From Octopus vulgaris (taxonomy: Eukaryota): 64,000 bases of DNA. The stretch spans positions 23,932,001 through 23,996,000 of the forward strand of contig OX597821.1 of assembly GCA_951406725.2 (NCBI GenBank), given 5' to 3'. Within the stretch, counting starts at the first letter, position 1. Each line of letters starts with the position of its first letter. A program made the translations under genes and the position numbers. The notes below the pieces were generated by a model, which was not told where the DNA came from, ran no database searches, and worked only from the letters and a program-made list of their open reading frames with translations. Shown piece after piece: positions 1 to 64,000 of the stretch.

Positions 1-108
1 ATGCACACATATCTTCACGATTTTAGCAGTTTTGTAACTTCTTGTGGAACCCCTAGACTGTACTGGCGGAACCCTAAGGTTCCGCAGAACCCTGGTTGAA
101 AACCACTG
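1..108. mobile_element. End of a hAT/Charlie-like non-autonomous DNA transposon
   Basis: Reverse complement starts CAGTGGTTTTCAACCAGGGTTCTGCGGAACC, a Charlie-type TIR with subterminal GGTTCC/GGAACC palindromes. Confidence 0.55.
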
Positions 109-339
109 ATCTATATTCTTCTGCTTTCAATCTTCCTTTTTAACTGCTGAACTAAAACACTCACATACTGGTCCATCAATGGACTTCAGAAGACTTCATT
201 AATTCTATAACTTCTTTCTTTTACCTGTAAAGGGCTGCGATTTGCACTTACATAGCATGGACTGCTGAGTACATTTTATGAAAACAAGGCTATCATGCAC
301 GCAGAAATAACAAAAATTAGTTAAAATATCTTCTTAGTA

Positions 340-510
340 GGTGCAGGAGTGGCTGTGTGGTAAGTAGCTTGCTAACCAACCACATGGTTCCGGGTTCAGT
401 CCCACTGCGTGGCATCTTGGGCAAGTGTCTTCTGCTATAGCCCCGGGCCGACCAATGCCTTGTGAGTGGATTTGGTAGATGGAAACTGAAAGAAGCGCGT
501 CATATATATG

Positions 511-549
<39 letters not shown>

Positions 550-745
550 TTGTCCCTCTAGCATTGCTTGACAACCGATGCTGGTGTGTTTACATCCCCG
601 TAACTTAGCGGTTTGGCAAAAGAGACCGATAGAATAAGTACTAGGCTTCCAAAGAATAAGTCCTGGGGTCGATTTGCTCGACTAAAGTCGGTGCTCCAGC
701 ATGGTCGCAGTCAAATGACTGAAACAAGTAAAAGAGTAAAGAGAG
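340..745 (+). mobile_element. tRNA-derived SINE family A with internal (TA)n(TG)n, full-length copy
   Basis: A-box TGGCTGTGTGG, B-box GGTTCAGTCCC, tail GAAACAAGTAAAAGAG. Other copies at about 10526-10950+, 11311-11725+, 17263-17428-, 19560-19921-, 19947-20318+, 21150-21454-, 22850-23310+, 25550-26300+, 25779-26213-, 34579-34993+, 36810-37232-, 38395-38752-, 39425-39842+, 41038-41467-, 42225-42811-, 54215-54618-, 55904-56343+. Confidence 0.9.
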
Positions 746-1279
746 TGTATAATGGTGGCAAGTTTTACATCGTCTGAAAAGTCATTAGTTGAACTATTAG
801 TCCTCTTGCACTCTGGTGGGTATCGGAGCATTTGAGTGACACTAGACCCCAACAAACGGCCATAAATTAAATGCATCCATCTGGGTCACGATCGTGACCT
901 GTCGACCTGTGCCTGACTGCCACAATTGTGGCCCATGGCACTTTATGTGTTAATCCTTTAATTCTTTAATCATGGAATTACATAATACAGTTACCTTTAA
1001 TTCTAACTGATGACTACTAATATCCTCAATTTGTTTCACGTTTATGTGCTTACTCTGGTGTGCATATATATATATTCACAACGGGCTTCTTTTAGTTTCC
1101 ATCAACCAAAACCACTCACAAGGCTTTGGTCTGCCTGAGGCTATAATAGGATACACTTGCCCAAAGTGCCACACAGTGGGACTGAACCCAGAACCATGTG
1201 GTTGGAAAGCAAGCTTCTTGCCACACTAATTCCACTTCCCTCAAAATTGCTGGCTTTGTGCCTAAATTAGAAACAATAA

Positions 1280-1502
1280 TTGAAGGGTAGAATCATTAGC
1301 ATATAGGATGAAATGCTTTATAATATTTCATCCAACTCATTAGGTTCTGAGTTCAAATCCTGCTGAGATCAGCTTTGCCTCTCCTCTTTTCCGGGGCCAA
1401 TAAAAGAAAAGGCCAGTTAAGTTCTGAGATCAATGATACCAACTAACCAACCCCGTCCCCACCACCACCACCACCGCCGCCAGCACCACTACTTTTCTCA
1501 TA

Positions 1503-1557
<55 letters not shown>

Positions 1558-2220
1558 TATGTTTGACTTTTGCTTTACAAGTTGGCTCCAAGTCTCACCC
1601 AGAGACCTCAAGAGATAACAAGTTGGAAGTTCATGCTGGTGTTATGCCTAGGGTGCCATATATTTGGTTTTGTACTTAGTGTTGTACTAGTGAATGTTTA
1701 AGAAAACCATAAGAAAATTATGTTTGTTTTAAAACTTGAAATTACATAGAAAGTATTTTGCGTAGGATATGAGCAGTTCCCATGAGCACTATCTTTTGAA
1801 TTTCTGCCATTTTGGGGTTTCCTGGTATCTGAGCTAGGTAGCAATCAGCCCCTTTTGCTATCATTCCCAGGGCACCAATGACAACAGGTATTGTTTTAGT
1901 CTTCAGGTTCCACATTTTGCTAATTTCTATTTCAAGATTTTCATATTTGCTCAGTTTTTGGTAGGTCTTGACAGATACGTTTATATCGATTGGGACAGGG
2001 TCAATAAATTAAGTACTAGTTGAGTACTGGGCTCAATTTCAGGCCTTAGTAGAAAGGATTATTATTATTATAAGGCAAAATTCAAATTCTGCCGAGATTG
2101 ACTTTGCTTTTCATCCTTTCAGGATCAATAGATTAAGTACCAGTGAAACACTGGGGTCGATGTAATTGACTAGTGCCTTCCCCTGGAATTTCAGGGCTTG
2201 TGCCTTTAGTAGAAAGGATT

Positions 2221-2252
<32 letters not shown>

Positions 2253-2259
2253 CATCATT

Positions 2260-2299
<40 letters not shown>

Positions 2300-2500
2300 G
2301 TAAGGTGGCAGAAACGTTGGTATACCAGGCAAAACACTGAGCAGCATTTTGTTCATCTTTACATTCTGAACTCAAATTCCACCAAGGTTGACTTTGCCTT
2401 TTGGGTCAATAGTATAAGTACTAGTTGAGCACTAAGGTTGATGTAATTGACTTACTGCTTCCACCAAAATTGCAGGCCTTGTGTCAAAATTTGAAATCAT
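1280..2500 (+). mobile_element. Cluster of degenerate Nin-domain SINEs (family B), interrupted by the R4/Dong fragment
   Basis: Repeated GTTCAAATTC.GCC.AG.T.GACTTTGCCTTTCATCCTTTC.GGGTC.AT....AAGTACCAG motif, a Nin/DeuSINE-like core. Confidence 0.7.
1503..1996 (-). mobile_element. 3' end of an R4/Dong-clade non-LTR retrotransposon with (TAA)n tail
   Basis: Minus frame 1996-1742 reads VPIDINVSVKTYQKLSKYENLEIEISKMWNLKTKTIPVVIGALG...ILRKILSM*, the C-terminus of a restriction-like endonuclease (K..KY, PVVIGALG). It is followed by a 3' UTR and (TAA)n. Confidence 0.8.
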
Positions 2501-2551
2501 TATTAAAAGAATCATAAAAATCAAGCTAAAAATAAATAAACAGAAACATAC

Positions 2552-2697
2552 CGTCAAAATAGTTGCAATTATAGAATAAATCAGGAATGCCTTTTCTCCA
2601 TTGATTTCAATGTCCAAGAAAGGAATTTGGAAAGCACTATCATCATCTAACTTATTTTTAAAGCCAGCATATGTCCACCACAGAAATGCTGTACCAA
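2552..2697 (-). CDS. SLC44A1: SLC44A1/CTL1 coding exon 7 (IGTAFLWWTY...AFLIYSIIATILT); gene continues beyond the left edge
   Basis: ctccAG acceptor, ACG|GTATGT donor, 146 nt, phase 1/0. GTxxLWW and IYxIxAT motifs typical of CTL1. Confidence 0.92.
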
Positions 2698-2779
2698 CTG
2701 GAGAGAGGTGACAGGAAAGAAAAAAGGAGAAAAATTAATATGATCATATATAAAAGAAAATAGCAATTATTTGAACTGA

Positions 2780-2823
<44 letters not shown>

Positions 2824-3171
2824 TGTACATACATACATATACTTATTTCATCATTTAACGTCTGTTTTCCATGCTGGCATGGGTTGGATGTTTTGACTAA
2901 AAACTGATAAGCTGGGGAGCTACACCAGGTTCCAATCTGATTTGTCATGGTTTCTACAGCTGGATGCCCTTCCTAACGCCATTCACTTCAAGAGTGTAAC
3001 GGGTGCATTTTACATGCCACCGGCATGGCTGCCTGTTACAAAACACTGGCATCGGACACAGCTACAATCTCATTTGGCTCAACAGGTCTTCTCAAGCACA
3101 ATTTATTGCCAAAGGTCTCAGTCACTTGTCACTACCTCTGTGAGGCCCAAAGATCGAAGGGTGCTTTTTAA

Positions 3172-3392
3172 CCCTTTAGTGTTCGCATTATTCTGCCAAA
3201 ATGAATACTTCTTTATCCAAATTGTTTTGAATTAATTATACATTATCCTGTAGTTATGAGATTTTGATGAGGTAGCTGTTAATTTTTAAAACGATATTGT
3301 AGGGTTGGTGTGAGAGACCAGATCTGGCCAGTTTGAACATAAAACAGGTAGAATATTTTTGGCCGGATATGGCCGGTTTAAATGCCAAAGGG
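3172..3392. mobile_element. piggyBac-type MITE
   Basis: TTAA|CCCTTTAG...CCAAAGGG|TTAA. Related copies at about 9972-10158, 15730-15938, 30201-30368 and 43594-43820. Confidence 0.8.
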
Positions 3393-3644
3393 TTAAGTGC
3401 CACCAGCACAGGTGCCTGTCATGCGACACTGGCATAAACCATGACTATGATTTCACTTGGCTTGACGGGTTTTCTCAGGCACAACATATCGCCCAACGTT
3501 CAGAGAGTGCACTTTATGTGCTACCAGCACAAGTGTCAGCTACACAACACAGGCATTGGCCACCCCTGTGATTTCAATTGGCTTAACGGGTCTTTTCAAG
3601 CACAATATATTGCCAAAGATCTTGGTCATTTGTGTATATATGTT

Positions 3645-3845
3645 GATTCGCTAGCTTCTGCACGCATTTTTTTTTCTCTCCTTGTTTCTCTCCGTGTTTC
3701 TTTTTTGTGTATCTTTCTGTTGAAGAGCGTAGGCTCGAAACGTAAAAGACTTGTTTTATTTATATTCCTGAGTGCCATACTAATACAATTGTTTGTTTGT
3801 ATTCCACCTGCCTTCGTCTTTTGTTTATTTTCATAAAGCTTCCCG

Positions 3846-3848
<3 letters not shown>
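3645..3848 (+). mobile_element. Short (TA)n-flanked element with a hammerhead-like motif (3712-3749); putative Penelope-derived
   Basis: TCTTT-CTGTTGA-A-GAGCgtagGCTC-GAAA-CG-TA-AAAGA. Near-identical copy at 56978-57184 and a related copy at about 33600-33750. Confidence 0.6.
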
Positions 3849-3878
<30 letters not shown>

Positions 3879-4115
3879 TGTTGTGGAAGATTTTTTATGT
3901 GAAGTCGTGTGTTAAAACAGATATTGTTGTATTTCAGAATGGTCATATTTGTATAAACAGAAGATACAAATATTACAGGCATCCCCCCACCACACTAAAT
4001 AAACATAGACGCACATAGAGATATAAGCATGCGCAAATGAAGACACATACAATAGAAATACAAAATGGCTGACGGTTAGTAAGGAGAGACACAAATAAGA
4101 AAGAAGACAGCAAAG

Positions 4116-4159
4116 GACCACTGATGTGGTCACAGGAGAGTGACGAAAGAACTCTGGCC
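4116..4159 (+). ncRNA. Minimal hammerhead-like motif with a variant core
   Basis: GACCA-CTGATGT-G-GTCACaggagaGTGAC-GAAA-GAAC-TC-TGGCC. Confidence 0.5.
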
Positions 4160-4335
4160 GAAATAAGATTAAGTTTAATGTAAAAAATAAATAACACTGA
4201 AGCAAAGTAACACCAAATATATAGTGCATGTGTTTTTATTGGCTAAACTGGCAAAATGACCATTCCGAAATGCAACAATATATATATATATATATGTATA
4301 TACTCAAAATAAGCAACAAGAATGACTCCGGTAAT

Positions 4336-4423
4336 TTGGTACGATCGTTTCGTACTACATCATTTTATTAAATGTTGTAAGTATTACAACAGTTTTAAAA
4401 TGCTGGGCACTCATCAGCCAATT
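4336..4423 (-). ncRNA. Type I hammerhead ribozyme motif (Penelope-type)
   Basis: Minus strand: TTGG-CTGATGA-GTGC...(about 50 nt)...GTAC-GAAA-CGATCG-TA-CCAA. Canonical core, palindromic stem III. An inverted partial copy lies at 4511-4590. Confidence 0.75.
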
Positions 4424-4698
4424 ACAGAGGTTTTCCATTAATACAAAAATTTTCATATCAAGTGGCAACATTATAGAGAAGGTAGATACATAGACAAAGA
4501 TGTGGATTTAAATACTTACAACATTTAATAAAATGATGTAGTACGAAACGATCGTACCAAATTACCAGAGTCATTCTTGTTGTTTATTTTGATTATAATT
4601 ACCCCACGGATTTTTATGGATAACACCATACAGAATTCTGGTGCATCTAAATTAAGTACCATATTCATTTGAATCTAAATTTTTGCTGAACTTATATA

Positions 4699-4769
<71 letters not shown>

Positions 4770-4884
4770 TGTATATGTATGTATATATATATATGTATGT
4801 ATGTATATATCACATGATCAGATGACCAACCAGGCCATCAGATGTTGCTCCACATCGCCAGTCACAATGTGCTTTGCATTGTTT

Positions 4885-5118
4885 TAGCCTTCAATGATGC
4901 CACCCCGCTGGCTAACCGAGCAGGCCAACAGAAAAAAGAGTGAGAGGAAGTTGTGGTAAAAGAATACACCAGGAATTGCCACCACCCCCTGCCGGAGCCT
5001 CATGGAGCTTTTAGGTGTTTTCACTCAATAAACACTCACAATGCCCTGTCTGGGAATCGAAACCACGATCCTATGACCGCGAGTCCACTGCCCTAACCAC
5101 TGGGCCATTGCGCCTCCA
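4885..5118 (-). mobile_element. tRNA-derived SINE family C
   Basis: Reverse complement starts GGAGGCGCAATGGCCCAGTGGTTAGGGCAGTGGACTCGCGG...GGTTTCGATTCCC. Full plus-strand copy at 32371-32750. Confidence 0.85.
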
Positions 5119-5119
5119 C

Positions 5120-5160
<41 letters not shown>

Positions 5161-5163
<3 letters not shown>

Positions 5164-5430
5164 TCATCATCATCATCATCATCGTTTAACGTCCGCTTTC
5201 CGCGCTAGCACGGGTTGGACAGTTTGACCGGGTCTGGGAAGCCAGGGGCCGCACCCGGCTCCAGTCTGAATCTGGCAGAGTTTCTACGGCTGGATGCCCT
5301 TCCTAACGCCAACCACTCCGTGAGTGGATTGGGTGCTTTTTACGTGCCACCTGCACAGGGGCCGGAGGGTCCGGCATCGTCACGATCGGTTCGAGCATTT
5401 TAACGTGTCAGCGGCACGGGGGCAACGAGG
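5161..5430 (-). mobile_element. RTE-type 3'-tail repeat ending in (GAT)n
   Basis: Minus strand GGTTGGCGTTAGGAAGGGCATCCAGC...GCGGACGTTAAACGATGATG. Related copies at about 2850-3170, 16330-16522, 17960-18277, 23540-23760, 33840-34078 and 42530-42690. Confidence 0.7.
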
Positions 5431-6455
5431 TCCGGGGTACTTTGGGGATCCAGGGTACTTTGGGGATCCGGGGTACTTAGAATGAGTAGGGGGTATGTGG
5501 AATTGCTGCAGAAAGCAGCCCGGGTCTTTGTAGTCACAGCATTTATCGTCACTGAGTAAGGAAGGGTTGGTGTAGGTTCCTAAGAAATAAAGACATTCGT
5601 TATCGTCACTGAGTAACGTTATTAGGTAGAGGAAAGAATACAGATATTCTAGAGTTGAGTTGGGGAGGGGGTCCAGTTGAGGTGGGTAATATAGGGGAGC
5701 AACCAGTGGGGAAGGTTGGGGTAAGGAGGAACGATGGCAGGAAGGGTTGGTGTAGGTTCCTAAGAAATAAAAACGTAGGATATTACGAGGCGGGAGGGTG
5801 CTAAAGGGGGATAGTCGGAATGAAGCAGTGTCAGGAGGAAGCGTAAGATCGGTGGGCAGTTGATGAGCTATGGCGCTAGCAGCTTGTCTTTTCACAGTGA
5901 AAGCATATGAGGAGAAGGGGTAGTGGGGGGAGGAGGAGGGAGTAGGGCGTACCCGGTGTAGATGAGTAAGGCGTATCCGGTGTAGATGGTGAGGACAGGG
6001 TATACTGGTATTGGTGGTGGGGGTGAGGAACAGTGTTCACCAGTATTGGTGGTGTTGGCGGTGAGAACAGTGTTCACCGGTATTGGTGGTGGGGGTGAGA
6101 ACAGTGTTCATCGGTATTGGTGGTGGGGGTGGGGGGCGGGCGCACCGCCAATGGCTGAAAGATGGGAAGAGATGGGATTACGGCTTGAGGTAGCCTAGCC
6201 TAAGGTTAAATTTTGTAGAGAGAGAGATAGAAAGATAAATCAAGTTATGGCGAAGGCTTGAAAGTAGCCTTAAAAGGTTAAATTTTCGTAACAATGTATG
6301 AATAAACGTAGTAACAACGAATAGAAATATTAAGATAAATTTTTAAAGAACTTGCTGCGGACATCGATCGGGTGTGTACACATACACATGCATACATACA
6401 TTAGAATAATAATGTCTGTGTGTCCCCGTGTCCATATAAAGGTAGTTATACTTAC

Positions 6456-6545
6456 TTATACTGCCAAGAGCCGCAACAACAAGAATTACATAGATGACCA
6501 CTCTGGCTATAAATCTAACCAAAATAACCATTAGAAAAGATAAAC
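6456..6545 (-). CDS. SLC44A1: SLC44A1/CTL1 coding exon 6 (CLSFLMVILVRFIARVVIYVILVVAALGSI)
   Basis: ttccAG acceptor, A|GTAAG donor, 90 nt, phase 1/1. Hydrophobic TM segments with an RFIA motif. Confidence 0.92.
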
Positions 6546-6660
6546 CTGGAATAGAAAATAGATTATATGTAATTAAACATATATTTGTGTGTGTATGTGT
6601 ATGAAGCATACATATATACATATGTACACACACACATACATATATACAAATGCATACATG

Positions 6661-6900
6661 TATAAAAGCTGCAGAAAAAGAGAATGTTTATGGAGAACTG
6701 ATGAGAAACCTACAGCTTTTATATGTTGACTTCTGATTTTCATTTGTTCCTATTATCATAGGTACACTGGGATATGTAACATCTCATTTGCATGGAAACC
6801 TAGAAATGTGTGGGTTCTCCAGAAAAAAAGAACCTCCAAAAAAAAATGGAGCGACTGATTCATTCTCCAGATACAACTCATCGGAGCAACACTAAAAATT
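6661..6900 (+). mobile_element. Degenerate R4/Dong-like RLE C-terminal fragment
   Basis: Translates KENVYGELMRNLQLLY...FVPIIIGTLGYV with a stop; resembles the PVVIGALG motif at 1742-1996. Confidence 0.5.
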
Positions 6901-6920
6901 AATAAAGCATTTTATAGATT

Positions 6921-7171
6921 GGAAGGTGTTTGTAAGCCATTTAAGAAACACACAAAAGCCGATTGATTCACTTCAACATTTAAGTTTAATTTGTCAAATT
7001 ATTATCATTGCTAAAATCCATGACCTGTTCACTGGCAAAAATCCGTGCTCAGATGTCAGTGAACAGGTCGCGGTCTCAAAGCGATGAAAATATTTTGACA
7101 AATTAAACTTAAATGTTGAAGTGAATCAAACGGCTTTTGTGTGTTTCTTAGATGGCTTACAAACACCTTCC
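6921..7171. repeat. Fold-back inverted repeat with about 110-bp arms and a hammerhead-like fold at 7054-7100
   Basis: GGAAGGTGTTTGTAAGCC... pairs with ...GGCTTACAAACACCTTCC. Internal TGTCA-GTGAACA-G-GTCGC..GCGAT-GAAA-ATAT-TT-TGACA. Confidence 0.75.
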
Positions 7172-7512
7172 ACGCTGCAATTGTTTTTGTTCCAGCACAC
7201 GATTTCAGATCAAATCACTTGCTATGCGAGTACACCTCCGTAATTTTATAGATTCTCCATTTGAAACTCCTAGGTGAACATATGCACACAACCATATATA
7301 CATTTGGAATAACCATATGTACATTTGGAATACATATACAAGCAGTGAAGGTGCATGGCCTAGTGGTTAGAGTATTTGCTTTACAATCATAAGGCTATGT
7401 GTTCAATTCCCAGTGGAATGACACGTTATTTCATGTTGCTCCAGTCCACTCAACTGGCAAGAATTAGTTTCACCTGTAATTCAAAGGAGTAGCTTTCTCA
7501 CATTCTGTGTCA

Positions 7513-8040
7513 GTTAGTTAGTTAGTTAATTTTTTTGGCTCAAAAAGCTAAAAAGCAAGGCTATGTAGAGGGACGTGGAGTTATGTACAGGGTGGTGTTC
7601 ATGTAAAGAGATCAGGCCACTTGTGGTCAAGGGAGACTTTGAACCGAGCGGTCGTCGGCATCTTCACCATCTTGTCCGGCAGCTTATTCCACGGATCTGC
7701 AACCCGGACGGAGAAAGCCCCTCTCCTTCGATTGAGATGAAATCGTCGCAGATAGAGCTTTTCGGAATGACCCCGCAGCCGACGCTCTGGAGCAGGAGTG
7801 AAGAACAGCTCTTTCGAGAGGTTACACATTCCACTTATGATGTTGTGAACAAGAATGAGATCACCACGGCGTCGTCGTTTTTCTAGAGAATAAAGGTCGA
7901 GCGTCTTCAGCCTTTCTTCATAAGACAAATTCTTGAGCCCAAGAACCATGCGGGTAGCCAGCTTCTGGACTCTTTAAACATGCTGTATGTCTTTGAGGAG
8001 ATAAGGAGAAGAGGCTTGAATCCCGTACTCCAATATGGGT
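7513..8040 (-). mobile_element. CR1-clade LINE, 5'-truncated 3' end, inserted in a SINE
   Basis: LEYGIQASSPYLLKD...RVQKLATRMVLGLKNLSYEERLKTLDLYSLEKRRRRGDLI...RGH...FSVRVADPWNKLP with a (TAAC)n tail. The host SINE is split at 7345-7512 / 8040-8180. Confidence 0.88.
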
Positions 8041-8280
8041 CACGCTGAATTTCCCTGGAAACTATATTAAGGGCACATGTGTTTGTGGGGTGCTCAGCCA
8101 TTTGCACATTAATTTCCTGAACAGGTTGTTCTGTTGATCGGATCAACTGGAACCCTCATTGTCATAACCAATGGAGTGTCAAATAAACATGTATACATGA
8201 TCACACATAAACAATAAAGAAATATACATGCTTATGTTCTAATGTAACATCCAAATCCATGAGTACATGTCTATCTACAT

Positions 8281-8337
<57 letters not shown>

Positions 8338-8511
8338 CACATCATATACCTGCATGCATACATTAACCATTTGAGGCAACCACAACAATAAGAGCTGTTT
8401 TGGCTTAAACAAAAGAGCCTCACCAATTTGTAAGTGGCTGACTTGACTTCTGCAAAAAAGAAAGCTTAAGATAATTCACAAAGGAACATATATAAAAGTT
8501 TTACTACTTAC

Positions 8512-8678
8512 AGACTGCAATTAAACCCAACAACAACATTTGTTTCCAGCTACGATAGAGATCTCCAAGAATCTTCTCAAAAACATCCGACTCATTCATA
8601 AACACAATGATTTTGTTGACGACACTCTTGGGCATATCTTTCAGACCAGATGGCAAACATCGGTTTAACAGAGAAATA
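8512..8678 (-). CDS. SLC44A1: SLC44A1/CTL1 coding exon 5 (SISLLNRCLPSG...ILGDLYRSWKQMLLLGLIAV)
   Basis: tccAG acceptor, T|GTAAG donor, 167 nt, phase 2/1. Contains RCxP and DLxxSW motifs. Confidence 0.93.
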
Positions 8679-8809
8679 CTGGACGGAGAAGAGAAAGAAA
8701 ATAGTGGGAAATAATAAAACGGAATTGCAAGGTGACAAGCTGGGGTAGACATTAGAGACAGCAGAGTTATACAACAGACAGTAAGGAAATACCTTTGGAC
8801 ACTTATCAC

Positions 8810-9870
8810 AGTGGAACTTGTAATGGTGTGGGGGGTACTTGATACAGTGGAGTACTTGATAGGGTGGGTTACTTGACACAGTAGGGTACTTAATGTGGTA
8901 CTTAAAATTTAAAGTAATGGGTACAGAAATATTTATGGTTGTTGTTTGTACTGAGAAGAAAATGAGTGTAAATCTATGTGTAGTAAAATTAAATTTTTGT
9001 ACCTTTTGCATAATGGTTTGATAATATTAGTTGATATAGTTTCTCAAAATAGGAAGATTTATCTATCTTAATTATATGTATGTTATTATAGTTGTAGTTT
9101 TGTTAATTAAATAAGACAACAGTCTAATATCCTAAAGCAGATAAACCAACTAATGTGTTTCTCCATTTTCTTATTTGTAATATAAATTAATGGTAAAATA
9201 TTTCTTTACCTTCACCCAATTAATACAATAAGTGAGTTCATTGCATTGCAATTAAAAACACTTGTGTATTAATAATTTTGGGTAGTATACCAACAGTATA
9301 TTGGATAAGTATTATCTCTTAGAGGGTTGGATCCACAACCCCTAACTTATTTGGTATATATATATATACAATAATAAAAGGGTAAAATCAATTAATTATT
9401 AATTAATTTCACCAAGTAGTGTTCAGTATGTAAAAGGACCATTCAAGGTATATTTAAAATATTACGTTATATAATTAGGGCTCAGTAAAATAATTTACTT
9501 TACACTGTGTGTGGTAAAGTAAATTATTTTACTGAGCCCTAATTATATAACGTTATATATATATACATGTATGTATATACTTGATACACTGGGGTACTTT
9601 ACATTGTGGGATGCTTGACATATTAGGACATCGGTTATGGGGAGGTACTTGATATTATAACACATATGAAACAGCATGGTGTAGTAGGTGGACATCTGAC
9701 ACAATGAGATACTTGACACTGTAACATTTGAAATAGTGGGACAACTTGATGTAAATACAGCACTTCAAATAGAAAGAAACAATGGTATATTTGGCAGAGT
9801 GAAATTTTTTCTAACAGGAAGATACTTGTGATAGTGGGGCTTCTAACACAGTGGCATGTCTGACACACTG
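8810..9870. repeat. Degenerate ~21-bp minisatellite (GTGGGGTACTTGATACA-like) in two blocks, 8810-8905 and 9580-9870
   Basis: Recurring GGTACTTGA.ACA.T units on both sides of intervening AT-rich insertions. Confidence 0.55.
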
Positions 9871-10681
9871 AGAGAAATGGTTGGACAGGAAATAGATGTA
9901 TGACTTTTGCTGTATGAATGTAACTTCAACCATCATCATTGGTTTTTTTTTTTTTCATAATCATTGTTTAACCCTTTAGTGTTCAGATTATTCTGTCAAA
10001 TGTGATGTTTGTTTATTTATATTGTTTTGAATTAATCCAGCATTATCTTGTAGTTTAGAGATTTCAGTGATGTGATTTTTTAGTTTTAGAATGACATGGT
10101 AGGGCTGAGGTGAGAGGTGAGATTTTGGCCGGATACGGCTGGTTTGAATGCTAAAGGGTTAAAATCCAGTTTTCCATATTTGCATGGATCAGAAAGAACT
10201 CGTGTCAAAACAGATATTTTATGGCAGGACGCTCTTCCTGTTGATAACCCTCACCTCTTTTCAAACAGGAGTATATTCCTCCATGACAGGCATATCTTCA
10301 CAATTGCTTGCATGATGGTGAAGCTTCTTTACAACCATTACAATGATGCTTACACACACCCATACACACATAACTTATGGACTTCTTTCTGTTTCCCTCT
10401 ACCAAATCAACTCACAAAGTTTTAACAAGTGTTATAGCAAAATACATTTGTTCAAGGTACCACACAGAGGGACTGAAGTTGACACCATGTGGTTGGGAAG
10501 CAAACTTCTTAACCACAAAAACATGCTGTGGCAAGAAGCTTGCTTTCCAACATGGTTTCAGCTTCAGTCCCACTGCGTGGTCCCTTGGGCAAGTGTCTTT
10601 TACTGTAACCTCGGGCTGAGCAAAGCCTTGTGAGTGGATTTGGAAGACAGAAACTGAAAGAAGCCCATCATGTGTGTGTGT

Positions 10682-10739
<58 letters not shown>

Positions 10740-10999
10740 GTCCCCCTGCCACCATGTGACAACCAGTGTTGGTGTTTTTATGTTCTCATAAACTTAGTGA
10801 TTCAGCAAAAGAGACTGATCAAGTAAGTACCAGGCTGAAAAACAAAAATAAGTACTGGAGTTAGTTCAGTCAATTAAAGACAAATTCTTCAAGACAATGA
10901 TGATGATGATGAATGCCCCAGCATGGCTGCAATCTGAAACAAGTAAAAGATTAAAAAAAATAAAATAAAAGTAAAACTACACAAATTATGTAAACCAAC

Positions 11000-11212
11000 C
11001 TTTTGTATACAACGACAGGGCACGGACCCTTATTTGCAGTCATGCTAGAGGTGTAATCAGCCACAGCGACATCATAACTGCAAAGGTGTACACCAGTTCT
11101 TTCAGCAAACTTTTTATATTCTGCCACATCATCCATGGGAACATCTGGACATTTCTCCACACATATTGAAAGGGATTTAGCAGGATTTGCAATATTCATG
11201 AAGAAAACATGT
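11000..11212 (-). CDS. SLC44A1: SLC44A1/CTL1 coding exon 4 (HVFFMNIANPAKSLSICVEKCPD...KGPCPVVVYK)
   Basis: cccAG acceptor, AG|GTTGGT donor, 213 nt, phase 2/2. Contains ICVxxCP, LCxY and GPCP extracellular-loop cysteines. Confidence 0.93.
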
Positions 11213-12602
11213 CTGGGAGAAAAGAGAAAAAAAAGAAAATGGTAACAATCAACAATTCAACTGTCTTTTGGGTGGTTGGTTTTTCAACTGTTGTTTTATT
11301 TGCATCATATGCGCAGGAGTGGCTGTGTGGTAAGTAGCTTGCTAACCAACTACATGGTTCCGGGTTCAGTCCCACTGCGTGGCATCTTGGGCAAGTGTCT
11401 TCTGATATAGCCCCGGGCCGACCAATGCCTTGTGAGTGGATTTGGTAGACGGAAACTGAAAGAAGCCTGTCGTATATATGTATATATATATGTATATGTA
11501 TGTATGTGTTTGTGTGTCTGTGTTTGTCCCCCTAGCATTGCTTGACAACCGATGCTGGTGTGTTTATGTCCCCGTCACTTAGCGGTTCAGCAAAAGAGAC
11601 CGATAGAATAAGTACTGGGCTTACAAAGAATAAGTCCCAGGGTCAATTTGCTCAACTAAAGGCGGTGCTCCAGCATGGCCACAGTCAAATGACTGAAACA
11701 AGTAAAAGAGAAAAAGAGAAAGAGAATATTATGTTTGTGAACTGAGTATTGTTAGTTATGGATTTCTGACAGCTTAATTGTTAGTTAACTGCATTCATGA
11801 AAGGTAACACTGACAAGGAAGTGTTAATGCAAATTGGACTGAGTCAATATCACACAAGGTATGTTTGCTTGAGACTTTTGTATAGTAGTCTTTCTTTTAT
11901 GTATACACACACATACAGATGTGTGTGTGTGCGTGTGTGTGCACACACATGTTTATGTGTGTACATATACATATATACAGATGTATATGTGTGCATATAT
12001 ACATATATATTAGATGAATATGCGTGGATATATACAAATATAACAGATGTATATGTGTATAAATATAAATACACAGATGTATGAATATATAAATCTATAT
12101 GTATTTATCTGTGTGTGTGTATATATATATGTGTGTGTGTGTGTATACATATATATATATACACACACATGTACACATAAGATCTCCACCTCCCTCTCTC
12201 ACAACACATGCAATTTGATTGTCCGTTATTAGTTAGTAAAAAAAAAGTTATGACCATTTTTGCATTAAAATAAGCAGACACACATGTACACACACATACA
12301 AGCATGCATACTCACAGACATAAGACCAGTTCTCAGACAGACACAGAACTGACCCTGGAGGGGTGGGAGGAGTCACTAAATCACTGAAAGGGTTACAAAC
12401 AAGAACGAAAGAACTTTGACTAACAAACAACCAACTGATTGTTTAACCAGTACATTAAACAAGTGATTGATTAGCAAGTTCGTTAAATTTTTAACCAATT
12501 GACTATCAATAAAGAAGTAGAATTGAACCTGTGCGTGTGTTATTACTTTTGGCATAATTACTCTCCTGAGATACAACAAAAGTATGTAATATACACATAT
12601 AT

Positions 12603-12640
12603 ACTAGCAGAAAGACCGCCCTCCAGGCGGTTTTCTTCTA
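12603..12640 (-). mobile_element. Helitron 3' end
   Basis: Minus strand CCGCCtggagGGCGG hairpin, then TCTTTCTG-CTAG|T. Confidence 0.55.
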
Positions 12641-13189
12641 GCCCCTTGATGATATTTTCACATTTGATTCTCAATTCTAATAATTTTTATATTTTACGTC
12701 TAATTATTTCTTAGTAAAATAGTGCCCACTTGCTTAGTAAAAATTTCTTTCACAGTGATAATCTCTCTTTTTTAAACAAACATCACAGTAGTCCAACAAC
12801 AGAGGGAGAAGCCATCTGTCAAGTTTTACCTTCACCTCAAAACAACAGAGATTTCAATTCAGCAGCCCATCTATAGCTTTGCAGTGTGTGTATGTGTGTG
12901 AAAGAGAGGTGGGAGAGAGAGAGAGAACATTACAAAGAATGAATGAAATAAACATGAAATGAAAAAAATTATATAAATAAAAGGGCATAAAAGATGTATA
13001 TGCCCCCGACTTCATTGCCTCATAACATCCAGAAAAATGGATACTTTTTAACAAAATTTTCTACCACTTCTCACTTCCACAAGTAACCACTAAGTCCACT
13101 CCTAAGTCTAAGTCCACTCCTATTCCTCTCATACTTCACTCTCTCCCTCTCAAACCTTAAACAACCATCATGAACTATCTTCTTTCATC

Positions 13190-13765
13190 CATCAGTCTTG
13201 TGCCTCCCTCCCCCAATTACCAGCTGCAATTCCTGTCTGTATTGGAGCATTTTTAAAGCAATCCTTAAACCTTAGTTTAGGCTTATGCGCTGGTCTCCTG
13301 CCATCTTCCAGCTTACCATAATATAGCTGCTTGGGCAGTCGCTCATCACTTATCCTTACCAAATGTCCCCACCACTTCAAACGACTTTGCAAAATTATTG
13401 ACACTATACTTCTATTGCCACTCCACTCAAGCACCTCCTTATTACTAATGGCCATTTTCCAGTTTATTCCCCAAATTTTTCTCAGACAGCATTAATGAAA
13501 TCATTCCAATTGCCTTACCTGCCTACAGTAAACAACCTATGCCTCACTTCCATCTAGCAAAGATGGGAGGACGCATGTGTTATACACCTTAACTTTAATT
13601 TGTGAAGATATATTATGTTGTTTCCACAGACGCCTATCAAGCCTACCAAAAGCACTACTAGCCCTACTGATTCTGTATGAAATTTCATCATCAAGACCAG
13701 CAGTGCTCAAGGTACTTCCTAAATAAATAAATCAAGGTACAGTCTCCAACCTTTGACCATTCACA
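13190..13765 (-). mobile_element. RTE-clade LINE fragment (RT C-terminus), degenerate
   Basis: RLKWWGHLVRISDERLPKQLYYGKLEDGRRPAHKPKLRFKD, preceded by a KVYNTCVLPSLL-like segment. Confidence 0.8.
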
Positions 13766-13814
13766 GTTATAAAAGGTTGCACATACATCTAGGAGGGAGT
13801 GGGCTGGTACATTT

Positions 13815-13914
<100 letters not shown>

Positions 13915-14011
13915 CATATATAGATACATATATACATGCATACATATATACATACATATATACATACATATATAGATACATATATACATGCATACATATA
14001 TACATACATAT

Positions 14012-14062
<51 letters not shown>

Positions 14063-14177
14063 TATATATACATATAAACATATATAAACATACATACATA
14101 AACATATATACATAAACATATATAAATATATATACATATAAACATATATATGAATAAATGAAAGAATGGAGGCGAAC

Positions 14178-14302
14178 AAAGATGTTAACAAAATTCCTTT
14201 ACTCTCGACATATGTTTCGAAGACAGCATGTTTTCCTTTGGAATGAAAATATGCTGTCTTCGAAACATATGTCGAGAGTAAAGGAATTTTGTTAACATCT
14301 TT
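14178..14302. repeat. Near-perfect palindrome (~58-bp arms) with hammerhead 3' halves (GAAA-CATATG-TC)
   Basis: AAAGATGTTAACAAAATTCCTTTACTCTCGACATATGTTTCGAAGACAGCAT followed by its reverse complement. Confidence 0.85.
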
Positions 14303-14576
14303 CATTTATTCATATACAACACACAAATTTCTGCACATGAGTTTCTGACGTGAATTTGCTACCCAGGTTTTGGTTAAACGAATTTTTCATGCTGACGATA
14401 AACATAGGATAATTCATTCACCTACTTAAATATAAATATATATAAACATATATATATTTAAATATATATAAACATATATATATAGAAACATATATATATT
14501 TAAATATATATAAACATATATATATAAATATATATATATAACCATATAACCATATATATAAGCATATATATATATA

Positions 14577-14614
<38 letters not shown>

Positions 14615-14934
14615 CACATATATATATATATACATATATATAAGTATACCGGAGAAAACACATACATGTGAAACAAGGTGGAAAAAAAGAGTACTCAAAT
14701 ACCAGGGGTAGAGTAATATGCTTTATTTTAAAGTATATATAAGTATGTGTGTATATATGTATATATATATATTTATAAACACACACACACACACATATAT
14801 ACAAGCATATATATAAATACATAAACATAAACATATATATATATATTTGTGTGTGTGTGTGCACACACACACACATAAGCACACAACTAGTAGTAGCAGT
14901 AGTAGTAGATTAGCAGATGAATTTATTTACTTAC

Positions 14935-15077
14935 GTCTTAGTAGTCATGTCACGACCAGAATTGGAAACATTTACAATTGGCATATTCTTCTTACCACAT
15001 GTATTACCAAAGCTGTCATACCCATACAGCAGTCGGTCTCCATCACCATTGGTGAAAGAGAATGCTGCTATGAAAAT
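14935..15077 (-). CDS. SLC44A1: SLC44A1/CTL1 coding exon 3 (IFIAAFSFTNGDGDRLLYGYDSFGNTCGKKNMPIVNVSNSGRDMTTK)
   Basis: tacAG acceptor, AC|GTAAG donor, 143 nt, phase 0/2. Contains the conserved RLxxGYDSxGNxCG motif. Confidence 0.95.
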
Positions 15078-16700
15078 CTGTAAAAAAATAAAAAGTGGTA
15101 ATATGAAAATATGAAACTCAAGTACTTCAGTAACCGTTCCCTGCTAGACATGTATATAGACAAATATAGATATATCAAATATCATACAATGTAATCATAA
15201 TGACCAAATAACCATTATGACCAGCTCCACTTGAAAAGTGCAAGAAAATTTCAAGAATAAAAAAAATTTCTCCTAAGGGTGACATGCCATTTAAGGAAAA
15301 GGACTGGGTTTTTTTTTCTTTTTTCTTGGGATATGAATTCAGTTGTAGATACAGTTTTCTGCCACAATAGGCTTCGTCAGCACAAAAATCATCCGAGCAT
15401 ATTTCCAATACCCAAAGGAATAGAAGACATTTATGGCCTATTTATAGACATATATGCATATTGGAAAAAGAAAGAAAAAACATGCTAAGAGAAATAACTC
15501 TGTGTGGCCAACTTATGACAACACTTTATTCTCAGGATTATCTCCCCTTCTCATATGAAGCTGGTCTCAATTGCCATTTGGTGATTGTAACACATCTACA
15601 GGCTGAGAAAAAGTTTAATGAATCAAAAATTTATGTTGTATGATATTTGATATACCTGTATTTGCCTACATTATTCAAATAAATCCACAAGCTACTCTGA
15701 GTTATTTCTCTGACCTCATTTTATTTGTTTAAGCCGGCCATATCCAGCCCAAATATTCTACATGTTTTATATTCAAATGGGCGATATCTAGCCTCTCACA
15801 CCAAACCTACATTGACATTCTAAAAATAAACAATCACATCATTGAAACCTCAAAGCTATAAGATAATGCTTGATTAATTCAAAACAATTTGAGTGAAAAA
15901 TTATTACATTTAACAGAGTAATCTGAACACTAAAGGGTTATGGGTTAAATTATTGTGAACTGCACTGTTGAGTGTTAAGTAATTTGGCCACAGACATAAC
16001 AACGTGCCAATTATAAGATGTGAACTAGCAACCTCGTAGATCATGGTTTGCTTTACTATCAGCTTAGATAACTCCAAAAAACCTATGGATGACACATACC
16101 CATACATAAAAATTAAGAAGAAACATTGAGAAAATACTTTATATTGTTTGTGACAATATACTGGAAAAAATAAAATTAGTTTGGATTAAAATTATAATAG
16201 AATAAAATTAATCTTAACTAGAATTATTTACTAAAATTGAGGTCAGCTGCATAAAGAAATGCTGAGTTGTAATTGTGGAGGGTACCTGTGGAAGGGTAGA
16301 CCCAGAAAGTCGTGGGACAAAGTGGTGAGAACAGATCTTCCGATGCTGGGCCTCACTGAGGAGATGACAAGGGACCAGGGAGATGTGATATAAAATGCAA
16401 AACATTGCCAGATAAGACCGGAGCCTGGTGCAGCCTTCTGGCTTTCCAGATCCCCAGTCGAACCGTCCAACCCATGCTAGCATGGAGAACGGACGTTAAA
16501 TGATGATGATGATGATGATGATGAAATATGATACAAAATACACATACACACAAGAATATATATATAAAATACACACAAGAATATATATATACACATATAT
16601 ATACACTTTATATATATATAAATATATATATATATATTCTTGTGTATGTGTATTTTGTTTCATATATTTGCATTTTATATTTTTATAATTGTACTTTATA

Positions 16701-16835
16701 ATCTCTGACGAGGCCTTGAGATATATATATATATATATATAGTAGCTCATTTTTAAGTGCATATTACCTCAATACATCTGACTAATATAGGCACAATGAG
16801 ATACCTTTATCTATAGGCTGAAACAGCTGTAAGAT
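16701..16835 (+). ncRNA. Type I hammerhead ribozyme motif with ~100-nt stem II insertion
   Basis: ATCT-CTGACGA-GGCCT...AGGCT-GAAA-CAGCTG-TA-AGAT. A homologous copy lies at 46136-46262. Confidence 0.75.
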
Positions 16836-17183
16836 CCATTTTATATGTATTATTTTTATGGTATTATCTTACTTATTGATGTATATTGTGTTATTCTGCT
16901 TTATTCTGTTGGATTTGGATGTTCCTATTTAAGTAGTTAATAAATAATATGAATTGGTATTATCTGTAAGTTGATGATTGAAATGAATCTGTTCCTCCAT
17001 TTTCTTATTTGTATTATGATTTTGAGGTAAAATATTTTACCTTCGCCCATCTAATGCAATAAATGAACTGACTGCATTGCAATTGTAAGCATTTATGTAT
17101 TAGCCTTTTGGGTACTTCACTAGCAGTATATTGGATAACTGATATCCCATAGTGGGTTACACCCATAACCCCTATCTCACTTT

Positions 17184-17266
<83 letters not shown>

Positions 17267-17585
17267 CAGGCTTCTTTCCGTTTCCGTCTACCAAATCCCC
17301 TCACAAGGCTTTGGTTGACCCGAGGCCATAGTAGAAGACACTTACCCAAGATGCCACGCAGTGGGACTGAACCCGGAACCATGTGGTTCGTAGGCAAGCT
17401 ACTTACCACACACCCACTCCTATGCCTATACTTACTTTTGGAATAATATTCTAGCGTAGGTGTGAGAGAATGCATCTGGTAAATTTGAACATCTAACATA
17501 GTGTATTTGGACTGGATGAGGCCAGTTTAAATGTTAAAGAGTTAAAAACAAATTAGAATGAGCTTATTTTTCTGTTATTACTTAC

Positions 17586-17687
17586 CATGCCAATCCAGAA
17601 GAGGAGGAATACCACTAAACAGAAGATATCTGTACATCCTCTGTTATGTACGGGACTACTCAGATCGCTAACGTACTCCTCTTTCTT
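17586..17687 (-). CDS. SLC44A1: SLC44A1/CTL1 coding exon 2 (KKEEYVSDLSSPVHNRGCTDIFCLVVFLLFWIGM)
   Basis: tgcAG acceptor, ATG|GTAAG donor, 102 nt, phase 0/0. R-x-CTD motif followed by TM1, characteristic of the SLC44 family. Confidence 0.93.
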
Positions 17688-19126
17688 CTGCAACAAAATA
17701 AATACATAAATAAATAAAAATCAAGGAAACCATTTAAAAAAAAAGATTACACTAATCTAAAACTGGTTGACAACTTATCATAGCACTTGAAGATAAATAT
17801 TATAAGTACAAAAAAAACAAAAAAACCACTTAACATTGATTGAATAAAGCTTGTGTTTATACACACATACATACATACACCAGTTAAAGACAGATATTTT
17901 AAATACATAAAAACCATTTAACATTGATTGAATAGTGTGTGTGCATATATATATATATTGTGCCGGTGGCACGTAAAAAGCACCATCTGAATCGTGGCCG
18001 ATGCCAGTGCCACCTCGACTGGCTTCCGTTCCGGTGGCACGTAAAATGCACCAATCCGACCGTGGCTGCTGCCAGCCTCACCTGGCACCTGTGCAGGTGG
18101 CACGTAAAAAGCACCCACTACACTCATGGAGTGGATGGCATTAGGAAGGGCATCCAGCTGTAGAAACATTGCCAGATAAGACTGGAGCCTGGTGCAGCCT
18201 TCTGGCTTCCCAAATCCCCGGTCGAACCGTCCAACCCATGCTAGCATGGAGAACGGACATTAAACGATGATGATGATATATATATATATATATCATATAT
18301 ACACATATATATGCCTATATATGAACGCAGAACATAGTGGCAGACAAAATACTGCTAATGATTCTGCCAGCTTGCCACAATAATAATGATAATACTAAAT
18401 GCCCTGGTGCAGTACCAAGAAGTGGCTCTCATTGGCTTTTGATCTTAACTGATTGGAACTGTTATCATGTACATTTTGTCTTGGTGTAAAAGATGGGCTA
18501 CAGCAAATATTCTGCTCAACACCACAGATTTGCTTATCAGTTGCTTGACTGTAACCATTTGAGCATGTCTCTTGGCGGCTGATGATATGTGCATCTCTGA
18601 TCACAAGCAGAATTAGTCAGGGAGCTTCCTAGCATTGTGTTGAGAGGAATTCTTTGGGTTCAAATAATTCACCTCTGTAAATATGGGTGTTCCCTTCATC
18701 ATCCTTAAATATATATATATATATTTTTATATACTCTGCTGAGTGGTTGGTGTTAGTAAGGGCATCCAGCTGTAAAAATTCTGCCAAAACGGTCACAGAC
18801 GTCTGGTGCAGGCTTCACCCATGCCAAACCATCCCACCCATGCCAGCATTGAAGGTGGACATTAAACAATGATGATGATATGGATACATAACATTACACT
18901 ACTTTGTAATTGATCTCCACATGAACTGATAGCTGAGTCCATAAGAAAAGCTTACTGTGGTAGCCACACAATTATTTGAAGCCATATCTTATACTACTCA
19001 TTTGTGTGTGTGTGTGTGTGTGTGTGCACAAGGATTAAAAAAAAGGCAGCAACAGTAACAAGAAATAACCACATCAATAACATCAACTGCAACAGCAGCA
19101 GTAACAACAAGATCAATTTATACTAC

Positions 19127-19156
19127 CTTATCGTCTTCACATCCACAACATCCCAT
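19127..19156 (-). CDS. SLC44A1: Choline transporter-like protein 1, first coding exon (MGCCGCEDDK); exon starts at 19171 with 15 nt of 5' UTR
   Basis: Minus strand: polypyrimidine tract + tttcAG acceptor, ATG at 19156, AAG|GTAGTA donor; phase 0. The MGCC N-terminus matches CTL1 proteins. Confidence 0.85.
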
Positions 19157-20530
19157 TCTGCTATATCTTGGCTGAAATGAAAGAAAGAAAAGAGAAAAAA
19201 TGTGAAAAAGTAGAACTAAATTAGATCCATACCCACCACCAACACCACTGCAAGTACCACCACCACCACTGCAAGTACCACCACCACCACCATTGCCACC
19301 GCCACTACCACTACCACCACCACCGCCATCACCAACAACATTTACCAGAACCACTATCATCACATCCTCCACCACCACCACCATCATTAACATCATCACC
19401 ATCATCAACATTACAACAATCATCATCACCACTACCATTATATATGTATGCTGAGACCATGAATACTAACTGTACATGGTCTACTACCACTGCTGCCATT
19501 ACTTGTGCACTCACCACCACCAGCACCACCACCACTGCTGCCATTACCATTATGTAATACAGTCAGGACCATGCTGGGGTACTGCCATGAGGAATTTTAA
19601 TTGAACTAATTGGCCCTAGTGCTTATTTTCTGTTTAAGCCTAGTACTTATCCTGTCGGGCCTTTTGCTGAACTGTTAAGTTACAGGGATGTAAACACACC
19701 AACGCCTGTTATCAAGTAGAGGTGGGGGGGACAAACACAGACACAAACACACACACACACACACACACGTGATGGGCTTCTTTCAGTTTCTGTCAACCAA
19801 ATCCACTCACAAGGCTTTGTCAGCCTCAGGCTATTGCAGAAGACACTTTCCCAAGATGCCACACAGTGAGACTGAACCCAGAACCATGTAATTATGAAGC
19901 AGACTTCTTACCACACAGCCACAAATGAAAACGGGAATGCTTCTTTTGCTAACCAACCACATGGTTCCGGGTTCAGTCCCACTGCGTGGCATCCTGGGCA
20001 AGTGTCTTCTGCTATAGCCCCGGGCCGACCAATGCCTTGTGAGTGGATTTGGTAGACGAAAACTATAAGAAGCCTGTCGTATATATGTATATATGTATGT
20101 GTATGTGTGTGTGTTTGTGTGTCTGTGTTTGTCCCCCTAGCATTGCTTGACAACCGATGCTGGTGTGTTTATGTCCCCGTCACTTAGCGGTTCGGCAAAA
20201 GAGTATGATAGAATAAGTACTGGGCTTACAAAAGAATAAGTCCCGGGGTCGATTTGCTCGACTAGAGGTTGTGCTCCAGCATGGCCGCAGTCAAATGACT
20301 GAAACAAGTAAAAGAGTATAGGATCAGTATTGATATATTTGAATGTACCTATGAATGTGTAATTCTCTTCAAGGAGCCGCTTTGGTATGGTTTCTATGGT
20401 TGGATGCCCTTTCCAAAGCCAACCACTTAACAAAGTGTACAAAGTGCTTTTTTTTTTTAATTGCATGACACCTGCACAAGCATTGGTGTGGTCAGCAAAT
20501 AAATTGCAAGCTAAAGAAAAAGACCCCCAC

Positions 20531-20940
20531 CACCTATTTCTTTACTACCCACAAGGGGCTAAACACAGAGGGGACAAACAAGGACAGACAAACGGATTAA
20601 GTCGATTACATCGACCCCAGTGCATAACTGGTACTTATTTAATCGACCCTGAAAGGATGAAAGGCAAAGTCGACCTCGGCGGAATTTGAACTCACAACAT
20701 AAAAACAGACGAAATACCTATTTCTTTACTACCCACAAGGTGCTAAACACAGAGGGGACAAACAAGGACAGACAAACGGATTAAGTCGATTACATCGACC
20801 CCAGTGCGTAACTGGTACTTATTTAATCGACCCCGAAAGGATGAAAGGCAAAGTCAACCTCGGCGGAATTTAAACTCAGAATGTAACGGCAGACGAAATA
20901 CGGCTACGCATTTCGCCCGGTGTGCTAACGTTTCTGCCAC
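20531..20940 (-). mobile_element. Tandem dimer of Nin-domain SINE family B (well preserved)
   Basis: Two near-identical ~185-bp units. A similar multimer lies at 28525-29125 and a degenerate array at 51845-52795. Confidence 0.85.
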
Positions 20941-21525
20941 ACCACCACCTCCATTGAGTGAGGTTGTATAAGAGAGGGAGGTGGCTTTATGGCGCCAGGT
21001 GTTATTCTGAGGCTAAAGTATAACAGGGACAGGTACATGTGTCTTCACAATAGAGGAGATACATGACTATCCCGTATTATATAAGTGGCTGGGAGTAGCT
21101 GGAAATAGAGCTAAAGATGGTGGTGTGTGTATCTTTTTTTTTTTCTCTTTTTTTATTTGTTTCAGTCATTTGACTGCGGCCATGCTGGAGCACCGCCTTT
21201 TTTTTTTAATCGAGCAACTCGACCCCGGGACTTCGGTTGTCAATGCTAGGGGGACAAACACAGACACACAAACACACCAACGGATATATATATATATACA
21301 TATATACGACGGGCTTCTTTCAGTTTCCGTCTACCAAATCCACTCACAAGGCTTTGGTCGGCCCGGGGCTATAGTAGAAGACACTTGCCCAAGGTGCCAT
21401 GCAGTGGGACTGAACCCGGAACCATGTGGTTGGTAAACAAGCTACTTACCACAGTGCATTTCTCTTCATTTGTGGTCAGTACTGGACTGTATTTTATACT
21501 ACTATTTTGTACTACTAACTATATA

Positions 21526-22814
21526 CGAGGGACGTTCAATAAGTAATGCCTCTGACCCATTTGCAGTTGTTTGATCTAGCTGAAATTTTGCATGTGCAAT
21601 CATTTATATCTCTATAGAGTAGGTGGCAAATTACAGCTCTGAATTAATTGTGGTTTCTGATTTACAGGTGTTTGAACCGAGTCAAGTGTGAAATGGAGCC
21701 TGTTGAGTGTCGAGCAGTGATCCGGTTTTTGTATTTGAAAGGACGCACACCACGGGAGACTTTTGATGAAATGAAAGTAACTTATGGTGATGATGCCCCA
21801 TCATATGACCTTGTAAAACGCTGGCATCGTGAAATCAAACATGGTCGGAACTCTGTGGAAACAGCTCCCAGATCTGGTCACCCCTTCTGCCATTGATGAG
21901 GCATCCATCCGTCAAGTTGAGGCTGCCATTTTGGAAGATCGACGCATAATTATTCGCCAAATAGCCCATGAGGTCAAGATTAGTACCGGGTCTGTGGAAA
22001 CTATCATTCATGACCATTTGCATATGAAAAGGTGTCTGCCAGATGGATTCCCAGGTTGCTCACGCCTTTCCAGAAGCAAGAACGCGTCGAGTGCTCGAGG
22101 GTGAATTTGGAGATGTGCCAAGAAGATGAGTCAAAATTTTTCAAAAGACTGATTACACAGGATGAAACCTGGGTCCATCACGATGATCCAGAGACCAAAG
22201 CCCAGTCAATGCAGTGGAAGCACCGTGACTCACCCCCTCCAAAGAAGGCAAGGGTGCAGCCCTCCACTGGCAAGGTCATGCTCACAGTCTTCTGGGACCA
22301 GGACAGAGTAGTGATGACAGATTTCCTGGCAAAGGGTACCACAATTGCAGGAGCCTATTATGCTTCACTTTTGAGGAAATTAAGAGAAGTTATCAAAATC
22401 AAGAGGCGGGGCAAGATCAGTAAAGGCATCCTGCTCCTGCAGGACAACGCTCCGGTCCACAACTCGCTTGTCGCCAGATCAGAAGCACAGGCGTATGGCT
22501 ATGAACTCCTCCCCCATCCCCCTACTTTCCTGACCTTGCACCCTCTGATTTTCACCTCTTCCCAGTCATGAAGTTGTTTTTGAAAGGAAAGCGTTTCCCA
22601 GATGATGCAGCCTTGATTTCTGAAGTCACGTTCAGGTTGGAGGACCAAGCTGGGGTCTTCTACAAAAACGGTCTCCAGAGCTGCATCAAACAATGGGAGA
22701 AATGCGTAACTCTGGGTGGTTCCTATGTAGAAAAAGACTAATAACTGTGCCAAGTTTCGTTGCTCTACTGCTATGGGAAGTGGGTCAGGGGCATTACTTA
22801 TTGAACGCCCCTCG
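21526..22814 (+). mobile_element. Full-length mariner (DD34D) element; transposase 21693-22741 disrupted by about 3 frameshifts
   Basis: TA|CGAGGGACGTTCAATAAGTAATGCC ... GGCATTACTTATTGAACGCCCCTCG|TA. Motifs WIPRLL, TQDETW, QDNAPVH, PDLAPSDF; 34 residues between the last two aspartates after frame repair. Confidence 0.95.
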
Positions 22815-23012
22815 TACATCAATGTTTGAAATATATTGTATTACATATAGATGCAGATGTGGCTGTGTGGTAAGAAGTTTACTTTTCCCACCTCATGGTT
22901 CTGGGTTCAATCTCACTGCATGGCATCTTAGGCAAATGTTTTCTATCATAGCCTCCAGATTGACCAAAGCCTTGCGAGTGGATTTGATAGACGGAAACTG
23001 AAAGCTGCCAGT

Positions 23013-23049
<37 letters not shown>

Positions 23050-23982
23050 ATGTGTGTGTGTGTGTGTGCACGTGTGTGTGTGTGCATGTGTATGCCTGTT
23101 TTTGTATCCATCCCCCACAACTGTGTGATAACAACTGGTGTTGGTTTGATTACATCCCCATAACTCAGTGATTCAGTAAAAGAAACTAACAGAATAAGTA
23201 TCAGACTTCAATAAATAAATACTGGGGTCAATTCGTTTGATGAAAACCCTTGAACATAGTGCCCCAGCATGGCCATAGGTCAATGAATGAAACATATAAA
23301 AGATAAAAGATGAAGAGATATAACAATGTGTGTGGTGGTTGCTATTGGTTTCACATTTTGGCACAAGGCAGCAATTTTGTAGTAGAGGTAAATCAATTAC
23401 ATCAGCCCCGAGGCTCAACTGGTATTTATTTTATCAACCCCTAAAGTCGACCTCAGCAGAATTTGAAGTCGGAATTTAAACACATCAAGCTAAATAAAAT
23501 CACTGTCTTCCACAGACATGTGGGCTTGTCTTTTCAGGTGCCAATGTCACATAAAAGGCATCTGTGCCAGTGGCACGTAGAAAGCACTCAACACACTCTG
23601 TAAAGTGGTTGGCATTTAGGAAGGGCATCCAGCCACAGAAACCATGCCACAACAGATAACTGGAGTCTGGACAGTTCCCCAGCTAGCCAGCCTCCATGTC
23701 AAACTATCCAACCCATGCTAGCATGGAAAGCAGCTGTTAAACGATGATGACAATGATGATGAACATACATATGGACGAAATTCCACTAAGCATCCCGCCT
23801 GGGATGCTAATGGTTCTGCCAGTTTTCTGTCTTTATATGCAATCAATATTGAAATGTATTTTATACTGCTATTATTATAACCAACAGTATCTGAAAAAAT
23901 ATATTATGCTGTTATGCACAAGTGTATGTGAATGTACTAACTACCAATATCTGACAAATATTGTATTGGTATATAACTATAA

Positions 23983-24021
<39 letters not shown>

Positions 24022-24024
<3 letters not shown>

Positions 24025-24251
24025 TTTATTTAAAGCAGCAGAAAATACAACAAAACCTGTTACTCTGAGTTTCACGTTGCTGTTCATCGGACAGTTTTTG
24101 CTAGCAAAAACTGTCCGAAGAACGGCAACGGGAAACTCAGAGTAACAGGTTTTGTTGAATTTTCTGCTGCTTTAAATAAAGCATATTACTCTACCTCTGG
24201 TATTTGAGAACTCTTTTTTCCACCTTGTTTCACATTTATGTGCTTACTCCA

Positions 24252-24252
<1 letters not shown>
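24022..24252. mobile_element. (TA)n-flanked fold-back element with two head-to-head hammerhead motifs (24057-24094 minus, 24111-24148 plus)
   Basis: Plus: CTGT-CCGAAGA-ACGgcaaCGG-GAAA-CTCAGAG-TA-ACAG, mirrored on the minus strand. Relatives at 55258-55430, 57205-57355 and 14642-14733. Confidence 0.75.
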
Positions 24253-24303
<51 letters not shown>

Positions 24304-25980
24304 CTCCACATATATAGACAGTGTACAAATCTATTTTATACTACTAACTACCACTATAATCAACAATATCTGAAACAATTATAGTTTACTTTCCAACTGC
24401 AAGGTTCTAGGTTCTGTCCCACTGCATGGCAACTAGGGCAAGTGTCTTCCACTGTTGCCCCAGGCCAACAAAAGCCTTGGAAGTGGATTTGTTACACAGA
24501 AACTGAAAGAAACTTGAGATATATATATATCAGCAATAACAAGAGATGCATTGTGGTTCACTACCATTGTTTCAGATATGTTTTTTATTAATGAACATTA
24601 GTGTTACATCATGTAAAAAAAACCCATTTTGATCAGATGAATACAGGCAAGAATTAACAATTAGAACTTCTCAAGAACAAGTACATAGCATCAGATGACT
24701 CTACCAGCACAAATTTGGTCAGTGAGTCCATCTATTGTTATTTCTTTATCCTTTACCTAACTTGGAACTGCAATTCGTTTGGGTCTAAAGTCTACAGACA
24801 ATGGTGCAATAGGTGCAGTGAGTGTACTATGTGTGACCTTGATGACTTGTGTATATAGTCAGTCGTTTGTGAATGTATGCACAACCGGAGAGCATTATTA
24901 TGGAGGCTAGGAAGACGAGCTTATGAGAGGAAACAGGTATAAAAACATGTTGTCTTTAGGAAGGAAATGGGCAGAAAGATAGATTCCCTTTCGTCACGTG
25001 TCAGCGAAGAGAGAGTCAAAGAGGAAGAGTGAGAGAGAGGGAACGGTGAAGAGGAGAGGAGAGGAGAATAGGGAAGGGTGGGAGAGAAAACCAGAAAGGA
25101 TGAAGAACAAGAGAGGGAGAGAGAGAGACAGAGAAGAGATAATAGAGATAGAAGAGTGCGCATCATGATTATTAAGATAAAACTTACTTTGAAAAGGATG
25201 TGTGGCATTCAATCATATTATAATATAAATTTTATATAATAATTTTTCTATCATCTTGTCTTAACAGCCCTCACCATTTGTTCTCACTGTCCCGTTCTTG
25301 TTACCACTTTCATTCTCTGCAAAAAGTCCCAAATTTTATTTAATTTGCTTAGCGGGAAGAACTGTTTCAACAAAATTGTGTATTGTCATTGCCTTCGAAA
25401 CGTGGAGTAGATGAAACAGGGACAACTGATGAAGGGGAATATTCTTTATGTTGCATGTCTCGTTTCTCTGTTTGTTTTTCCGCTGTTCGAAAAAAGTTTG
25501 TTTTCTATGTTTTTGTTTCTCATTGTGTTTAACGTTTTTTTTTATGTCCTAGGCATGGCTGTGTAGTAAGAAGCTTGCTTCCCAACCACTTGGTTCCAGG
25601 TTAGTCCTGCTGTGTGGCACTTGGGTAAGTGTTTTCTACTATAGCCTTGGGCCAACCAAAGACTTGTGAGTGGATTTAGTAGATGGAAACTGAAAGAAGC
25701 CTATCGTATGTGTGTGAGTGTGTGTATTCATGTATGTGTTTGTCCCTGCATCACCACTTGACAACTGGAGTTGGTGTCTCTTTTACTCTTTTACTTGTTT
25801 CAGTCATTTGACTGCGGCCATGCTGGAGCACCGCTTTTAGTCGACAAATCGACCCCAGGACTTATTCTTTGTAAGCCCAGTACTTATATCGGTCTCTTTT
25901 GCCGAACCGCTAAGTTACGGGGACGTAAACACACCAGCATTGGTTGTCAAGCAATGCTAGGGGGACAAACACACACACAT

Positions 25981-26049
<69 letters not shown>

Positions 26050-26395
26050 TATATACAACAGGCTTCTTTCAGTTTCCGTCTACCAAATCCACTCACAAGG
26101 CATTGGTCAGCCCGGGGCTATAGCAGAAGACACTTGCCCAAGATGCCACACAGTGGGACTGAACCTGGAACCATGTGGTTGGTTAGCAAGCTACTTACCA
26201 CACAGCCACTTCTGCATAACCTAGCAGTTTGGCAAAAGAGACAGGCAGAATAAGTACTAGGCTTAAGGAATAAGTCCTGGGGTCGATATGTTGAACTAAA
26301 ACATATCAATGATTGAGCTGTTGGACACTTGTAACCCACAATGCTAGTGTTCACCAAATGTGATATAAATCATATCATCATCAAAATCTTTTTGT

Positions 26396-27640
26396 GGATC
26401 TTTTCTTTTTGAATGGCAGATCAAGAAATTAATTTTTTGTAACTAAACACTTTCGAACTTCAGACACTGGAAGAATGTGTCATATAAAACATCTCTTACT
26501 CTTAGTGTTGTTGAGAAAAGTTTCTATTTTCAAAGTCATTTCGTGTTAAAGTTGTCGTATTTCGGTAATTTCAACCAATCAATGATGTGTATTCAGCTGA
26601 ATAAAATTACTGCCGTTGCTTGTCAAAAACAACTATTGGTGGTGTATAGTTCATTTGTCACTGTTATTTATGACATCGTTTGTGCGTTTGTACTGGTTTT
26701 AGCTTTAGGGTTTCGGGGTTAGGGTTAGAGTTTTAGAGTTAGGGTTAGGGGGTTAGGGTTTCAGGGTTAGGGTTAGAGTTTTAGAGTTAGGGTTAGGGTT
26801 TTAGAGTTAAGGTTAGGGTTTTAGAGTTAAGGTTAGGGTTAGAGGGTTAGGGTTTTAGGGTTAGGGTTAGGGGGGTTAGGGTTAGGGTTATAAAGTTAAG
26901 GTTAGGGTTATAGAGTTAAGGTTAGGGTTTTAGAGTTAAGGTTAGGGTGTTAGGGTTAGGGTTTTAGAGTAAAGGTTAGGGTTTTAGGGTTAGGTTTAGG
27001 GTTTTAGAGTTAAGGTTAGGGTTAGAGGGTTAGGGTTTTAGGGTTAGGGTTACGGTTTTAGAGTTAGGATTAGGGTTTTAGAGTTAGGGTTTTAGAGTTA
27101 GGGCTAGGGTGTTAGGGTTAGGGTTTTAGAGTAAAGGTTAGGGTTTTAGGGTTAGGGTTAGGATTGGGGTTTTAGGGTTAGGGTTGCAGTTTTAGGGTTA
27201 GAGTTACGGAAAAAAGTGAAATGAAGAAAATGGAGGTAGGGGGGCAAAAAAGTATTTCCAAAAACAGTAGCTGAAACACAGGAAAAACAACTAAAAGCAA
27301 TAGAAATGCACGAACGATTATGGTGGTGCCATGAAGTAAACATGCTTCAGATACACTCGTTTATTCATACAAACGTAACTGAGATGAAATATGTCATAAA
27401 TAACAGTGACAAACGAAATATACACCGCCGGAAGTTGTTGACAAACAATAGCAGTGATTTTATTCAGCTGAATACACGTCATTGATTGGTTGAAATTACC
27501 GAAATACGACAATTTTAACACGAAATAACTTTGAAAATAGAAACTTTTCTCAACAACACTAAAAGATGTTTTACATGACACATTCTGCCAGTGTCCAAAG
27601 TTTGAAAGTATTTAGTTACAAAAAATTAATTTCTCGATCC
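26396..27640. mobile_element. Non-autonomous DNA transposon with ~250-bp inverted arms enclosing a telomere-like array
   Basis: GGATC...GATCC termini. Flanks CTTTTTGT / CGTTTTGT (7/8 match, putative 8-bp TSD). Arms 26419-26676 and 27391-27640 are reverse complements. Confidence 0.85.
26705..27206 (+). repeat. Interstitial degenerate telomeric array (TTAGGG with TTAGAG/TTAAGG/TTTTAGAG variants)
   Basis: About 500 bp of TTAGGG-type units with a recurring ~20-bp higher-order unit GTTAAGGTTAGGGTTTTAGA. Confidence 0.95.
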
Positions 27641-29175
27641 CGTTTTGTAATATTTTTGTCATCATTAACAAATATTTTTATTACATTTTTATCATATTAT
27701 CATCAAAATCTTTCCCTATTTTTATTTTCTCATAATCAAATATCACATTGTCATCCAAATTTTTTCATATTTTCGTATGATCCTCATCAAATATTTTCTC
27801 ATATTTTTATCATTTCTTCATTTACAAACATTTTCATCACCTCTTTTATCACAAAAAAGCAATTTATTTGTCTGCAATTAAAAAATGAAAATAGCTGAAT
27901 AAACTGGAGCAGTGTCCAACATTAAATCACCTCTCAAATGACCCACAATTCCTTCTGTAGAACAAGAATTAAATCACTCAAATAACGACGACAATAGCTG
28001 TTCAAATCTAAAGAACACAAAACAAACACAAAATTATCCATAAAATATAACTGTAACCCATACACAACTTAAAAAGAAAACTGAAAACTATAGTTTCATC
28101 CAGCCCTTGTTTTCTTTTTCCTTGTTTCAGCAAGATCCATAATAACGATTACTGTTATCGCCAACGATACCACCACTACCATCATCACTGCCATTGCTGC
28201 TGCCACCACCAACAACACCACTACCAGCACCACCACTGCTGGCCCCCACCAGCACAGCCCTGCTGCCAATATCAACAAACATTGTCAACAAGAGCAGAAA
28301 AATAGCAGTTGTCACATTCTCGCCAAGTCCGTTGAGCTAGCTTTCATTGAAGCTGCCATCTAAATCTACAGATGTAGAGACATACCAAACAGTGGACAGA
28401 GTGCAATATGTCAAGAATGTCACAGTGCACCCCATGCAAATCATCACTGCATGTCAGAGAGTGCAGTATGTGAAGCAGGAAGAACTAACATCAAAAGTTT
28501 GATTTGGCTTTGACTAATTAAATATTCTTTTCTACTCTAGGCAAAAGGCCCGAAATTTTTGGAGAGGGGGGGGGCCAGTCGATTAGATCGACCCAGTATA
28601 CAACTGGTACTTAATTTATCGACCCTGAAAGGATGAAAGGCAAAATCGACCTTGGTGGAACTTGAACTCAGAACAGACGAAATTCCTATTTCTTTATTGC
28701 CCACAAGGGGCTAAACATAAAGGGGACAAACAAGGACAGACAAACGGATTAAGTCGATTACATCGACCCCAGTGCGTAACTGGTACTTTATTTATTGACC
28801 TCAAAGGATGAAAAGCAAAGTTAAACTCGGTGGAATTTGAACTCAGAACGTAAAGACAGACGAAAAACCGCTAAGCATTTCGCTCGGCGTGCTAACGTTT
28901 CTTTTCTACTCTAGGCACAAGGCCCGAAATTATTATTTTTTTTGTCGGGGTGAGGGGTGGATGTCAATTAGATCAACCTCAGTACGCAACTGGTACTTAA
29001 TTTATTGACTCCGAAAGAATGAATGGCAAAGTCGACCCCGGCGGAATTTGAGCTCAGAACAAAGACAGACAAAATACTACTAAGCATTTTGCCCGGCATG
29101 CTAACGAGTCTGCCATCTTGCCACCTTTGACTAATCAATTACTGATTAGTCAAATAATAAAACAATACTTTCAAG

Positions 29176-29601
29176 GGATCTTTTCGGTTTGAACGGCAGT
29201 TTTTTCTAGCAGTGTCATATGAAATTGTCACCATAATTATGACCCTAGTATCAATCTATTGCATTTCAATCTGTTAGGGTTAGAGTTAGGGGTAGGGTTC
29301 GGGGTGGGGGAATGGTATCTTTTTTCTTTAGAAATGTAAATAAACCCAATCTGTTTCTTAAACGAGGGACATATTCATACGGCACAGAATGTTTTCACCT
29401 CAATAGAGGTCATTGATTGGTTGAAATTGCAGAAATTGAAGGAAAAAAAACAACAAATATCTTACAAACTATAGAATTTTCTCAATAAAGCCAAGAGAAA
29501 AAGATATTTTATAAACACATTCTACCAGTATACGAAGTTTAAAAGTGTTTAGTTACATGGAAATTATTTTTAAAAAACTGCCGGTCAAACCAAAAAGATC
29601 C
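29176..29601. mobile_element. Short relative of the telomere-repeat transposon (MITE)
   Basis: TIR GGATCTTTTCGGTTTGAACGGCAGTTTTTT / AAAAAACTGCCGGTCAAACCAAAAAGATCC. Perfect 8-bp TSD CTTTCAAG. Internal TTAGGGTTAGAGTTAGGGGTAGGG. Confidence 0.88.
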
Positions 29602-29669
29602 CTTTCAAGCTGGAACCTAGACTGAAAGATAAGTGAATTGAAGTAATTTACGACACTGTAACACAATAC

Positions 29670-30125
29670 AGAGGATGAGATAAACTTCCAACTGGATATA
29701 ACAACAGGCCATCACAAGTAACATTTCCCCAGATCATAAGCTGACATCTATAACTACTAAGTGGACTGAGGCAAAATAAAATATAGCATACTACCTTGTG
29801 ATATTGCGTTAAAAAAATAAATCTACTCCTGGATGTGATGATATTCCATCACAGACATATTCCCAGATGATATGGTAGCACCTATCCCTGGTGACAGTTA
29901 ACAGAGGTAATTAGAATACAGTGTACAGATTAGTGATACTGTAATGAAAGATAAATTTCCTCCGGGATATGACAAGACCCAACACAGACAGCATTCTCCA
30001 GAGCATCAATAAATACTGACTGTTAATAAGTTAACTGAGAATAATAAGAATAACGTGCACTATTTCATGAAATTGTAATTCTGGATTTGACAACAGTCAA
30101 AGACAACAGAGTCCCAGATGACCCA
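29670..30125. repeat. Highly diverged tandem repeat, ~130-bp period, about 4 units
   Basis: ATAAA.TT....C.GGAT.TGA.AA....CA..CA....T..CCAGA recurs near 29678, 29817, 29950 and 30080. Confidence 0.5.
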
Positions 30126-30860
30126 GTCGTATCTATTATTTCTATTGGTATAATATCCTGCCCCAGAAACACCACATAGTGGTTGATAAGTATGCCTTAA
30201 CCCTTTAGCATTCAGATTATTCTATCAAATATAATTTGCGAAATTTATCTGTGCGCAGGGTGTGCCTGTTTTTTTTTTTTTCGTTCATATTGTTTTGAAT
30301 TTACCAGTCAGTTTGAACATAAAAGAGAATATCTGGGCTGGATATGGCTGAGTTAAATGCAAAAAGGTTAATATATTGCCAGTTAAAAATTGTAAAAGGT
30401 GAACAAGTTTTTCAACTAATTAATTAAAATTTAATTGCATTTTTTCCTTCAAATTATGGAACACCGAGTAATAGTTTTGTGATATTATACAATGAAGCAA
30501 ACATGTACCACGCTATAATATGTGAATGCTATTTTAAAGTACTCATCAGTTATACAGTGCTCCCACTTAGAACAGTGTGATTACTTTTCTTATGATTCAT
30601 CCAATGAGTAGTTTTTTAAGAGGCATTGACATTATGTACTTGAAATTGGGGGATAATAGTCTGCGAAGCTACTCAGCAACAGACAAAATATATTTTTTAA
30701 TAAGACGAATGGAGCTATATGAAATGAAATGCCTTGCCCAAGGGCATACATCACACCACAATCCTGGAATCAAACTCATGGCCTTACTATATTGAGTCCA
30801 ACAGTCTACCTACTAGACTATATGCCTTCACATTTATTGTGGTACTTATTTATAAGTAAA

Positions 30861-31233
30861 CTAGCAGTATCGCCCGGCGTTGCTCGGGTTTGTAAGGGAA
30901 ATAACTATATAAGCGTTTTTAGAGATGTAAAATATAATAGCCATCTCAATATGGCTAACCACAAAGGGGGGTGTTACTGTAGCTTTTTACGTTCTGAGAT
31001 TTAATAATAAATTTTTAGAGAGTTACTTCCTTTATATATGCCAAAAATGCATTAAAAATGGGGAAAATTGATGGTAGACTCATCGTAGACGCGCGCTAAT
31101 ACCCAGAAGGGCTCGATATGAATCACGACTATAAGATACCCACTTTTGGTTACACTGCACCGCAAAATGTGGGAGTAGTTAGGAATCTAAATCGTAGGAG
31201 ACAGACACACAACTTCACTTTTATATATAAAGA
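30861..31233 (-). mobile_element. Non-autonomous Helitron
   Basis: Minus strand A|TCTTTATATATAAAAG...CCCGAGCAACGCCGGG hairpin...CTAG|T. Shares internal sequence with 45130-45506. Confidence 0.85.
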
Positions 31234-32370
31234 TGAACTGAACATCCTCATAGTAACAGCTAGGTAGAATTGGCTGCTATATGATACTCCTTTACAGCCA
31301 AGTAAGTTAAACCTCCACATGGCGCCTTTTTACAGTTAAGTATACTGGTGCATTTCAGAATTAAGGTTGCTGGTTGTGTACACAGAATCTAAACTCTTAT
31401 CAACATGACCAATTGCAGCTGATTATAGATGACACAGAAGAACAATGTCTGTGAGGTGCTGAACTACTAAGCCTATGCTCATAAGTTTAAACCTTAACAC
31501 TATACCAGTCATTATATTTGTGTCCCTAAGTAAAGCACATAACATTATTTGATCAAGTTTAACTGACTGAACAGAAATTTGAGATGGTGGGTATGAGTGG
31601 TGTCAGTACAGATCAAAAGTGAACTTTCTTAATTTAACATCAAAATTGTGGTGGAACTTTCTCAAATTTTTTTTTTAGGCAACCTTTAATATAATCTTGG
31701 ATTTTTTTTTTTTTTTACTGTTACCAGAGTCATCTTGGGTGCTGCCAGACTATGTCACTTTGGTATGTGATGCATGAAATGATACTTCACCTTCATCTCT
31801 CTCTCACTCTCTCTCTCTCTCTCTCTCTCTCTCAATGATGAGACATACATTTCTTGCCTGTCGAACTCTGACAAACTTCAAAATGGCAAGCACAACACAA
31901 TGCTGCTATTTTTAGTAGAAGAAGCAACCTCATTGACATCCACTCACTAAAATTTTTCTTAGTGGCATCTCTCTCTCTCACACACACACACACATACACA
32001 ACTTCAAACAGGGACTGCTCCTTGTTTCACAGTTGTGATAAGAAGGGGGCATCATTCCAGCTGTAAAAACATGTCCCTCATCTGTCTCATAGTTGAGTAC
32101 TTAAAGGTGGAAGGGTGATCCTCAAGCTATTAATACAACTACACTAGGCATCAAACCATCTCATCCATGCAGGCAGGTTCAAAACAGATGTAAAACAGTA
32201 TTAAAAAGAAAAAAAGATAAAATATTGTAAGTTATGGATTAACTTTTAGACGTTAATGTAAATAAAATCTAGTAGAAAACTACATTATATTACCTAATTT
32301 GAGAGATGATGAGATGGTAGGATAATTAGTAACCTAGTTTACAAACAAACAATATATACATGACCAGTGT

Positions 32371-32750
32371 GGAGGCGCAATGGCCCAGTGGTTAGGGCAG
32401 CGGACTCGCGGTCATAGGATCGCGGTTTCGATTCCCAGACCGGGCGTTGTGAGTGTTTATTGAGTAAAAACACCTAAAGCTCCACGAGGCTCCGGCAGGG
32501 GATGATGGTGATCCCTGCTGTACTCTTTCACCACAACTTTCTCTCACTCTTACTTCCTGTTTCTGTTGTACCTGTATTTCAAAGGGCCGGCCTTGTCACT
32601 CTCTGTGTCACGCTGAATATCCCTGAGAACTACGTTAAGGGTGCACGTGTCTGTGGAGTGCTCAGCCACTTACACGTTAATTTTACGAGCAGGCTGTTCT
32701 GTTGATTCGGATCAACCGGAACCCTCATCGTCGTAACCGACGGAGTGCTT
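32371..32750 (+). mobile_element. tRNA-derived SINE family C, full length
   Basis: tRNA-like head with A/B boxes; tail CGTCGTAACCGACGGAGTGC shared with the SINE at 7345-8180. Confidence 0.88.
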
Positions 32751-33765
32751 CCACTTGACCAGTAGGGCAGTGAGCTGGCAGAACTGTTAGCAAGCCAAGC
32801 AAAATGGTCGTCAGTATTTCACCATCTTTATGTTCTGAGTTCAAATTCTGTCAAGTTTGAATTTGCCTTTCATTCTCTTGGGGTCAATAAAATACATACC
32901 AGTTGAGCACTGGGGTCAATGTAATTGATTTAGTTCCTCCCTTAAACTTGCTGGCCTTAAGCCAAAATTTGACCAGAGTCCAGTTACTTGCTGTTACTGT
33001 TTTTTTCATCAACTCAAATTAGTATTTAAAACTGATTCTCACCCATTTTTGTTCCAGGTTCCACTAAAATTTTCTGCAAAACTTTGTATTCTCCACCATG
33101 AACAAAGTTAATATATAGCATATAGCATGCACAATTATATCTATCTCCCATGCTGGGGCAAACAAATCAACCTCAATACTTATAAGTTTTGTTTTTTTTT
33201 TTGTTTTATTTTCAATTTTTTAAAGCCTGGTACTTATTCTATGAGTTTCTTTGTTTAGTTACATAGGCATAAATAAACCAAAAGCAGTTGTCAAGCACCG
33301 GGTGTGAGGACAAATACAGATACAAAGACACAAACATAGACATATCTGCAGATATATATTCATCTTAACTACCTCTCCTCATCCACATAACCAGCACTCC
33401 ATCTGGATTACCACTGGAACTTTGTACATGTTTGGACTCTACCTCCATGGATCTTATTGGCTATTTTCATTGATGTAAATTGCTGTAATCTACCACAACT
33501 TTTAAACTTTCTGAACTTTCAAATTCTGTATGTTAAATAACTTTGCCATTTTCTCTCCATTTTAACTTTTTTTTTTTCCTCTTTTCCTCCTTTTTTCATT
33601 TTCTGTGACTTTTTTCCTCTTAATCCTTTCTGTCAAAGAGCATAGGCTCGAAACGTAAAAGACTTTTCCATTCTTCCTGAGCGTTAAACTACTACACCTG
33701 CAAGTTGTTCCTACACCTGTGTTTATCTTTAATTTCCTTTAAATTTGAACTATATATATATATAT

Positions 33766-33810
<45 letters not shown>

Positions 33811-34076
33811 GAGACAAACATACAGAGAGAGTGCCTATGTGACATCAAGTAAAAGCACCCATGCAACGCCATGTAAAAGCACCCGTATGATGTCATGTAA
33901 AAGTACCCAGCACACTCTGTAAAGTGGTTGGCATTTGGAAGGGTATCTAGATGCAGAAGCCATGCCAACCAAATACGACTGGATTCTGGTGCAGCTCTCC
34001 AGCTTGCCAGCTCTGGTCAAACTATCCATTCCATGCCAGTATGGACAACAGAGATTAAGTGATGGTGATGATGATG

Positions 34077-34120
<44 letters not shown>

Positions 34121-34215
34121 CAGGCTTCTACACAGTTTCCATCAACCAAACTCTTTCACAAAGGTATTGGTTGGCCCAGGGCTACAGAAGTTCTTAACTA
34201 TACACCTATGCCTGC

Positions 34216-34248
<33 letters not shown>

Positions 34249-34249
<1 letters not shown>

Positions 34250-35741
34250 CATGGAAAAATGTGAGCAAGAGAAATAATATTCTTAAGATTATAAACCCGG
34301 AAAAGTACAGGACTAGTTATAACACTTGGAAAAATTCAGGACAACTTATTACATCCAGTAAAGTACAGAACAAAAAAATTTTTACTTAAAATATTACAGC
34401 TAAGGATAAAGTTTCAAATAAAATATTTAAATTTACAAAATATTAGCTTAGATTAAAACTAAAAATTTTATTACAAATTATTACTTCTATTTGTTATTAC
34501 TTGTTTCTTCTATTAAAAATAAAAAATAACTCAAAATATTTTTTGCACTTTAAAAATATTCATTTTTTTAATTATTAGGTGCAGGAGTGGCTGTGTGGTA
34601 AGTAGCTTGCTTACCAGCCACATGGTTCTGGGTTCAGTCCCACTGTGTGGCACCTTGTGCAAGTGTCTTCTACTATACCCTCGGGCCGACCAAAGCCTTG
34701 TGAGTGGATTTGGTAGACGGAAACTGAAAGAAGCCCGTTGTATATATGTATATATATATATATATATATGTGTGTGCGTGTGTGTTTGTGTGTCTGTGTT
34801 TGTCCCCCTAGCATTGCTTGACAACCGATGCTGGTGTGTTTATGTCCCCGTCACTTAGCGGTTCGGCAAAAGAGACCGATAGAATAAGTACTGGGCTTAC
34901 AAAGAATAAGTCCCGGGGTCGAGTTACTCGACTAAAGGCGGAGCTCCAGCATAGCCGCAGTCAAATGACTGAAACAAGTAAAAGAGTAAAAGATTATTAA
35001 TTAAGAATTAGAAATTTGAAAATAGATTATAAAAAATCATAGTAGTACATAATTAGTTAGTGCAATAAACAGAATAATACGAAAATTAGTTATATATTAA
35101 TTACAGTAAAGTGTACCTATAACAAATTCACAATAAAATTTGCTTGAGTTATTTCCTAAGTTATTGCCAAGTCTTCACATTTTTCGTCTTGACCCAATGC
35201 CTATTTTTTAAAAAATGAATTTGCCTACCATATATACTATCTGCTTTGCATAAAACTTTAGCTACATTGGTACTTCTGGTTCTAATTTTTTAAGTATTCT
35301 AGTGTGTCAATATTTTAGCAAAATGATGGTACCTTCCTTAACCCTTTCATTACTGTATTTATTTTGAGATGCTCTGTGTTTCTTTCAATTATTTTAAATA
35401 TAACAAAGAATTTAGTAAAATAACATCGTTCTTATTAAGCTAGTGCTAGGAACATAAATTGTGACTAAGATTTGGTGGAAGATTTGAATTCAAAACTTAT
35501 GAAAACAAGACATTCATACTAAAGAGCCAGAGCCGGTTTCAGCGAGGTTGGTAACGAAAGGGTTAATTATAATGTTACTCTGTAAATTAAAATCAAATAA
35601 TTTTTAATATTCAAATTTTTATCCTTAGCAAGAAAAAATTTCCTTGTTCTGTACTTTAACAGACATAATAACTTGTCCTGTACTTTTCCAGTTTTATACT
35701 CTTGAGAATATTATTTCTCTTGCTCGCATTTTTCCATGTCA
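34249..35741. mobile_element. Old fold-back/TIR element (~190-bp degenerate arms) with nested SINE A and piggyBac MITE
   Basis: ACATGGAAAAATGTGAGCAAGAGAAATAATATTCT... pairs with ...AGAATATTATTTCTCTTGCTCGCATTTTTCCATGT. Confidence 0.7.
35342..35562. mobile_element. piggyBac-type MITE, second family
   Basis: TTAA|CCCTTTCATTAC...GTAACGAAAGGG|TTAA. Confidence 0.85.
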
Positions 35742-36533
35742 TCCATATTTTTTTTTTTCCAGGATATGCTATTATGCTAATTAATAATGTGTCAAATGTG
35801 TCAATTAACGGTGTCATTGATAATATTTTCTTTACCTCAATGTTGTCGGTGACATATATTAAAAGTCCCCTTATTTTTTTTTTTTTTTATTTATTTATCT
35901 AGTTTCAGCTCACTAGCTGTGGCCATGCTGGGGCTCCGCCATTTGGTGTTGCTACATGGTTTTACTTCACGAATGCTTTTTAGCAATTGCCATTTGGTGC
36001 ATGAGAGAGTTATAGTTCATAAAAAAGTATAGAACTATATTATCACCCTCAAATTTGAGAAACAAATACACATAACTCTTTTCTTTTAAAACTTCATTGC
36101 ATGAGAGTGCATGAGATAGAGACCATGAAATCCCTCAAATTGAGCTCTAGCATTTAAACTTAATTCAAATATAGTTTGTTTTCAAAATAAAATGTTAATT
36201 ATACTTCAATCCAATTTTTTGCTTACTAATATTTTTTTCCATGATATTTTACCTCACAACTTTTTTGATACAAATTTTTGTTGCATGGGACCAACACTAT
36301 GAAATTCTTAATGCTTTCCTCTATCTATTTTGCTTTTGAAATAAACCTGATTGATGGTGTTACTTACTCTCCTGTGATGTTGCTACAAATTTTGATGAAA
36401 ACTTTTCTCTACTGGATCAAATCTCAATTTTTTTTTTTTTTTTTTGCCAATATGTAGTTAGGGACAAGTCCTCTTCAAAAATGTAAACAGTTTTCAGTTT
36501 GATTAAGAGCTGAATTAGCAACAGCTCTGAAAG

Positions 36534-36577
<44 letters not shown>

Positions 36578-36580
<3 letters not shown>

Positions 36581-36731
36581 AATGTAATATGTGACAATTA
36601 TTTGGTAGCCATGATAAAACTCCAAGTTTCGGATGTCGGGGTGGAAATCCAGGATTTTTTCCAATGGCCGGATAAATGAAGAGTTGGAGATTTATCATGG
36701 CTACCAAATAATTGTCACATATTACATTTAC
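36578..36731. repeat. Inverted repeat with ~45-bp arms
   Basis: TAAATGTAATATGTGACAATTATTTGGTAGCCATGATAAA pairs with TTTATCATGGCTACCAAATAATTGTCACATATTACATTTA. Confidence 0.8.
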
Positions 36732-37229
36732 AGATAAATTCCTCTATTAACATAATATCGAGGTCTCTTTCATTCTTTTGTTGTCTTACCATTTCTATCA
36801 AAATATATATCTCTTTTACTCTTTTATTTGTTTCAGTCATTTGACTGTGGCCATGCTGGAGCACTGCCTTTAGTTGAGCAAATCGACCCCAGGACTTATT
36901 CTTTAGAAGCCTAGTACTTATTCTATCGGTCTCTTTTTGCCAAACTGTTAAGTTACGGGGACATAAACACACCGCCTTCGGTTGTCAAGCGATGTTGGGG
37001 GGACAACACAGACACACAAACATATACACACAGACTTACATACACACATATATATATATACATATATACAATGGGCTTCTTTCAGTTTCCGTCTACCAAA
37101 TCCACTCACAAGGCTTTGGTCGGCGCGAGGCTATAGAAGAAGACACTTGTCCAAGGTGCCACACAGTGGGAATGAACCCAGAACCATGTGGTTGGTAAGC
37201 AAGCTACTTACCACACAGCCACTCCTGCG

Positions 37230-37273
<44 letters not shown>

Positions 37274-37277
<4 letters not shown>

Positions 37278-38161
37278 GCCAGATCAACAAGTATCCAGAC
37301 TGTTGCCATAGTAACAAATCTAAAGCATGCAGAGGGAAGTTACTTGGTACATATTGACCTTGAACTCTGCTGAACATATGTCCCGAGTTTTAAAACCCTA
37401 GCTCACTTTTGCTGTTTACAGCAGTGCATGGAAGGAAGGTGTGTAGCATTGACCATGACAGAGGAAGTTGTCATGACGATACCTGCTCAGAGGCCTACAC
37501 AAAGTTGCCGAATGTGTATGAGCTGCACACAAGTGTACAAGAGGTTTGGACATTTCCAAGATGGCTGAGAAAATGTTGATATTGACAAACGTCCTGGGAA
37601 ACCCACAACCAGCAGAACTGAGAAAAACATCGCAGATGTGCATGCAGCTGTGAGGGGAAATCGTCGAATCACCATCCGTGAGTTATCAGAGGATGTGCAG
37701 ATTAGTTACAGTTCAGTTCAGTCCATTATCACTGAAGATTTGGGTATGAGACGCGTGTCCGCCCAGTTTGTGTCAAAGCTGCTTTCAGCTGACCAAAAAG
37801 ACACTCGGGTTTCAGTTGCACAAGATCTCCTTGATTGTGTCGAGAATGATGAAAACTTTTTGAAAACTTTGCGTAGGCCTCAGAGCAAGTATCGCTAAGC
37901 TTTTGGCAAAATTTGATGCAGATTCTCTGCTCAACTTTCTCTGTTATGGTCAATGCGATGATCACACGCTCCTCTGTCATGGCCAATGCTACACACCTTC
38001 CTTCCAAGCGCTACTGTAAACAGCGGAAGTGAGCTAGAACGTTAAAACTTAGTGCACATGCACAGCAGAGTTCAAGGTCAATCTGTACCAAGCGGCTTTA
38101 CTCTGCATGCTTTAGCTTCGTTACTATGGCAACAGTCCAGATACTTATTGATCAGATCACG
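37274..38161. mobile_element. Palindromic mariner derivative built from two 5' ends
   Basis: Both ends read GATCAA.AAGTATC..GACTGTTGCCATAGTAAC inward. Plus strand has the HTH remnant NRRITIRELSEDVQIS...LGMRRVSAQFV. Minus strand has the N-terminus EKVEQRICIKFCQKL. Confidence 0.85.
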
Positions 38162-38307
38162 TATCAGATCATGTGTCAAGAATGATAAAAACTTTGCATA
38201 GGCCCCTGAACAGGTATTGCCAAGCTTTTGGCAAAATTTGATGCAGATTCTCTGCTCAACTTTTTATGTCATGTATGACAATCACATGCTACACACCTTC
38301 CTTCCAA

Positions 38308-38339
<32 letters not shown>

Positions 38340-39595
38340 GTGTGTATTTATACACACACAAACTTTTCATTAAATACACAGCTATCTTTTAATTTTTACT
38401 TTTTACTTGTTTCAGTCATTGACTGTGGCCATGCTGGGACTCTGCCTTGAAGAAGCTTTTGTCAAATGAATCAACCTCAGTTCTTACACTTTTTTAAGCC
38501 TGGTAATTATTCTATCAGTCTCTTTTGCCAAACTGCTAAGTTACAGGGATGTAAACACTCCAACACCAGTTGTTAAGTGGTGGTGGTGGAGGACAAACAC
38601 AAGACATAAAAGCATGCATGCACACACACACACACACACATACACACACATATAAATATATATATATGCAACAGGCTTCTTTCAGTTTCCATCTACCAAA
38701 TCCACTCACAAGGCTATAGTAGATAGAAGACACTTGCCTATGGTGTCACATAGTTAAGTATAAAGTTTATATTTTAGATTTTTTGTATTTTCTTACAGTT
38801 GGTTGAGAACAAAAGAGTTTCTCAATTCATATTTAGCAAGTTGAGACCTTGAATTTGGAATAAAAATTTATGAAAAATTTTGATGATTTTAATTCAATGT
38901 TTGCCGCCACTTCAACATGGCCGTTTTGTATGAACAGACATTACTGCAATTTTTTAACCTCAAGAGGAAATTTTCTCTAGCTGGTTAACAATGAAACTTG
39001 CATCCAATATATTGCAAGCAGGGGAACAGACCCCTACCGCACTCTAGTGACAGGACCAACAGAACAGCCTGGTTCCAGGCTATTTTTTTGCCCTTCCTAA
39101 GTGCTAGAGATGGCAGTTGTTCACTCCAGTTCGCAATATGTTGAAAATCAAGCGATGATCAGTGGCTGATCTTGCAACAAAGCAGCTAGTTATAAAATCT
39201 CTGTAAGATATGAAAGCAGTAACTGTGCTGGCAAGTAATTTTAATTTATAATACTGTAAAAGAGGAAATTTGCATCATAGAACCAAAGGTGATTTCAGAG
39301 TCATTGGTATGAAAAAGGATCAACAAGAAGTTTGTATCATTGAAATAAAGGTGGCCTCTGGTAGGTTGGTAAAGAAAGAGTTATAGTGTTTGTGACCCAA
39401 CCTTCATCACATTTAATCAACTTAGGTGTAGGAGTGGCTGTGTGGTAAGTAGCTTGCTAACCAACCACATGGTTCTGGGTTCAGTCCCACTGCGTGGCAT
39501 CTTGGGCAAGTGTCTTTTACTATAGCCCTGGGCCGACCAATGCCTTGTGAGTGGATTTGGTAGATGGAAACTGAAAGAAGCCTGTCGTATATATG

Positions 39596-39634
<39 letters not shown>

Positions 39635-40031
39635 TTGTGTGTCTGTGTTTGCCTCCCTAGCATTGCTTGACAACCGATGCTGGTGTGTTTACTTCCCCGT
39701 AACTTAGCAGTTCGGCAAAAGAGACCGATAGAATAAGTACTGGACTTACAAAGAATAAGTCTCGGGGTCGATTTCCTCGACTAAAGGCGGTACTCCAGCA
39801 TGGCTGCAGTCAAATGACTGAAACAAGTAAAAGAGTAGAGAGTTAACTATTAGTATTGTTACCAAACTGAAAGCTGATTAGGTCCTTTTAATATACTTGC
39901 AGAGCCCACATTCATATCAATCGTCAATCAGATTAATCAAAAATCCACAGTAGTTCGCTTCATGTGGGAGGAGATCTGTTTAGGTATGTGTATTTGTGTG
40001 AGCATAAGTGAGGGAGACAGATAGATAGTCC

Positions 40032-40089
<58 letters not shown>

Positions 40090-40502
40090 TACAGTCAGAC
40101 AGAGAGATTCTAAAGAAATGACTTTATGTGAGAAAAGTTAACACAACCATCTAAGCTAAGCATTACTAACACAGCTCATAACTCACACAAAGACCTCTAT
40201 CTAATTGTGAAATGAGGCCACGCACATAAAATGCTAGAAAAGGGCTATATATTATTATCTTATAAGACTTACTCATCGTTTTCATTTATTCAACAATTCC
40301 CAGACTTTTCAATACGTAAATCGCGACAACAATACACAGTTTTGTTCTCACAAAACCAAAGTCTTTTTGGTTTATTTTATGCATTTTTATATGTATATGC
40401 ACCAGTAGATTTAACCCATTTCTAGCTCATATCTCTAACAAGAATGTTCTTGTTTATGTGTTCTGTGAATTTTCAAAATAATCATTGTGTGTGCGTGCGT
40501 GT

Positions 40503-40827
40503 GAAGGTACATGGCTCAGTGGTTAGAGTGTCGAGCTTACAAAGTTTGAATCCCGGACCGGGCTGCGTGTTGTGTTCTTGAGCAAGACACTTTATTTCAC
40601 GTTGCTCCAGTTCACTCAGCTGTAGAAATGAGTTGCAATGTCACAGGTGCCAAGCTGTATCAGCCTTTGCCTTTCTCTTGGATAACACTGGTGGCGTGGA
40701 GAGGGGAAGCTGGTATGCATGGGCGACTGCTGGTCTTCCATAAAACAACCTTGCCCAGACGTGTGCCTTGGAGGGTAACTTTCTAGGTGCAATCCCATGG
40801 TCAATCGTGACTGAAGGGGGTCTCAGC
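40503..40827 (+). mobile_element. tRNA-derived SINE family D
   Basis: TGGCTCAGTGGTTAGAG head and GTGTTGTGTTCTTGAGCAAGACACTTTATTTCACGTTGCTCCAGTTCACTCAGCTG core. Confidence 0.75.
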
Positions 40828-41241
40828 ATATATATATATTTACTCTTTAAGCATTAGTCTGACAAAATATATTTTGTTTCATATGTGGTTCTTCAGGATC
40901 TAAAGAACAATAATAGATTTGATATTTTATTCACTCTCAGAATGATCTTTGAGTGGTTGAACATAGCTTCTTGTGAACTTGTTGTTACTCCTTGGAATAT
41001 ATTCATCTATCTATATATGTATGCCAACTATATATATTCTTTTACTTGCTTCAGTCATTTGACTGTGTCCATGCCGGAGCACCACCTTTAGTTGAACAAA
41101 TTGACCCCAGCACTTATTCTTTGCAACTTTAGTACTTATTCTATCAGTCTCCTTTACCAAATAGCTAAGTTATGGTGACGTAAACACACCAACATCGGTT
41201 GTCAAGTGATGGCAGGGGGGACAAACACAGATATACAAATG

Positions 41242-41272
<31 letters not shown>

Positions 41273-41468
41273 GTTCATGTATATTCATATATACATATAT
41301 ATATGACAGGCTTCTTTCAGTTTCTGTCTACCAAATCCACTCACAAAGCTTTGGTCAGCCTGAGGCTAAAGTAGAAGACACTTGTCCAAAGAGCCACGCA
41401 GTGGGACTGAACCCAGAACCATGTAGTTGGGAAGAAAAATCCTTACCACATAGCCACTCCTGCACCTG

Positions 41469-41504
<36 letters not shown>

Positions 41505-42433
41505 TGTGTGGTTGAATCTCCTTTGACATTGCCTGGTGGTTGTAAACAAGCATTGCATCAAATCTTTCGTTTCAAATCTATCATGAAATATCCAACATTG
41601 GGAAAATATTATTTCACTTGGAAACAGTTGAGGTTGGTAATAGGGCATCCAGCCATAGAAAATTTTCCTCAATAAATTCTAACTGATCCATGTAATCAAG
41701 GAGATGTGAACATTAAAAAAATGGTGAACCAATAATTTATAAGAAGTTTTAGTAAAGACTTTCTGTAAGACTAGTACTTACTTCATTGACCTCTTTTGTC
41801 AAACCACTGAGTTATAGGGATGTAAACATGCCAACATCGGTTGTCAAGCAATAGTGGGGCGACAAACACAGACACACAAATACATACATAATGTTGTTGT
41901 TGCTATTTAGCCTATGGTCAGATCTCATCTTGTAGGCACATAATCAGAGATGTTGCAGCTGTGGCTTTCAGAATGTAGCAAATTTACCAAGCCATAATTA
42001 TTATTGTTGTCTTGAGTAACCGAAAAAAAACAAAAATTGTCATGCTGTACTTGTTTCAACTCTTTACATCTGAGTTTGAATCCTGCTGAAGTCATCTTTA
42101 TCTGTCATCCATCTGGATCCCTGGGGTTGGTAAAATAAAGTACCACCAGTACAGTAAATGATGATGATTTAATCAACTAACTCCACTTCCCTGCAAATTT
42201 CTCACTTTGAGATTTTTTAAAAATTTCTTTTACTTGTTTCTGTCATTTAACTGCAGCCATGCTGGAGCACCACCTTTACTTGAACAAATCGAACCCAGGA
42301 CTTATTTTCTGTAAGACTAGTACTTATTTCATTGGCCTCTTTTGCCAAACCGCTGAGTTATAGAGATGTAAACATACCAACATCGGTTGGCAAGCAATGG
42401 TGGGGCGACAAACACAGACATACAAATACATAC

Positions 42434-42485
<52 letters not shown>

Positions 42486-45075
42486 TACATATACATATAT
42501 ATATATATACACATATACATATATATATGGCACGTAAAAAAAGACATTTGAGCGTGGCCGTTGCCAGTACCGCCAGACTGGCCCTCATGCTGGTGGCACG
42601 TAAAAGCACCCACTACACTCTTGGAGTGGTTGGCATTAGGAAGGGCATCCGGCTGTAGAAACTCTACCAGATCAAGATTGGAACTTGCAAGGCTTTGGTT
42701 GGCTTGGGGCCATAGTAGGAGACACTTGCCCAAGGTGCTATGCAGTGGGACTGAACCAAGAACCGTGTGGTTGTGAGGCAAACTTCCTACCACACAGCCA
42801 CTCCTGCACCTATACACAACCACTTCTGTGCCTATATTTGCAATATTTATTTAGTGTCCTGATTAGCTTTGATCTAGCAAGCCTACAAACAGAGACATTC
42901 CTACTATGATCCTATCACCGTTTCCTTCAGATGCAATCTAATGTGTTCATTTTTATCAAATTCTTAACACCTGTTGAAAAGTTTCTAAGTCAAAAGCACC
43001 ACACTGTAATGATTTTATTATAGAACAGAAATGAAAGATAGAAGAAAGGTTTTGAGAGTTCCTCACTTCCTTCAAAATGAATGTAAACAAGATTTGTACA
43101 ATTCTCATGATACTATGCATTTCAGAATTGTCATACTGATGCAGGCTGTGGTACTACATCAATAGAAAGTTAAAAGTTAAGAGGATAGGATGTGAACTGG
43201 AGAATATTTAACTGCTATTTTTAACAAGGCAAATAGCCATCTGTTTTATTGGTATATTAAAGCTGATATTTAGAACTGAGTTAACATACAGGAATCTTTA
43301 TTATCACTATACAGACCAGAGATTTTGATTCCCCCACCAACATCAAACATTAGCTGTCTTACATTTAAGGATTTTTCAAGGAGTAAAGGCTTGAACTAGT
43401 GACCTTTATAGGGTCTCTGAGACTGGTGGGGTTAGAAGGAGAAGTAGAAACCTTGTCACATCATATATAGTCCATCTGACTGAAATACTAGGGATAAGCT
43501 CTGGTCCTTATGGATCCCCAAGCATCTACATGGTCACAAGACATGCAAGAAAGAATAGCCAAACTTCCTTCAAATTATACCCTACCATCTTAACCCTTTA
43601 GCATTTAAACCAGCCACATCTGACCTAAATATTCTACCTGTTTATCATGTTCACACTGGTGAGATCTGATCTCTCACACCTACCCTACAATGTAATTCTA
43701 AAAACAAACAACCACATCTCATCAAAATCTCAAAACTACAAGATAATGCATGATTAATTCAAAATAATCTGAATAAATAAGTATTATATTTGACCGAATA
43801 ATGTGAATGCTACAAGATTGAACAACACATTGAATAATGAAGTCCCTGTTATACAAAAAAAAAAAAAAGAAAAAGACAGGTGGTTGTAGCTAAATGCTTC
43901 TGATCATTGACCTGCTAGACCAGGGCTTTTCTTGGTGCTAAAATAGCATTGGCGAGAACAGCAATCTATTGTCTGGTACCTTGTTACAGCCTAATTGACT
44001 GGGCCAAGGACACAGTAAACTGAAACAACAGAAACAGTAACAAGAACTCCCAGACATACTTCATCTACATTCTAATGTCTTCAGTGGGACTTCTTCAACC
44101 GAACATGTTATGACACTCACAGACAAATTGATTTAATAGCATTGTTGGTATTCTCTTCTATAATTTCATGAAAGCAGTCAACTGCCTCACACAACAAAAT
44201 ACTTTAAAGCTTGCTGACATTATCAGCCTGCTGATAATGTCACTCAAATTTAAATTATTAATGTCACACCATAGCTATGACAACAACTACAACTACAACA
44301 AATTGACAAGTTGGTAAGTTGGTATTTCACAAAAAGGAACAGCAAAATACCTCGTTAGCCCTATAATGCAAATAAAGTGCAATTAACTCTTGTAAATGTC
44401 TGTGCTCGGTTATTATCATTGTTGTTGCTGCTGTTTTAACCTTACATCAACCATGATGATCAAAGGCATTCCAGCCATGACCATCCTGTCATTTTAGAGG
44501 CATATAGTATTATGTAATCTAATGTCCAGGAGTATTCCAGATGTAGGACATGAAAAGTCTTTGCATATTTGTGTTGGACGTAATCATTCATACCAGTATG
44601 TAATTCCTCATAAGGAATCTAATTTGTATTTCATGAAGAGATTTCCATCTTTATATATATATATACTTGGACTGTACCAGCAGACTTGGATGTTTCACAG
44701 TCCTTTGAAGGATTTTGGTCATCATATTTTTTTGTATGTATAAATATATGTATAATATATATACACTTGTATAGATGTACATATATATATGTATATATAT
44801 ATATACACATGTATATATGTACATATATATGTATATATATATATATATATAGTTAATCCAAACAAGAAAACAAAAAGAAAACAACGCAAGGACGTGGAAC
44901 AAATAAAGTATTATTGGACGCTCAGGAAAGAAGGGAAGAAGGATATATATATATATATATATATACACTTGTACAGATGTATATATATGTATATATATAT
45001 ATACACATGTATATATGTACATATATATGTATATATATATATACACATATATGTACACATATGTACATATATATA

Positions 45076-45120
<45 letters not shown>

Positions 45121-45129
45121 CATAAAGTA

Positions 45130-45506
45130 TACTAGCCATCTCAATATGGCTAACCACTAAGGGTGGGTGTTACTGTAGCTTTTAGCCCTAGGAGATCATC
45201 GTCTCCAGCTGGCTTTAGGCACACATATTTGCAAAGGGAGGTCATCCCTCTCTCGTAAACCTAAGTGATACTGAGTAAAGTTCACTATTCAATGCATGGG
45301 ATAAGACCTAAACAAACACATTATAGATTTTAGCACTTGCGAGATGAATTTCGGAACAGAAATCGCGCAGTTCAATTTTCATTCGCCTAAACTTTAAGTG
45401 ACCCATTTTTGGTGGTTCTACGATTTGTTGGCTAGGAGGAGATGTGCCAGGAAGTTAAACACACAGACACACACAGATACACAAGTTGAGTTTTATATAT
45501 ATAGAT
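45130..45506 (-). mobile_element. Non-autonomous Helitron related to 30861-31233
   Basis: Shares TAGCCATCTCAATATGGCTAACCAC..GGG.GTTACTGTAGC; minus-strand 5' end ATCTATATATATAAAA. Confidence 0.65.
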
Positions 45507-45519
45507 ATATATATATATA

Positions 45520-45875
45520 TAATTCGTTTTTGGATTTGGTTTGCAAGATTCTTTATATGAGTTCGTGTGTTGAAGCATATTCTGTTGTGTCTGGGGAGAG
45601 TCATCTTCTTTTTGTGCCTTATAATGTAACACACTCACCGGTAAAATTTCCACTTATTTCTTATTTTTATTTTCCTAAAATTTTCATTGCGTCTTGCAAC
45701 CTTTTCAATAGTCTTGAAAAGGTTGCCAGACTATTAAGAGTCAAGGCTATTGAAAAAGTTGCAAGACGCAATGAAAATTTTATGAAAATAAAGATAAGAA
45801 ATAAGTGGAAATTTTACTGGTGAGTGTGTTACATTATAAGGCACAAAAAGAAAATGACTCTCCCCAGAAACAACA

Positions 45876-45876
<1 letters not shown>
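45520..45876. repeat. (TA)n-flanked fold-back element with ~130-bp arms
   Basis: 45580-45714 is the reverse complement of 45745-45876. Confidence 0.85.
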
Positions 45877-45922
<46 letters not shown>

Positions 45923-46135
45923 TATATATATCATATATTACATATATTATATATATATGTATATTTTATATATTATATATATTATATATATATATATATA
46001 TATCATTATGTATATGTATATTTTTATATGTATAGGAGTGTGAGTATATGCACTCATATTTATATGTATATGTTGTATTATGGGTATGTACCCACACCCA
46101 TGTGGATATATATGTAGACTGATTTATATTACATA

Positions 46136-46262
46136 ATCTCCGAAGAGGCCTTATGATATTTTTGTAAATGTCTCATTTATATCTATATATTGACCTACCA
46201 TAAAAGGCTAATATTGGTAAAATGAGACATACTTATCTACATGGCCGAAACAGCTGTAAGAT
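46136..46262 (+). ncRNA. Hammerhead ribozyme motif with long stem II insertion (CCGAAGA core)
   Basis: ATCT-CCGAAGA-GGCC...GGCC-GAAA-CAGCTG-TA-AGAT. Confidence 0.7.
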
Positions 46263-46491
46263 GTAATCTATACTTATATTTATATTTACTTATATTTATA
46301 TTCTCTTTTATATATATTCTACTTATTATACATCATTACTCTTTTATGTACACTACTGTATGTACACTGATTTGTTCTGCATTTTATATGTAACCCTACA
46401 GTCTCTTATGTGGTGGTTTAATAAAGTATGTGATTGAGTATTACCGTGTAATTGATATTTGATTTAGATGTATTTCTCCATTTTCTTATCT

Positions 46492-46530
<39 letters not shown>

Positions 46531-46630
46531 TATATTACATATATTATATATCATCATCATCATCATCATCGTTTAACGTCCGCTTTCCATGCTAGCATGG
46601 GTTGTATATATTATATATATATGTATATAT

Positions 46631-46719
<89 letters not shown>

Positions 46720-46981
46720 TTAAAATAATAAGGGTGAAAAATTGAATATTAATTTGATTAATATCAATTGAAAACCAATGGTCTAGCATATTAAAATCTG
46801 AAGATGCAGAAAAATTATATTACATACATATAAGAGGGATGGCCACTACATGGAAATCCATTATGCTAGAAGTAGATCCGCTATGGTCTTACCACTAAGA
46901 AAGGAATGTTCTCAAGAAAATTTTAGCAAACGCCAGAACCTAAGTGAGCAAGACAAATGAAAAGAAACAAAATATAGATTA

Positions 46982-47052
46982 ATCATAAACTAGTTTCGCT
47001 ATTATCACTTACATAATTACTTACATAATTGTCTGTAGCTCATCAGTGTGAT
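46982..47052 (-). ncRNA. Type I hammerhead ribozyme motif next to a Penelope-like fragment
   Basis: Minus strand ATCACA-CTGATGA-GCTA...TAGC-GAAA-CTAG-TT-TATGAT. Confidence 0.7.
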
Positions 47053-47099
47053 CGTTTTTGCAAATATAATTTGCAGAACTATACACGAAACGTCCACAT

Positions 47100-47490
47100 C
47101 AGCATATTCGGGCTTGTGTTAGGAGACTTTTCATAGATTTGAGTTGTCTCTTGCTTTTTATGATGGTGTGTGTTTGGAGGATTAAGTTCATTCTGTGGTC
47201 CTTTTTTAGCAGGGGAATATCTTGAAGGATGGTGTCAAAGGCGTCATTGTTAAGAGGGTCATAAAAAGCAAGAGACAACCCAAATCTATGAAAAGTCGCC
47301 TAACACATGCCCGAATATGCTCAACAACACAGAAACCATCAGTAAAAAAATGCGGAAGACCCAACTATGGGATATACGTCAATTTAATTGAGGGATCAGA
47401 GTTCTCCTACAAACAGGGACATCGTTTAACAGTGAAAAGCAACTTCACATGCTTTGGAGAACCTGCTTTGGGTGTCAAGAGCACTACATA
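47100..47490 (+). mobile_element. Penelope-like fragment (RT-to-GIY-YIG linker) with internal inversion
   Basis: VKKCGRPNYG...IEGSEFSYKQGHRLTVKSNFTC resembles the linker of the element at 58028-59566. 47102-47163 is inverted relative to 47259-47320. Confidence 0.6.
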
Positions 47491-48480
47491 GGCCAAACAA
47501 AAAACAGTCTACATAAAAGAATGGCAGTGGGACTGAACTAGGAACCAAGTGATTGGGAAGCAAACCTCTGACAACATAGCCATGCCTGCACCAATCCATA
47601 CATAGCTTTGCTGCTGAAATGGCCCCCAAGGTCAAAGCTGTGAATTTTAAAAACACTAGCATACAACTACTGACGATAAACATAAACGCACCAAAGGCAT
47701 TTTGTGCTCATTTGCATATCAATACATTCATTGGAGACATCAATTTACTGAAGTCCTAAGATAGTGTAATTGTGAATAAATTGTAAACATATTTACATGC
47801 ATATATTTATTGATATTTAACGATCAGTTAGCTTCACTGCAGAAATAGATGCATTAACCAACTGCTTGATCAATGGAACCACATTGCTGTTTGGATTCTG
47901 GTCTCCCTGGCAGAGTATTATGTAATCTTCAAGCAGGATCTATTTGACACTGTGTAAGAAAGATGGCTCATGTATTATAGATACAGTGTATAAAATGGGG
48001 CTTCCACAAACTCTGTCAACCAAATGTCACTTATTTGACTTAGATTGACCCAAAACTATGGTAGAAGATTTATCCAGTGTTAGACATTGGAATTTAATAC
48101 AGGATCTATTATCAATGATAAAGTGAACACCCAAACCAATGACCTATGCTTGCACCAGAATGCATACATACATATATATGTTTATACACACACACACACA
48201 CACATATTTGGGAAGTGTTCAAAAGTCAGCATAATAAAGTTTAGTATTTGGTACAAAGGTTAATTAATTCCAGTTTTGACTTCTGAAGAAATTATCTAGA
48301 CTTGATAGGATATATATTTCATATATATATATATATATATAAACACACACATACAAACGTACATATATATATTTGTTTAGTGTATTTTGAGTAAAAATTT
48401 GTAACGCATGTGTAAGAGTTCTTATGCTATTGTTCAGGTACCACATGTTATTATATCTTGGGGTATCTCATATACATATA

Positions 48481-48524
<44 letters not shown>

Positions 48525-48529
48525 ATATA

Positions 48530-49766
48530 CAGGGTGGGGAAGCAAAATTTACAATGAACGTTAAGTTGTTTTTTCTCAGCAGGCACAAAGTTAATTGTTT
48601 TGAAACTTAGCATATATTGATGTCGTAATCATACCTAACACTATTAGCCTTACCTTTTCAGAAACTTTTGCCCATATGAGTAATCAGGAAAGCAAACTTC
48701 AAAGAGTGTGTGATTTGCTGAATGCACTCGTCACACCAAAGGAGATTTCAAGAATAGTTGGGGTGGCCATAAAGACTGTTTATAATGTAAAGAATTGAAT
48801 GACTATGAGCAAAACTATTATGAGGGGGTCAGGAAGTGGAGGAATCAACAAAAACGTAACAAAGCTTTTATTAAAGCTCTCAAATTCAAAATTCTAAAGG
48901 ATCCAACCAAATCCACGAGAAAAATGGCAATTGAACTTGAGGTAGACACGAAGACCATTAGAAATGCAGTAAAATATGATTTGAGGTTAAAATCTTACAC
49001 AAGAACATCAAAACTCTTGTTGACAACAGCTATGAAGGAAAAGAGATTGGAAAGGTGCAAGAAAATTATTTCATGGTTCAAGAAAAAGTCCTCCATTGTA
49101 ACGATCTTTTCTGATGAAAAGATCTTCAGTGTCGATGCTGTTCTGAACCACAGAAATGACAGATTTATTGCAAAATCAACAGCTGAGGTTAAGGGCACAT
49201 TCAAAACAAAACATCCTGCTCAAGTTATGGCTTTTGGTGTTGTGGCTTCCGATGGAAAGAAAATGCCCATAAAATTCTACAAAGTTGTGAAAAGATCAAT
49301 GTTAATACTTACTACAAGACTCTGACTAACCAGGTATTGCCATGGCTTAAAGCAAACTACCCAGATGGTAATTATGTATGGACACAGATGGTGCTCCAGC
49401 ACACACAGGTAGAAAAATACAAGATTTCTGCAAATCCAACTTTAGCAATTTTTTGGAATCATGTTTATGGCCGCCTTCTAGCCCAGATCTAAACCCTCTG
49501 GATTATGCTATTTGGGGCGTTTTAGAACATGCTACCAATAGAACATCACATAGCAATGTCGACTCTCTTAAAGATACTATTAAAGAAGAATGGGAGAAGT
49601 TGTCTCCCGAATATTTGAGGAACACTTGTGCAAGTTTCAGGAAGTGTGTGAAGGCAGTTATTGAGAAAGAAGGAGGACACAGAGAATAAAAAACATTTTC
49701 TGTTATGTAAATTTTCTTGTGGCAAATAATTCTCATGACTTTCTGTAAATTTTGTTTCCCCACCCC

Positions 49767-49767
<1 letters not shown>
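48530..49767 (+). mobile_element. Full-length Tc1/mariner DD37D (maT-type) element; transposase 48676-49689 frameshifted
   Basis: TA|CAGGGTGGGGAAGCAAAATTTACA ... TGTAAATTTTGTTTCCCCACCCCG|TA. Motifs FSDEKIF, DGAPAH, WPPSSPDLNPLD; 37 residues between the last two aspartates. Confidence 0.93.
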
Positions 49768-49806
<39 letters not shown>

Positions 49807-50185
49807 TGTAAAGTCTATTTGCCAATGCAAAGTGGCAGTCCTACATGTTACTACTTCTTTCCATGTTACTGGAAAACATCTTATGGTTATCGACACCTGA
49901 TCTGTGTCCGTACACTGTGAGCAAGAGAACTTACCACTACCTATTTAGCCATAGTGATACCAGTGGACCAATGGTTTCTGGTAATTTCCCTTCGTCGGGA
50001 CTGGACAATCACCAGCTAGAGATAGCTGTCACTCGACCTTGCTCACAGCATATACTTTTCAAGCAACACAGTTACTGATCTCATAAAGAGAAAAACAACT
50101 AGTTTTAAATCTCTGAGTGAGATCTGCATATTAACAGTACAGTACCGTAAAGTCTATTTGTCAATACAATATATATACATATATA

Positions 50186-51074
50186 CAGGATGGGTGGAAG
50201 GTAACTAGGCATTAGGAATTGCTTACAGAATTTTTAGCATCATGAAGTCATGACGAAAACATTTTTAAAGAGACAACACTAATGGAGATTTCTTATTTTC
50301 TTATTGTCTTACTTCTTATTTTCCAGATAGCCAGTCATTTGACTGTTCCGGAGTGAACTAAGATAGCATCACGCTATGAAGTGTGGAATTTCATTGCTCT
50401 AGTTCAGAGATGGTGACATACACGGAAAGGTAAGCATGCAATACTAAGACTGGAGACATTCAAAAGTTGTCATGCAAAGCTGATAATCACATGCTCTGTG
50501 AACAATGCAAGAAATGGCCATCCAACCACATCCTGATCAGTGGAGAACGTGGCAACAGTGCAGGAAATATTTAATCACAACCTGCAAAAATCAACACGTC
50601 AAGTAGCTCATGAAAGTGGACTAACAAGACACACAATACACACAGTGTTGCATAAAGAATTGAATTTTCATCCATGGAAATCCCATTATATGCAGGAGCT
50701 AAAACCTGATGGGACAATGCAGACCTCATGAAGGGCCTCCAAGAAGTCCAGATCTCACTGCATGTGATTTTTATCTGTGGGGTTTCACAGAAGAGATATA
50801 CAAGACAAAACCTTGCACACTGGCGGACTTGGAGACATGGATTCAGGAAGTTCTCAATGATATCCCAAACAACATCCTTCAGAAGATTGTTCATTCCATC
50901 CCTGGCCGTTTGAGGAAACTGGTTGACCCCACCAGTGCTTACATTGAAATATGAAGATTTACTTTCGTTTTCCCATGTAATAAAGAACATGTATAATTTG
51001 CTTTAATGAATCAGTAAAAGGAATATGGATTTTATTACCAATTTTTAATGCCTACTTACTTTCCACCCACCCTA
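50186..51074 (+). mobile_element. Internally deleted Tc1/mariner element (PPRSPDLTACDFYLWG type)
   Basis: TIRs CAGGATGGGTGGAAGGTAACTAGGCATTA / TAATGCCTACTTACTTTCCACCCACCCT. HTH remnant KSTRQVAHESGL; middle of the catalytic region missing. Confidence 0.85.
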
Positions 51075-52849
51075 TCTATACATACACGCATGCACACATG
51101 TTTGCACATCTGGGTGTATCTGTTTGTATAATCTGTTTCTGTATTCTTTTCTGAATTTATAGAACCCAGTCAGTAAACTACAGCCATGTATATAATCTAA
51201 TCTATATTTATAAATGTATTTATATGCATACAAATACTAATACACATGATGGGGGAGGGTGGAACAAGCAGCAGGCAAATTCACACACACACACACACAA
51301 ACACATACACAAACACACACACACGCACACACACTCTAGAAAGATGGGTAAAACAAGCAGGCAGACAATTTTTACTGAACTACCATATAATATATATACT
51401 GAACTAGCATCATGTACATAGACATATAATATATATATATATATATAGTGTGGGTGTGTTTGTGTGTGTATGTATAAAAACGAATATATGTAGTCAGCGC
51501 TATATGTATCTAAAATAACATCACCCCTCTCTGTATATGGTTCCACCGACCTAATTATTAAAACACAACACCAACAACAGTGAAGTCTGCAAATGAAATG
51601 GCATTGGTTAAAACATATGTGATTGCCGACAGTGACGACACTTATAATACCATTTGTTGCCAGCCAATGACATTGCCTCGTTAGGGACAGTAACGATTAA
51701 TGGCAATAAATACTTTATAATTGTTGCTTCTCTTAAGGTTATGGAGTTAAAATTATGGTAATGCACTGCAAAAAGAATGTCGACAGTAAAATAGTTCTTT
51801 AATCTGTCTCTGTGAAGTCTCTTCATCTCTTGCCTTTATTATTACTAAAGCAGTAAGCTAGCAGAATTGTTAGCACGTCAGATAAAATGTTTCGTGGCAT
51901 TTCGTCTCTCTTTACTGTCTGTGTTCAAATTCTGCTGAGGTTGACTACTACCTTTCATCGTTTCAGGGTCAATGAATTCTAGTTGAGCACTGGGGTTCAT
52001 GTAATTGATTATGCCCTCTCCCCAAAATTTCAGGCCTTGTACCTATAATAAAAACGATTATTATTAACTATCATTATTGTTATTAACTATTACTGTGATG
52101 AGCTGAAGTAAGAGAATAAAGGAATTTCTATCAGTTCTTTACATTCTGAGTTCAAATCCTGCCTTCATCTTTCACCGTGTTGGATGGTTAATAAAATAAA
52201 TACTGAACACTGGAGTCAATGTAATCAATAAGAGCCCATGCCCAAATTTCAGGCCTTGGCATATAGTTCAAAAGAATTATTATTACTAAAGTGGTAATCT
52301 GGTGGAATCATTATATCTTTGAACAAAATACTTAGCAGCATTTCTTCATGCTTTTTTTTTTCATTCTGAGTTCAAATCTTACTGAGGTTAACTTTGCCTT
52401 TCATCCTTTCTGGGTTGATGGAATAAAGAAAGTACCCCTCTCATTAAAACTGCTTGTGCCATTATTTAAAACCAAATACTGTGAGGAGGAAAAATCATTA
52501 GTGCATCGGACAAAATGGAATTTTTTCCTACTCTTTATGTTCTGAGTTCAAATCCTGCCAAAGCTGACTTTGCCCTTCATCCTTTTGGAGTCAATAAAAT
52601 AAAGAACCAATCAGTTCTTGAGTATTTAGTTATGGCTTTTTACACCCTGAGTGCAAATCCCCGCAAAGTCATCTTTATCCTTCATCATTTTGGGGTCAAT
52701 AAAATAAAGAACAAGTTAAGTACTAGGGTTAAATGTACTTGCTTAAACCCCTCTTACATAATTTACTGGCCTTGCACCTAGATAAGAAACAATTATCATT
52801 TCATATAATGAGGAAAATATTTTTATTATTAAGGTGACTAGATATATGC

Positions 52850-54200
52850 TGTGTACAAGAGGTCAGATGGAGGAGAGAGAGCCTCACATAGACTCCCACA
52901 GTGGCTAGGAACAAAAGTACAAACTATCTAAAGTAAGTATCAGCACTGGAGTTGGTGGAGGAAGCATATTGTTGGGTAAAGGGCAAAGAAATGGATAGAT
53001 GAAATAAGTGAGGCAGCCAGTGTAAAATATCTATGACAGAAGAATTAAGCTTGGACTAGTCATAGACAGCTCAACAGCAACAGCAGTGTCTGCATATTCA
53101 CCAAAATCAAGACTGACAAGTGAGTGTAAGGACTATATTTATGTGGTTCTCTTGCAGACTATGTCAATAATAAATGACAATGACTTTGTTACCACATGTG
53201 GCCATGCTGTACAATACCACGACAATTATTCTGATGTATATGGTACAAAGAATGAAGAGGGACCTAAGGTCTGTGATGCAATGACCTAATCAATTGCAAC
53301 ACCTAGCTTCAAGATTTGCTAGCGTCTGGTAAACATGCAAACCTGATAAACTTTAAACTCACTAGCAAATCTCACAGATAGGTGGTTGTGAAGCCTAAGT
53401 CATTCGCCAGTGAAGAAGGTATTTCTCAGCATAGACTATATATTGATCCATGATCTCAGGATAAGTGGGATATGGAATAAGAGACATGAGATAGTCTGGA
53501 GAAGGGAGGTATGGAAGCCAAAAGATCTTTTGGTCAGATGTACATTCAAAGAATTCTACTTGATACAAATGACATAAAGGAGGAGAAGATAGGGATTTAT
53601 AACAGAGAGAACAATTGGGATTTCCTAAGAGCAGCACATTAAATTATGGATGGAATAAAGTTCTAGCCAGACCGAAGGTGTCATAATGGTGCAGTAGATG
53701 TAGTCATAAAAGCAAAGATATTGGCTAAGAAAGCATGGAAAATTACCAGGTAGCTAGAAGAGATACCAAATACCAGATGCAGTTAGCATGGAGAGAAGCT
53801 GAAAGTCAGAGGTTTATCAATGTTCTGCAATGGAAAGATGAGGTTACAAATCAGTATATCAGAGAGACACAAAATGTTGATGGAGCAAAGAGTATGGAAT
53901 GGTAGTGGTACATTTGTCCTCATTGAAAGTGAGAACAGAGAAGTGTAGGTTGCAGAATGTGTAGAATATGTTGAAAAGAGAGGGACTACCTTTTACAAAT
54001 TCAACAGAGGGTCCATCTATGGGAAATGACATATATACAGGCAAAATCAACATGAAAGCAGGAAAAGAAACTAGATCACCATGGAAAGTTACAGAGATAT
54101 TTTGCAAAGTAGTACATGCAACTAGTTATTTATATGGCCAATCAGCTATTACAGAGATAAGACATAACAATGCCATCACCAACTGCTGCAAAAGCAAACA
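52850..54200 (+). mobile_element. Very degenerate RTE-like LINE (APE endonuclease region onward)
   Basis: Remnants VSAYSP, YGTKNEEG and IDYIL, with many stops. Confidence 0.5.
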
Positions 54201-54418
54201 AAATGCCTTTTTTTTTACTCTTTTACTTGTTTCAGTTATTTGACTGCGGCCATGCTGGAGCACCGCCTTTAGTCGAGCAAATCAACCCCGGGACTTATTC
54301 TTTGTAAGGCCAGTACTTATTCTATCGGTCTCTTTTGCCGAACCGCTAAGTTACGGGGATGTAAACACACCAGCATCGGTTGTCAAGCAATGCTAGGGGA
54401 ACAAATACAAACACACAA

Positions 54419-54457
<39 letters not shown>

Positions 54458-55062
54458 ACAGGCTTCTTTCAGTTTCCGTCTACCAAATCCACTCACAAGG
54501 CATTGGTCAGCCTGGGGCTATAGCAGAAGACACTTGCCCAAGATGCCACACAGTGGGACTGAACCCGGAACCATGTGGTTGGTTAGCAAGCTACTTACCA
54601 CACAGCCACTCCTGCGCCTTAGAAAGAAATAACTGCAGAGACATGAAATAGACAAACTTATGAAATAACAGAAACACTTAGAGTACAATTGATTAGAAGG
54701 AGAAATAGCCTGCACAAGATGCAGCACAAACAAGATACTTTACCAGTTAAATATTTGAATGTTTTGAGTTTAAATGCCAATATGGTCTCTTGTACTCCTT
54801 TGCCTGTTATTCATCAAGGGTTGATAAAATTGGTCACAGTTAAGTACTGGAGTTAATAATAAAACTGAGTGTTCCCTCCATAAATATACATGCACTACAA
54901 CAAAACACACACACAAATATGTTCTTACCTCTATAAGTACAAGCAACCCTCCCATAGGCATCTACTTGCATGCCACATATGATGGTCGGGTGAAACAAGC
55001 AAAGAAATTCACTGGGTTAGCATAACAGATACACCATGCTTTGTTTTTCCTGTGTCATTGTT

Positions 55063-55111
<49 letters not shown>

Positions 55112-55428
55112 GTATACTCACATATAAACACATACACATGCATATACATACAGACACACACTCACATGCACACACACACATATATACATACATATTTACA
55201 TAAATATACACATATATATACACACACATTCATTTATATATATATATATATATATATACTTTATTTAAAGCAGCAGAAAATTCAACAAAACCTGTTACTC
55301 TGCAACAGGAAACTCAGAGTAACAGGTTTTGTTGAATTTTCTGCTGCTTTAAATAAAGCATATTACTCTACCACTGGTATTTGAGTACTCTTTTTTCCAC
55401 CTTGTTTCACATTTATGTGTTTACTCCG

Positions 55429-55470
<42 letters not shown>

Positions 55471-56067
55471 AAGGGTAAAATTAATTAATTAATTAATAAT
55501 TAATAATTTTACCAAGTAGTTTGGTATGTTAAAAGGACCATTATTGGTAAACTTATACATAAAATTTTCAAATTATGAGTATAATTGTAATTAGGGTTCA
55601 GCAAAATATTACATCACCACATACTGAAATTTAGAAATAGCAGTTAAAACTAACGATTTCACTTTGAAGGAGACTAAATTAAAAAGGTGAGTTTTTTAAT
55701 ATTACTTGTTTTTTGGCAAAAGGTCGGATACTTTTTGACAACACACGGTATATATATATATATGCATATACACAGGATGCGGTGAATAAACTATTGTAGT
55801 GAAATAGTTAGTTTGAACTGCTATTTCTAGATTTCGGTATGTGGTGAAGCAAATTTTTGCTGAACCCTAATTATAATTATACTCATAATTATAAAATTTT
55901 ACAATGCAGGAGTGGCTGTGTGGTAAGTAGCTTGTTTACCAACCACATGGTTCCAGGTTCATTCCCACTGCATGGCACCTTGGGCAAGCACCTTCCACTA
56001 TAGCCTCGGGCCAACCAAAGCCTTGTGAGTGGATTTGGTAGACGGAAGCTGAAAGAAGCCCATCGTA

Positions 56068-56107
<40 letters not shown>

Positions 56108-56383
56108 TGTATGTGTATGTATGTATATGTTTGTGTGTCTGTGTTTGTCCCCTCAACATCGCTTGACAACCGATGCTGGTGTGTTTACATCCCTGTAACT
56201 TAGCAGTTCAGCGAAAGAGACCGATAGAATAAGTACTAGGCTTACGAAGAATAAGTCCTGGGGTTGATTTACTCGACTAAAGGTAGTGCTCCACCATGGC
56301 CGCAGTCAAATGATTGAAACAAGTAAAAAAAGGAAAAAGAGTATGATGATGATGATGATGATGATGATATATATAATCGCTCT

Positions 56384-56947
56384 TTGGAGATAATGCTATG
56401 GGAAAAACACCAGTTCAAAGATGGCTACACCTCAGTGGACAGTGAGCCCCATTGTGGCAGACCATCAACTAGCAGAAAAGATGAAATGATTGCAAAGGTT
56501 CGAGGAATAGTCTGTGAAGACTGTCATGTGACTATTGAGGAGATTGTTGCCAAAGTTGAAATCAGCCATGGATCAGTTCAGTCAGTTCATTCTACCCATA
56601 TTGTCCAAGCATTCTTCATCAAGCAAAACAAACCACTCGTTCATCAGGCTTCCTACTCCCCAGACTTGGCTCCATGTGACTTTTGGCTATTCCCAAATCT
56701 CAAAAACAAAACACTAAAAGGGAGAAGATTTGAGTCAACAGAGGACATTAAGCAAAATCTAAATGGCACAGCTCTACAGCATCCCAGAAAGTGATTTCCA
56801 GAAATGTTTCCAGCAGTGGCAGGAATGCCAGCAGAGGTGTGTAGACTCTCAGGGCGAATACTTTGAAGGAGACTAAATCAAAATACTGAGTTTTTTAATA
56901 TCACTTGTTTTTTGGCTAAAGGTCGGATACTTTTTGACAACACACAG
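56384..56947 (+). mobile_element. Internally deleted mariner remnant with right TIR
   Basis: GRPSTS...VTIEEI and YSPDLAPCDFWLFPNLK...KGRRFES. The end GGTCGGATACTTTTTGACAACAC is also present at 55665-55749. Confidence 0.85.
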
Positions 56948-57353
56948 TATATATATATATATATATATAGATCGCCATGTTGATTCGCTAGCTTCTGCAC
57001 ACATTTTTTTTCTCTCCCCGTTTCTCTCCGTGTTTCTTTTCTGTGTATCTTTCTGTTAAAGAGCGTAGGCTCGAAACGTAAAAGACTTGTTTTATTTATA
57101 TTCCTGAGCACCATACTAATACAATTGTTTGTTTGTATTCCACCTGCCTTCGTCTTTTGTTTATTTTCATAAAGCTTCCCGTTATATATATATATATATA
57201 TATTCTAGCAAAAACTGTCCGACGAACGGCAATGTGAAACTCAGAGTAACAGGTTTTGTTGAATTTTCTGCTGCTTTAAATAAAGTATATTACTCTACCA
57301 CTGGTATTTGAGTACTCTTTTTCCACCTTGTTTCACACTTATGTGTTTACTCC

Positions 57354-57400
<47 letters not shown>

Positions 57401-57866
57401 TAGAAGGTTTGGAGATGATGTACAAGTATTATATATTAGAAGAAATGAGGTACTCAGAAATTCGGATGGTTTTATATTTACAGATATTTATTAGTATGTT
57501 ACATGTTTTTATAAATCATATATCATATATTAGTGCTTTCGTCCATTCTAGTGGAGTTTTCAAATTGAACTATGTTCTTGGGGAAAATTTGACCATTTTT
57601 ATACTGTTGTTGAGTGTGTAGTGGTGGGAAGAAATATAAGATAGTACAAGAGACTGATGAACGGGGAGAAAGTGAGAGAGAGCATGTGTGTGTGCATGTG
57701 TGCATGTGTTTTTGTATCTGAAGGAGGTGTTAAAGAAAAAGAAGGAAAGGAAGAAAGAAGAAAAAAATTTTTTGTTGATCTCTTTGTAACTGGTCAGGCT
57801 GTTTACTCCAAGAGGGGCAAAATGTCACTTTTTAAAAAATTGTCTGGATTACTTTTTTATCAGTCT

Positions 57867-57938
<72 letters not shown>

Positions 57939-58027
57939 TGTGTGTGTGTGCATGTGTGTATGTGTTTAATACAATTTACTTTACAAATTTGGTCCTTCAT
58001 CTAGTACAACTTATTATAGAAATATTT

Positions 58028-59564
58028 TCAGCCATTCAATTTGGGGGAGAACTTAGTTATGAAATATTTTTCCATATTCCTCCTGAAGGAAGTGTCATTC
58101 TTTGGACATTTGTAGAAGGGAAAGATCTTAAATTTTCCTTCTCCACGTGTATCAAAGTGTTTACTCAGTGGTATCTTGCACAGTTCCGCCTGTCGGACAT
58201 GTTGTCGGTGAATTCTGGCTCATTGGCATAAAGAATTTCCAGTTTCACCTATATAATCCTCCTTGCATGTGGAGCAGGTTATGCAATATATTATGTTCTG
58301 CGTCTTGCAGTTCATATCTGCATTTACTTTGAATATGTGACCGCTCTTAAATTTCATTTGTTTGTCTTCCTCTATGTATTTGTAGGTGGGGTTACTGCAG
58401 ATCCCACATCTACCATCTCTGCACTCTTTTACAAGGAATTCAGTTTTAGTTTCTGATGAGAATTTCACTCTTGTTAGTTGTTTCTTCAGGTTTTTGTCTT
58501 GTCGTCTACTGTTTTTTATGCAATATTTGTTTAGTATGTTTTCTATTTTGGGACTTTGTAGGACTATTGGCAGGTTTGAATGTATCATTTTGGAACATGT
58601 TGGTAACTCCAGGGTTGTGCGTGTTTATGAAAGGGATAATGTTTTCTTTGTTTTTTGTTTTGGGTGTCCTGAGTTGTGTGATGTCCAGTTTCATTGCTCT
58701 TGAGATTCCATTTTTGTTCTAGTAGGAAGTTTTTAAGTTCATCTAGTCTTATTTGGCATGTTTGTGAGTCAGTTACTATGCTGCATATGCATCTTGCCAT
58801 ACTATATGGGATGTTTCTTTTTATGTGGGATGGGTGGCAGGAGTAGAAATTTAAATATTGGTGTGCGTCGTTTTTTTGTAGTGGATGTCTGTTGTGATGA
58901 TGGAGTTGTGTATCTTGATGTTGATGTCTAGGAAGGGAAGTTCGTTGTGGCTGGTATCTATTGTGAAGTTGATAAATGGGTGCAGTGTGTTGAGGATGTT
59001 GTGGAATGTTCGTAGGTCTTCTGATCTGTTCCAAAAGATGAAGCAGTCATTGAGGTAGTGTTTCCACTTTTTCTTGATGTCTTCTCTGAAGTCGTGTTCG
59101 AAGACTTTCCCTATTTCATTGTATAGTTTGTTCTCAAGGAAACCCATCACCAGGTTAGCATATGAAGGTGCGAATTTTGTACCCATAGCCGTGCCCTTTT
59201 CTGTCAGAATGTCTTGTTGAATGAGAATGTATTTTCTTCGAGTATTAATTGGGTGGCTTGGGTGATAAAGTCTGTCTTGAAACGTTCCTCTATAAGTTCT
59301 CTGTATTTTTCTACCGATTGTTTTATCGCTTCCAGACCTAGGGTGTGTGGTATGTTCGTGTATAAGTTTGTGACATCAAAGCTTGCAAGTATGGTGTTTT
59401 TCGGAACTGTATTTGGAATGTGTGTGAGGAAGTCTATGTCATCCCTTATGTAGCTAGGTATCTGTGGGCATAAAGGTTTGAGGAGTACATCTATGAAGTG
59501 GCTTAGTTGTTGTGTTGGTGCTTGGGGCCCTGCTACTATTGGTCTCATTGTGAGGTCTGCGGGC

Positions 59565-59566
<2 letters not shown>
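58028..59566 (-). mobile_element. Penelope-like element: reverse transcriptase + GIY-YIG endonuclease, 5'-truncated, frameshifted
   Basis: RPIVAG, SFDVTNLYTNIP, GTAMGTKFAPSYANL, YLNDCF, LPFLD, then NIIYCITCSTCKEDYIGETG, ending KYFITKFSPKLNG*. Confidence 0.92.
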
Positions 59567-59607
<41 letters not shown>

Positions 59608-59609
59608 CA

Positions 59610-60476
59610 CAGGATGCGGTGAATAAACTGTTGTCTAAATTATGCAAAGTTAAAAATAACACTGATATCTCGTTTTAATAGATATATTTACCAAAATTAC
59701 ATAAAAAATCTTGAAATACTAAAGAGTAAATTTATTCCATAAAATTGCCATTGGCTTCAGCGCCAACCTCCAGATGACTTTGGAATCTCCTGCATCTCTT
59801 CTGTATGGTCTCCTTGTTTAAGTTGATGAATGCTGCCATAATCCTTGCCGTCAGTTCATCTTTGGTGTTACAAGGTGTTTTCTTGGTTTCTCACTAAACT
59901 GTGCCCCACACATAATAATCAAGGGGGTTGCAGTCTGAGGAGTTAGATGGCTAGATGTTAGAGGTGATAAGGTCGCAGGAATTGTCTGACAGTTATGACT
60001 GGGTTCTCCTGCTTGTGTGGCACGGTGCAAAGTTCTGTTAGCAGACATGGGATCTTCCAGCAGCTACTACCTCCTCCAGGCACTTGAGGTAGGCTGCCAT
60101 GTTGAATCCGAGACGGTGTGGGAAGATGAATGGAGGTACAACATCACCATCACTAATGATCCCTCTAAACACCATGATGTTGACTGGATGTTTGAATTTT
60201 ATCACTCTCGGTACATGTCTTCAGATTGCACTGTTCTCAAATTGACACCCAAACACTCTGAAATGTTCGTATTAGAGCTTCCAAGGTGAATGCCAAGCAG
60301 GACAGCACATCGTTTCTAAATTTCCGGCAGAGTGAATTGCGTCATGGTGCTGTTTTTCTCACAGATGGTGCCCAACGGACCCTACTATACTGTGTAGTCA
60401 ACAAAATCAAAAACAAACAATGCACATACACGAAATTAAAAATATAAAATGGCAACAATTTACCTATTGCACTCTG
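59610..60476 (-). mobile_element. Degenerate, internally deleted Tc1/mariner (maT-like) element
   Basis: TIRs CAGGATGCGGTGAATAAACTGTTGTC / GGCAACAATTTACCTATTGCACTCTG in TA context. Minus strand has SDCNPLDYYVWG. Confidence 0.8.
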
Positions 60477-61032
60477 TATATACACATACACACACATATA
60501 TTTCTAATACGATGATCCAACAGCCTAAACCAGCTTGAAAGAGTGAACATAAAACGATGATGACAATGATACACATACACAGAGACACACAACAAATACA
60601 TATTTTTATGTGTGTGTGTATGTGACTGTGTAGGTGTGTGTCTGCAAGCATGACTATGTGTATGTGTTTGCTCAATATGTTTATGTATAAAGAATAATAT
60701 ATGCAACTTATCTAAATTACATCATGCTAAATATGGTTTCATTGACCCAATAATTAAAGCCATCGTAACAGTAGTGAATATATCTGCAAGTTTGCATATA
60801 AAACGACACCAGTTAAAACATATGCCAAGTCTGACAGTGATGACGCCTATGACATTTGTTGCCAACTAATGGCATTCCCTTAGAGCTGCAAATGTTTATT
60901 CACTTTAACTATCAGACTATGGAAAACTGAAGACCTTAATATATATATATATATAGGCTATATTCAGCCAATCTACTCATCACACTATTCATCTTATGAC
61001 TATGTGTGTGTATACATAGCTAGATATGCATA

Positions 61033-61063
<31 letters not shown>

Positions 61064-61132
61064 ATATGTATATATATATATACACACACATACTTATATG
61101 TATATATAAATATATTTATGTATGTATATATA

Positions 61133-61171
<39 letters not shown>

Positions 61172-62414
61172 GTTTCTCAAACAAAATGACACATGGAAAG
61201 TATCAAGATATATATGCTAAAATAAACATACATAATCTATATAGCTTCCTCCTGTGCATGGATCTATGCTGTTAATGGAGATGTGTACATAAAATTATAC
61301 ATACATGCCTTGTCTTCATAATATTATTTTATAGCTCCCTTCTGTATTTAAATATTGAAACTCAGTTTAGAAGTTAGTCCCTGTCACATGTATAGGTTTT
61401 ATGTACAAAGATGGTTATCATTATTATTATCATTGTCATCATCACCACAACTATCATCATTATCATTATTATTGTTATCAACATCACCACTATCACCAAC
61501 CTTACCATCATCATTATTATTACTGCAGCTTTCATAGGCTGGAGCTCGTATTTCTCATTTGGATTGATTTCTATAGCTAGACACCCTTCCAATTACCAAA
61601 TTGTGGGTATTTTCTCAAACTCTGTGTATTTTCTCATAGCACCAAGGCTGATAAATCCTCAGCAAGACAGGACTAAAGAAACCTCATAACACTGGGGTTT
61701 TTCAAAATTTTGATCGGTCTCAGTAGATTCTGGTGCTTTTAAAAACTATGCTACTGTTGGAATGTATAAAATCCAATATTACTGCTATGTTTTGGGAGGG
61801 TCATTTTGTCAATAAAATACACACACAAGTTGTAGTTTTTGTTTTTTTAAACTTTTCCCCCCATTCAGCCATATAATAATAAAATAGCAAACTACAACCA
61901 ATGCATGTGCTTTTATTAGCAGGATGACCCACTTAAAATATCTCATCATCTCCTACTCTCTGTCTCTGTTACTTTTACCATAATGCTGTTCCCTTTGTTA
62001 TTCTCTCTACTGCCACCTCTCACAATAAATCTATTCCAGTCATCATGGGAGCCCTTTTTCACTTTGCAAACTGCAATGTGACTCACAAAAGTTTGATTCC
62101 ACAAAAACCACCCAGTTCTCTCTGTAGAATAATTGATGTTAGGAAGAGTGTCCAAGAGTGTACAACACCACAACAATTATTCTGATGTGTATGGTACAAA
62201 GAATGAAGAGGGGTCTAAGGTCTGTGACCGTGGCAGGTCTTCCAACTCATTCAATGCTGTCATTATGAATAATGGTCATAATTTAAGTATAGTTACATTC
62301 TTTTGCTTGTTTCAGTCATTTGACTGCAGTCACAATGGAGCACTATCTTAATGGGTTTTAGTTGAAGAAATCGACCACTAAGTTACAGGGATGTAAACAC
62401 ACTAACATCAGTAA

Positions 62415-63620
62415 CAGAGGGACCAGTAATCTGAATCGACAGTAGCTTGGTAGATAAAGCAATTAAGGATAGGGAAAGAGGGAAAGCACACAGCCCTACA
62501 GGAATCACTGCTGGGATGCTTCGGATATCTGGTGGAGTGGCATATGGCCTAGTCACCCATATACTTAATCAAGTTGTCCAAAAGAGAGTCAGCCCCCTCC
62601 TATTTATCATAGTCCTCCAAGCCATAACAAAGGCTGCCCTTTGGAGCTTCTCTATGCTCCAAAGCATAGAGGAGCTCCAAAGGGCAGCCAATCTTAAATA
62701 ACTGAACCACTGCCTGAACTACAGAGGAAATTTCAGGTGTGGAAGCAAGGTCTGGAATCTAAGGGCCTAGAGTTAATTTAGTTAAGACTAAAGTCCTAGT
62801 AAGTAGGATAACAGACAAATCTCAGATCCCTTCAGGAAGCTGGCCCTGCTCATTATGTAGGAAAGGTGTTGGTAGAAACTCAATAGGGTGCACCCAGTGC
62901 AAGCTATGGACACATAAGAGGTGCAACGGTTTCACGAGAAGGTTAACAGACAAAGCAGTCTTTGTGTGTGGCAGATGTGGAGGTACATTAAACACGAGGA
63001 ATGTGCAGAAAATAAACTCCTTTAAATGTCTGGGAGGATCCTTAAAAGTAATAGATGGTTTCCATTACTTAGGTGACCAAGTTAGCAGTGGAGGAGGAAG
63101 TTCTGAGTGTGTAGTTGCAAGAATAAGAACAGGCTGGGCAAAGTTCAGAGAGCTGCTACCTTTATTTGTAACAAAGGGCTTCTCATAAGAGTGAAAGGAA
63201 ATTGTATGATACCTGTGTACATACAGCTATGTTATATGGCAGTAAAACATGGGCTATGACTACAGGGGGTATGTGAAAAGCTTGAAAGAAATGGAGCCAG
63301 CATGTTCTGCTGAAGATCAGTGTGCATGTACAACAGAGCGTAAATGGTTTAAGAGAAAAATTGGGCATAAGAGACACATCATTTGTAGTGTGCAAGAGAG
63401 AAGACTGCACTGGTATGGTCATGTGATGCGTATGGATGTAGGCAGCTGCATAAAGAAGTACCAATCTCAAATTGTGGAGGGAACTTGTGAAAGAGGTAGA
63501 TTCAAAAAGATGTGGTATGAAGTAGTGAGAAAGAATCTTCAGATGTTGGGCTTCAGAGAGATGACAAGGGACTGAGACTTCTGATAGTTTGCCATGCTTA
63601 AGAAGACACATCAAGCTAAA
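62415..63620 (+). mobile_element. RTE-clade LINE fragment with Cys-rich insertion in the RT region
   Basis: GKAHSPTGI, SPLLFIIVL, GLRVNLVKTK, WPCSLCRKGVGRNSIGCTQCKLWTHKRC, FHYLGD, RIRTGWAKFRELLP, RRLHWYGHVMRM. Confidence 0.85.
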
Positions 63621-64000
63621 ACTGTGGCTGTCCATACATACAGGTATGTCCTTTATGTACCTCTCTCAGCTGAGAGGCCCTCCCCTTGAGGGCTCATGGG
63701 TGTGGGTGTCACAAAGAAAGCACTTGTGCTGATACCACATAAAAGCATTCATGCCAATGCTACATAAAGGCAACCATGCCAGTGCCATGTAAAACCACTG
63801 GTATTGATACTACATAAAAGTGCCCACAGCAGATAAATAGGCAGATAGACAAACAGACACTGTTTCTGCAGGGGTGTAAGTCAGGATCTGAACCATCCTA
63901 GCTTGTTGGTTGACTGAAGATGCCTGGATTCAAAACACCTCTGTTGAAGAATTGTAGTTAATCCAAGAAGTGTATCCTGTACACAAACACACATATATAC

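What the first reader, a model, noticed from the sequence alone, without database searches (positions are those of the whole stretch)
26396..27640. DNA transposon carrying a 500-bp telomere-like array between long inverted arms
Seen: a degenerate (TTAGGG)n array sits between ~250-bp inverted arms, with GGATC/GATCC ends and a 7/8 target duplication. A shorter relative 1.5 kb away (29176-29601) has a perfect 8-bp TSD and only about 4 telomeric units. Established: TTAGGG is the molluscan telomere repeat, and GG..CC ends with 8-bp TSDs are typical of Merlin (not exclusive to it). Inference: interstitial telomeric sequence is being spread, and expanded internally, by a MITE family rather than by chromosome fusion. 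This could recruit telomere-binding proteins or form G-quadruplexes upstream of SLC44A1.
Basis: partly seen in the sequence, partly recalled or inferred. Interest (0 to 1): 0.72.

Follow-up and report, generated by a model that had tools for sequence, protein, structure and literature searches.

The report
Octopus Merlin transposon carrying telomere-like repeats
This is an old, gene-less cut-and-paste transposon, likely from an octopus, whose 510-base decayed run of the telomere repeat TTAGGG likely came from a second small transposon that jumped into it; such elements scatter short telomere-like runs through the genome, and no function for them is shown.

Summary
Observation confirmed, with corrections. 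The element (26396-27640) is one copy of a family with thousands of copies, 281-bp inverted arms, GG..CC ends and 8-bp target duplications (16 of 23 copies at 7/8 or better; control 1 of 506). Decayed Merlin (IS1595-type DDE) genes carry the same arm at a fixed place in 10 of 14 places, so the Merlin guess holds. New here: the array likely did not arise in this family. A third small transposon (family C, other ends, 8-bp duplications) carries it; C's right half sits inside the long family, and homology stops at C's terminus. The window's array is the longest of 33 measured (31-510 bp, median 115). It mixes 6- and 8-base units and holds private duplicated blocks, which fits slippage rather than telomerase. 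This copy has lost 22 bp of its right end. Runs of a diverged organism show the same insertion with that end intact, so it is old. In 600 kb of evenly spaced sample, 7 of 9 TTAGGG clusters lay in these families. A role at SLC44A1 is unsupported. The scan noted these octopus elements before, on other DNA of this genome.

The parts
26388..26395 (.). Left copy of the 8-bp target-site duplication (CTTTTTGT)
   Evidence: family-wide 8-bp duplications
26396..26676 (+). Left 281-bp terminal inverted arm of Merlin family A, starting GGATC
   Evidence: homologous arm upstream of Merlin transposase genes at 71-91%
26677..26704 (+). Family-A subterminal stub ending in a GGTTTTAG word, likely the microhomology at which the arm was joined to the array
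   Evidence: the same word stands just inside the arm of coding copies L150, L159, L162; the join by microhomology is inferred
26697..27206 (+). 510-bp compound telomere-like array (TTAGGG, TTTTAGGG, TTAGAG, TTAAGG units); exact 57-bp and 52-bp internal duplications at 26813/26996 and 26943/27105; 4 quadruplex-type motifs on the + strand
27207..27259 (+). Remnant of the right half of family C: purine-rich module and decayed C terminus (27250-27259); the module between them is deleted in this subfamily
   Evidence: alignment to longer relative L345 and to family C copy L309
27260..27390 (+). Family-A right subterminal region; its reverse complement matches the interior of coding copy L149, which lacks C at this site
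27391..27640 (-). Right inverted arm, lacking 22 terminal bases between two GATC words
   Evidence: a contig of organism B fits the same shortened end; intact end at the same site in organism C
27641..27648 (.). Right copy of the target-site duplication (CGTTTTGT, 7 of 8)
29176..29601 (+). Short sister family (416-441 bp in the 30 best copies), about 30-bp terminal repeats, perfect 8-bp duplication at 29168-29175 and 29602-29609, short array near 29274-29311
19154..19156 (-). Likely start codon of the neighbouring choline-transporter-like (SLC44) gene; context only
   Evidence: exons near 15.0 kb and 11.1 kb match CTL1 structure 7wwb at E 2.5e-08 and 2.3e-06; exon sequence

Best explanation
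This is an old, gene-less copy of a high-copy transposon family whose ends match decayed Merlin genes, and its telomere-like array likely came in as cargo from a second small transposon and likely grew by slippage. Steps: (1, shown) Merlin elements with the 281-bp arm existed; decayed coding copies remain. (2, homology shown, event inferred) family C, a 490-930-bp element with its own GG..CC ends and the array, inserted just inside one arm. (3, inferred) a deletion from a GGTTTTAG word near the other arm into C's array removed the transposase gene and C's left half, and a later deletion removed part of C's right half. (4, copies shown, enzyme inferred) the resulting element of about 800 bp was copied thousands of times by the Merlin transposase acting in trans, making 8-bp duplications. 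(5, inferred) arrays then grew or shrank copy by copy through slippage and block duplication. (6, shown) this copy is shared with a diverged organism and has lost 22 bp of its right end, which (inferred) likely immobilises it. The array is most likely neutral cargo.
For: Ends and duplications: 16 of 23 long-family copies with both termini match 7/8 or better against 1 of 506 cross-pairs; short family 24 of 30, plus 2 with 9/9. Coding partner: PF12762 at 36.6 bits, cut-off 27; arm upstream in the same orientation in 10 of 14 places with transposase DNA 77% or more alike, against about one family copy per 75 kb in evenly spaced sample. Family C: 18 of 37 loci showed both ends, 15 of these 18 with duplications of 6/8 or better. 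Four longer long-family copies align to C's right half up to its terminus; 52 of 58 loci with the junction site have C's terminus directly before it, and coding copy L149 has the site without it. Array 31-510 bp in 33 copies. Two variant words occur twice in this array and in 0 of 117 other loci. Same insertion in organism C, whose flank differs at 31 of about 510 letters.
Against: No coding copy with both ends and a matching duplication was found (20 widened loci; L142 has both arms but 2/8). 4 of the 14 coding places lack the upstream arm. Three coding copies (L137, L142, L152) carry a piece of C's right module next to a cut-off transposase, so exchange between the families was more tangled than one insertion, and the direction C-into-A rests on parsimony. 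No coding partner of family C was found among the Merlin hits fetched, so where the array first arose is open. 7 of 23 long copies fail the duplication test. No empty site was seen; in organism C most of the right duplication copy appears to be missing. The array length in this copy rests on the assembly alone.
Confidence: 0.72

Rival explanations
1. The array is native to the ancestral coding Merlin of family A or arose inside it by slippage from the GGTTTTAG word; family C shares it through later recombination rather than having donated it.
For: Coding copies have GGTTTTAG just inside the arm, the same 8-base word that recurs in the array. Coding copies L137, L142 and L152 carry part of the module that follows the array. 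L154 has a short telomere-like run about 400 bp after its stop codon. The short family has an array without a recognisable C terminus.
Against: Homology with C ends at C's terminus in 52 of 58 loci; C has its own two ends and duplications; none of the 20 widened coding loci holds a run of three TTAGGG units.
Confidence: 0.15
2. The array is selected: telomere-binding proteins or quadruplexes on it help these elements move or escape silencing, or the host uses the dispersed sites, including the one beside the SLC44 gene.
For: At least three families with two kinds of end carry it. The window's array has 21 TRF-type half sites (motif recalled) and 4 quadruplex-type motifs. TRF proteins bind some human interstitial runs, depending on length and conservation (PMC6410037, passages).
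Against: Some copies have 0-1 exact units yet both ends (L022, L013; family C L304, L320, L324). Coding copies lack it. The arrays decay and perfect runs reach only 6 units. The two longest arrays lie in damaged copies (the window; L024 has no left arm in its locus). There are no binding or expression data.
Confidence: 0.1
3. The run at this place is a chromosome-fusion scar, a telomerase insertion made at this locus, or a misassembled subtelomere.
For: TTAGGG is the only experimentally determined cephalopod telomere motif (PMC13218726, passages); long perfect arrays exist in this assembly; the array was not spanned by reads here.
Against: One orientation only; 23.9 Mb from the nearer end of a 118.9-Mb contig; the same flanking anchors enclose an array in 33 copies across the genome; the right junction is seen in independent runs; 8-base units are not what telomerase would be expected to write.
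Confidence: 0.03

Closest known systems
Merlin superfamily (IS1016/IS1595-related) and its non-autonomous derivatives (PMC8101967, passages and supplement search; Feschotte 2004 known only through that paper)
   Same: 5'-GG termini, 8-bp (sometimes 9-bp) duplications, terminal repeats within the 24-462-bp range, DDE_Tnp_IS1595 partner; internal tandem repeats are described as common in Merlin, and Octopus bimaculoides is named as Merlin-rich.
   Different: The internal repeat is telomere-like, and it likely passed between families by nested insertion. That paper's main text has no occurrence of 'telomer'; in its supplements TTAGGG occurred only in three sequence files.
MITEs with hitchhiking microsatellites: insect (GTCY)n MITEs, Xenopus Xstir/MITE, bivalve satellites (PMC6947457, passages: reference list and table only)
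   Same: A small non-coding DNA transposon spreads a simple repeat that then varies in length from copy to copy.
   Different: Different superfamily and repeat; here the repeat equals the likely host telomere motif. At 430-980 bp (1,245 bp here) the long family is large for a MITE.
Short interstitial telomeric sequences of vertebrates (PMC8537989, passages)
   Same: Short TTAGGG runs inside chromosomes.
   Different: There each run is inserted in one step at a break and transposons were found not to spread them. Here most sampled short runs lie inside transposon copies and mix 6- and 8-base units.
Octopus vulgaris repeat annotation (PMC13282606, passages and one supplementary table)
   Same: Lists Merlin (18 consensus families, 2.19 Mb) and MITE classes in an octopus.
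   Different: No mention of telomeric repeats in the text or the table held; its consensus library was not among the files I could see, so these families may already be in it under some label.

Membership tests
Merlin (non-autonomous) | Terminal inverted repeats begin with 5'-GG | tested here: met
   GGATC..GATCC in the window and in most copies
Merlin (non-autonomous) | 8- or 9-bp target-site duplication | tested here: met
   long family 16 of 23 at 7/8 or better, control 1 of 506; short family 24 of 30, plus 2 of 30 with 9/9
Merlin (non-autonomous) | Terminal repeat length within 24-462 bp | tested here: met
   281 bp in the long family, about 30 bp in the short family; range from PMC8101967
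Merlin (non-autonomous) | A DDE_Tnp_IS1595 transposase gene bounded by the same terminal sequence | tested here: met
   PF12762 E 5.7e-09, over cut-off; the three acidic motif blocks (positions recalled) are visible in the frame; arm upstream in 10 of 14 places, and downstream in L141, L142, L152
Merlin (non-autonomous) | An intact autonomous partner with both ends, a duplication and an open gene (needed for present-day mobility, not for membership) | tested here: not met
   none among the 30 loci or the 20 widened loci; all coding copies seen are decayed
Merlin (non-autonomous) | No N-terminal Zn_Tnp_IS1595 domain | tested here: inconclusive
   only PF12762 matched, but the 241-aa frame is partial
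MITE | Short, non-coding, high copy number, uniform length | tested here: inconclusive
   met by the short family (416-441 bp among its 30 best matches); the long family is non-coding and abundant but 428-985 bp, this copy 1,245 bp
Fusion-type interstitial telomere | Head-to-head arrays at a single junction (definition recalled) | tested here: not met
   all 39 exact units on one strand, no CCCTAA in the element; multi-copy context
Telomerase-inserted short interstitial telomere | Repeats added in one step at this locus, with an empty orthologous site | tested here: not met
   the array lies between family anchors in 33 copies; first origin in family C not testable here
Zisupton/KDZ (8-bp duplication, recalled) | KDZ transposase in the genome with these ends | tested here: inconclusive
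   no PF18758 match in the genome, but the control rang nowhere
Mutator/Foldback (long arms, 8-10-bp duplication, recalled) | MULE transposase bounded by these arms | not tested
   not searched once the arm was found linked to Merlin genes

The most novel reading that the evidence does not exclude
A telomere-repeat cassette has been passed between Merlin families by nested insertion and kept because it is useful: it recruits telomere-binding proteins or folds into quadruplexes, so tens of thousands of transposon-borne sites form a genome-wide set of telomere-protein docking or chromosome-healing seeds in octopus.
Probability: 0.1. Interest if true: 0.72.

Novelty: new variant of a known kind. 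Interest (0 to 1): 0.36.

Why it matters
It gives a route to interstitial telomere-like runs that differs from fusion and from break repair: carriage by DNA transposons, likely tens of thousands of sites in this genome. It also shows a repeat cassette likely changing vehicle by nested insertion. In practice, short TTAGGG runs inside octopus chromosomes should not be read as fusion scars, and telomere finders or probes will pick them up. The spread of array lengths in one family (31-510 bp) is a ready panel for asking how long and pure a run must be to bind telomere proteins in a mollusc. Nothing here shows an effect on the host or on the SLC44 gene.

Tried and rejected
Top Merlin hits as partners: the best-scoring families have other termini; the partner came from a weak hit (L137) and its relatives. 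KDZ/Zisupton search gave nothing and its control was silent. Chromosome ends: 0 of 20 terminal 3-kb stretches hold a telomere array, so the telomere motif was not read from an end in this assembly. Empty site: none in 8 runs; X23 gave no reads, X24 only simple-repeat reads, X3, X19 and X20 no contig across the junction. Coding partner of family C: not seen in the Merlin loci fetched, which cover part of the 150 hits; about 40 more that I had picked were not fetched, and further weak hits were never picked. Short family versus family C: similarity is confined to the array and its G-rich tail (scores 42-48 against 24-28 reversed), so common origin is not shown. Pfam did not name the five SLC44 exon frames; the structure database named two exons. 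Rows dropped: L046 from the array-length list (anchor fell in an inverted arm; 33 of 34 rows kept; six duplicate places removed first; 20 other loci lacked one or both anchors); from the duplication count, the window copy, duplicates, L014 (false pair) and pairs without both termini. Eight paper searches listed no paper describing TTAGGG arrays in Merlin elements or octopus MITEs; I saw most results as listings only, and Repbase and Dfam were not searchable. A sequence look-up in earlier findings returned nothing.

Full report
Observation. The element runs 26396-27640 with GGATC and GATCC ends and flanks matching 7 of 8. The arms align over 258 columns at 88%. The interior holds 39 exact TTAGGG on one strand, mixed with TTTTAGGG, TTAGAG and TTAAGG units; the longest perfect run is three units. 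The short element at 29176-29601 has a perfect 8-bp duplication but shares only about 210 terminal bases at 73% with the long one, so it is a sister family, not a short-array version of the same element. The window lies at 23.9 Mb of a 118.9-Mb contig in a 2.8-Gb genome. I infer an octopus from the repeat content (recalled) and from earlier scan notes; the species was not established here.

The family. The left arm has 3,824 first-look candidates and the short element 4,533 (40 scored each). Other long-family copies with both termini are mostly 428-985 bp, and most have two full 281-bp arms. Of 23 distinct copies with both termini, 16 have flanks matching 7/8 or better, against 1 of 506 cross-paired flanks. 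Of the 30 best short-family copies, 24 match 7/8 or better and 2 have 9/9. In 60 evenly chosen 10-kb stretches (600 kb) I found 2 long-family pieces, 5 short copies, 1 fragment and 1 family C copy. That scales to roughly 9,000 long and 23,000 short copies, with wide error at such counts. Of 9 clusters of two or more exact TTAGGG in that sample, 6 lay in the two families, 1 in family C and 2 elsewhere. Long perfect arrays also occur inside contigs (5,347 overlapping matches to ten units); I did not examine their context.

Merlin partner. The genome has 150 scored matches to PF12762. The best-scoring families have other termini, but one weak hit, L137, had our arm downstream. Its frame scores over the Pfam cut-off. 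Among 14 places with transposase DNA 77% or more alike and reaching the 5' part of the gene, 10 have the arm a few hundred bases upstream in the same orientation; L141, L142 and L152 have it downstream and inverted. Among 11 more distant relatives (70-73%) one does. Arm identity to the window is 71-81%, and 91% in L149. All coding copies are decayed and none showed both ends with a duplication. With GG termini, 8-bp duplications and arm length inside the published range (PMC8101967, passages), the element files as a non-autonomous Merlin.

Where the array came from. None of the 20 widened coding loci holds a run of three units. A search with a neighbouring module revealed family C (654 first-look candidates): 492-931 bp, a different GG..CC terminus, duplications of 6/8 or better in 15 of the 18 loci that showed both ends (37 examined), and the same kind of array, 0-362 bp between exact units. 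Longer members of the long family (L329, L331, L345, L350) align to C's right half, and the alignment ends at C's terminus. In 52 of 58 loci with the junction site, C's terminus stands directly before it; coding copy L149 has the site without it. The window copy keeps a decayed C terminus at 27250-27259 and has lost the module before it. The simplest history is that C inserted inside one arm of a family-A element, and a deletion from a GGTTTTAG word near the other arm into the array removed the gene and C's left half. This order is inferred. Against a tidy story, three coding copies carry part of C's right module beside a cut-off gene, and L303 joins C's left end to A's right end. No coding partner of C was seen, so whether telomerase or slippage first made the array is open.

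Expansion. Between fixed anchors the array measures 31-510 bp in 33 copies, median 115; the window's is the longest and L024 (508 bp) the next (one spurious row dropped). These copies were chosen by likeness to the window, so the distribution is not unbiased. Copies show their own repeated variant units. In the window, exact blocks of 57 and 52 bp occur twice, and the variant words in them are absent from 117 other loci (a few of these are duplicate places). This fits slippage and block duplication, not addition by telomerase, which would be expected to write pure hexamers (established knowledge). Whether it happened before or after insertion is not shown, and reads did not span the array.

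Age. A contig from organism B runs from inside the arm into the flank with a length that fits the same shortened end (record 16). Contigs from two studies of organism C match the flank with 31 differences in about 510 letters, and their loose end reads as the full family terminus. So the insertion predates that split and the 22-bp loss came later. No empty site was seen. A copy with a damaged terminus and only decayed partners is likely immobile.

Function. The array has 21 TRF-type half sites (motif recalled) and four quadruplex-type motifs on the + strand, so binding or folding is possible. Human TRF binding to internal runs depends on length and conservation (PMC6410037, passages), and perfect runs here are short. 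TTAGGG is reported for one octopod (PMC13218726, passages); 0 of 20 contig-end stretches showed a telomere. Two exons match choline transporter-like protein 1; which SLC44 paralogue it is was not tested. The likely start codon is 7.2 kb away on the minus strand and follows an acceptor-like site, so the element may be intronic, with the G-rich strand as template. With about one such copy per 75 kb, closeness to a gene is expected. Copies with almost no array still have both ends, so the array looks like cargo.

Comparison and novelty. Merlin elements with internal tandem repeats, and MITEs that spread microsatellites, are known (PMC8101967, passages; PMC6947457, reference list and table). Vertebrate short interstitial telomeres arise by break repair and were not found to be spread by transposons (PMC8537989, passages). 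An octopus repeat annotation lists 18 Merlin families and does not mention telomeric repeats in the text or table I saw (PMC13282606); its library was not visible and may hold these families. PMC9071541 and PMC5646656 (passages) added nothing on transposon carriage. Eight searches listed no paper on this. The scan has noted octopus Merlin-type elements with TTAGGG cargo three times on other pieces of this genome; those notes are not independent support. Verdict: real, a new variant of a known kind, interest 0.36.

Noticed in passing
L072, L075, L078, L079, L085, L089, L356, L361, L372: Another Merlin group, 1.3-1.8 kb where both ends were seen, with short termini, 8-bp duplications and open frames up to about 320 aa; L079 and L089 are 99% alike, so it may be recently active.
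   Followed up: partly
L086:714-3112 and L087:501-2603: Fold-back Merlin copies: a 2.4-kb near-perfect palindrome, and 820-bp arms that are 100% identical.
   Followed up: no
L006:564-1278: A related element with a short-family interior is nested inside a long-family copy, a second case of these elements inserting into each other.
   Followed up: no
L303 and L296: Chimeras: family C left end with a family A right end (L303), and a family A arm leading into family C's interior and right end (L296).
   Followed up: partly
G000:C2:47.83 Mb, C3:37.42 Mb, C5:210-213 kb: Long perfect TTAGGG arrays away from contig ends; a different class from the transposon-borne runs or misplaced telomeres.
   Followed up: no
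window 26368-26418 and 27690-27791: The insertion site lies in a decayed AT-rich tandem repeat of about 50 bp (family D4).
   Followed up: no
L145 and L154, downstream of the transposase: L145 has a tandem repeat of about 47 bp right after the gene; L154 has a short telomere-like run about 400 bp after its stop codon.
   Followed up: no
window 19172-19173: Acceptor-like site 16 bases before the likely SLC44 start codon, implying an upstream non-coding exon not located here.
   Followed up: partly
window 21650-22740, 37570-37900, 48790-49690, 56330-56790: Broken frames that resemble Tc1/mariner transposases (resemblance recalled, not searched).
   Followed up: no
window 58220-59570; 7600-8155; 13190-13490; 62430-63580: Broken frames that resemble a Penelope-like element (first) and LINE reverse transcriptases (others) (resemblance recalled, not searched).
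   Followed up: no
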